From Anthoceros angustus (Eukaryota > Plantae > Anthocerotophyta), in NCBI GenBank assembly GCA_010909165.1, contig MU008185.1, positions 434,001 to 498,000 on the forward strand: a stretch of 64,000 nt of DNA, given 5' to 3'. Numbering within the stretch: the first letter of the stretch is position 1; each line of letters opens with the position of its first letter. The notes under the pieces are model-generated. The model saw only the letters and a program-made list of their open reading frames with translations, did no database searches and was not told the DNA's origin. Position numbers and translations under genes: made by a program. Shown in pieces: positions 1 through 64,000 of this stretch.

Positions 1-1902
1 AGCCTCCTACAAGCTGGCACACTTTGCACACATGTTCATCGAACTGCTGTCTACAAACACATCTTGCTGTCCTCTTCCTCTGATTTGTGCATGAAGATGC
101 TTCCCCATCTCCAAGGCCACAAAACCAACACTGGAACATGCCTGCAGGAGGAACAGCAATGTATCGATGCAGTTATGTATGTTACATTATCCGGTATACA
201 GATGCATTCTTCCTGCATAGCACTACAGAGAATCAGGGCTTCCTGCCTTTTTCCCTGCTGCAAATATCCTGCCATCATGGCAGTCCACGTCAGCACATCC
301 TTGTGACCGAGGCTATCGAACACTATCCCAGCATCATTCAAGATGCTGCCGCACTCAGCATACATGTTCACTAGACTGTTGGCTACAAACACATCAGCTT
401 GGTGCTCTCGCTCTCTAATTTTCAGATGAAAATGCCTCCCCATCTCCAAGGCCGAGGTGCCCCCATCCTGCTCCATGCCCTGCTGCTATCATGGCAGTCC
501 ATGCTACCTCATTTTTTTGACCAAGTCCGTTTAAAACTCTCTCAGCATCTTCCATCTTCTACTTTGCATACACATTCACCAAACTACTAACGAAAACCTC
601 GTCACCTTCCTGCCCAGTGCTCTAATCTGCGTATGGAGATGCCTGACCTTCGCCAACACCAGGGTGCCCGCACTTGCACATGCCTAAAAGAGGCCATGCC
701 CTGCTGGGACTATCCTGCTATCACGGTGGTCCACGAGCAAGTCCATCAAACATCGTTTGTGCATCTTCAAAGCTACCACACTTTGCATACATGTTCACCA
801 AACTGTTGGCTACAAACACATCAGCTTGATGTCCAAGATCTCTGACTAGCATATGCAGCTGCTTTCCCATGTCCAAAGCCAGGAACCCCACATTCACACA
901 TGCCTGCAGCAAAGCACACAAAGGTCACCAGATTTGGCACAGTCAGGCCTTCATCCTGCAGACCCCTGTAGAGGTGGAGGGCTTCCTGCCCCATCCCCTG
1001 CTGAGAGTATCGTGCCATCATGGCAGTCCACATAATCACATCTTTGCAACCAAGTCCATCAAACATTCTGTGCACACATTCCAAGCTGCCACACTTTGCA
1101 TACATGTTCACCAATTGCGGGCTACAACCACATCTTCATAACCTCGTTCTCTAATATGCACATGAAGCTGCTTCCCCTTCTCCAGCGCTTGGGCCCCCAC
1201 ATTTGCACACCCCTGCAAGAGGCTGACAAATGTAACGAAGCTGGGTACAGCCATGCCTCCCTCTTGCACAGCAGTGTAGAGACGAAAGGCTTCCAGTCCC
1301 CTGCCATGCTGAACATACCCTGCCATCATGTCTTTCGACGTCACCACATCTTTCTGACCGCAGCCTGAGCATGCTCCCTTGCCACACTTCACATACATAT
1401 CCACCAGGCAACTAGAAAGAAACAAATCAGGTTCGACACAGTAAGCCAACACACCAGCATGCACCTGCTGTCCAGATTTCAAGTCTGCACCCCTTGCACC
1501 AGCCTGAAGGGCTGCCTCAAACACAAGCCCGTCTGGGGTAACATCGGACATGGTCATGGCATGATGAAGCTGTATGGGCTGCTTGTCTTGTCCGCGTCTA
1601 ACATGCGCAGAAATTATGGACGACCCCATGAAGGCATGGGTTGGCAACGGCAGCCGACATATGCATTGCCTCTCGCAACCTGCCATGAGAAGCATACACC
1701 CGCATGATGTGGTTGCACACGAACGTGTCCGACTGGTAGCCCGTTTTGACAGCAAAAGAATGAACCCAGCGACCGAGAACGAGGTCTTTGTCCACCATAC
1801 AACACTTAAGTGACGTAAAAAAGAGAGACTTGAAAACACAACCCTCTGCCTGCACAAAAATTCCAAACGCCTCAACAGCCTCACTAAGATGGCCCCTGAC
1901 AA
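1..1902 (-). pseudogene. Degenerate PLS-class pentatricopeptide repeat (PPR) gene, running off the left edge
   Basis: Repeated motifs of the type ADVFVANSLVNMYAKCGS..DA..FD.L..KDV..WTAMMAGY.QQG...EAL are scattered over several frames (ORFs 51-476, 721-921, 821-1114, 1108-1902, 1598-1855). There is an in-frame stop near 560 (VNVYAK*) and parts of motifs are deleted. Confidence 0.85.
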
Positions 1903-2433
1903 CGCAGCTCGCTCACGGTGTCAGCCGTTACGCTCCCTTTGCATCCTGTAGGCCTGACAGAGTCAACATCATCCGGCAAGCTCCAGTGGCAAAGGGAGGC
2001 ACACCAATTATCACCATCTCCACCTGCGGAGCACCAGCCTCCGTTCACCTGGTGCTACCTTCCCACCTTACGAAACCTTGCGCCGAAAAAGCTCCCAGTG
2101 ACTATCTTGCAGTTATAAAAACACGACAAGATACCAACCTTTAGGTTGGTTACACAGGATATGGACTCTGTGTACATATGTATGTTGTTGTTGATGTCAT
2201 TCTGCAAATTCGCATCTCTTCTTCCCGATAACTAGACAGTGATCAGCACAGAAGAAGGTTTGCTGTGCTGAAAGTTGAAGTGCGGAGCAAACATTAGAAC
2301 GTGCTGGCCGAGTTAAGAAGGGAGAGGGGTTTAAGTTAAGCTTGAAAGCCATTGTATGGTCGAAGGTGTGGGGTAACCCTTGCCTAGCTCGCGGCATCGA
2401 CGGAGTACGGCTGTTGTAACTGGGTGGGGCGCG

Positions 2434-3870
2434 ATGAGGAAGAAGCTAGATACCCGTTTCCCGGCGGTGAGTTGCGCAGAGATTTTCCCCCATTGTGCTG
2501 TCCATCGACCATTCGAAGTGGAATTTTCGACAGCCAGGCTTGATGTGTGTCTGCATCTTGTTTTGTGCACAGGCTCGTATAAAGAAGATCATGCAGGCCG
2601 ATGAGGAAGTAGGGAAGATTGCATTGGCAACTCCCGTCCTTATTTGTAAGTCCACCGAGTCTCTTGCTTTTCTGAATCCCGAGTCATTTGAGGGGATCTC
2701 CAGCTAATTGGCTTCTGGGCTGCAGCTAAGGCTCTGGAGCTTTTTTTGCAAAGACTGTGTGACAAGACGGCCCAGATCACCTTGAAGAGGGGAGCCAAGA
2801 CTATGAGTGCGCTCCATTTGTAAGCATTACCCTTGTTTATTCTCTCGTCTCTTTTGTGCTCAAGGGTGCCGGCTCTAGTAATGTGTTCCCCACTCGCAAT
2901 GCATCATTGAAGTCTCGTTGTGAATGCTTTGTGGGCTTTCTGTTGGCAGAAAGCAATGCGTACAGTCAAACAGCGTGTTTGACTTCTTACAAGAAATTGT
3001 TTCTAAGGTTCCAGACATTACAACTGATGCCAATGTAGAGGAGAAGCACACTGGCAAAAGGAGGTACCTTTTATATCCTGTGACATGCCATTTGCCCCGT
3101 GATGGTTCATGGTAGGCTTCTCTGATTTTTTCTTTCGGCTTAGCAGCTTGTTGCACATGGTTGCAGAAAAGCAGTAGATGGAGATAGCAACGACAGTGAG
3201 GAGGAGGAGGCTGTTAAACGGCCGAAATCTGTGAGTCCTGGATCTCGTAGATTGTTAGGTTGTGTGGTTGATGCGTTAGGAGTACCTTTTGGTTGCTTTT
3301 AGCGCTGGTGCATTTCTCTGTTGTGGGTTTGTTTGTCCTTAACTCTTGTCATTCTGATTGATTCAGGAGTCGCAACCAGCACCTGGTAGAGGTCGCGGTA
3401 GAGGCAGGGGAAGAGGCCGGGGGAGGAATGGTGCGAGAGAGAGACATGGACCGGGAGTTGACAAGACTGAAGAAGCAGAGCTGGACAGCTGCGCACAAGA
3501 AGCGGAGAAGAGAAAAGGATCTGCTACTGTGAAGAGAGAGGAAGTTGAGAGCAGAGAACCTTCGCACCTTGAATCTCTGAAGTCTCAAGCAAGAAATTTT
3601 GACCTGAACAGGGAACCTGATGAGAATGAGGAGGTAGCACCAGCACCAGATGTGAAAGTAGAACATCCAAAGGGCTGGTCTCAAAACGAAGTCGAAGACG
3701 TAGACACGCAGGTAGATGTGGATAGGGATTCAGAAACCCAGACACAGGTAGATGAGGGTGACGTTGATATAGTTAACCCTGTGGATTTGGAGAGCCTGCA
3801 GTTACAACTGGCCCAAGAAAGGCAACAACTCGAGGATGACTATGATTGTGAAGATGATGAAGATGGTTGA
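2434..3870 (+). CDS. DRAP1: NC2 alpha / Dr1-associated corepressor (histone fold), about 6 exons
   Basis: Spliced reading: MRKKLDTRFPA (2434-2466) / ARIKKIMQADEEVGKIALATPVLI (from 2573) / KALELFLQRLCDKTAQITLKRGAKTMSALHL / KQCVQSNSVFDFLQEIVSKVPD. The last exon has an RG repeat, FDLNREP and an acidic tail, with TGA at 3868-3870. Introns are GT-AG. Confidence 0.93.
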
Positions 3871-4024
3871 ATCTCTTGTCTTCTTTCTTCAGCCATTCTT
3901 TACCCCCAATTGTAACATAGTGCGTCTTAAACATAAAAAGCTCAAAATTGGGACATCAAGTTAACCTATTTGGACCAACGCTTGTCGGAGAAGGGGTAAC
4001 CGAATCCGGTACCGATGAACTAGG

Positions 4025-4088
4025 TGTAAGGAACCATCTGCATGTGTGCAATTGTTTGTAAGGAACCATCTGCATGTGTGCAATTGTT
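4025..4088. repeat. Perfect 32-bp direct tandem duplication
   Basis: tgtaaggaaccatctgcatgtgtgcaattgtt occurs twice in tandem. Confidence 0.9.
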
Positions 4089-4433
4089 TTTTTGTTTGCA
4101 AATCGGCAGGTTGTATATTATGATACTCTCTTTCTTTTTGTGTAGGTAATCAATAGGTTGTACAGGTATTAAGTAAGCGTAAACAAATGCTTCAACTAGT
4201 ACAAAGGGGCAAAGCCAGACTCAGCACCATATGATAGCGGGGCATAAAAACAATTGGCCACGCCCAACAAACTACCAAGAAGATTCATATACAAAAAAAG
4301 TAACCTTGCAAGAACCCAAGCCGCCCTTGGCTACAAATAGAATGTAGAGAAAAGCCAACAGCCCATTAAGGAGCAGGGAAGCCAAGGTGGACCAAAGCTG
4401 GCAAAATGCCTTAAGAGAGCTAAAAAAGCCAAC

Positions 4434-4529
4434 AAAGTGCCTACAAGAGAGCGAAAAAAGCCAACGAAATACCCGCAATAGAGCGAAAAAAGCCCACAAA
4501 ATGCCTACAATAGAGCGAAAAAAGCCAAC
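4434..4529. repeat. Imperfect ~33-bp tandem repeat, 3 copies
   Basis: Units resemble aaatgcctacaatagagcgaaaaaagccaac. Confidence 0.75.
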
Positions 4530-5241
4530 AGCCCCTGTAATGAGTAGGAAACCAAGGCGTACCAAAGCTCGCAAAACCCACTTGGAATACAAGAATCCGT
4601 TTCAAACTCCAATCCAAAACCACCCCTACAAGCCACTTGGAGAAGTGTCACCAAAACCGCTTAAGGGATCCAGGAGGCACCACAACATAAAAAAAAACAA
4701 ATAGCCATATTGTTATATTAGATATATGTTTTTTTTGAAATTTTATTATTCTAAATAAGAAAATACCTATTTATATGTTTTGGTTTCTATTTCAATAATT
4801 TAGACAACTAACAACTTGTGACGTCCTTCCTTGAGGAGTGACACTTTAGCCAAGAGTTCTCATTAGAACTTCGTGGATAAACACTCCTTAGCTTGACCTT
4901 ATGGTCAGATCACTATCAAGATGGGGTATTGCACCCATCCCCGATTACTCTGAGCCCTTGGTGGATTGCCTATTATGAAGCCCTTTGGGGCCGCCCGGCT
5001 CAAATACAAGCTTTTATAAGCCCTTTTTTAGCGTTTAAAAAAAATTCAGATTAATCATGAGATTGTGATACAAGATGGCCTAGAAAAGTCTAGGGACACC
5101 TTGCTAAGGCTTGGGATAAACCACTTCAAGCCCCATTAAGGAGCATACTACTAAATGCAATGGTGGTCGAAGAAGACATTGTATCTTTAACAACCAAGGA
5201 CTCAGAAACCAAGCGCTGAGACAGCTAGAACTCCAGCAGTG

Positions 5242-5543
5242 CCATTGTAAGCCCCTTAGGGGATGCCTAATTCGATTGTAAGCCCCTTAGGGGATGCCTA
5301 ATTCCATTGTAAGCCCCTTAGGGGATGCCTAATTCCATTGTAAGCCCCTTAGGGGATGCCTAATTCCATTGTAAGCCCCTTAGGGGATGCCTAATTCCAT
5401 TGTAAGCCCCTTAGGGATGCCTAATTCCATTGTAAGCCCCTTAGGGATGCCTAATTCCATTGTAAGCCCCTTAGGATGCCTAATTCCATTGTAAGCCCCT
5501 TAGGGATGCCTAATTCCATTGTAAGCCTTAGGGATGTCTAATT
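5242..5543. repeat. 31-bp minisatellite, about 10 copies
   Basis: CCATTGTAAGCCCCTTAGGGGATGCCTAATT repeated head-to-tail with no spacers; later copies lose G or C in the homopolymers. Confidence 0.95.
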
Positions 5544-5589
5544 ATGATCTCTCACCGCAATGGGTCACTGGGCTTCTAGCTCGGGCCTT

Positions 5590-5730
5590 GGCCTCCTAGA
5601 CAATTATCCCGCCGCTGTTGTAAGGCTTCTATTCGGGGCCCTCCTAGACAATTATCTCGCCGCTGTTGTAAGGCTTCTATTCGGGGCCTTCAGGGCCTCC
5701 TAGATTATTATCCCCACTGTTGTAAGGTCC
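5590..5730. repeat. ~50-bp imperfect tandem repeat, about 3 copies
   Basis: cctcctagacaattatc..gccgctgttgtaaggcttctattcggggcc repeated. Confidence 0.8.
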
Positions 5731-7779
5731 TTTGGGATCCTCTACATTTAGTGGAATGTAAATCCCCAATCTATTCGCAAAAAAAAAAAAAAAGTAACAA
5801 CCTCGTACTCCAACTGGTAAATCACGTTATACAAATGTATAATTGGTAATCATTGTGACTAATCATTTTGCTGGATCTTTAGTCCATTTTTTTTCTATGA
5901 AACAAGACAAAAACCTTATAAATCAGTGTGGAGTATTTATATTCCTACCAAACTTTGTGGTAAAAAACTTTAACTCGTGACCCTTTATCTGGAAGGCATG
6001 ACGTGAAGTTGGTATTGATGCAAGTGTGTGTGCTAGAGATATGGACTGTGCTGGAGGTGAGTGATCGACCCAAGGACATGCCCTAGACCAATTGTACTGG
6101 GTTACATTCGCGACAACTGCCCACTATTGTCCACAGCCTTGGCAAACCCCACATAGGCCGGGGTGCTTGGCTCTAGTTTGTAGGACCCTATATTATCTTT
6201 CGGCTCGAGGAGCCATTCATGGAGTTTGTGTTGTCTATTTTTATCAAACATATTCTCATATGCAGGAAGGCGGTGGAATTTTTTGCTCAAGTATCATGCT
6301 ATGAAAATTTGAGTAAAATAAAAATCACTATACGAGAAAATAGGGTAAAAAATTAATTATGAGTAGTTTTGTAATCTCGGGGTTAAAGTCAAAGCATCAA
6401 CTACAAGAAACAAACAACTACCTACTAGAAACAATGTCTTAATTCCTATTTGAGGGGGCTTAGGAGCCCATCCCACTCACCTAATAAGGTAGATCACATG
6501 AATAATGTAGGATAAGGCCAACACACTAGAATTGGCGCGGCTAGGAAAGGTGGTGAAGATAAGGGCAATTGACTAGCATTAGCAGCTTGGTTAGGAAAGG
6601 CTTTCACACTCAGAGTATGGTCATTTAATTTGTGTCATCCCCGAGTTGGGACGTCTGATCTAGATACCTAAAGATAAAAAACTATACCAAAAAAAATCGA
6701 ACTCGTCACCACTTAGACTACATACCTATTATCCCGAGCTGGAAGCTAATGCAAGGAGATAGAAATACGACCCAGGGCAGACAAATCAAGAAGCCTCGTT
6801 ACCTCCAAGACCCTCCTGCTGTAGAGGTCACCGGCTGTAGAGGTACGAGGTCACATACGTAGGGCCCCCCATCGTGGTTCAATATCTTCCCAGTACTCGT
6901 CGCCCTGGTTCAATAGCGTCGCCCTAGACCATTTCCTGTACATCAGCATAGTATAATGTGAAGCCCGAAAAGCGATTGTGTACGGCTCACGTTGCTTTGT
7001 GTGGGGTTCGGCTGTTTTATTCCTAGAAAACTGCGAAAATCAGGAGCTGGTCCTGTCCCTGCGGCTGTCGCCGCGGCGACACCGTCGTAGATAACAAATG
7101 GCTGATCGCCTGGATGCCAGTCGATTTCCCACAAGGAGTGGAAGCAATGCACATATGCTACATTCAGAATCCAAGATATAATACAGTCGCATCAGCTCAA
7201 ACTAAATACTGGAGAATGCGAGGGCACTCTCACAGAGGGACTCACAATCGGGCCACCGGATTCATATCTAGTGTTTGCTGCAAACACTACTCCAGTGCCT
7301 ACAAAATTCCAGCAAGGTTAAGTAGCATCCACTGTGGATGCCAGTGCAACTCATCTATAACCCCCCCTCCCCTCTTCCCCCCTTCTACAGATGAGTTCCT
7401 TGAGCTAAACGACCACACATAACACTCGAACTGCACCAGACAACGGTATTAAGTGTCCCAGAGTTGGATGAGAATATGTTAGTGATCTGCTACAACATGG
7501 ATGGATTCAGAGCTATACAAAGGCAGCGGGATGGAAAGGAAGCTTAATATCCAACGAGTTTCACCAGGCGGCCGTGCTAATTATCGCTCGAGTACCAACA
7601 TTCCTGTAACCAAATAACGGCTAGACATGTCTTCTGTGTAACTGTCCACGTAAAGTAGGGTACTTGAACGCTAAGTATGCGAGAGGAAATCTGAACTGGG
7701 ATAGATCCTTCTGCGCCCCCAGCTACCGTCAAAATATCATGGTTATACTTCCACTAATCTCTTCCCCTTCACCTCTCAC

Positions 7780-10700
7780 TCAGCTGAGCATTTCCAGGTA
7801 AGACAGCTTTGACATGGGACTCTTGGAACCTCTATTGGAGTACATTTTGCCCACAGGGGAACCCACTTTGTCCTCTAAAGACCTTCCACGGAACACATGA
7901 GGGGATACATACTCAGAACTAGCCCTTCTTACAGGGGTCGAGTAGAAAGTGTCAGTACCTGATCTGGTGCTAGAAACTTCTGAGAAGTCATTGAAAGACC
8001 TACTGAGTGCAGGAGAGGAGTTCCCAGATTCTTTGTCACCTTCCAGGGTGCGCAGAACCTGCGGTCACAAACATTAAGACAGGAACAGCCATGAGCCATC
8101 ATCAGCCCCGATGTCTTAGTTTCAGAGCCTAGAAATCGAACGCAGAAGACCAGCAATGTTTGCTTAGCGAATGGATCTGTACCTGACTCATCCGTGGTCG
8201 CATTGCAGGCTCTTTTCGGATACATTGTGATGCTGCATGAACCATGCAATATAACTCATAGTCATCATAGGAACTCTCTAGGCGGGGATCAAGCAGCTCA
8301 TGTGTTGCACGCTCTTCAAGTAGAGGGCGGGCCTGTTCCAGATTTTTGGCATCACAATTATGTTATTGAACTGTGAACAGGAGTAGATAACAGGAACTAC
8401 AGAACACAGCCACAGTCTATGCTTTCTTCAAGTTCAAGACCTGAAAGTGCAACATCATGATGCAGACTTGCGAGCAATGCATAGCATCTCACCCATTCTG
8501 TCAAGCATTGCTGTCCCTTGGGTCTAGATGGATCAATAGCTTTCCGACCAGTGATGAGCTCCAGTAGGACCACACCAAATGAGTACACATCCGCTTTGTC
8601 TGTAATTTGACCAGTTTCAGCATATTCTGGAGCCAAGTATCTGCAGACGAACCATTCCTCATGTTGAGTACACGAGACTGTACATCTGCAATCATGAATG
8701 CGTTTGGCAGTAGAAAGTTGTACCCGAGAGTTCCGATGACTCTGGTCTCAACAGCTTGATCTCCATCCGGTTGCCACCTCGCCAATCCAAAATCTCCAAC
8801 CTGATGACACATGATCATGGCTCTTAGGTGAAATCACACCAAGTATGAAGGTTCCAATCTATGTGCAGCAAAGGGGCGTATGCAAAAGAGTTGTTGCATT
8901 CGCAAGCAATAACAAGACGTACACCATGGCAGCAACTGACAGTCAAAAGTTACAAACTTGACAAGCACAATGTCAATCTAGAAATCCTTGAGCCATTATC
9001 AGGCAAATACATATTTCTTACCAATGGCGAGAAATCATGAGTAAGCAGGATGTTGTTTGGTCTCAAATCTCGGTGAACGATGCAACCAACGCGGACCTCC
9101 TCATGCAAATACCTCAGTCCTCGGGCAGCTCCAACAGCAATTCTTTCACGATACTTCCACTCCAAAACTTTTGGGTTGCGTGCTGCAGCCCGGCCAAGTA
9201 GATGATAAGAGAAAATGCCCCAATTAGATCAATAGCAACATAAGAAAGATGCAGCACCATAATTTTCAAACTCCCGTCCTCACAAGTCTTCTGAACACCA
9301 CTCGTTGGGAACTACTTTTTTTACCTGACAAGTGCCAATCAAGGGATCCATTGCACACAAACTCATAGACTAACAATCGTCGCCGATTCTCCATACAGTA
9401 GCCAATCAAGGTGACCAGATTTCGATGTTGAGCACAACTGAGAACTTCGACCTCTGAACAGAACTCCACATCCCCTTGTGAACTTGCCAGTTTATGCTGC
9501 TTCACTGCGATCTCTTGGCCATCTTTCAGAGTCCCCTTGTACACAAAACCGAATCCACCTTCCGCCAGAAAGTGGTCTGCCGAGAAATTACTTGTAGCCT
9601 CTTCAAGTTCAGCATATGAGAACTTCCGGGGAGGCTGACCAAACTTTGGAGACACATTGTTACATACACTGCAGAGAGGTGGAGGTCCAAGAGCTTGCTT
9701 CTTCAATGACATAGCTGTTTTCCCAGATGACATCTTTTGCATTTCGTCTCTGTCAGCCAGCCAAGAGCCAGGGCTAGTACCTCCAAGGTTCCGATACTGA
9801 TCCAACCTGGCTGACAGACTTTGCCGCATCCCTCCTGTATTTATGCTTTTCATCTGGGCCAGCTCATGCTCCGATAAATACTTGGTAGCCTGTACAAGAT
9901 GCTCTAATTGCTGATATCCTACGTCCACCTTGGGTCTGCCACCTGTAAACTCCTGCTGGTTCAATAAATCCTGGAGATGTTGAACTTGTGATCTGTTAAT
10001 AGGTTGCACAGAGATGGGTGTCGGCTGCGGTGGAGGGGAAGAAAGCACTCCCGATTGATCAGCTGCACGAGAGAAAACCAGGTGAGTGGCTTGTACAGGC
10101 ATAGAGTTGTTATGAGGATACACCTGAGTTGAAATATGAGTGGTATCCTCCCGGGGTTTCTGTTAAAAGCTGGGAAATTTATAGCACAACTTACTTTCTG
10201 ACAACGATGGTGCATCGCTTGTTAGCGATACCAATGATAACGCCTCCAGCATGGACCCAGCATCCGACCCTCTATTGAGGGCGATTGAGTCACCTCGTGA
10301 AGGTCCTTTTGACATGTCTGCCACAAGCAGTAAGCGGCACGCTGGTTAGACTAAGCACGTCTACCTTTGAGGAGATGTGACCAATGGCAGACCAGCTGGA
10401 AGCATCAGTGCTAGCGCGAAGTCCACAAGTCAGCAGAGGAACAAAAAAGGAGCAAAAAAGGGAGAGACGAAGTGGTGCTACCCCAAGAACCCGGGAGGAC
10501 ACCCGGCTTACCATCATCGTCGTGGTAAGAGGAGCCGTCTGATTTGACACTTTCATCGAGCCAAAGTTGAACCTTGGGCTCGATGGAATAGTCTAAACTG
10601 CTGTCTGACCTATCGAGGGCCAGGTTGAGAAGCGTCTCCGGTGGTCGATCATACTGCTGGCCTACCAACACTGGGCGAAAGCTTTCCAGGTGGTGAGCAA

Positions 10701-12520
10701 TTGCACTGGGAGATTCGAAGTTAATGCTGAAGAAGGAACCTGCAGTGAACTCGGGATTGTAGCCTGGTGAAGAGAGAGCCTGAGCAGGAAGGTCTGGTTT
10801 AAAGTGCATCTGATTAATGGACGGATCAACCCCCTTGCCGAAGCGCACGGCTGGCACAGGATCTGCCATGAGCCGCGAACCGATGGACTGTTCTTCGACG
10901 GTCAATCCATTTGCCCCCATAGTCTGCTTGCATATGCGCAAAATGTCGTATCCCCCATTGCGCTTCATGAGCACAAGGTTGCAAGACATCTGCTCCGAAT
11001 AATACTTTTTGTCCTTCTTCATGTGCCTGCTCAAGACGCACAGACATTCAAAGAAGGGAATGTGAGGCGCAACCGAAAGCAGGTTGTCTTGGACCATTAA
11101 TGTGACACGACACCATCATAGTGGTGTGACAGAAAAAAGCGAGCCTTTGGAGGAGAGGAAGAAAAGTGGAGTGGGGCGGGCACCTGTCGAGGACAACCCA
11201 TGTTGCTTGCAGGGCAGCCGTTTCTTGTACTGTGATCACCTTCAACGGGGTCCCTGCCGTTACTCTAATCTCAAGTTTGACCTGAGAAGGCAAGACTGAC
11301 GTGAGCCTCGGTAATGACGGGTAGAAGGACATCCATCCATCGCAAAAGCAGAAAGCAGAAGGCAGCAAGCAGAAAGCAGAAGGCAGCAAGCAGAAAGCAG
11401 AAAGCAGAAAGCGCGAGTGACTCACCCCCTTCTTCTCGCACAGGCGATAACTCTGCGGATGCAGGCGTAGGGTCTCCTGGTACACGTCGAACTTTCTAGC
11501 CACTTCATCTTCGAGCATTTTGGGGTTGACTCCATTGAATGACAAGAGATCTGCCTTGGACTTGTACCCCACTGCATAATTTGCACACAACAACACACCC
11601 CTGAGTGACAAGCAGCGGCAACAACCCTTCCATACAGTTGCACGAAGAAAGACGTAGTAATTGGTGATCCAAAAAAGCCGGCGGAGTTCCTGCATGCAGT
11701 ACAATTCACACACAAGGAAGTGATCGAGCAGGCAGCGGGGAGCTCATGCTGTGCTACAGGCGGGCATTCGATCCGCTGCAAAGGTGGAAGCAGCCTAACC
11801 CCTAGCTGTGGAGGTAGGGATTCCGCCTGCCTCTGCCTCTGCCCCTGCTTCACTTCACCCCATGCCATCCCATTTTATCCCATCCCTTCACGGCCTGCAG
11901 CAGCCCAGCCTGTTGCTACGCTTTCATCACTGCCTGCACGAGATGCGGCTCCAGCTGACGGGCGGGGCGGAGGAAACAAAGCAGCGGCGTGAGGCATGAG
12001 CACGGCGGGCGGAGGGGCAGGCATCGGAATCTCAGAATTACGCGGAATTCCGGAAGTCGAGGCAACGGGATCCGGCAGCGAATGGCAGAGCTCTCCGCTT
12101 CGGCTCGTGATGCAAGCATGCAGGGCAGAGGAAGGGGCAATGCAGATGCAGCATCCTGTCCTGTCCAGTCCTGCCCTGTCCTTGGCTCTGCTTGCCGTGT
12201 CAGTTCAGCTGGTCCTGCAAAGGAAGGGGGCCAATTTGGGAGCCGGGAGAGTGCAGGAGGCATTCATCCATCCAGGCAGGCAGGCAAATCCACTTACGTT
12301 TTTGGAAGTATCCAACCCTGGAGAAAGCTGTCTTATGAGATAACGTACTAGGATTAATGACCTGGTGAAGAACACCAAGGAGAGTGAAGTCGTCCCCGGG
12401 CTGCACGACGTGGGACAGAGCCCACTCCAGCGCGCCCATGGTGAGCTCCTTGGTCGCATCGACCACCACCACCACGTTGGCCTTGCCGCCGCTCCGCTCC
12501 CCTGCAATGAGGCCCTCCAT
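7780..12520 (-). CDS. Receptor-like cytoplasmic Ser/Thr kinase with N-terminal USP-like (adenine nucleotide alpha hydrolase-like) domain, multi-exon
   Basis: N-terminus [43 protein letters not shown]. Then [73 protein letters not shown] and [13 protein letters not shown]. The last exon ends KLSYLEMLS* at 7780-7782. Confidence 0.93.
11346..11412. repeat. Intronic 7/21-bp tandem repeat (agcagaaagcagaaggcagca)
   Basis: Directly visible tandem repeat within a kinase intron. Confidence 0.8.
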
Positions 12521-15035
12521 GGCCGCTGGCGCGCGCCTCAGCGCAGCATCCGCAGCTGCCGCCCGGCCAAAGGAAGCAAAGGGACTGAACGGGGAAACAG
12601 GATGCCGCAACCGGCTAGCAGCAGCAGCGGCGACGGCGGGCTATGGCAGCGACGGGAGCAGCAGGGCGCGCGCGATTCATGCTGTAGCTGCAGCGCCCGG
12701 AGGGCAGGCGCAGGCGCAGGCGCAGGGGGTGAGGAAAGCCAAGGAAACCGGGGAAAGGGAAGGGGAAAGGGCAGCAAAGGCGGGGAGGGGAGAGCAGGGG
12801 CGAGGCGCTGTGCTCGCGCCTGTGCCGACCAGGTCAGCGTACAGCTCAGTTGCAAGGACGGGGAGGAAAGGGGAAAGGAAGGGGGAGGAAGCAGGCCCGA
12901 GGGAATCGGGGTTGGGCTGCCCTGCCCTGCCCTATGCCCTGGGCTGCCTCGGGCTCTCGCCCTGCCCGCTCGGCGTGTGCTGATCGGATATGTATAGTCT
13001 CGTCTCTTCGTCTCTTCTTTACTCTTCTCGTCGTCTCGTCTCGCAATCGAGGCAGGCGGTGGTGTGGTGGTGGCCGACGCGATCTGTGGAGCACCCGGGG
13101 TCAGCACTAGCGCGGCCCGACGGACCGGGGAAGGATATGCGGAGGATGATCCACTGCCTCCGGCATGGCGAGGGCAGGCTGGGTGTTGTTCATCAAGAGA
13201 GAGAGAGGGTCTACAGGCCTGCCGCCGGGCCCTCGGTCCATCCGCCTCCCTCTACCGGCCTCCTGCTCCTGCCAAAACCTGAGGTACTGGGATCGGGGCC
13301 GGGGAGCAGGTGCGCTCGCATATGCCCCGATCGTGCTGCCCCGTCTTGCCGAAAACCAGCTCAAGCTCTCCGCCCGAGGCGCCCCACACCCTGCTGCTGC
13401 CTTCTTACGCTGGCCGGGGGCCGCCCCGTCTTCTCTCTCTCCCACCGGCGGCGCCGCGCTCCACTCCGTTCCTGTTGCACCTCGCCCTCAGGGGCCTTGC
13501 CTTTCTGCCTTTCTGCCTTTCTGTCAGACCACAGCGCCTGTCACTGCTCCTGCCTGCCAGTGCGCAATCTTCGTCTTCCGTCTCCGTGTGCTGTTCCTTC
13601 ATCATCATTGTCTCTGCCGCTGTCAGAGCATGGATGTATGTACGTGCAGATATGGTATGTGCCTCGAATCCTGCACAGGTCGCTGCTGCTGCAGCAGCAT
13701 CTGATCTGCAGCCTTCTTCCCCGGTCGCTAATGCAAAGATGCTCGGCATGCTCAACACCATCAACCATGGCTTGGTCCATGAAGAAACCATTGTGCCGTC
13801 ACACGAGCCGGCGGCCTGTCACGCCACCTGCGTGCGGGTGCGGGTAGCGAGAATCCCCGAGCTTCCGCCACGCCTGCCGCTCATCACTTCCTTCTGCTGT
13901 GCAAATTTATGGACCGGTACGCGTGCACAGAGCGGCATGCCGCTTGCAGCGCAGCGCAGCGCAGCATTGCAGCTGACACTCGGATCACTTACACAGCTGC
14001 CGTGGTTTTATTATCACCTTCAATTCAAGCTCCTCATTTGGTAAGGACGACAAGAGAAGCTGGATGAGAGAGAGACTCGGTTTGCAACGGTGCTCCCACC
14101 CAGCGCAAGGCAAGCTTCCAACCTGCGGTAAGGTAGACTTGCTCTCGCCTCTCCTCATCACAACGTCTCCATGCACATCCTCGTCTCGTGCTGTCGCAAT
14201 TCTTTCTTTTTGTCCTTTCAGTTCCAAGGTGGTTGGTATGTGAGGTAAACGTACATCTCCTGCGATGTTCACACCTTGCAATCAACATACATATGGTCTT
14301 CTTCTTCTTTCAGGGATGTTCACAGCTTGCTAATGTCGCAAACTAGAGCCTCTTCTTCTTCCTCTTGCTCAACACATGTACACACTGGCCACTGACTTGA
14401 CGGCTCCGGCCGGACACTCCACAGCGCCTCAATTCAATGAACGGCGATTGTAGCGGTAACGCGGTAACCTAGTCACTGTACATATGTACAGTGAAGATAC
14501 TGAACGAGTACTACACATACATACCATGCTATTTTCATACCATGCTGCTGTACATACAGTCCGTTGAGAACACGACAGTTAAAAGACACAGCGGTGTTTG
14601 ACCCTCGAAGGCCGAGTTGCATTATGGAGAGGTTTGTTTATTGCACATCACGTAAACAGGCCGGATATGCGTGTGGGAACGTAGGTGCGATTCCCCAGTG
14701 AAGACTTGCAGGCGGCCTGGCCCTGTTTGCAGTTTGCCGTGAGGAACTCCTCTACCTAATAAGCATGTGGGCGGGCTTCGGAATCGGCTCTCACAGATCC
14801 CCAGATTCCAAGCTTCTAGCGCCGCTGTCTACATTGTTTTCAACAAATATTTCCAGACCGGTGAACATCACGTCAATCTTGAGGATCTAGAACACTTCAA
14901 GGGCAAGCTACGTATGAACGTGGGGACAATCGTCCCCAGAAAATAATATCCGAATCCGCATGTAGGCACTCCGGTAACAGATAGCCGACGCAACAATTTA
15001 TGTACTGCTCTGGATGAGTGTAGCAAGGCAACCGG

Positions 15036-17300
15036 TCAGTGGGGGCCAGCAACCGCCTTTCCTTTGCCGAATTCTTCGGTCACGTTCACACGCACGCTCC
15101 AGCCGTGTCCTGGGAGGGCCTTCACCAAAGCCAGTGTGTCCTCCAGCAGGTTGGGAAGGAAGGCCTGCCGGGCATGGCAAATGACAAGAACAGTGAGAAC
15201 AGAGAGACAGACCGTTGCTGTCCAACTCCCATTCACGGGGCCTCCTTGGGTCAAGGGCTCCTCACCTTCTTCACACGTTTCTTCTGCACTATTTCTTGGG
15301 GCCATACCCTGACCAGCATCGAAAGGTACTTGCTTCTCTTCTCGTTGTCCTGCATGATGGGGCCGATGTCAGCTAGTGGTCTCAATAGACCCACGGGGTA
15401 CAGTATTGGACACATAAGGGTAGGTTGGAACTTACTGGAGACTGGCCCTCAAGGACACTGACTGCACTGTCCGGATGTCTCCTCAAAAGGTGGGCCTACA
15501 GTCCCCCATTGTCACCATTATATACCACCTAGTAGCAGACTGGGCATCCTTGAAAAGATGTAGGGTCTTACCTTCGCAAGAGCAAAGGCACAAGCAGTCG
15601 TCTGAGGAATTCCATGCTTTGCCCTCCACTTTTCAACCTCAAAAACGTGCTTCGACTGCCCTGCACACAAACAAAGTAACAAGAGCAGTATGATCAGGCA
15701 CAACTACGAAGCCCTGCAATTTTCTTCAAAAAAGTTGCGAGGCCAAAATCTCGCATGCCAGAAAATGTGCAGCACGTTGTGCAGGAGGAGATACCACACC
15801 AGAATTGGCAGCTGAAGAGATGCAGATATCGTAGACAGATTCACGAAACACTATTCCATTCTCATGGAACTCCTTTGCAACTTTGAACAGCAAATCGCTT
15901 TCGCCAACATCATTGAGGAACCTACAAACACGAAACAAGAAAATGACTTACAGCAAAGCTGAGCAGCAGAGAAAAGCGGCCTGCTATGTCTAGAAGCTAC
16001 CACCATATGAAAGGTGTACCCACCGCAGGACAATGTCAGCTGTGGCTGCAGTTGGGAACACATCGTTTGCAACCATGGTGCGGATAACTTCTAGCATGAA
16101 GCCCACATCCTTGCGCTCCTTGGCGTCAGCCTACATTATGAAAACCATCTCCATGAAATGCTTTGCGCTATTTAACAGAGACCCACCAAGCCTTCGGCAG
16201 ATCTGAACTGCAATTTGTACCAGAAGCAGATGAGCTATTCTTAAGCTCGGAGTAAGTCCTGCTAAGTTGTGCTTCCACAATGCCTTGAGGGCTGCCAGAC
16301 AGTTGAAAAACAATGCTTTGTCAGGACCTGGATTCTCATGGCACTATTCCAGCAAAACAGCCCATAGCAACAGAATAGTTCATAGAAGACAGCTTCAATC
16401 CCCCGTAGACAATCAACGGATCCTCGACTGAAATGGTTTAAAGGCCATTGCAGCAGTGGGACTGCCAAGTATTGCAGCCAAACGTATTTGCCAGGCTTGC
16501 TACAGCGGAGCCCCTCTACTTTACCATCTGGTGCACACACACACCTCTCAAAATCCCTCCAAAGGTTTTGCTCTCACCTGTCTTTGGGACCTGTGCCCGA
16601 AGACATGCCTGTACAAACAGCTCAGCCACATGATCTCTGTAGTTGGACCTTTGATTGTTTTTGACCGCTTTCTGCTCATCCGCAAATTCAAACATGAGGC
16701 TTTCAACTTTCTCATTCTAGGTAAGGCTCTTAGCCTCTGAAGTTTGACTGATGCTATACCAAGGTCCGTAGCCGAGTGAGCACTCCCAGTGCAAGCTCAA
16801 TATGAGATGGCGTTGAACATTGTTCGAGATAAGAATGCAGCTGGGATGTCTCTGGGGTCCTCAGCCTGTCCATGGCTGCCACAATCTCTGTATGAAGTCC
16901 AGAGGCCCCTGAACCACCTCCATGATGTGACCACAGTCAGAGACCAAGTAAATTGTCAAAAATTAGAGTCGCAAAATTTTGAAACTAGGTTGGAGCCAAC
17001 CAGAAATTCCATCATCTCCAACCGATGCTCCGGTAGTGAAAGCATTGGATAAAACGTGCCCTGCAATGAACAACGCTTTAATACTGTTGACTTGCGTCTT
17101 CACACAGAAACGGCGGATGCAATAACAGGCATCTGCAGAAACATACGCCCACCTGTGAAAGATGAGCACACTGGAGGGGACCAGAGTTGTGATTGCGTCC
17201 CTGAATGCAAAGCGGCATACTGCGAACCAGCCCTTTGCAATCTGGTACTTTGACTCAGCCAAGAAAAGTTTCTACAAGCTGCACATCTGGTACCCCACAT
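15036..17300 (-). CDS. Mitochondrial PPR-like helical-repeat protein of the At4g15640/At3g21465 type (plant mitoribosomal mS83/rPPR10-like), multi-exon; start approximate
   Basis: Exons read ELFVQACLRAQ, ALKALWKHNLAGLTPSLRIAHLLL, MVANDVFPTAATADIVL, LLFKVAKEFHENGIVFRESVYDICISSAANS, VEKWRAKHGIPQTTACAFALAK, LVRVWPQEIV, and end ...GKAVAGPH*. This resembles my recollection of the ALWKHNxxGLTPS family. The N-terminus is basic and Ser-rich, like a presequence. Confidence 0.65.
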
Positions 17301-18171
17301 CTCAATTCGCGCGGAGCAGCAACAGCATAGCAGTAGCAGTAGCAGAAGCAGGTTAAGCGTCCTTGTGAGTTCATCCGTTCAGCAGTCGAAGGCAACTGAC
17401 TGCGGTTAGCTTGTTTAGGGCTTGGCTTAAACCCAACAAAAGTGTGCGCTGTGCGATTCAAAATAGGTAGGTATGTATATATGTAGAAGAAGAAATTAAC
17501 TGTTTTTTAGTCCACTAAAGGACGGATGACCCTAGGTGATCATATAAGGGCGATGTTCAAAACATATAAGGGCGATGTTCAAAACAGTTCGCATCATTAA
17601 ATTATACTGGGCGAATTGATTTCATTAGTTAGTGGGGTTTTTTCACACTTGTAAGTATGAGAAAATCAAAGTGGAGAAGTTGGAGCATTGTGAACCGAGA
17701 TACGATTGGAGGAGGGGGGAGGGGGCTTCTTGAATTGTATCTTTTTGGAAGAGATCTCGCTCCTTTAAGAAGCCGAGTTGAGTGACGCCTCTAGTTGCTT
17801 TTGAACTGTTCCTTCTATTTAAACGACTTTGCAATATCTGGTCTTGCTTTTCGGAAACTAGCTGCTTCATATGTGCTGAACAAGAATTATCATCCTTGTC
17901 ATAGTATAGTCATCCCGTTGACAATTGTTCTTAGGAGATATCTGATCTTGTTTTCCAAAAAATGGCTGCTTCATTTGAGCTGACAGAGAATTTTCATCTT
18001 TGTCTTAAGGTGGCAAAATTGCTTTTTTGTCCGTTTAAGACAAGATGGAAGCAATCCAATTTTCAGACAAAAATGTGGATTGTGAAGCTGGGACAAGCAC
18101 TAGAACTCATCGCAGACCGGTTCATCCACTTTATGATCCTGATACGACGATCGTGCTTGCCTCTTCTTGCC

Positions 18172-21100
18172 CTCTTTAATTTTTTGGGATGAATGTTACA
18201 TCTGTGAGGCTGAAGCACGACTCTCATTTCTGACTTACAACTACACACCAATAGCTTCTCTGCAAACACCAATCTTTTCCCTATTTTTTTGGCACTTGCA
18301 TATGCTATTGACAACTTCAATCACGTCAGTGCCCAAGTCGTTGACGCCTCGAGTTGTTTAATTGTATCATAGGGATAGTTCAGCGGCCCCAATCATCAAT
18401 TAGGGCGATGCAGAGAAGATTGGGTTGCAAGGAGACGAGTGATCTCCAGGGTTTTGATCCACCACAAGACGGAAAATCTGAAGCACGTGCTCCCTTGTTG
18501 TCTCAAGCTACACGAAGTCATATATGTTCCAGCGGCATTCAAGCTTAGTAATCAGAGCTCTTTAAATGAGACGTGTTTTCGCTTTGTGCTGGCTAGCAGA
18601 TTCTCTCCCAGATTCTAGCAACCCTCGAGTAAAGTATCATAGTATTTTAAAAGCACTTGACCCTAACTTGAAATCAAGGGTGAAATAATATGATGTACGT
18701 ATAATAAATAGAATAATATATCATCTTGGTATAAGTAGAGGGCGTCACATCCACATTGGGTCACCTCGTAAGTGGACGTCGAGAACGCCTTCGACATTGT
18801 CTCTAAGGTGGTTATCTTTACTGAGCTCAAGGAGGCTGACGGGTAGCTGGCAAGTCTCTACTCAATTGTCCGCTCTTTCTACGGTTCATCGTCTAACCTG
18901 TACTGTCAGCATGGGCCATATTCAGAGGGGGTTCCCGTGCTCAACTCAGCGACGGGCACAAGGCAAGGGACCCTTGGGGATGCCTCTTTGCCATGGCCTT
19001 AATCGTCCTCCTCCAGTGCAGGTGTCTCTTCCGTTAGTGGGTGATGATACTCATATCCTAAGGCCGGGAGACAAGGTCAGAGAAGCTTTTGAGCTCCTCT
19101 CTTCGGAGCTTTGACGCCTAGGCTTGAGGGTTAAGATTTTAAAGTGCAAGGTTTGGTCCCCCTCTGGCATCACGTCCTCTCTCCAATATTCGGGGGAGGG
19201 GGGAGGGACATTGTTTCTTCACAAGGACTTTGCATATTAGGGATCCCGGTGTGACCCCCGAACTTTATTCAGGCATTCGTTTATACGGCTTTGGCATAGG
19301 ACTTGGCTCACATCGGTGATCTCTCTCAATTAGAGAACCCTCAGGTGGCCTTTGGTATCTTCTCTTCTTGCTTCACGCGTCGGCCAGGGTACCTCACCAG
19401 AATTGTGGGTCCCTCCCCTGCTTTCTTATCCAGCCTAAGGAACTTTGATAAACAGGTTATGCACGAGGTTGGAGACATCATTGGGCTTGACACTTTCGAG
19501 TGTGCAATAGGGAGTCCGGGCGTGGTAGCAACCTATTGACTTTGGGGCACAGTGCTGGCCATGAAGGCCTTGGCGACAATGACCTTCCTGGCCTCTCTTC
19601 TCGCATTCTAGCCTCTCGGTTCTTAATCCGGATTCCTCCATCTTGGAGGCTGTCTTAGGCGTGGAGGAGGGGAGCCTTTCCCTTAGGACTCTTTAATTTT
19701 GGGATGAATGTTACATCTGTGAGGCTGAAGCACGACTCTCATTTCTGACTTACAACTACACACCAATAGCTTCTCTGCAAACACCAATCTTTTCCCTATT
19801 TTTTTGGCACTTGCATATGCTATTGACAACTTCAATCACGTCACTGCCCAAGTCGTTGACGCCTCGAGTTGTTTAATTGTATCATAGGGATAGTTCAGCG
19901 GCCCCAATCATCAATTAGGGCGATGCAGAGAAGATTGGGTTGCAAGGAGACGAGTGATCTCCAGGGTTTTGATCCACCACAAGACGGAAAATCTGAAGCA
20001 CGTGCTCCCTTGTTGTCTCTGCTACACGAAGTCATATATGTTCCAGCATTCAAGCTTAGTAATCGAGCTCTTTAAATGAGACGAGCTTTTGGCCGGCTAG
20101 CGATTCTCTCTAGCAACCTCGAGTAAAGTATCATAGTATTTTAAAAGCACTTGACCCTAACTTGAAATCAAGGGTGAAATAATATGATGTAATGATAATA
20201 AATAGAATAATATATCATCTTGGTATAAGTAGAGGCGCCACATCCACATTGGGTCACCTCGTAAGTGGACGCCGAGAACGCCGACATTGTCTCTAAGGTG
20301 GTTATCTTTCGAGCTCAAGGAGGTCGACGGGCAAGTCTCTACTCAATTGTCCGCTCTTTCTACGGTTCATCGTCTAACACTCTTATCGGCATGGGCCATA
20401 TTGAGGGGTTCCGTGCTCAACCTGACGACGGCACAAGGCAAGGGGACCCCTTGGGGGATGCCCTCTTTGCCATGACGCACTTCAGGGCTCTGTCCACTGC
20501 TACCTCCACGGTCTGGGAGTGTCTCTTTCCGTTAGTGGGTGATGATACTCATATCCTAAGGCCGGGAGACAAGGTCAGAGAAGCTTTTGAGCTCCTCTCT
20601 TCGGAGCTTTGACGCCTAGGCTTGAGGGTTAAGATTTTAAAGTGCAAGGTTTGGTCCCCTCGGCATCACGTCCTCTCCAATATTCGGGGAGGGGAGGGAC
20701 ATTGTTTCTTCACAAGGACTTTGCATATTAGGGATCCTGTGACCCCGAACTTTATTGTATCATTATACGGCTTTGGCATAGGACTTGGCTCACATCGGTG
20801 ATCTCTCTCAATTAGAGAACCCTCAGGTGGCCTTTGGTATCTTCTCTTCTTGCTTCACGCGTCGGCCAGGGTACCTCACCAGAATTGTGGGTCCCTCCCC
20901 TGCTTTCTTATCCAGCCTAAGGAACTTTGATAAACAGGTTATGCACGAGGTTGGAGACATCATTGGGCTTGACACTTTCGAGTGTGCAATAGGGAGTCTG
21001 GCGTGGTAGCAAGCGTCCCTACCTATTGACTTTGGGGGCACAGGTCTGCTGGCCATGAAGGCCTTGGCGACAATGACCTTCCTAGGGAGCTGGGCCCTCT

Positions 21101-21190
21101 CTTCTCGCATTCTAGCCTCTCGGTTCTTAATCCGGGATTCCTCCATCTTGGAGGCCTGTCTTAGGCGTGGAGGAGGGAGCCTTTCCCTTG
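18172..21190. repeat. ~1.5-kb tandem duplication (18172-19688 / 19689-~21190)
   Basis: Both copies begin ctctttaatttt..gggatgaatgttacatctgtgaggc and share the ORFs MFNCIIGIVQRPQ and MAHIGDLSQLENPQ; they differ mainly by small indels. Confidence 0.95.
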
Positions 21191-21889
21191 CCGGTTTCCC
21201 TACTGGACTCTTTATTTCTGCAGGCTAGGAACTCTTTATCCTCGGAGGCTAGGGAGGCCATGCCTTGTTTTTCCTCATTCTATGTGGACAGGCTATGCGG
21301 CCTCCAAGCCTCTCTCCAGGAGAAGCAATTCGGGCAGGTGCAGAGGGCCCTTCTCTTGGATTCTTCCATTCCCCGGCCTGCTCGAGCTCACCTGCGCTCT
21401 TGTTTGGGGAAGGGAGTAGGCTCTTTGCCTTCAGGCTTAGCCTTGCACCCAGCGTTTTCGAATCGCATCCGCTTCTTTCTCTACCACGATGAGGTTCCGG
21501 TTGGGCTTGGTCCAACCTTTGACCTGTTCCCTCTCAACATGCAGTTGTGGGGCCCACTCGATGACTCTAGGTCCCACCTGGCTCGCTGTCCCACTCGTAG
21601 GCAGCGTATTGCTACACATGAATATACCGTTCACGATGTCATGTTCTCGTTGGCCAAGGAGGATGGTTTTTTCCCCTATAAGGAGCACCCATGTACCCTG
21701 CGCAATGGCGTGTCGCTCAGGGCGGATCTATTTCTAACAAGGGGAGATCAAATCTCTGTTGCAAATGCGGTTGTCATAGACCCTACCCGAGACACCATTT
21801 GTGGGCATGTTATCATCAACCCTCCGGTTTGGGCGGCGGAGGGATGCGCGACAAGCAAAGTACATAAGTACATACCTATGCATAGTTAG
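20265..21889 (+). mobile_element. Degenerate, 5'-truncated non-LTR retrotransposon with RT and C-terminal restriction-like endonuclease (CRE-like); partial second copy at ~18775-19685
   Basis: RT motifs DAENA, GTRQGDPLGDALFA, VGDDTHIL and LxVKIxKCKVW. Downstream are CSCG...HLARCP..RQRIATH, and KEHP...RADL....AVVIDP, matching the zinc-knuckle/RLE layout. Several stops and frameshifts. Confidence 0.8.
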
Positions 21890-22185
21890 GCACCTCACCT
21901 TGTGAGGCTCGTTCTTTCTAAGGCTATGGCTAGCATTTCGAATGCTAGCAGGTATCTGTTCTAAAAGTGATTTAAAACTTAAGATGTATAATTAAGGTGT
22001 AATATATAATTAAGGTCTAATCATCTCCGTAGTACGAGTGAGGAGTGACGGAGAGTGTCATGAAACTTTACTCCTTTTACACTTACGATTGCAGTGACAG
22101 TGTTCGTTTCATGCCATGGCAGCCCATGATCAACCTCGAGAACCACTCGGAGTACGTTCTGCTGCGCGAACATGGTTTGGGTTTA

Positions 22186-22199
22186 AGCCCAAACCCTAA
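22186..22199 (+). promoter_or_regulatory. Adjacent site II (AGCCCA) and telo-box (AAACCCTAA) upstream of adenylosuccinate lyase
   Basis: agcccaaaccctaa lies ~35-45 bp before ATG 22233; these two motifs are a known pair in plant housekeeping/growth promoters. Confidence 0.5.
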
Positions 22200-22232
22200 T
22201 TAGTAGTCGCCTCAATTGCTCTGGACTCGGCC

Positions 22233-24808
<2,576 letters not shown>

Positions 24809-25366
24809 TAGGCGTCTGCACGCGTCCACCTGACACCCCATTACTTGTTCTGCTGAACTCTGTTTTGCATAACCTTGGGATCCTGAACCACCTGCCTGAT
24901 GGCACTCCTAGATTATCAAGTACACGCCGATGTCGTCCAAGTTAGAGAAGCGACGGCTGTACTGAGGAATCATGTTCCTGACATGCTGCAGGTGAGCAGA
25001 CATGTAGCAAATACCTGAGACGTAACTGGGCCCAAGCCCGAGAGTGAAATGCGATGATGTACTGAGGGCATACGTTCCCGGTGTGAACTCCACGATGTCC
25101 TTTCTTGCATACGGCGCCGTAGACTCTCTTGCCCGGCACCTGTACGCGTACCGCCGAAGTAGGCGTGACGAGGTGGAAGTGGGTAAGCCTGTTGATTGCC
25201 TCGTAGACGGCGCCTTCTCGTCCGCGACCCGGATCCCGGACACCCGGGCCCTCTGCACTCCCGCCACCTTCCCCGCTAAACGCTCCGACGCGCCGTGTCT
25301 GCGTGGCGCTGCGTTACTCTTCATTCCGCCTCCAATCCTCTGCCTCGCGCCCGCTCGCTCGCGGTC

Positions 25367-25947
25367 ATGGCGCGCACGTTTTGCGTTTTGCTCGCTGTGG
25401 CCCTCGCTGCCGCCGCGCTCCTGTCCACCAGCGATGCTCGGCCGCTCCCGCTCTCCCTCGGTGCGTTGCGTTGCGTTGCGTTTCGTGCTATGCTGTCTCA
25501 AGTGTGAAGCCAGTCCTCTGATGACTTGCGTCTGCTGTCACTTGTCGTGAGATTCGATGCGTGTTCGACTGTCTCTGGATCGGGAAATGCCAATCCGTCT
25601 GCTGACTCCTAGCATAGTACATGCCGGCATGTTTTGTGCCAGGGGTCGGAATTGGTGAGCAGCTGGCCGTGAGTCGAAGAGCGCTTGGCTACGATGAGGA
25701 GGAGGTATTGAATGATTTGAAACTGCAGCTTGTTGCGTGTTTCTGTGTCTGAAGGAACTGTTTCACGGCTCTTGAATCCTTTTGTGTTCTGCATCTGCTG
25801 CAGCAACGAAGGGAGTTGGTGTACCACCTCGACTATGTGGATCCCAATCCTAATAACAATCCGACCGTGAGTGCCCCGGTCGCCGTCGTTTTCCCCTCGC
25901 CTCCACCACCGGCTGTCGTCAGACGGTATCCCCAGATCGATCCCTGA
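25367..25947 (+). CDS. Small secreted peptide precursor (99 aa), PSY/PSK-like tyrosine-sulfated peptide candidate; exons 25367-25460, 25643-25704, 25804-25947
   Basis: Phase-consistent GT-AG splicing gives MARTFCVLLAVALAAAALLSTSDARPLPLSLGVGIGEQLAVSRRALGYDEEEQRRELVYHLDYVDPNPNNNPTVSAPVAVVFPSPPPPAVVRRYPQIDP*. It has a signal peptide, an acidic patch, a dibasic site and a DY motif. Confidence 0.8.
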
Positions 25948-26301
25948 TGCGCGGCGTTTGGCTGCATCGGCAGCGGCATATAAGGTTGTATTCTAGAGTA
26001 TGCCCTTCAAGCATAGGATTTCGCGTGCTGGAGCTTCATGCCAACATGCGCAGTCCGGGTCCAAGTGTATGACAGTGTGCAGCTATCAATTTTGAGAGTT
26101 GGATTGTACATTACTATGTAGTAAAATTCTTCTAGCCAAGTTGGCAGTGCAGGATCTGATTCAGAGGGGATCGCCCTACTGAAGGAAACGACCAAAAGTC
26201 ACGTGCCTGATAGTCCTACACTACGGAGAAAATGGCAGCTTCATAACACGCAAGCGACGCGAACGAATCTGGACTGGCCTCCATTATGTTTCCACTGTGT
26301 G

Positions 26302-28654
26302 TCAACTTGCCAAACTCTTGCTACTCTGCCGTCCAAATTGGATCACCATGGGTCTCTCCTTGAGCTTGTAGCCATTGACCAATTCCAGAGCATCTTTCGA
26401 TGCTTGCAGATCTGATTGAAAACTAGTTGGTTAGATGAAATATCTGACGCACTCCAATAGCACAGATATGGCTTTTTATCGTGGTCAGCGCATATATCCT
26501 GCAGCCCAGTTCCCACGCCCGAGGGAAAAGGACAGAAAAAACCTAAAAACTCTAGGAGGATATCTTGGGCCACACATTTTGAGTCCAGCTTGCAAACAAC
26601 ACCACGTTCACATTTGGCACAAGAGTGAGTTGCTCAAGAATGGGTTTGTACCTGGAAATGTTATAAAAGCTTGTCCTTTCATACGGCCTCTTTGCATGAG
26701 CCGGAACGTGAGGTGCTGTCCCGGTCTCTGATATCGAATGAACAGTGCCACAAGATCCTGCTCAGTGACTTGAGGAGAGAGATTCTTGATGTACAACGTC
26801 TGCAGGAGAAATACAAGTGAGAATGGTACCTTCAAGAACTGCCATCTAGGTTGCACAACTGTCCTTAGCTTGGACGCTAGCAGACCATTCAGATTTTTAT
26901 ACAAAAAGCTGGTGATGAAACAGGGTACAAGGCATCTCACATCAGAAGGTTGCCCAGGAGCATAATTGCTGAACTTGCCACCAGCCAGCTGCTTGATTTC
27001 AGCTTCTTGTAAACGGTTTTGCAGTATGCAACTTAAAGGCACTTCCTCCACTTCCATCTTAGCTGTCGATTCATGTTCAGAAGACGGCCCTGACTTCTCC
27101 GGGATTTTCAAATCACTGTTCCCATTGCCATCCTCGCCCCCGTTACATGATGTTTCCCCAGTACTCGCTTGTGTTGAGACAGCCTCCTCTTTCATCTGCT
27201 GCACATACGAGTGCAAGTCCAGAACAGGTGGAGCTGGACTTCTGAACACCTGAGTTACTGGTCGATACAGCTTCTCCTCAGCAGCGTGCCTAGCTCGCTC
27301 CTGAGTGGTGCCGTCAGCAGCAGGTTTAGTTCAAAATCTTGCAGCAATGTCCAACATGAAATCAAAAGTGGCTTGATCACTAGAAACGGACAAGCAACCT
27401 GAGGAGTTAGATTGTGGTGTAAGTCATCATCTTCAGCGTGGCTAAGAAGTGGTCTCCGTGGATGGATATCTGGACATTTGACGCAAGAAGAGGATCAGGC
27501 CAGAGGTGACGCAGTAGAGCAGCCCTCAGCAAGGTGTCAAAATGGCGAAACAAGTTCTTACCCTTAGCAGACAAGTGAGCTATCTGTCGAACCACGTCCT
27601 TGCCAAGTTGCACTGAGGATTCGATCTCCCTTTCATGTCTGGAAGAAAGCTCATCCAATTCTGCCTCATGGCAGTCATCTGCCTTTTTGCGCACCCTGCA
27701 GGCCGCTTCGTTTTCAACTGGTTGCACGGTCCTTGCAAAATCAGGATGTGGTCCATATCTCTTGCGTTTCAGTCCCTGCAAGAAGAATACACATAGACAT
27801 ATAAGAAATACGAGGTACCAAAGCATTGCAGCTCCGAAAGTCATGAGGGAAGACAGTCCAAAGCACAAACCTTCTCACGATCAGAGACGGAAGTGCTTAA
27901 TTTTTGAAAGTGATCCCTGTCAGACCCCAGGACATGATCTCTGATCAGCCAGTGAAGTACAGCAAATGCCTGGAAGGTGCGACATCACCACACAGGAATG
28001 AAAAGGATACTCAGCTGAACAAATCATCCGCACCTCCATCAACAAAGCCAGTAGATGGCAGAAACTTAAACATAAACCTTTACCCTTACTTGATTTGAGC
28101 ATCAGACAAGCCTTGAGCATGCAGTGCATGAGCCTTCGAGTTCTGCTGCTTTCTGTTTATCTCACTCTTACAAAACTGAGCATGACTAGCAATGCCCGAT
28201 GAGGAGTGACCAACGCAAAGCAAAGTCTCTGTGGCTTGTTTGAAATCAACCCTCTCAAGTCTGCTGCCAGAAAACTTACGACTTAGATGTAATCAAAATA
28301 TTTAGGTTTGAAACACGCAACTTTCCTCCAAATTTTCCGACTCTGAGCTCTAGCTGCAACAGGACACTGAGACTAGGGTTTTTCCGGTCAACATTTCAAC
28401 TGCCCACCAAAATGCCACCCTTCACCGAAAGACCAGGTAGCATTTCATCCCAAGGCTTCCTTACCAGCCCACTGATCGACCAACACCTCTGATTGAAACC
28501 CCACAAGCTCCGACGAAGCAGAGGCACTCCAACGAAGCCAGAAAACGCACCTTCTAGAAGTGGACAGCTGCTTGTGCAGCAGATGTTGCAGAGTTAACTC
28601 CGCTTGCGAGATAACATTTTCCAAGGGCCCCTCGTCGTCGGCCGACCAGGCCAT
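26302..28654 (-). CDS. RBM41: RBM41-like RRM protein (paralogue of U11/U12-65K), multi-exon
   Basis: N-terminus LENVISQAELTLQHLLHKQLSTS and LHAQGLSDAQI. C-terminal part KFSNYAPGQPSD/TLYIKNLSPQVTEQDLVALF...RLMQRGRMKGQAFITFP/..ALELVNGYKLKERPMVIQFGR. Only one RRM was seen. Confidence 0.8.
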
Positions 28655-28873
28655 CCTTCCGATCCTGCTACAGCAACCCGGCGGGAACCGTGGTCAGTTC
28701 ACTCCAGGGCTGTGAACTGTTGCTACCCGGGCGGTTTCTTGACCCATTTATAGCGTCAAAGACCAGTCCCAACGCAAGAAACACTTCCGTGGAAGAAACT
28801 CCGCCGGATTCCTCAAATACAACATCCTGGACATATAGTGGACTGGTTTTATAGTGGACTGCAGTACAGAAGA
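28655..28873. promoter_or_regulatory. Putative bidirectional promoter between RBM41-like (-) and IFT70 (+)
   Basis: The inferred start codons are divergent and 219 bp apart. Confidence 0.55.
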
Positions 28874-31800
28874 ATGACGTGGGGTCAGGTCACGGCTCTC
28901 ATTTATGGTTTCATCCGTGACTCCAAGTACGCACAAGCTGTGAAGTAAGATTCCTTCTGAGAATTCCTGAAATCCGGAAGTCACAGACTGTTTCGTTTTC
29001 TTCTCAACTGCTGATGAATTTTGGGCCTACAGAATTTTGCAGGAGCAGCTTGACCTGTATCCCGAAAGCCAGGCTGCCTTGTCTCTTCTTGGATACTGTC
29101 ACTACTGCCTCGGTGACTACCATGCAGCTGCGTCCATGTACGCTGTAATCGATTTATTTATCGCTGATATTTATATCTGTTCCATCAATTAATCTCTTGC
29201 TTCGTTTTTCTTTTTCAGGTACGAACAACTGACAAAATTACATCCTAACGACGATAATTATCGAACTTATCAAGCACAAGCACTCTACAAGGTCTTTTTT
29301 GGAAAGAAAGGAGCCTATTGAATGTATAGGAATAATTTATTATCATATAATAACTTGGTAAAAATCCAAAGAGTGGGAAAAACGTGGGAGTGGGAATAAT
29401 TGTGAAAGTAGGAATAATTGTGAAAGTAGGAAAGACTCCAAATGAGCGGCTCATAGTAAAACATAGATACATAGATACATAGCTTTTTATATATGATATC
29501 GAAGAATGTATCAGAAATACCTTTTTTGTGCAGGCAGGAATGCTTGGAGATGCCGCAAAAATATCTTTGACAATAGATTCTCCTAAAATGCGAGTAGTAA
29601 ATCTACAAGCTTGCATCCGATATGAACAAGAAGACATACCAGGTATGTATACATCTTTTTGGGGATGGTTAGTATGACATAACAGAATGAAGATTAAGTC
29701 TTGAAACTTGTAGGAAGTAGAATGATATTAGAGCAAAATATCGATGATAATATGGATGCCATAATCAACCTGGGTTGTTGTTTATACAAGGTACGTATGT
29801 CCTAAGTTTTTAATGCATCATGTGAGATATTTGAATTGGTAAAAAACATATTTAAATACTCATGTTGTTAATCTCATGCAGGAAGAAAACTATCAAACTG
29901 CTTATGTGCAATTTACAGAGGCCGCTAATGCTATTGGGTTTCAGGTCATTATAGCCTTATACTTGTTTATCTAAAAATTTTAGTCATGAAAAAATATTTA
30001 TCCAAATTATTGTATCTTGATTGATAGTATTTGAATGAAGCAGCCTGAACTAGCATACAATAGAGCTTTATGTCTATACAAGTTGAAGTCATTTCCACAA
30101 GGTATTTTTGAAAGATTACTTAATCCATATTACTTTATTGTTGGATGGTTTAATAGCAAATTTATTTTATGGGCTGCTGAAACAGCCTTGAAAATTTTGA
30201 TGGAAATTTTTGAGCATGGAATGGAAGAGTATCCAGAACTAAACATTGGCAGGTATCTATGAAGCTTATGCAATACAAAACGTGTGCAGCCTCTAGTACA
30301 TGATCGAATTTTATGTTGATATGTTTCACAGTCATGCGGAGTCCATGGAGCTTTTGGCTATTGGAAACAGTCCCACTCTCAAAGAGTCTGCACTTGTTGA
30401 AGCCTTCAATTTGAAGGTGTTCGGTTTTTCTTAATAGATGCACATATATACATGTGGATATGTGTAAGATTTTCTTTTTAATTCTTATTGTAGTGTGCAA
30501 TTGAATATATAACTGGAAATACTGAAGCAGCAAAACAAGCTCTGAAAGACATGCCACCCAGAGCCGAAGAAGAGCTAGACTCTGTAAGCAAAACAAGATT
30601 GAAAATGATCTTGAAGTTATACAAGGTGTTTTGCGCGGGGGTTTACAACCTTCTTAGAGATATTGTATATATTGACAAACACAGATTACTTTACATAATC
30701 AAGGTTTGATAAACATGGATATGGATCCAACATCAGGATTTCGAAAGCTTAACTTCTTACTCCAGGTTTGTAAATGGGATCTAACATTAGGATATTAGAA
30801 GCTTAGCTTCTTACTTCAGGTCCTCTAAATGAATTCTAGTGATGTACATTCTAAGAAATATATTTGAAAAGAACATAATTGGATGGTTTTTGTTGTTAGA
30901 ATCCTCCATTCCCACCGGAGACTTTTGGAAATTTATTGCTATTGTATTGCAAGCCTTTCTATGGTTTCTATGATCTTGCTGCTGATGTCATGGCAGAAAA
31001 TGTTGATCTTACATTCAAATATTTATCACAGGCTAGTGATACCCGTACCCTACTATTCAAAGTACAATCCTCATTAAGTGAATGTATTCTGAATTTATTT
31101 AACATATTGTATGGTTTCATACTCGATTGCAGGATTTATACGATTTTTTAGATGCTACTATTTTGACACAGGCATCCATTGAGGTCTGAACGTACAGAAT
31201 GAAATTATGAAAGTAATTCCATTCAAAATGATCCTTATTTCGCCAGAAACATGCCAAAATTAAGTGTGTAATGCTTTGTTATAGGAAGCATATCAAAAAT
31301 TTAATGAGCTAGCCAATAGGCATGGTGAGGTGTTACGTAGACTTTCTAAACAAGTGCAAGATGCTCGCAACTCTCGAGATGTTGAAATGCATAAAAAAGT
31401 TGTATCTGAGTATGATCAAAATTTACAGGTATTCTATTTTTTAGCATTTATTCATAGCTAGCCATTATGTTTCAAAGTTGTCTACCAACACTCTTATACA
31501 TTTTTGTACTTAAATAATCTATCATGAGAAATGTAATAATGACTTACATGCACATATGTGTGTACTAGAACTATGTTCCTGTATTAATGGCTATGGCAAA
31601 GATTTGTTGGGATAAAGAAAATTATCCACAAGTCGAAAGAATATTTCACCATTCAATTGACCTTTGTGCTGAACAAGACACATGGAAATTGAACGTAGCA
31701 CATACATTCTTCATGCAAGTAAGAAAAAGTTATTATTTTTTACCACAAGTATTCAAGTATTTACAATCAATGCAGCATTCAATTTAGTTTTGTTTCAATA

Positions 31801-32809
31801 CATCAATTTTTTGAATCAGGATGACAAATATAAGGAAGCAATCCACTATTACGAACCTATTGTCAAAAAAGCTGGAGACAATATACTAACCGTGACTGCC
31901 ATAGTACTTGCGAACCTTTGTGTTTCATACATAATGACAAATAGAGTAAGTCCAAAATGCATTGACTAGTATGTAAAACATATATTTGGTAACCTATTTA
32001 TATTAACTTATATTTAAAAATATTATTATTGTTAGAATGATGATGCGGAGGATTTGATGAGAAGGATAGAGAAGGAGGAAGAGAGAACTATTTATGAGGT
32101 ATTTCAAAGCTGTTTTGAAAATTGGATATTATATGTATGATTAAAAATAATAAATAAATTATATTAAAACGTATATATTTTTATATTATTATAGGTATAC
32201 TGATTAAGATAGATCCTAAAATGGCAGGATCCTGGAAAACAAAATCTTCATTTGTGCATAGTAAATCTGGTTATAGGAACATTATATTGTGTGAAACAAA
32301 ATTTTGAATTTGGAATAAGTCGTATAATTAAGAGCTTGGAACCTTATGGTAAGAAGATTGAGATGGATACGTGGTTTTATGCTAAGAGGTGCATTTTAGC
32401 TCTTATGGACAATCTGGCCAAACAAATGATCATGGTAAGATAAAAAATATATAACATATTAGTTTAAGCTGATATCACCTTTACCTAGCTTCCAAGTTCT
32501 AATCCATGAAAACCTTGCTCTTGCTCTTGCTCTTGCAGCTTAAGGATTCTAGCTCCCAAGTTCTAATCCATGAAAACCTTACTCTTGCGCTTGCTCTTGC
32601 AGCTTAAGGATTCTGCGTTTGATGACTTGGGTGAATTTTTGGATGCTGCGGATACACACAGCAAAAATATTCCTACCCAAGTGAGTAGTGTAGTGAATCC
32701 TTGCACAATTATAGACAGTCCAGATAGATTTGGCAACCCAGTAAGCAGCCCTAGTGTATCCGACGAAGCTCGTCTTCTCAAGCGGATGCTGCTGAAGCTG
32801 ACAGACTAG
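28874..32809 (+). CDS. IFT70: Intraflagellar transport protein IFT70 / TTC30 (fleer/DYF-1), about 19 exons
   Basis: MTWGQVTALIYGFIRDSKYAQAV, AALSLLGYCHYC, QPELAYNRALCLY, LVEAFNLK, DMPPRAEEELD, NPPFPPETFGNLLLLYCK, DLAADVMAEN, WKLNVAHTFFMQ, AIVLANLCVSYIM, HLCIVNLVIGTLYC...FEFGISRIIKSLEPY..DTWFYAKRC, EARLLKRMLLKL. Confidence 0.96.
32486..32613. repeat. 64-bp tandem duplication spanning the last 3' splice site of IFT70
   Basis: tagct(t/c)ccaagttctaatccatgaaaacctt...cttgcagcttaaggattc begins at both 32486 and 32550. Confidence 0.9.
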
Positions 32810-33589
32810 AAAGAGGGCATCTGGCTATGTATAAGGTAAGTAAAGGGATGCCAAAATGGCGTGAGCGCTCATGGCCACTGAAAGCAAATAGGCAAGGGCA
32901 GAAGCCAATGTGAGATTTGGGCATGGAAGCAACCTAGATTGGCCTGGCCCTTGTTTCGTCGCGGAGCTGGTTAGTCAGTCATTGGCAGCGGAAACCATGT
33001 TCCGGGAGCGCAGGCGGGCCTGACGCTGCGCTGGGATTCTTCGGCTGCTGCCTTCCGGTTTGCTCGCATCTTGGCGCTCTCCGCACTTGATCGCGGCTCG
33101 CTACTCTGTTTTCAGATGCGCGCTTGCGCTGCAGCCCCGGGTGCCGCGCGGCCACTGTGCGCCGGTGCGCCCCTCGTTGGCGCACATTGTGAGTGCGGCT
33201 CCCTCTTGGCTGCCGGCTTCAGCTTGCGTGCTTGTGTGGTGTTTGTGAGCGATTGGAGTGGAGTGGAGTGGAGTGGAGTGGTGTGCGTGCTGGAGCTGAT
33301 GGTGTGCGGTGAATCAGGGTTGCGTGATTCTGAGTTGTGTGGTGTGATGTTGGTGGTGCGACTGTGTGGTTGCTTCTGGTGGTGGAGGGGGCAAGAGCTG
33401 GACTTGTGGTGCAATGAGGCGGGGAAGGGGGAAGGGGTAAAGGGTAAGGGGGTTGAGGTTTGAGGATTGACCTCGTGCGTGGTGTGCAGGTGGTGTGTGG
33501 AGGGCTGTGTGAGCGGCGGTGAGCCTGGGGGCTTGTACGGGGGACGCGTGGATCGGGTGTATGAGGCGTCGCCTGAGTTGGATTTGGAA

Positions 33590-34618
33590 ATGAGGAGCGA
33601 ATCCTCGCAGAAGCAGCCGCAGCCGCAGCGTGGTTTGGTGGCCAAGTCGGGAGCTGCCTCGCGGATCATCTCCACGGCCAAGTCCCTGGCTCGCGTGTCT
33701 GGAAGCCCCAGCAGCAGTGCTGGGAGCAGTAGCAAGTCGAGCCCGGTGGACAGGAGCGGGGCGAGGATGAGACACCCGAACGGTGGGGAGGACTTCTCTA
33801 TCGCCTTGGGGAAGGAGGGATCTGGAAGTGTGTCCCCTGGCGCGGGAGGGAGGCCGGGCATTGGCCGGTTCAGGCTGGATGAGACACCCAAGGGTTCTGG
33901 TGGACACGGACATCTTGTGGCGTCGGAGTTGGGGGGAGAGGATGGTCTCGAGTGTCCCGTGTGCTGGGAGGCGTTTAATGATCAGGATAATACTCCCTAC
34001 GTCCTGTGGTGTGGCCATACTCTGTGCAAGACGTGTGTGATGGGCCTTCGTTGGGCGGTCATCAAGCTCCCGGGCCTGTCTCTGCAGCTGCCTCTTTTCA
34101 TCCAGTGTCCTTGGTGCCAATTCCTGACTGCGCGGATGCAATGGAAAGGCTCTCTCAGGCTTCCCTGCAAGAACTACTTTGTGCTCTGGATAGTCGAGAG
34201 CGCCAAGGCCGGGAGTGTGAAGCAGAGACCCCATAGCCCTTCTGCCAATGTTTTCTCAAACGTTGCATTCACACCTTCCAGTCCAGCAGGGGCCTACTGT
34301 CATCATGGCCATCACGACAACCTGCGACCTAGAAGACTGTTGCAAGCTCAGGCACCTTCAGGGAATGTGGAGGGGAGCCTAGATTGGGGATTGTTGCGAC
34401 AGTGGTGTGCCCGAATGGTGATGCTCTTTGTGCAGTTCACTGCCAAATTGCCTCTCGTTCTTCTGCTTTTGTTCATAGTGTTCTATGTGTTACCTTTCAG
34501 CAGTCTCGTGCTTGCCCTCTACTGTGTGATAACGGTAGTTTTTGCCGTTCCATGCTTTCTTATTGTTTACTTTTCTTATCCTAGTCTCAATTGGCTCGTG
34601 AGAGAGATTTTGACATGA
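33590..34618 (+). CDS. RING-type E3 ubiquitin ligase with C-terminal transmembrane segments; coding region intronless
   Basis: LECPVCWEAFNDQDNTPYVLWCGHTLCKTCV...IQCPWCQ and KNYFVLWIVES, followed by a hydrophobic C-terminus FTAKLPLVLLLLFIVFYVLP...FSYPSLNWLVREILT. First in-frame ATG is 33590. Confidence 0.92.
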   Translation: MRSESSQKQPQPQRGLVAKSGAASRIISTAKSLARVSGSPSSSAGSSSKSSPVDRSGARMRHPNGGEDFSIALGKEGSGSVSPGAGGRPGIGRFRLDETPKGSGGHGHLVASELGGEDGLECPVCWEAFNDQDNTPYVLWCGHTLCKTCVMGLRWAVIKLPGLSLQLPLFIQCPWCQFLTARMQWKGSLRLPCKNYFVLWIVESAKAGSVKQRPHSPSANVFSNVAFTPSSPAGAYCHHGHHDNLRPRRLLQAQAPSGNVEGSLDWGLLRQWCARMVMLFVQFTAKLPLVLLLLFIVFYVLPFSSLVLALYCVITVVFAVPCFLIVYFSYPSLNWLVREILT

Positions 34619-35005
34619 TCCCAGTTCTGCCCTGCAAGAACTTTTCTTAGGCATGTAGCCTGTGTGCTTTCACCGAAAATCTACGTAGCTTTTGTATCCT
34701 TCCATTGTTGTTACGGCATTGTGTTGTATTCTTGCTTCTGATCAACAGAGCAAAGTGACGCGCATCTCAAGGTTGGCAAGCTACCTCGAATGCGTGTTAG
34801 TGTCATTCTTTCTGCCACATTTGACTGCATTACTAGGTTGAAGTAGGAATGAGAAGAGCCGTCCTTTTTTAGAGGCAGTCGTTTCTTCTTTTGTACACAA
34901 TCTTGCTATGTAACATCTTTATCTGAGAGAGGCACTGTAATTCAGTACACCTCAATTTGTAGGAAGTGTCTGGTTGGACGTCCAGCAGTTGTAGCAATTT
35001 AGGGG

Positions 35006-37294
35006 TCACGACAAGGGGGACAAGGCCCTTTTGCCTAGAAGACCATGAATGATATGTGTGAGCTGTTCTCCTGTACTAGTGCAAGAAGGAGCTTCAGTCT
35101 CCGGAAGCTCTTGCAAGATGTCTTTTAGAGTCGAAGTGATGTGCGGAAAACTGGGTCTCTTGCCTGGCTGCTGACACCATGCCGATGTTATGAGCTCAAC
35201 AAGACCAGCGTGAACAACCACCTTAGGCAGAGCAGGTCGGAGCTTGCCATCAGCAACAAATGACGCAATCTGTGACAAGCATTCAACATTCGTAAGTGCC
35301 TGGTTCTGCGTCGGAAATTGAAAGATTGCTTAACAACTTCAAGTACGTAGTGTTGCACACCTGAACTGCGCTGTAGCTTGTTTCAATGTACGGTCTATCC
35401 CCTGTCACGAGCTCGCACAGCAGAATGCCAAAACTGCAAGAAACCGGCAAAGAGTCACATGGGCTTGAGGGACAAACATTTCCCGTGCAAAGCTGAAAGC
35501 TGAAGATGCACACCTGAAGACGTCACACTTTTCATCGTAATGAGCATGTTTCATAACTTCTGGTGCCATATATATGTAAGTGCCTGACCACATTTGTTGC
35601 CTTCGTTGTCAGCAAGTCAGGTGTCTGCATTCGTCATGTATTAGCTTAATTGCAGTGCTTACCCGTTTCTCCAGTCAACACTGCAGCAGGGGGTTGCAAC
35701 ATTTTGCCAAATCCAAAGTCTGCGATTCGGGGATGCAGATGCTCATCTAAGAAAATGTTGCTCGGTTTCAAATCCCGATGCAAGATCCTCGGCCGCTGCT
35801 CCTGCAAATACTGCAAGACTGGACAGCCTGAGTGTTTGTATTCTTCATTGATAAACGCTCGTTGGAACAGCGGAAAAGTTTTTGACGTTTTGCATACCTC
35901 CATTCCCTGCGAGATCTCCAATGCCACCCGAAGTCGTTCATAAAAGGGAGGAAGAGGTTCTTTCCTCTTCCCTTCTCTGGCCTTATCACCATGCAGCCAC
36001 TCCGTGAGCGTACCCCCCGGAAGATACTCTGTGACTAACCAAGCGTAGTCCGGTGGTTGCAAGCTTGCTCCCAATAATCTCAAAATGTAAGGATGCCGCT
36101 GCCTTGCAACCAGCTCCACCTCCTGGCAGAACTTGTCTACGCCATCCTGTCCCCTTCACAGGACGTCTAGAAGTCAACAGAAAATTGATCCTAAGAACAG
36201 GAATTTCAAGCTTCCAACCAGCGTGGCTTACTTACCACAGTTTCTTCGATTCGATGGGGAAGAATGCACTTGACAGCAACATCAAGGCCGCGCCACTGGG
36301 CCTTGTAGATGTTTGCAGTGGTTCCCTCTCCAATGAACTCACCAAGTACCACCTGCAGGTGCAACAAAAGAGTGTGATGCTCTTGCAGAACTTTCACAGT
36401 GCTTGTGGATAGATCCGTTGCCACATGATGTGCACCACTGTGTGGAAGTTGTGAGGTTCCACTTGCCTCGGAAGGCTCAATGAACCACCCATGCTTCTTG
36501 GCTTTGCGCCTCAGCTTGACGATCCTGGGAGGAAGAGCACTGTCCTCCACAACCATGTGGCCTGTGTCCAGACGATCAGTTTCGCCCTTTCCAGCGTCAC
36601 AGGAATCCGGGTCTGCCACATCCACTCCTACAGCCCGTGGATCTACCCCGTGATCAATGGCAATCTGGCGGCACTGCCGAAGAGCCTCGCCGAGGGTGGC
36701 GGCCTGATCCCTGAAGCACCTCTTCACCTCGTACTGCATGTTCCTCTGCGCCTCCAGCTCCGCCATCTGCATTGCATCAATTCCCTCTTCACAGCTCATG
36801 GAATCCCACCTTTCATAATTAACCTACAAGTCACTGGCATCCAATGACAGCGGCAGTCACCTGCGCTCTAAGCTCTTCATTTTCGGCCATGAGCGACCTG
36901 ATCGAAGCCGTGAGCTCCTTCGTTTCCAACTTCGGTTGCCCCTGGCAGCAATCCACCTCTTCCAGGGTCACGCAGCTAGCTAATCGACAAGAATCTCAGA
37001 CAGCAATGCTCAGGAGTCTACAGCCTCCAGTCTGCTTCCACCGCACTTAATTACCAAATGCCTCTCGTAGGACGATGAATGTCGCCGCGAGCTTGAGTAC
37101 GTGGAGGTGACGCTGTCACCCCTGGTCGAAAGGCTTTCACCTGCCTGGTGATCCTCAGCTGCTTGACGCCGGCCGCCGATTCCCATGTGACGCATCCAGT
37201 TGCGCAGCCAGGTCGCCATTTTCGAAGGCACCTGCCGGGAAACCGATGGCTCCCGTGAGAGCCTAGCGCTACTGGACCTGAACGACGAATCCAT
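35006..37294 (-). CDS. Raf-like/STY-type Ser/Thr/Tyr protein kinase with coiled-coil N-terminus, multi-exon; start 37294 or 37219
   Basis: WFIEPSE/VVLGEFIGEGTTANIYKAQWRGLDVAVK, RHPYILRLLGA, HRDLKPSNIFLD, IADFG, LTGET/GTYIYMAPE, KCDVF/SFGILLCEL, RPSF. Confidence 0.92.
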
Positions 37295-38050
37295 GATCCA
37301 AGTCCTACTTGCGTCGAAAAGATTTGAACTGCACCACCTCCGGTGTTGAAAGCAAGGATACATTTATGGAGTTCAAGCGTTGCGGTAGCTCCAAAGCGGA
37401 CAAGCAACCACTAGCTCTACCTTCGAACGTTCCGCCCGCCTGCCGTCCAATGTGTGACACGCCAGCGTCACTCTTGCAGCTGATCCATGTTGCTGCAGCT
37501 CTCCAGACACAGATCAAACTCACCGATGTAAGATTTCCAAGGTTGGCTTGGGTTTAACAGGCTGCGTCACTTGTGTAAGTTCCTAATCGCAATTGCAAGC
37601 CTCTGGTAGCTCTTCTCATCCCTTCAGCTTCTTCCTTGAGCCAGCGCAGGGAGAGTTGAAGCACACTTCTTGGAGAAAGAGTGTGTGAAAAGAAATCAAA
37701 AGCTTGAGTTGAATCAATCCCATCCCGCTCCATGTTTTTTTTACAGCAATTGTCGAATACAGTTACACTAGCTCATGATCAGTCCTAGGTAGGTGCATGC
37801 CGGTTTCCGCAGCGATGGTGTCGGCCTGTCGTGGATGAAAGGAAGCCTTGGGGGCACGACTTAAGCTTGCCGGCGTCGTCACAATATTCTGCACTAAGCC
37901 TTGTGGTGCAGCTGCTGCTGTAGGATGCTGAGTCGTCGAACTTGCACTCCCTGACAGTGTGTGTGTGTGTGTGTTTTCTTTTACAGGTCCCAGCGACCAC
38001 GCCGCTCCCAACTGGTGTATCAGATGTACGTCAGTGGGCTGCCTGCGCCG

Positions 38051-40757
38051 TCAGACTTTGGAGGAGATGGAGTGAGTGTCGGTGACGTCCCCCGGCGGCT
38101 TTTTGCTCTCGACTGCCTGCATGGCGAAGAACTCAGAGATGACCTCAAGCGGCCAGCCCTTGGTTTCCGGCACCTTGAGGAGGACAAACACCCAGGCGAT
38201 GACGGTGACGAGGGCGAAGATGCAGAAGACACCTTCCAGGCCCAGCTCTCGGTTGAGCACCGGGAAGGAGTAGGTGACGATGATGTTGCACACCCACATG
38301 GCAGCTTGGCACATGCCGATGCACAGCCCTCGCACCCGGGTTGGGAAGATCTCGGAGCACATGATGTTGGGGATGGGCCCGAATCCCATCACGAAGGCAC
38401 AGGTGAAAACCGCCACCCCGGCAAACGAGATGGCTGCCTGCACCAGCCCGGGTGTGAGTACGGAGTTGCTGATCACCACGCATATCAGCGCCAGCGCCAG
38501 GAGCGGCAACGTTGCCAGGAGCAGCTGCCTGCAATGCGTGCAAGTAGCAACATTTCTCAGCTGCTAGTTAGATGTTCACAGGGACATGGAAGCTTAGATA
38601 GCTCTGGGGAACCAGTCGATTGCGGTTGGAATCACTCAGCTGTAGTCAAGAAGGGAAACAGTGAGATGATTACCTGCGGCCTGCGCGGTCCATGAGTCGC
38701 ATAGCCAGCACAATGCACGGGAGCATCAACAAGCAGGTGACACCGCTGGCGAGGATGGATGCAGAGTCGGCCCCGACGCCGATTCGTGCGAGCAGCACCT
38801 CGGCACCGGATGCCTGCAGGATTTGGGGCGTGAAGTAGAGCACCGCGTTGATGCCGGAGAACTGCAGAAACGCAGAAAAGAATTGCGATCAGATTGTGGA
38901 ACGAAGAAGCCTTGCAAAGAGAGAGAGGTCTGTGGTGAATTATAATACCTGCTGCAGGATCTGCAAGCCGAGGCCGACGAAGAGCGCTCGGCGCACGCCG
39001 GGGACGAGCAGGTCTCGCCAGGAAGGGCCGGACACGGTTTCCAAAGGATGCGCCACGGCGGGGCCGTTGCTGTGCTCGGCGCTGAGGATCTGCGCGGGCT
39101 GGCTGACGAGCGCGGCGGCCTGGAAGGCCTCGACCTCGCCGATGCCGGGGAGGGAGAGCGTGGAGCCGGCATGGGAACTCATGGCTCGGACGGGCTCGGA
39201 CAGGAGGTAGACTCGCTGCAGGCTCCCGCCGTCGTGGGGTCGGAGCCGGGCTTGGCGTCGGGCGCGGGGTCCATCGCCAGGCCAGCTGCCACCCGCTCCC
39301 GATGTTGCCCACGCTGCTGAGGGATTCGGGGAGGCTGGTGCCGGGGTTGAAGCCGGATCCGGGATTGGAGTTGTTCGGGACCTGGCCGTGGGCCGTCCAC
39401 ACGGGCTGGATGTCCCCGGGCGCGTGCCAGGCGTGTCCGTGCCGGGAGTCCTTCCTCTGCAGCGGCGATGGCGGGAAGAAATTCGCGGAGCTCCGGCGGG
39501 AGAGCGCGCATGGGCCCGGCAGATCCAGCCTCCCGCTGGAAGGCCGGGAGAGGAGGAGCGGCGTCTTTAGGTTGTCGTCCCCCTCCCCGGTGAGGTTGTC
39601 GTCGGAGAAGTAGCCGATTGCGTTGTGGTTCGGTTCCTCGTCCCACTCCTGGATGAGGTGGTCCTGGAGGGAGCCGATGACGGTCACGACGGGATCTATG
39701 AGCGGCCGGCCCTGGCCTGGCTCCATGCTTGCCTTCCGGGAGAGGAGACGCTGCGGCTCCGTCTCCTCCAGAATCGGGTGGCGAATCCAGGCGAAGGCTT
39801 GGTGCTGATCCTGGAGGGTGTGGAATGTGCCGGTGCCTGTGCCTGTGCCGTCGTCTCCTGCGGATTCCACGTCTGCGACAATCTCCGGGTGGAGCAGCCA
39901 TTCCTCCAGCCGGCTGCTCTGCACCACGCCCAGGCCCTCCACCAGCAGGGCCAGCTCCGCGGCCACGTCCTCGGTGCCGCGGAGGTCCTGGAGCACCATT
40001 TTCGCCTCCAGCATGCGGCCCTTGGACACCAGCCAGCGGGGGGACTCCGGGAGGTACAAGAGCGCGAAGAGGAGGAAGACGAGGGACGGCAGCAGGATGA
40101 TGGCCAGCATGAACCTCCAGTTCGGGTCGGCCGTGAGGGACACCACGAACACCATAGCGTAGGCGACGAAGAGGCCCCCCGACCCCATGAGCTGCGGGAG
40201 CGTGGAGAGCTGGCCTCGGATCTCGGGAGGCGAGGACTCCGCGATGTGGATGGGGCTGATGGTGGAGGCCAGCCCGATGCTGCACCCAATGAGCACGCGC
40301 GCCAGGATGAGCACGTACACGTCCGGGGACCAGGCCATGACGCAAGCCCCGATGGAGAAGAAGAAGGCGGACACCACCAGCATGCTGCGCCGGCCCAGCC
40401 AGTCCGCCGCCGGGCCTGCGCATGTGGTGCTGCTCACGGCCCCGATCAGGGTGGAGGCCACCACCAGGCCCTCCAAGGTGGGATTGTTTTCAAGATTGAA
40501 TTCCGGCTTGATGTAGAGCAGCGCCCCTGGCACACAACAACACTCCGTTCAAGATTCAAGACAGGACGGGAAGGGAAGGGAAGGGAAGGAAAGGAAATTG
40601 CAGCAAACAAACACGCAAGCCTTTGAAAGCTTTGGAAACGATTTGAAGAGGAAATGAAAAAAGGATGCTGACCAGCGATGGCGGCACTGTCCCAGCCTTG
40701 GAGCATGTTGCCGATGGTGGCTGCAAGCGCCACGGTCCGGGCCCCCTTGGACCTCAT
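38051..40757 (-). CDS. TST: Tonoplast monosaccharide/sugar transporter (TMT/TST, MFS), with apparent frameshifts near 39236-39269
   Basis: ATIGNMLQGWDSAAIA/GALLYIK, ADWLGRR, PPEIRGQLSTLPQ, LPESPRWLVSKGRM, long central loop with IGSGWQLAWRW and QAAALVSQPA, GLQILQQ/FSGINAVLYF, GFGPIPNIMCSEIFPTRVRG, KVPETKG. Confidence 0.95.
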
Positions 40758-41219
40758 GGTTGCTGCAGCTGGCAGGGGTCGGGGCCGGGACCGGGGCCGA
40801 CGTCGATGGAGCGCGCAGGCTCCTCAGGAGGCCAGTGAAGGCAGCCCGAACAGGCAGAACATCATGGCTGCGGAAGTAGCGGAACAGACAAGCCCTCGGC
40901 CGATGCTAGCTCTGCCTAGCCTCTGAACTGCAGCTACAAATACAAAGCAAGGAGCGAAGTCGACATAGAGAGATCTGGAATCCGGACGGCGGATGGGACG
41001 GGGTGAAAGGGGAATGATGCTTGGGAAGGGAAGGCTCCCTGTGGCTCTCCCAGCCTGCGCCTGGAACTGGTAAAATTCGAAAGCCGAATCTTGCCGACGT
41101 TCCTGGAGGAGGCAGAACAGAGGTCACAGATCACTGTCAAATTGCGAATCTACGTACGCACACACACAAAATGGCGATGCTCGATCTGCACGAGATGTCG
41201 GAAAACAAAGAAATGCAGG

Positions 41220-44200
41220 ATGTGCTGCCTCCCGGGTGGCGCGACAGCTAAAGCGGGGCGAGGCGGGGCGAGGCGGGGCGAGGCGGGGCGAGGCGGGGCG
41301 AGGCGAGGCGAGGCGAGGCGAGGCGAGGCGAGGCGAGTGGAGTACGGCAAGAGGCTCCTCGGGAAGCGTGAATGGGCGGAGGGGCGGGACGGACGGATGG
41401 ACGGTGGGGAAGCCCGGGAGGCAGCGCGTGCTGCAGAGGAGACTGTGTACCTCTGAGAGAAAGGCAAGGCGAGCGGGTGGCGCAGGAGTTAAGGGGGCGA
41501 GGTTGCACAGGGCCGCGGCGCCTGGGCCGGCTCCGGCACCGGCTCCGGCTGCATCATGGGGCATCATGGGGCCCGGCAGCCTGTTATTACTCACAGCCTC
41601 CTCGTCTTTCACCTTTTGTCCACTTTGGATGATAGGTATACTCAACAAAAGCCTAGAGCCACTGTTGGACACTGGTGTGCGTGCGCTGTGCACGCAGGCT
41701 TCACATCCATCCTCCTGATCCTGGATCCTTACAGCGATGCAACTTGCAACGTGCCTCAGCATACAGTGCATGTTTGTAGATATGTGCAGCGATGGTGAAA
41801 AAGTTAGGTGTGCTGCTAGTGTTGCCTGCAGGCGCAGCTCTTTGATTCATCGGCTGGGCATCACATTAGTGTAGGTGGTTATCCGCTACACCAACGTGTA
41901 TAGTATGTATTACGTATTTAGGAGTGTGGAACTGCTCACGTCATGGAGCAGGGACGCAGTCGCACATGATCAGGAGGAGCTTACGCTTGCAAGCTGCAAG
42001 ATACCAATCCCGGTCTCCCAGACTTGTACAGGGGATTTCACACGCCATCCTGAGAGAGATGCTCAGCTCTGCCAACACGCCGTGCAGTGCAGCGCAGCGC
42101 AGTGCAGGTGCAGCACCTCATGGGCTCATGTTGAGTAGCAGCTGGACGCATCCGACAACGCCAAGTTAAAAGCAGTGAGGCCTGTTAAGAGCCTAGGGAG
42201 CTACATTCGACGCATGCCCAGGCGCCTCACCCAGTACCTGTACCTTCTCGATTCAATTTGGGACTCGTTAGTCCACTTCTCCATCCTGCTGCAGCTTATA
42301 AGCAGCTTCCTGGAAGCATTTTGAAGGACGACTTCCAGGAGCCGGATTTGGACACTTGTAAGTGCACATGCTGACAAAAGGCATTCAACCACCAGGAAGG
42401 GGCTCTGGAGGGCCACTCTCCACTGCTTGGCAGACGCGTGCCCTCCGCTTGCCCTCGACCATGTGACCCGCCAAAGGAGCATCGTCCGAACAAGGCAGCG
42501 TGCAAGGCAGCCATCCCCAGAAGTTGCTTGCTATAAGCGCCTCTTCCGTTCCTTTGTCAATGCTTCCTGATTCTTCGTCCGAACGGCAGGCAAGGGAGGG
42601 ACGGATGGAACAACACCCAGATGCACATACCACAATTTCCCATTATTATTTCCACTTATCTCACGGACAAGTGCTTATGCCGCTGCACGCTGTACACTTC
42701 ACTGTTTACAGTAAGTACTGCACTACTGTGACATACTACTGTACTTGCCACTGTACTATGCACCTAACATCCCCTCAACAATAGGGGCGCAAGCTGCCTA
42801 CTAACACAGAATCTATTCCAAACAACCCCGTCAACATGTCATTGGCAGAATCTCTCTCTTCAAACTAGGCAGAATGTCTCCTTCAACAAAGATACCAGCG
42901 GCTGTCACTTACCACCGGCCTTCAGCAGAGATGTCATGGACCACCAGTCGTGACAAATTCACCATGTGCTGCCTCCGGGTGGCGCGACAGCTAAAGCGGG
43001 GCGAGGCGGGGCGAGGCGGGGCGAGGCAGGGGCGAGGCGGGGCGCGGCGGGGGCGAGGCGGGGCAGGGCGGGGCGAGGCAGGCAGGTGGAGTACGGCAAG
43101 AGGCTCCCTCAGGAAGCGTGAATGGGCGGAGGGGCAGGACGGACGGATGGACGGTGGGAAGCCCGGGAGGCAGCGTGCTGCAGAGGAGACTGTGTACCTC
43201 TGAGAGAAAGGCAAGGCGAGCGGGTGGCGCAGGAGTTAAGGGCGAGGTTGCACAGGGCCGCGGCGCCTGGGCCAGCTCCGGCACCGGCTCCGGCTGCATC
43301 ATGGGGCATCATGGGGCCCGGCAGCCTGTTATTACTCACAGCCTCCTCGTCTTTCACCTTTTGTCCACTTTGGATGATAGGTATACTCAACAAAAGCCTA
43401 GAGCCACTGTTGGACACTGGTGTGCGTGCGCTGTGCACGCAGGCTTCACATCCATCCTCCCGATCCTGGATCCTTACAGCGATGCAACTTGCAACGTGCC
43501 TCAGCATACAGTGCATGTTTGTAGATATGTGCAGCGATGGTGAAAAAGTTAGGTGTGCTGCTAGTGTTGCCTGCAGGCGCAGCTCTTTGATTCATCGGCT
43601 GGGCATCACATTAGTGTAGGTGGTTATCCGCTACACCAACGTGTATAGTATGTATTACGTATTTAGGAGTGTGGAACTGCTCACGTCATGGAGCAGGGAC
43701 GCAGTCGCACATGATCAGGAGGAGCTTACGCTTGCAAGCTGCAAGATACCAATCCCGGTCTCCCAGACTTGTACAGGGGGATTTCACACGCCATCCTGAG
43801 AGAGAGATGCTCAGCTCTGCCAACACGCCGTGCAGTGCAGCGCAGCGCAGTGCAGGTGCAGCACCTCATGGGCTCATGTTGAGTAGCAGCTGGACGCATC
43901 CGACAACGCCAAGTTAAAAAGCAGCAGTGAGGCCTGTTAAGAGCCTAGGGAGCTACATTCGACGCATGCCCAGGCGCCCTCACCCAGTACCTGTACCTTC
44001 TCGATTCAATTTGGGACTCGTTAGTCCACTTCTCCATCCTGCTGCAGCTTATAAGCAGCTTCCCTGGAAGCATTTTGAAGGACGACTTCTCCAGGGAGCC
44101 GGATTTGGACACTTGTAAGTGCACATGCTGACAAAAGGCATTCAACCACCAGGAAGGGGCTCTGGAGGGCCACTCTCCACTGCTTGGCAGACGCGTGCCC

Positions 44201-44729
44201 TCCGCTTGCCCTCGACCATGTGACCCGCCAAAGGAGCATCGTCCGAACAAGGCAGCGTGCAAGGCAGCCATCCCCAGAAGTTGCTTGCTATAAGCGCCTC
44301 TTCCGTTCCTTTGTCAATGCTTCCTGATTCTTCGTCCCGAACGGCAGGCAAGGGGAGGGGGACGGATGGGAACAACACCCAGATGCACATACCACAATTT
44401 CCCATTATTATTTCCACTTATCTCACGGACAAGTGCTTATGCCGCTGCACGCTGTACACTTCACTGTTTACAGTAAGTACCGCACTACTGTGACATACTA
44501 CTGTACTTGCCACTGTACTATGCACCTAACATCCCCCCCTCAACAATAGGGGCGCAAGCTGCCTACTAACACAGAATCTATTCCAAACAACCCCGTCAAC
44601 ATGTCATTGGCAGAATCTCTCTCTTCAAACTAGGCAGAATGTCTCCCTTCAACAAAGATACCAGCGGCTGTCACTTACCACCGGCCTTCAGCAGAGATGT
44701 CATGGACCACCAGTCGTGACAAATTCACC
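41220..44729. repeat. ~1.75-kb tandem duplication (41220-42963 / 42964-44729) of the intergenic region between TST and dymeclin
   Basis: Both copies run atgtgctgcctcc..gggtggcgcgacagc ... ccagtcgtgacaaattcacc; differences are mostly homopolymer indels. Confidence 0.96.
41252..41336. repeat. GC-rich microsatellite (GGCGGGGCGA)n-(GGCGA)n
   Basis: Directly visible; a degenerate counterpart lies at ~42995-43085. Confidence 0.9.
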
Positions 44730-44809
44730 ACTCACCAATACCCTGGCCCAAAGATGCTAACGCACGTTATCCAGCTTATGGTACAGTAAATGTTAAATTG
44801 CCCGCTCCT

Positions 44810-47800
44810 CTACACAGTAACTCGAGGGGTGTCTGGAACTTGGTAGTTCTTTTGTCTCTCTCCGTTCATTAAGTCTTGCTGTGAGACAATACCACACAAC
44901 GGGGGTCAACTTCCAGCACAACCCACTTTACTGACAAGCAAAGGGAAAGGACTTCAGTAAGGAACCACAACTGTTTACCTCCGACGGTGCCCTCGCTTCG
45001 AACAGGGTAATTGACTTTAGATCCCAATTTAAGCCACTGTAACCCCGACAACATCAGACACGGGATCTACCAGGGACACGTCTCAAAAGAACATTGCAGA
45101 CGGATCTCTAAGCCACGGGGACTCACCTGTGAGCTACTACGAGTTGCCAGACATAAGGGACGAAAAACTCCTCCGGGTGCAGCTCCTCCTCATACGTGAA
45201 CCTCAATTGCGTGAAAGTCTGAGATACTCACAACAGTGTCAAGATAAGAAGATAGAAATACCAGCGATAGCAACACATCTCAGCAATCTGTTTAGCCAAA
45301 CCTTCATTCCATCTCCTCGCCAAGACCTTGTATTTGCAACAACTAATTGCAATACTCTCTCGACTGACCATTCCCCATTCAGGTGTTGGTCATCCATTCG
45401 TACATTGAAAAACTCCAGAACCTGAAGCAGCATCGGCCTCTTCATGAGCACACACGCCAGCAGCATGATGAGGGGCCCAACAAGAGATGACAGGAATGTA
45501 CCAACCGTGAATATGTTCTCCAACAGCTCATAAAAACGAGGATGGTCCCGGAGTGGTAGAAAGAGTTCCTGTCTGTGTAGCAAAGCGTACACAACCTGCC
45601 CAAGAGGAGGTTAACAGGCCAAATAGATATGTTAAGTATTCGCAAGCAATTTTAAATACATAACTTCAATCCAATGTAGACAAAGATGCCAGATGAAACA
45701 ACTAACCTCTGGATTCCGAGGCAACGCGTAAGTGAGAATGGCATTGATAATCTCCAAAACGATACGAAGAAAATCTGTATAGATATGCAAATCCGTAGGC
45801 TGCATACACAAGGCTCAGTCAGTAACCAGCAATCACGAACCTTCAAAGTGTCGGAGCATTTTGCAATTTTCAAACCAAATTTGTTGTCCTACCTGCAGTC
45901 CCAAAGAGGGGTGAAAAACTGCAGTTTATGGGAGACATACCAGGTCCTCAGTCGGACTGCTGTCTGCCTGTCCTATCCTCAGTGACGCCAGCTTGACTGT
46001 CGTAGCAGACTCTGCTAATCTTGCATATCTATAAGTGCATGATAGTCATTGTTAGGAGAAGAAACAACGATCAGTTAAATATAAACTAACTGTGCATAGA
46101 AGCCGAAATGAAGTTCTTGATGAAAGACTGACATACTTTCGAGCAAGCATGTCGAACAGGCTCACAAGCCTCTGGGAAGCATATGCATTCAGCTGGTGCA
46201 CATGCGGTGCCATATTTGCTAGGGTTGCAAGACAATTGGTATAAACATACACATCCTTCACATATACACAGCTGCCTATCAGTAAGCGAAGAGCAAATCA
46301 TTTGAGAGAAATGATCTGAAAGAAACTGCCATCCTTACCCTAAGTTTTGACAGGTTGTACTTTACAGTCCTAATAAGAATCACCACAAGCAGTGACCCGA
46401 GAGAGATATTCGGTAGAAGGCGTTCCTTGTACCATGCCACACCAGGAAGTATCTACATATGACAAATGATTTGTTAATATACTAGTAACCTCATTTTGCA
46501 TGGAGGTCTTGCCATAGAAACCAGAATGCCAACCCAAGACGCCACATCACAGAAATAATGTGATTAAAACAAGCTGAGTTAGAGAAGAGCTAACCAATTT
46601 GTGTATGCTTGCGTTGAACGAAGCATCCTGGCTGAGAATCAAGAGGGTAATGAGCAGCATGTATATTTGGTTTGGCGTTCGGCGTGGGGCATTATACAGC
46701 ATCTCTAAAACTGGCATCAGCTGCACCACACAACCACGGATATTCACACAAGCAGGAAGCAACCAACACGGTGCAAAAAGAACCGGAACACAACAAGAGC
46801 AAAACACACCATACCAGAGTATCCAAATCTGTTCGGACGAGCACATATTCTAGAAATGTTGGATTTCCATGAACCAGAGAATATAACAGTAACGTTGACC
46901 GGTCGTCAAGTAAACACCTGCAATGAACAGCATAAAGTGAAGCTGCCATCCCAGACAAGTTGAACAATCACATAGAGCAATTTGAAAGCATAACAACCTG
47001 TGCATGGGTGAAGCGACTTACACTCCAAGTGTGTCGTAAAGAGCAGAAAATGGAACCCTAACCAGACCAGCATAAGCCTCCAAGTCACCAACCTCAACTG
47101 CATAAGTTGATGCAAAATATCAATATCTTAGTGAGGAGAGCAGTGCACAGAGAAATGCAAAGCCTCCTCCATCAGCCAGGTCGTGGTGCACAGATTTGAG
47201 ACCATTTGTTATGACCGCTAAAAAAGAAAAGAAGAGAACAGATGCTGCACGACCATGTGCACTATTAAAGCAACATAGCAACCAGGATTGAAGGACGCAC
47301 ACTCTCTGTCTCTTGCTGTCTCCAATGCCTGCCGATAAGGATTTGACTGCATTGCAACTGTCCCAGCCACAAGGGCATTGTCGTCTCTATCAACTTTATC
47401 TGGGTCTTCAATTGGCAAAGTCTTTCCATAGTGCACTAGAACTAAAAGCAGCAAGAGGCTGTTATCTGATAAAGGGCTTTTCGAAACATCTGCATTCGAC
47501 TTCACCAGGTGACTGTATGTGTAGGACGGTAATAGGAACATAGTAGCTGCAAGTTCAATCCTTGAATCAGACTATGCACCTCTTTGTATCATGTAAACAT
47601 AACACAGACTGTGTACTAGATCAACACCAGCATGAACTGAACACATCCCAAATGAGCATATCAGTTGGTCTTCCTTCAATCAGCATACCAGCTGCTGTGC
47701 TCACTCGCCGTAAAACTCCTGACTGCTTGCCCCTATAGAGTGGTGTGTACTCTGCTGCCTCTGCAGGTAGAGGCAGCCTTGCTATGTAGGACAGAAGCAA

Positions 47801-49640
47801 CTTGCTCACAAGTGGGGCAGCAAAATCAGCCTCCTGCAAATTTCACAGTCCGAATCCATTATTGGCAAGAGAGACCGGACAGACAGGTATCACAAAGTGA
47901 TATATAAACTTGCTTTCACCTCTAAGGTGACAGAGCAACGACAAAGTCCAGTTAGTCTACCAGGGTCATAGCTGCATCAAGAAAAGGATGAAGATCCTTA
48001 GGACCACCTGATGGTCCAGAATGCAGCTGTGAGGACATCATAACGAGCAGCAGATTGATAACTTCCAGGTGTACCATGTATGTGTGAGGTCTTCAATCCA
48101 GAAGACAACAAGTCAGGTTATTGGAACTAGTTCTGCTCCAAGGATCCATTTCACCCCATTGTTGACGTCCAATTCACACAACCAGAACCCTGAACAGCAG
48201 ACTTACAGTATTTCTACACTGCCAATGAAACTCATCAGGGCTCGGAGGATTAGGTCCAGGAGGTTTTGCTGGCCTGCAACATAAACCAATACACACATGA
48301 CAGAACAGACCAGCGTTTTCAGTGGCAGTACATGTTGCCCTCACATACTCTGATTCAAGCAGACCCCTGGCCCTCCAAGTAGAGGCGAAGAAGCAAACTT
48401 TGACAAAAAGAGCTGCATTCAATAGATGAGACGCAAACCTTTCGGCAAGCCAGCAAATTCTGCTTCAGCATCTTTCAAGTCCACTGCAAAGCTCTCCACA
48501 ACCTCATCAATCTTCAAGTGCTCAATGAAGTGCTTAAGAAAGACTCGAGATAAGTAAGTTGCATTCAATGCTTTCACGGGTACATAGGCTGTCTCCTTGG
48601 TGGAGGCTATCTCTTGAAGACTCCAAACCAAATGGATGAACAATTTGGCAAGATGGGAAGTGACACTGTTGTTCTGAGCTGCACATGCGCAAGACACCAC
48701 ACCATGCAGCGCCAGCATCAGATCAGCGCCTCAGCAACTTATTCCAGGTTCTTCAGTCTCATCCACAAGAAACAGCGTCTTTACACCATTTTCGAGACGC
48801 AAAGTACACAACATTCACTAGAACACACAAACCAACCGGACAACAAACCAAAATTCGAGTCTTTGTCTTGCTGTCAACTGCAACAAGAAACGCTCTTGCG
48901 CTGCAGCCTAGCACGCAACCGCCTCTGCAGTCTACTACGAGTAGCAAGCACACTGTGTGTACGGATAGGCCGTGTCCCCCTGCACAGAATTCACCAAATT
49001 CTAGGCACTGTCGTGCTCTCTACTGTACAAACCCCAAACATTACCGTGAGTCGCCATTGACATATATCATTGCCAACCAATCCGGAGGTCATGATTCCCT
49101 CCGACGGCAACTCAATTCGCAAGGTTCTAGAACAAGTCGCAACAGGAATTATTTTTTTCTCAACGCCCGGATTCATGCATGGTACATACTACCCCCTCCT
49201 CCAATCCAATTTCAGACAGACTCTCCCGCAGCAGATCTGGCACCGCTAATAGTCATCTTCCGACGCCACATCTCCGACGCGCAACAAATCCAGCTTAAAA
49301 CAATGCCAGGAAATTCCCTCCACAAACCACAAAATCGCACCAATCGGCAAGATCAGACGCTCCCAGCCACGCTACTGTCAAGCCACTGCATTCCGCACGC
49401 GCCAGAGCAGCCAGAGCCAGGCACAGCAGGGAATTGGGCCAGCGGATTGCTACCAAGGAGTTCGCAGGCTGTCGCCACGGAGGCGTCATCCCAACGCAAC
49501 GAGTGATGCTGGCCCAAGAGCTTCCCCCAGAAATTATCCCGCAAATCCTGAGCTCGATCTCCCACCAGCAGCGACAGCAGATACTCGCCGTGCTCCTGCG
49601 GCGACGCATCCGCGTTGGGCGTGGACACTCCCGCTCCCAT
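44810..49640 (-). CDS. DYM: Dymeclin, multi-exon
   Basis: MGAGVSTP (myristoylation-type start), [128 protein letters not shown]. The short last exon ending ...PRVTV* is inferred. Confidence 0.95.
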
Positions 49641-50899
49641 GCCGCCAGGCGTCAGCTCCCAGATCCACTATGTCCGTCGCGGCTGCTCATGCAGCTGCAG
49701 ATCCCGGAGCTACGCAACCGCCATGGCACAAGATTCGGATGCGAGCGCCGCAGGCAGGCAGCACGCGTACGCCAAAGCCTCGAGCTCGCTTCCGCTTTGG
49801 TCTTTTTTTCTCGTCGCAACGTCTCCGCTTCCCTTCTCCTTCACTTCTCTTTGTTGTCTTTATGCTAGCGTCGTAAACAGAAAGACGGTCGTCCTTTCCT
49901 TGTCTGGCCTCTTTGCCCAGATGGCCACAAAAGTCGACTCCGGTCTCGCGTCTGCAACAAAACGTGGACCTCCTGGCTGCAGGCCTGGATGGGAAAGAGT
50001 TTAGCTCCAAAAGCTAATGTGTGTCCAAATGGCTTAGGCAAAATGGACACACATTTATAAGAACGCCGTGATTACGCATCCTGAGCTTAGATCGGTACGT
50101 AGATGGGGTCGCTAAAGGGAGTGGATACCCTTGGTGCAAATAGCTTAGGCACACCATGGTACAAGTTGTTAAGTACCAAGTCCCATGAAGGAAATCCTTC
50201 CTTAGTGGACTTAAATAAAATTCTTCTTCTTCTTCTTCTAATGAAATCTTCATAAATACTCGTACATATATATATATAGTCTTAGGTACATTGAAGTGTA
50301 TTAGGTGCACTAGGATGTTAGTTGCTCTTGGGAACTAAAAGTCAAATTATTTTTTAGTGCATAGAATCAGATGTTTAGGTATATTTTACTTAATTTGAAG
50401 GATATCTAAGGATTTTATACCAGCGGAGATAACCCATTTAGTGGACCTTTATGGCTTTATACCAGCGAAGATAACCGACTATTTAGAGAATTTTTCAAGG
50501 GTTTTACAACAACGAACAAAGAGGACCTACAAAAAATAACGCTCAATTAGCTCGTTTGAGGACCTAACTAAAAATAAGAACTTGAAAACTGTGAAATAAT
50601 AGTTATCATAGGGAGATAAGGTAGATTGCGAAGATATATTACATCCTTTACCTCTCTTCCGGTTTATTATTATGAAATAGTTTTTTACTACCTAATAAAA
50701 ATTAAAATAAATTTTATGAAAGAAAAAAAAAAACTCACTTGGTTGTCTTTGCTGCGGTTGCCATCTTTTCTTGCAAGATATTTAAGGTGTTTAGTTCTTG
50801 CACCTAGCCCTTTCCTGTGAATTTTGTAGCAAAAGAGAGATGTCAAGAAATACAAGTAGTTTCCTTCACTTATTTCTGCATGACCAACCATCATGTACA

Positions 50900-52560
50900 A
50901 AATATTCTTACAGTAAGAGTTTCGTGACTAGAAACCTCCGGTGGTTATGATGTCTTGAATCCTCGCTCTAAATAGATCAGAAGGCAATGCCTGTGAAGCA
51001 CATATGTAGTGCATCAGCACCAAGTGCGCACAACGAGAAGCAACAAACAAATGGATCGGCAGAAATCCACTTTAACATAGAGGAATTAGCATTATCTGGA
51101 CTACGTGGAGTTGAGAATTCATTCTTGGAATGATATTTTTTGATTCTCATTTTGTGTCCCCATCCTAACTAGTAAGTGCCAATTGGTTTTTTGTCTTGTA
51201 GCGATTTGATTTTGAAATTTTTCAGACTTGATCTTGTTGGTGGTGCTATTCAGTGCAAGAAAGAGTGTGTTATGGCAATTACAATCGTGCCTGGAGTCGC
51301 AATTGTGTATCCCTATCCTGACAAGTGAGCGGAAGTTAGAAGTTGGCTTTATGTGTTTTAGAGATTTGAATGTACTTTTTTTTCTTGACTTGACCTTGTT
51401 GGTGATGCCATGGAATGTAGGAGAGAGTGTTGGCAGTATGTTCCGTATATAGAGCATTGTCATGATCCTTGCCTGCCATCGTATTCCACCACAAAAGATT
51501 ATTTCGCTTAAGAAAAATCATTGGTATCATCCGCTTCCAAACTAGGGAGGAGGAGTATGAGGAGAAGAAGCCATACAAGTAAGCAAAAAAAATCACCCAG
51601 GTGGTAATAATAATTTTAGAGATTGTTTCAACTCGAATACTTAGTCTGAGTAAGAAGACATTCTTATTTTACAGTGACTCTCCACATACGGTTGCTCAAT
51701 TAATCAAAATAGAAAATACAATGAAGTGTCAGCTACTTCGAGTACTTGAAGACTCCAAAGAGTTAATGCGCATTAATCCAAATCTAATAACGTAGTCTTT
51801 ACGGAGGTTACAAGGCCTCGCATTTGGCAGAGAGAGGTTTTCAAGATGTCTAAGAGTGGCCTGTCGTTCTAGGAGCTTATAGAGTACCAAGTTGAGGTCA
51901 AATGGGAGGTAGAGGGGACCTCATGTATGTGCTTGAGAGTGTGCTGGGATCGCATGGGAAGATCCAAAACTCGTACAGCTTGTGATTGCTACAAGTGCCT
52001 TGCATGGCCTTGTAGAGAGCTTGAGAGAACTGGACAGTAAGAGGAGAGTCAGTTGTAATTGGGTCCTGATCAAGGGGGGTCCTATCGAAGGTGTATGGCT
52101 CCTACTTTGACATGAAACGCAGCATTTGGCGTGTGACTTCTAGCATAACTTCTAACGATTATTTAGTTCCAAAAGCTAAAAGGCATGAGATATAGCATCA
52201 AAAAAGGCAACTAGCTGTTTGCGGGAGGAATGGCGTTGAAGATTGAAGACCCTGTCTTTCTACCACAAACTACCTACCTAGATTGTTGGTTGATCAGGAA
52301 CTATTAGGAAAAGACACATGTCATTGAGGTAGGTTTAGTGATAGTCGGTTCATTACACGCAAAGCTAAAACTAGTTGGGCCTTGGGCGTCTGGTTTATAA
52401 TCTTAGCATGTAAACAACAGAGCAATGAGATCAGAGGGCAAAGATTGGCTTTAAGTAAGAAGCTGAATAAAACAAATATAAGGAAGACACTTCTACTCAA
52501 GAAGTAAACCAATATGTGAAGAACTCCCCAACGGTGTCAGGCCGAAACTCTCTCTCTTCC
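50900..52560 (-). mobile_element. Highly degenerate LINE-like remnant (possible APE endonuclease region)
   Basis: Minus-strand fragments resemble LGDF(N)A near 51590 and a (S)DH-like KDHDNALY near 51465; heavily disrupted. Confidence 0.3.
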
Positions 52561-53269
52561 TTTACAAGGCTGCCTTGAGACTTGGGGATTAGACAGGCAA
52601 GAGTCGGTGAAACGGTTTGTCCACTTCATAAATTTTGTTTGCCAAGGCCTCCAAAGGCTGTCTCACGTATGGAATCACTGCATTGGTTTTTTATCTTCAG
52701 GATGAATTTGATCTTCAGTCGACACCGTCCGAAGCTGAGCCCAAGAATGATACTAATGAAGACTAGTAAGCAATTGAGGAGAATGACAGCTTTGACGCAG
52801 AGGATATGGACCGCCCCTACTAGAAAGGGCAGCCTATGTTACAGTCGTTGTTGCAATTTTATGTTACACTTCTAACTTGCAACATCATTTGGAGGCTTGG
52901 TATTAAGTTTGTCATTTCTTTCCCCAAGTGGGCCTACAATCTTAACACGAACTGCTCTCTCTCCTACCACTTCACCCTCTTAACTACACCCCTCTCTCAT
53001 ACGCATTGTTTATGAATTTCCTCATGCAATTGCAACATGATCAGAATAGGACCTCTCTCTCTCTCTCCCGCCCCCATATTTATTACACCCCATTGGGAGT
53101 ACAATTAGTTAATGTTTTTCCTAGCGCTCTTTGCACTCTCTCTTCACAACTATTTGTTAATGGTGCCTGGACCAATATCAAGAATATGCCCATTAACATC
53201 ACCTTTAAAGGTGACCTAAACATAATATTATTTACCTATGTAAGTGGGTTCGAGGCTCACTCTATGTCT

Positions 53270-54220
53270 GGAGGCAAGGAGAAGGAGGGGAGAGGAAGGG
53301 GAGAGGAGGGGAGGAAGAGGAGGAGAGGCAAGGAGGAAAGGGGAGAGGGATCCGAGGTAGAGGAGGAGGAGGAGGAGGAGGAGGGAGGAGGAAGGAGGAA
53401 AAGGGGAGAGGGATCGAGGTAGAGGAGGAGGAGGAGGAGGAGGAGAGGGAGGCAGAGGGAAGGAGGAGGGGGAAAAGGAGGGAAGGGAAGGAGGAGGAGG
53501 ATAAGGAGGAGGAGGGGAAGATGGAAAAGAAGAGGAGCAAGAGGAGGGGCAGAGGGGAAGGAAGAGGAGGGGGAGAGGGGAAAGAAGAGGAGGGGTAGAT
53601 GGGAAGGAGGAGGAGGGGGAGAGGGAAAGGAAGAGGCCCGTTCCATGCTGTGATTTCAAGTAAAGACCCGTTCCAAGCTGTGATTTCTAGTCTCAATTTT
53701 TCAGCTGATGCGTAACCAGTGTGACATGACGTAGGTGACGGGATGGTGGCAGGCATGATCACGTGTACACCCACAAGCATCTTGTACTTCATCGTGATTT
53801 CCTCTCAAATTTTCAGCGAACTAGCTAGTGTGATTTGATGTTAGAGCGATAGGCAAGGAGGAAAAGGGGACGGGATCCGGGGTAGATAAGGAGGAGGAGG
53901 AGGAGGAGGGGAGAGGAGGAAAAGAGGAGGGATGAGGTAGAGAAGGAGGAGGGAGAGGCAAGGAGGAAAAGGGGAGAGGGATCCGAGGTAGAGGAGGAGG
54001 AGGAGGAGAGAGGCAAGGAGAAAAGGGGAGAGGGATCCGAGGAGAGGGGAGGAGGAGGAGGAGGAGGAGGAGGGAGGAGGAAAAGGAGGAGGAGGAGGAG
54101 GAGGAGGAGGCAAGGAAAAGGGGAGAGGGATCCGAGGTAGAGGGGAGGAGGAGGAGGAGGAGGAAGGAGGGGAGATGGGAAGAAGGAGGAGGGGGAGAGG
54201 GAAAGGAAGAGGAGGAGGCC
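53270..54220. repeat. Two polypurine (GGA/GA-rich) tracts, ~53270-53637 and ~53851-54218
   Basis: Almost pure A/G on the + strand, with recurring gagagggatccgaggtagaggaggagg. Confidence 0.95.
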
Positions 54221-54730
54221 CGTTCCATGCTTGATTTCAAGTAGAGACCCGTTCCATGCTATGATTTCCGTCTCAATTTTTACCGCGCGTAACCACCGTG
54301 ACATGATGTTGGTGAAGGGATGGTGGCGGGATCACGTGAAACCGCAAGCGATCTTGTACTTGCGAGCATTGCAAGGTCAAGCCAAGACTGCTCCAATACG
54401 TGATTTCCTCAAAATTTTCAGGCGTAACTAGCTAGTGATGATTTGATGTTAGAGGCGATAGTAGCATGGCGGGTGTCTCGTACATGTACAATTGCAAGTA
54501 GTTGCAAGGTCGGCCAAGACCCATTCCATGTTATTTCTATCTCAAATTTTCAGGCGCGAACTGCACTATGATGTGAAGTTAGGGAAGGCGATGGAAGAAT
54601 GGAGGGGTTTCATGTACATGTATAGCTGCAAGGTGAGGCCAAGACCCATTCCATGCTGTGATTTTCTACCTCAAAATTTTATTTGATGCGTGACCACACT
54701 GTGATGTGACATTAGAGAAGGCGATGCTAG
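53637..54730. repeat. Degenerate repeat module (core cc(g/a)ttccatgctgtgatttc...ctcaaattttc), about 6 core copies
   Basis: Cores near 53638, 53668, 54220, 54249, 54521 and 54646. Confidence 0.75.
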
Positions 54731-56699
54731 TAGGGCAGGGTCTTGGGTGAATAGGGAGTGACAAGGCTAGTGAACGGTAGGAGGGATGTGTTTAGAGGGC
54801 TGATCAGTACACAAAGAAGGGCGAGTGCACCGTCACCGCAAGTAATGTATATGTTGAGTGGACGGAAAACAACGCAAGGGAGTGGAAGAGGCGGGTGGCG
54901 AGGAGGATAGGAGTGGAGCAACCAACAGCAGCCATGGTCGAGGCAGGGCAAAAGGCGCAGAATACATGAGGCGCTTGTCTAGGGGAGAGAGAAGGAGGGA
55001 GGACTTGGAGCCAAACAACCCACGCCCACAAGATAGCAAACATGGGTCCGTGTAGCACAAACTCAGAGGCACAAAAGGCCGAGTGCTCAAGGACAAATTA
55101 GTAAACGACGTGGACGTGTACAAAGTATGTACGTTATCCGTGTGACGATATGCTTATTTTATATAAAATAGAATATGACCATATCACGTGAAATTACCAT
55201 ATAGTATATGTTACCATGAACAATACGTGTATTTTACAAAGAATATATTCATATGTATTTATATATATGTGTATTCATACGAGTATTGGTGGCAACTACT
55301 AAGTAAAACTAGGTATTCCATAGGGTAATAGTAGTAAAAGAGGAAGGTAGATGGGGAGGAGGTTTGGTACCAAGCTCAAAATTGTAACAAGAGACGATGT
55401 AACACTTTGGTTGTTGCAATTATTTTGAAATTTTGAGAGGGGACACAAACCACCTCTCACTACATTGCAACATAATTGCAACAAGACTGTAACATGTAAC
55501 AAGGTGGAGGGTTGGTTTCCAAACCTAACTGTAACAAGGGGTCCCAAAAGTGTAACAAGACCCCAAGATTTTAACATAATTGCAACAAAGGGGGTCCAAA
55601 TCTTAACATAAAGTGTAACATAGCCCTTTTCTAGTAGGGCTTGAATATGGTGGTGGTCTTTGACTCGGTTTGGCGAGCATGAAGTCGCCAGGCCGTACTC
55701 TTGAATGACTATTGTCGATGCTGATGACCACTTCCTCTTTTAGCAGTTGTTTGTTGCAATGTTTTCACGACCACTGAAATGAGACTCCTGCTAGTACAAG
55801 ATTGTTTCCATTATGTTCTACCACTTGAAAAGTAAATATTTTCGGTTGAAATAAACAGATGAAAATGGCAGCCCTTTATGCATTCTGCAAAAACATAGAC
55901 GGGCCCGTGCCCTATAGTGCTCTAGTTCTGGGATGTAGAATTGAAAGTGCGTCTTTTATCAAAGGTATGGACTCAGAAAGGGTGTGCCCATTATCAAAGC
56001 TTGGCAGATATGTTATCGCAGGAAGGGTGTAAAATATGACAAGGGGGTGCTGTTTCGACCGAAGGGGATTTACTATATTCCCGCCCTTCAAAAATTATCA
56101 TGTTGATCTCTTTACCATATGCCAAATTCATTCACCAGTGTTTAGTGGAGGATTTGTCCCCTCAAATCCGGACTGCAATTCATACTCTTGATGTTTGGAG
56201 AGATGAGATTTTTATATGCCCCACCCTGCCATTCACTAGAGTTACCTGAGGGACCTGATTAGGTCCGGAGAGCCCGACTGACTACTCCGGACTACGGTAT
56301 GGCGGTCCTTGGACGGAGATGCCCGCCCATGGACTTCCGGTATCTCCCGGTGGCCGTGGAGGAACACGGATTCTCGCTCGTCATGGGCCCATGCTGGGAC
56401 TCTGCGGAACAGCAGAGAAGGCCCAGGACGAAGAGGGCGAATAAGGAATTGGCGGCCAAGAGGGCCAAGGAGGGTGTGGCTCCGGACCTCGGCACTCTCA
56501 ATCTATCAGCAGGAATTTTTGGGGTCACCTTGGATGAATTCGTACGGTCTAATAAGAAGGGCACCTTGAGACCTGGTAGGAGGGATATCCCGTATGATGG
56601 TTCTCAGCTTACGCCGATTCTGGTGCTACATGGTTCCTTCCAGTCCAAACAATGGCTTTTGCGTGACGAATTGTTGTGTAGCCCGGGTGAGTGGGGCGG

Positions 56700-57450
56700 T
56701 TTCAAGTTTTGGTGGGAGGGGTGTGCAGAGTTTGATTCTCGTTGGCATCCTGGATAGTGGAGATGGCATGGCTCCACTTCCAATACTGCTCGACACTCAA
56801 GATCCTTTTTCAATATCAATACCTCTTTGTAGCTTTTGGTGGACAAAGGCAAATTGAAGAAACGCCCCCCTTTGGCCCCTCGGCATGGACTTAGTGAGGT
56901 ATAAGCAATGGAGAATTCTACGTCTGATTTGGAAAACCTTCGGGGTGCAGGAAAAGCATCGGTGCACTTTGTGGCGGATGTTCTAAGCTGCATTGCCAAA
57001 TTCAGATAGTGCGAATCAGTTCCTACAAGCAATTGGTTTTCCTTTCTGTCCGCTCTGCAATTCTGGTGCAGTTCAAAAGAGTGAGCATGTTTTTCTCGGC
57101 TGCCCTTTTGCTAGGCAGGTTTGGACTCAGATACAACGCTGGGTGCAAAGATTAATCCACAATAACAGCTTAAGAATCAAGGAAGCTACCGCTTTATTTG
57201 GTCTTAATGAGACTACCTCTCGGCAATGGCTCTCGTGTCAATGGTGGCCTCCACTGTGGGCTGCCACAATTCATGCTCTCTGAATTCACTGGACACAGGT
57301 TGTTTATGGTGGTCAGGAGATCGGTACCATGAACGGGTGTGTTAAAAAGATCTGATCTGGATCATCACGGAGGTGCCCGGTCACATGATTTAACGCCCCA
57401 CGACAAAATGCAAGATTGGCGTAGGGCTTGTCTTCTTCTTCTTGATCTGA
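56700..57450 (+). mobile_element. L1-clade LINE 3' remnant (zf-RVT zinc-binding region)
   Basis: CPLCNSGAVQKSEHVFLGCPFARQVW...WWPPLWAATIHAL*IHW; disrupted. Confidence 0.7.
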
Positions 57451-57816
57451 GGGTTAGGCGGGAGCCTAGATGGAATCATCTTTGCCCCTATCTTCAGTGA
57501 TGGAAATCCAGTACGTGGAGAGGCTGTGTCAAAAGCACCCCGTTTCGGGGATGCCAGGCAACCCCTGGTTTTTCTGTTGCATGTGGGGTGGGGTCTATGT
57601 CCTCCCCCGACTCCATCTTCCTTCATCACCGGCCCTGTTTCCTGTGGTTTCCCAATCTTTGGTGCGGCTCGGAGTGTGAGGCATGCACTTCCGGGGGTTG
57701 GATTTGTGGTTTTGTCGGCTACCCTAATCCTCAGTGGGGGTAGGCTCTTTATCGTTGAGAGATGCCATGCTTGTTTTTTTTGTGGGACAGGGAGAGCCTC
57801 GAGGTGACCATGGTAA

Positions 57817-60800
57817 ACTCTTCTCCGCCCTCCTCCCTGGTCTATTACTAGGATTATGGGAAGCAAGGGTTTGACACAGAGGATTCTCTCTCTTCTCCTG
57901 TGATCATTACGCTTAGGATGTAGATAATCTTTTCAAGAGAGAGGATGCCTAGGGACACTTGATTTGGGAAGAGGAGGGGAGTGGGCTACCGCTCGGTTTG
58001 CCCACCACGCAGGTAGCAGAACTCAAAATTTCCTGGATGAGAAGAGGGCTATCCGAAACTTCCTCCGATCCTTTTCCATATGATGATCATGAAGACATTG
58101 AGGTGTGGCCGGGAGTCCCGCTTACTTGGAACGAGGTCCTCGATCACCGCTCTCACCATGTGCAATTCAACAACGCTTTTGATGCCCAAAACCATTTCTT
58201 CATTGAGCCCTCCTTTATTACTGTGGATTGGTCTAATACTCAACTCACCATCATTTCTATCTTCTATCTTAGGTTGAGGACAATGGCTTTTCTCCTCAAG
58301 GCCCAATCGCTTGGGAGGGAAGATGGTCGCCATTCCTATCGTTGGTGTGGTTGCATGACATGGTTCGTGAGGGTGCCCTCTTTTTAGGATTTGTGTGGTT
58401 CCTCACACAAGATCAGAAGGAGTCTTTCAAGTCCCTCCTTTGATAGGGGATGCACATCTATGGGTCGCTAGGGCGCTTATAAGCTGCCCATGCACGCTTG
58501 ACGTCACATTAGGTAAAGAAACTTCGGTTAATGTTCTCTCATCACGTTTTGAGGTTATGGCCTCATGGCTCTTTTATGTCGCTTGTCCTATAGGGTCTTG
58601 GGACTTGGTGTAAACGATCTAGACTAAACTTCTGAAATGTGCCTTGAAGTGTTTTTTTTTGTTTTTGGTTAAGGGTGGTGTGAAAATAAGTCAAGGATGA
58701 GGCAAAGGTGGTATTTATAGTAGAAATGTCCTTGGCCTATGGGATTTTTCTTGTTTTGTTTCTTAGATTAGATAATAAGTGGTCCGGGTACTCGATGTTC
58801 CTTGGCCCATGGACTTGGGATATCCACTAAAAAGTCTATATATGTGAGGTAGGGGGTTGGCATATTATTTAGGGGTTTGTCAGTCTATGAGCTAGAGGTC
58901 GACCCAACCTGGCGGTAGTTGGAAGGGTGAGAGGTTGCGGAATGGGATGACTGGGGGAGCGGTCGTGGAAAGAAGAGGTGGTCGTAGAAGACGACCAGCG
59001 GTAGGGGAAGCCCGGGGAACTTAACCCTAAGGAAACCGGGAAAAGTGAAAGGCTCAAACGTGAGCGCAAGCTACTGGAGCGAGAGTGAGGAGCGAGCGAA
59101 CGGCCGGAGCGCGAGGACGAGGAGTCGCACCTGTGGGGGGTACCGCGATTCTGGAGAGCAGAGGGCGAACCGCGGAGGAGGGCAACCCCTCACCTGAGGT
59201 CGCAAACCCCCACAGAAGGAGGGCTACGGCGCGGGGTTGTTGAGGAGGTAGGAACACCGACGACCGCGAGGAATTTCGAGGCAAGACTCCACCAATTCCA
59301 GGCGCCGAGGCCAGGGAAACTGCTATAGAGGGATGGCACCCAAAGTCACAGCTGAAATTGCGCTTGCCCAATGGCCAAACATGGATCATTGGAAAGTCCG
59401 AGCTGGGGAATTGGTGAAAGAGCTGGGGCTTGGCTTCATGGAGAAGCGGTGGAATTACGTGAACTTGGGACTGGTGCAGGAGTGCGCTCGCCATTTGAAA
59501 GACAAGCAACCGAGCGAGGGAATTAGGGCGAAGCCTCAGGATTGGGATCTGGAATTGGTTAGGAAAGTGTGGGGCAGAAGGAGGAGGCGGTGATGGAGCC
59601 TTCTCGAAAAGGAGCACAAGAAAGCAGCCGGTTAAGGCGGATGTAATCCGGAACCCAACGGGCCGGGCCGATGACTCTTCTCCGCCCTCCTCCCTGGTCT
59701 ATTACTAGGATTATGGGAAGCAAGGGTTTGACACAGAGGATTCTCTTCCCCCCCTCTTCTCTCAGGATCATTACGCTAGGGATGTAGATAATCTTTTTTC
59801 AAGAGAGAGTGATGCCTAGGGGACACTTGATTTGGGGGAAGAGGAGGGGGAGTGGGCTCCGCCTCGGTTTGCCCACCCTCACGTGTAGCAGGAACTTCAA
59901 AATTTCCTGGATGAGAAGAGGGCTATCTGGAAACTTCCCGCTCACGATCCTTTTCCATATGATGATCATGAAGACATTGAGGTGTGGCTGGGGAGTCCCG
60001 CTACTTGGAACGAGGTCCTCGATCACCGTTCTCAGCTACAGGCAATTCAACAACGTTTTTTGATGCCCAAAACCATTTCTTCATTGAGCCCTCCAGCCTT
60101 TATTACCAGGATTGGTTCAATACTCAACTCACCATCATTTCCTATCTTCTATCTTAGGTTGAGGACAGCTGGCTTCTTTCTCTGAAGGCCCTAATCGCTT
60201 GGGAGGGAAGATGGTCGCCATTCCTATCAGGTTGGTGTGGTTGCATGACATGGTTCAGGAGGGTGCCCCTCTTTTTCAGGGATTTGTGTGTGGTTCCCTC
60301 ACACAAGATCAGAAGGAGTCTTTCAAGTCCCTCCTTTGATAGGGGATGCACATCTATGGGTCGCTAGGGCAGTTATGCTTCCGCTCTGCTACTGCCCTTG
60401 ATGTCTGTCGTTACTAGGTAAAGAAACTCGGTTAATGTTCTCTCATCGTCAGGTTTTGGAGGTTATGGCCTGTTGGCTCCTTTTTATGTCGTTTTGTCCT
60501 ATAGGGTCTTGGGACTTGGTGTAAACGATCTAGACTCGGAAACTCCCTGTTGAAATGTGCCTTGAAGTGTTTTTTTTGTTTTTTTGGTTAAGGGTGGTGT
60601 GAAAATAAGTCAGGTTGACAGTAGGCAAAGGTATTTATAGTAGAAATGTCCTTGGCCTATGGGATTTTTCTTGTTTTTGTTTCTTAGATTAGATAATAAG
60701 TGGTCCGGGTACTCGATGTTCCTTGGCCCATGGACTTGGGATATCCACTAAAAAGTCTATATATGTGAGGTAGGGGGTTGGCATATTATTTAGGGTTTGT

Positions 60801-61461
60801 GGGTCTAGGCTAGGGTCAAGGCGGTAGTTGGGTGAGAGGTTGCGAATGGGATGGGGGGAGGCGTGGAAAGAAGAGGTGGTCGTGAAACGAGGGAAGCCCG
60901 GAACTTAACCCTAGGAAAGTGAGCGTTCAACGGCGGGCCTGTGGAGGAGGCGGTGAGGGCGGGCGGGTGGGCCGGGCGTCGGGCGCATCCAGTGCGATCT
61001 GGAGGCGGGCGCAACCGGAGGAGGGCAGCCGAACCCCTCGGTGAGTCGCAAACCCGGCCGGAGGCGGCTACGGCGGCGGGTTGTTGAGGAGGTAGGAACA
61101 CAGGTGACCACCGCTAGGAATTTCGAGGCAAGACTCCAGGTCAGGCGGGGGAGCTGAGAGGGATGGCGCCAAAGTCATTGAATTGCCCAATGGCCAAACA
61201 TGGATCATTGGAAAGTCCGGGGGAATTGGTGAAGAGCTGGGCTTGGCTTCATGGAGAAGCGGTGGAATTACATGAACTTGGGATCAGTGCGAGTGCGCTG
61301 CCATTTGAAAGACAAGCAATGGCGAGGGAATTAGCGAAGCCTCGGGATTGGGATCTGGTGGTTAGGAGGTGTATGGGCGCAAGGAGGAGGCGGGTGGTTT
61401 GGTGATGGAACTCTCGGAAAAGGAGCCTGGCCGGCGCCATACGGTTAAGGCGGATGTAATC
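57817..61461. repeat. ~1.85-kb tandem duplication (57817-~59650 / 59674-61461)
   Basis: Both copies begin actcttctccgccctcctcc..ggtctattactagg and end cggttaaggcggatgtaatc; many indel differences. Confidence 0.93.
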
Positions 61462-62400
61462 AAACCAGGTGGTGGCAGGTGTAGCATTGATGGGTTTGGC
61501 GGATGGCTCCTATGTTTTCTGACACAAGAAGCGGGGATTATTTGTACCACTTTGCTATTCCTCATGAAGTTGTCAAGGGGAAATCGATTGGGGACGAATT
61601 CTCTTGACAAGTTGTGTGAAGAGAGGTTGAACTGATTTCTCCTACCTCGGCCCTCTCTAATTTCACCATTTCGGTCCATCTTTGTGCATGCTAAGCGCTG
61701 CCGGTAGAAATTGTGGCCTCCTTCACATGTGGAAGTTAGGGAGGTGAAGTGGAAGGCGGAGGAGCCCAAGGAGGAAATCGGGAGAATCGGACGGTGGAGT
61801 CAGGTGGCGGCAGGTTCGAGAGAAGGAAATTTCCACCGGCAAAGAGGAAGGCCGGGGTGACGGGCCTCGAAAAGGTGAAGGTGGGCCTTGCCTCGAGCGG
61901 CCGCTGGAGGAAGCGAAAATGAAAAACAAGTTGAGGTGGCGGAAGAAGAGGCGCATCCGAGAAGACAATTTCTTGACACGGATGCGAGATGATGAACCAA
62001 CCGGAGGATTAGGGCGACCTCGAGCGGACCCCTCCTCGGCATGGGAAGAGATTTTCAAGGGGACTCCAGCAGCAGGTGGATGCACGAATTGGTGAGTGCG
62101 CACCTTGTTGGAAGGAAAGTGCTCGGCGGGGGATGGCGTGCTGCGGGGCCGCCAGGTGGATTTGCGAGGCGGCACATCGATGATCGGGGCCCAAGCGGTT
62201 GTTAGATCAAGCGGCCTTGGCTCTCACATGGCTCGGTGTGCAAGGCGGCGGGAGGAAGTGGTGAAGGCCGGGTTTGTGAAGAGGAGGCGCAAGCAGCTGG
62301 AAGACAAGCGGGACCTAGAAATAAGGGCCAAGATTCAGGAGGATTTGTGCGGGGCTCGGAGAAGTTGCGAGCCATGGAGTCGGTGAGCGCTCATGGCTCA
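58860..62400 (+). mobile_element. Frameshifted transposon-associated ORF remnant of unknown class
   Basis: Protein-like fragment QWPNMDHWKVRAGELVKELGLGFMEKRWNYVNLGLVQEC...WDLELVRKVW (59333-59593; degenerate copy ~61163-61400) followed by purine-rich, charged-residue-like fragments in a repeat-rich, gene-free region. No catalytic motif recognised. Confidence 0.35.
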
Positions 62401-64000
62401 AATTAAGGATGCCAAGACAAACCGGGAGATGCGGGGAGTTGTTGCGAGCCGAGGCGAGGCGGCCTGTGGAGGCCCATAAGGCCCAGCGGAGCACGTATAA
62501 GCAGGGATGAGGCACGTGGCCGAGCCGAGAAAGGACAAGGAAGGCGACAACCGAGGTGGCAGGACCTACGGGGTTCGAGCAGGGCGGCGTCGTGGAGTCC
62601 ACTACGCGTGGTAGTGGGGCACTCTGCGGGCAACTCAGGCGGCCATGGGCGGCGGCGGCGGCAGGGGCAGCGGCACCCCGCGAGGACATGGACCCAGCAA
62701 CCGGTGTAGCCTACGGGAGGAGGGGTAAGCACCTCGGCTGAGGAGGTCCTATTGTTGCGGCATGGATGAGGAAACTTATGTTCTGGTCTATATGTGAATG
62801 GGGCAGCGTAACTTCACCCTCCATGTCGTGTGGAAATAGGAGGGATCGGGGCCTACCTCAAGTGAGGACCGAGTGCATACTTCTACCACTGCGCCCTGAG
62901 TGTGAGGGTTGGCCCCTAATGCGGAGGCGACTTTGGAGGAGTTAAGTGAGGAGGAGGTCCGAGCTTGGGTGGACGAGGAAGCATCCTCGGCAATAGGCGG
63001 CAAGCGGAAGAAGCTCAGGCGGTATGCCCTCAAATTAGGGCGTCAGTGAGCGGTGAGGTGGAAGTATTGTGGGAAAACAGTCGGATCGGTGGCGTGGCGG
63101 GAGGGCTCGTGGCGGCGGGACGAAGGCCAGGCGGACAAGTCGGGGAGGCGGCGAGATAGCGTGGCAAATAGGTGATAGCATCCTAGGAATGGAATTTGGT
63201 TAGGATGCCACATCGACCTAAGATCGCTCGAATTGTGGCGCGTCCCTTCACGATAGCATCTTAGGACCTAAATGAAAATCGGATATGTATAAGAGGCGAA
63301 TTATGCCCTCACGTGATAATTTGGTTGAGATCCCCACTGCGGCTGGTTGGACGTCCAATTAGCGGAGGCGGGGTGTGCGAGGCAGCTCCTAGGATGGTCG
63401 AGAGCTTGCTCATGGTGGAGGAGGAAGGGCGATGGCTTCTTGACACAAGGGAGGAACCAAGGGATTGGCGGGCGGGGTGCTGGAGCTTGCTCGTGCGCTG
63501 CTATGTCAGGGTTCTTCTTCTTCTTTTCCTGTTGGTTGTGTTTTGAAAGTGTGCGTGAGTGGATGCACGAGGCGGGCGAGAGAGAGAGGAGGCGGATCGG
63601 GTGAAGGAGATTAAGTCTTGTCTGCGATCACGAGGTGCTAAATCGTGAGTGAGGAGGAAGAGAGAATAGGTGGAGGGTTGGTCGGGATGCGTGAAATCGA
63701 ATTGGGTGGTCTTTGTTTTGAAGGAAGTGCGCATGGGAGCAGTGTTTCTGGAGGAAATAAGCGGTGTGGCGCCTTGTGTGTGTGTGTGCATGTGTGTGGA
63801 TTGAGTGTGGGGAGGCCTAGGAATTTCGATTATCGAAAGTGGGCATAGTGTGGGGTGAGTAACATCCGGACTACGGGTGGAGCCAACCCGTGCAGATCGG
63901 AAATGAGCCGAATCGATCACTAGGGTTTGGTGTGGGACCCACCTCGGTAGTCGTAACAACTACCTGGTAGTGGTGCGGACTACCGCAGGTAGCGAGCAGG

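Follow-up and report, generated by a model that had tools for sequence, protein, structure and literature searches.

A candidate three-exon precursor gene for a divergent DY-type peptide in the hornwort Anthoceros angustus

The window analyzed here (a 64,000-nucleotide stretch of Anthoceros angustus DNA) carries, at positions 25367 to 25947 of its plus strand, a three-exon candidate precursor gene. Judged by its sequence, we consider it probable that this is a real, unannotated small hornwort gene encoding a prepropeptide of about 99 residues, i.e., a divergent precursor of the DY type (the Tyr-sulfated class), and possibly a lineage-specific variant of such peptides. The putative peptide core is nearest to PSY and the predicted pro-region is nearest to PSK, and the defining motif of neither family is present. 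The preliminary description of the locus held that the gene fits no described class cleanly, and this was borne out: by their defining motifs, the candidate would be placed outside PSY, PSYL, PSK, RGF and CIF, all of whose motifs are absent, and an exon-wise comparison with Pfam, including its PSK family, returned nothing.

Comparison against the open reading frames (ORFs) of the window confirmed that no single ORF covers the gene, as had been claimed. The 99 codons (31 + 1 split + 20 + 47 by exon-wise translation) are distributed over three exons joined in phases 1 then 0, with canonical GT-AG sites at both introns, and the coordinates first proposed for this arrangement were reproduced base for base (Table 1). 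The start ATG (25367-25369) lies in a good context (GGTC ATG GC, with G at -3 and G at +4), and the 267 nt upstream of it are GC- and CT-rich and free of ATG. Exon 1 encodes an n-region with Arg, a 16-residue hydrophobic core of Ala, Leu and Val and a c-region reading STSDA; cleavage of the signal peptide is likely after Ala24 (SDA|RP). Exon 3 encodes RRELVYHLDYVDPNPNNNP (18 residues), followed by a Pro-rich tail with SPPPP and RRYPQIDP, and the exon translations thus contain all of the segments originally listed (SDA-RP, DEEE, RRELVYHLDYVDPNPNNNP, SPPPP and RRYPQIDP). In the three-exon model, DY represents residues 62-63 of 99, i.e., it lies in the second half of the precursor, and the pro-region contains two RRxL sites of the S1P/SBT6.1 type, RRAL and RREL.

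Table 1. Coordinates of the candidate gene, its predicted parts and its flanking genes in the 64,000-nucleotide window
Feature	Position	Strand	Details	Basis
Adenylosuccinate lyase gene, last coding exon and stop	24611..24808	+		Pfam ASL_C, E 4e-17; homologues so named
Putative promoter and 5' leader	25100..25366	+	GC-rich (0.65), CT-rich, no upstream ATG	Sequence and composition; leader role presumed
Exon 1	25367..25460	+	Ends in phase 1, followed by GTGCGT; predicted signal peptide	Translation
Intron 1, 182 nt	25461..25642	+	GTGCGT to TTTTGTGCCAG; T 0.32	Predicted
Exon 2, 62 nt	25643..25704	+	AG before, GT after; pro-region with RRAL and YDEEE	Translation
RRAL, S1P/SBT6.1-type RxxL site	25675-25686	+	Exon 2	
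DEEE, acidic block	25693-25704	+	Exon 2	
Intron 2, 99 nt	25705..25803	+	GTATTG to CTGCTGCAG; T 0.39, GC 0.43	Predicted
Exon 3	25804..25947	+	AG before, TGA end; putative processing site, DY core, Pro-rich tail	Translation
RRELVYHLDY	25807..25836	+	RREL inside PSK-type context RRxLVxHxDY	7/10 identical to AtPSK4 site
Putative DY core	25831..25863	+	Fits DYxxxx[AP]N, without His	PSY motif (PMC7913133); sulfation predicted, DY rule (PMC6698702)
SPPPP in tail	25897..25911	+	Possible site of Hyp formation/arabinosylation	Sequence; modification predicted
RRM-protein gene, convergent, last exon and stop	26302..26382	-		ORF ending ...MVIQFGR...

The candidate is located in a tight gap of approx. 1.5 kb between two genes, with 558 nt separating the stop of the adenylosuccinate lyase gene from the candidate ATG and 354 nt (25948-26301) separating the candidate stop from that of the convergent RRM gene, so that the 3' UTRs of the candidate and the RRM gene must nearly touch or overlap. 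The RRM assignment comes from an RRM_1 match in the exon at 26653-26796, which we infer to belong to the same gene as the ORF in Table 1. Two long ORFs that overlap the candidate (25044-25550 on the plus strand and 24908-25501 on the minus strand) showed no match to Pfam and were taken for GC-rich open frames; their lack of a Pfam match, on both strands, is in favor of the reading as a divergent DY-peptide precursor. The window as a whole is gene-dense plant DNA, with PPR, RLK, RING, MFS and RRM genes, and in a tree built from a transporter exon, in which mosses, liverworts, lycophytes, ferns and seed plants formed well-supported clades, the window copy falls outside all of these, a placement consistent with a hornwort. 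Neighboring genes in the window differ strongly in composition, GC3 being 0.93 in the tonoplast monosaccharide-transporter-like exon at 39919-40506 (minus strand) and 0.47-0.67 in the other confirmed exons.

Of 32 aligned PSY peptides, 31 retain the D, Y, N, H and P of the motif DYxxxx[AP]NxxHxP, and PSY precursors have been searched for by a secretion signal, a length of 60 to 200 residues and a DY in the second half (PMC7913133). The candidate, with its signal-peptide-like exon 1, its 99 residues and its DY at residues 62-63, has this architecture, which argues for a divergent DY-peptide precursor. It shares D1, Y2, D4, P5 and N8 with AtPSY1 (peptide sequence DYGDPSANPKHDP), and its P7 is a residue that the motif allows. 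PSY precursors and the candidate are also alike in being secreted proteins of about 100 residues with a Pro-rich continuation and with RxxL sites in the pro-region, sites of the SBT6.1 type being present in AtPSY1-5. However, the full PSY motif was not found: DYVDPNPNNNPTV has D1, Y2, P7 and N8, with P11 in place of the His and V13 in place of the Pro. The missing His11 and Pro13 count against the divergent DY-peptide reading as well, given how strictly these residues are conserved among PSYs. A second difference from PSY is the PSK-like context before DY; a site of the RRSLVL/HTDY type occurs in no Arabidopsis PSY precursor (PMC7913133).

[quoted passage not shown] The candidate resembles PSYL in this departure; however, PSYL has a His and the candidate has none after DY, so that the PSYL motifs are absent too. 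These comparisons bear on the possibility that the gene is simply a fast-evolved hornwort PSY orthologue, which lost His and Pro after loss of the PSYR receptor clade or is recognized by a different receptor. The residues common to AtPSY1 and the candidate, the SBT6.1-type sites, the positional flexibility of H and P seen in moss PSYL and the inferred ancestry of PSY to both bryophytes and vascular plants would all suit such an orthologue. On the other hand, the whole sequence after DY is devoid of His, the RRxLVxHxDY context is reported missing from Arabidopsis PSY precursors, and neither the word-index search nor the HMMER search linked any PSY to the candidate. Overall, we regard a fast-evolved PSY orthologue as an unlikely explanation, albeit one to be taken seriously. 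With regard to receptors, Anthoceros agrestis has, according to the literature, 0 members of the At1g17230/At2g33170/At5g63930 (PSYR) clade and no RGI receptors; the lack of reported members of both receptor groups also weighs against the divergent DY-peptide reading.

The spliced structure on which that reading relies is not unique. When bare GT/AG dinucleotides were allowed, 1374 two-intron and 17 one-intron paths from ATG to stop were found, among which 297 and 7, respectively, keep the RR..DY motif. Consistent phases and GT-AG sites alone are therefore weak evidence, and exon 2 is not fixed; an alternative in-frame donor (25668|GTGAGT, hexamer at 25669-25674) lies inside exon 2, and a two-exon path (25501/25804) can also be drawn. 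The spliced model put forward at the outset thus stands as far as its splice sites and phases are concerned, which are present, but the consistency of phases and GT-AG sites carries little weight, and for the middle exon several in-frame choices exist, a feature that had gone unremarked. Splicing from the donor at 25669 would keep the frame of exon 3 and could yield a shortened isoform without RRAL and DEEE. Perfect donor-like GTGAGT hexamers occur inside two of the proposed exons, i.e., at 25669-25674 in exon 2 and at 25869-25874 in exon 3. The solid parts of the model are the exons that carry the signal peptide and DY; the middle exon is provisional. Both this non-uniqueness of the splice model and the tight 1.5-kb gap count against the divergent DY-peptide reading.

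To judge whether the features of the candidate exceed chance, expected numbers of the RRxLVxHxDY stretch were computed with residue frequencies taken from the six-frame translation. By chance, 9e-5 occurrences would be expected in the window and 0.18 in 130 Mb, and the observed copy additionally fits DYxDPx[AP]N; a chance expectation of 0.18 per genome together with this fit supports the reading as a divergent DY-peptide precursor. ATG starts on both strands of the 64 kb were also screened with a crude signal-peptide filter that required a basic n-region, a hydrophobic core of 12 residues and small residues at both -3 and -1; only 3 passed, and the start at 25367 had the top score; so rare an exon, taken with the verified sequence features, supports the same reading. 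Another start that passed the filter, at 53223 on the minus strand (MFRSPLKVMLMGIFLILVQAPLTNSC...), may represent exon 1 of a different secreted protein. Base composition changes between the proposed exons and introns, with GC of 0.58-0.70 and T of 0.18-0.24 in the exons as compared to GC of 0.43-0.53 and T of 0.32-0.39 in the introns. Moreover, GC2 is the lowest of the three codon positions in all three exons when read in the claimed frame, a pattern shared by the Pfam-supported exons of neighboring genes. Composition and codon-position GC thus suit the claimed frames, which again favors a divergent DY-peptide precursor, and the combination of motifs is statistically real, i.e., more than chance.

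These results also bear on whether there is a working peptide gene at all, or merely a chance or decayed set of ORFs in intergenic or UTR space, or a transcript that is not translated. The ease with which GT-AG paths arise by chance, the GC-rich flank, in which several reading frames stay open over long distances, and the small separation to the neighboring coding regions (only 558 nt upstream and 354 nt downstream) are compatible with such an origin. However, the coincidence of a signal peptide with the best score, an acidic block, a pair of RRxL sites and a stretch matching two independent sulfopeptide patterns from the literature would be expected far less than once per genome, all parts are intact, and the composition changes where the exon borders were proposed. 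A non-functional ORF set or untranslated transcript is, in our assessment, rather unlikely.

With regard to PSK, the preliminary description had noted a PSK-like context upstream of DY and PSY-like residues following it, and both halves of this statement hold. The SBT1.1 site of AtPSK4 reads RRSLVL/HTDY (PMC7913133). The candidate shows the PSK pro-domain pattern RRxLxxHxDY, with RRELVYHLDY identical to RRSLVLHTDY at 7 of 10 positions, and after DY it continues with the PSY-like residues, D1, Y2, D4, P5, P7 and N8 being in place. PSK precursors and the candidate are alike in having an acidic block followed by RRxLVxHxDY directly before the (in the candidate, predicted) mature peptide, and by this analogy the candidate is likely to be handled by a subtilase and TPST in the manner of PSK. 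The resemblance ends at the core: after the Asp the candidate reads YVDPN, and a regex scan found Y[IV]YT[QN] nowhere in the gene. Together with the motif comparison this agrees with the earlier statement that YIYTQ and the PSY His are both missing. In contrast to PSK, the candidate lacks YIYTQ as well as a second Tyr that could be sulfated, it has no Pfam match, and its predicted product is long and Pro-rich whereas PSK is a pentapeptide. A YVYTN sequence, i.e., that of a PSK variant, does occur at 46249 on the minus strand; it was attributed to chance, as it lies inside an ordinary exon-like ORF with no preceding Asp and no signal peptide.

Legume PSKs include the variants YVYTQ and YVYTN, with which YVDPN shares Y1, V2 and N5. 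This partial agreement, together with the AtPSK4-like processing site and the acidic stretch upstream of it, could indicate descent from a PSK-type precursor that retained its pro-domain and DY and had its YIYTQ core replaced. However, neither exon 3 nor the longer open frame gave a Pfam PSK match, two PSK residues, the second Tyr and the Thr, are missing, and there is no upstream Cys pair. Moreover, the putative PSKs of mosses and liverworts keep YIYT(S)Q and lack the Asp, which is the opposite pattern. Descent by replacement of a PSK core is quite unlikely, and the PSK-like pro-region may reflect either common descent or merely processing by the same proteases.

The two RRxL sites in the pro-region, which the preliminary description had not recorded, recall RGF6/CLEL6, an SBT6.1 substrate with the cleavage site ERRRA|L|GG, and RALF23, cleaved at RRIL| (PMC13082318). 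The RGF6/CLEL6 precursor likewise has two pro-region sites of the S1P/SBT6.1 type, and RRAL is identical in the two precursors; this match to known SBT6.1 substrates is a further argument for a divergent DY-peptide precursor. The RGF peptides themselves, in which D1, Y2, P10 and N13 are accompanied by highly conserved P5, H8 and P9 (PMC8329595), are different: the candidate shares only D1, Y2 and P5 with the RGF/GLV/CLEL motif and lacks H8, P9, P10 and the C-terminal Asn13. RGF was also not found in eight hornworts (PMC8329595). Hornwort CIFs, on the other hand, have been found with the pattern DYxxxxPxPPLxxPxPF; the candidate resembles CIF/TWS1 in being a Pro-rich DY peptide, but this pattern had no regex match in it. 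Common to the substrates of the plant tyrosylprotein sulfotransferase (TPST) is DY, the Asp before the Tyr being needed and acidic neighbors being helpful (PMC6698702). The candidate has a DY with flanking D/E residues, a point in favor of a divergent DY-peptide precursor, in which this Tyr may be sulfated. It is very improbable that the gene encodes a small, extensin-like (hydroxyproline-rich) protein secreted to the cell wall in which DY is incidental, as the signal peptide and the Pro-rich C-terminal half with one SPPPP, which would suit it, come with only a single SP4 unit, no repeats and no Tyr cross-link motifs, and with an RRxL just before DY that is typical of processed peptide ligands.

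Relatives of the candidate were sought exon by exon or with single open frames, each separately. No match was found to Pfam, including the PSK family (PF06404), at E values up to 10 with any exon or with a 64-residue open frame; when the 64-residue open frame containing exon 3 was compared with a word index, no candidate emerged; PDB sequences gave no match, the ESM Atlas gave no usable match, and none of 600 pattern matches in metagenome contigs was confirmed. The sole HMMER match against 1.84 billion representatives (P0001) is a 577-residue tandem-repeat artefact that scored via 10 stretches, and it was rejected as a relative. As a control, ten ORFs of the window were found to be missing from the protein collection, and even the well-conserved tonoplast sugar-transporter exon had a best identity of no more than 72%. 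Neither the species nor its close kin are therefore in the databases, and the blank searches say nothing on the reality of the gene; the failure to find a relative counts against the divergent DY-peptide reading subject to this same gap in database coverage.

A synteny route was tried via the adjacent adenylosuccinate lyase gene, the homologues of whose last exon were at most 65% identical. Within the range of lengths covered, bacterial or metagenomic fragments with approx. 63% identity matched this exon best, and the collection contained no near-identical plant sequence. One long, plant-like Logan contig (L001, SRR33208241) was rejected as not syntenic since it has a different downstream neighbor and only 350 nt of space. 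This eukaryotic contig carries an adenylosuccinate lyase gene that is likewise divided into small exons (3543-5318), followed by a gene of 895 residues and then by SNF2/chromo exons.

If the candidate is a divergent DY-peptide precursor, a maturation pathway can be proposed from its parts. The signal peptide would be removed near Ala24, and TPST in the Golgi would sulfate Tyr63, helped by the nearby acidic DEEE and by D65. A subtilase similar to S1P/SBT6.1 would then cleave both RRxL sites, RRAL and RREL, in the manner known from RGF6/CLEL6 and RALF23, and the N-terminus would be trimmed to Asp62, as seen for PSK4 (RRSLVL|HTD) and for RGF6 (just before DY). Ser-Pro4 motifs are known targets of Hyp formation and arabinosylation, and the prolines of the candidate could accordingly be hydroxylated and perhaps arabinosylated. 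The released peptide would be approx. 13 to 20 residues long, would start with DYVDPNPN and would bind an LRR receptor kinase.

How the four sulfated-peptide families originated is a matter of dispute. BLAST-based surveys place PSY and PSK only from seed plants onward (PMC13074997), whereas motif-based work found both in mosses and liverworts (PMC8462819). For hornworts, reports are limited to CLE, IDA and CIF peptides (PMC10638237; PMC8462819), CIF being the only sulfated-peptide family reported so far from Anthoceros. A more far-reaching proposal, which we consider highly doubtful, is that the candidate represents an undescribed hornwort family of sulfated peptides perceived by a non-PSYR receptor, with a precursor that unites a PSK-type processing context and a PSY-type N-terminal core, and a living intermediate that would point to a single ancestral DY-peptide gene for the PSK and PSY precursors. 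Short multi-exon peptide genes escape searches of annotated proteomes, as the candidate illustrates. If the gene is expressed, it would add a sulfated ligand to the hornwort lineage and pose a clear receptor question, the PSYR and RGI clades being reported missing in hornworts; it would also provide a concrete sequence with which to test whether PSK and PSY precursors are kin or merely have processing enzymes in common.
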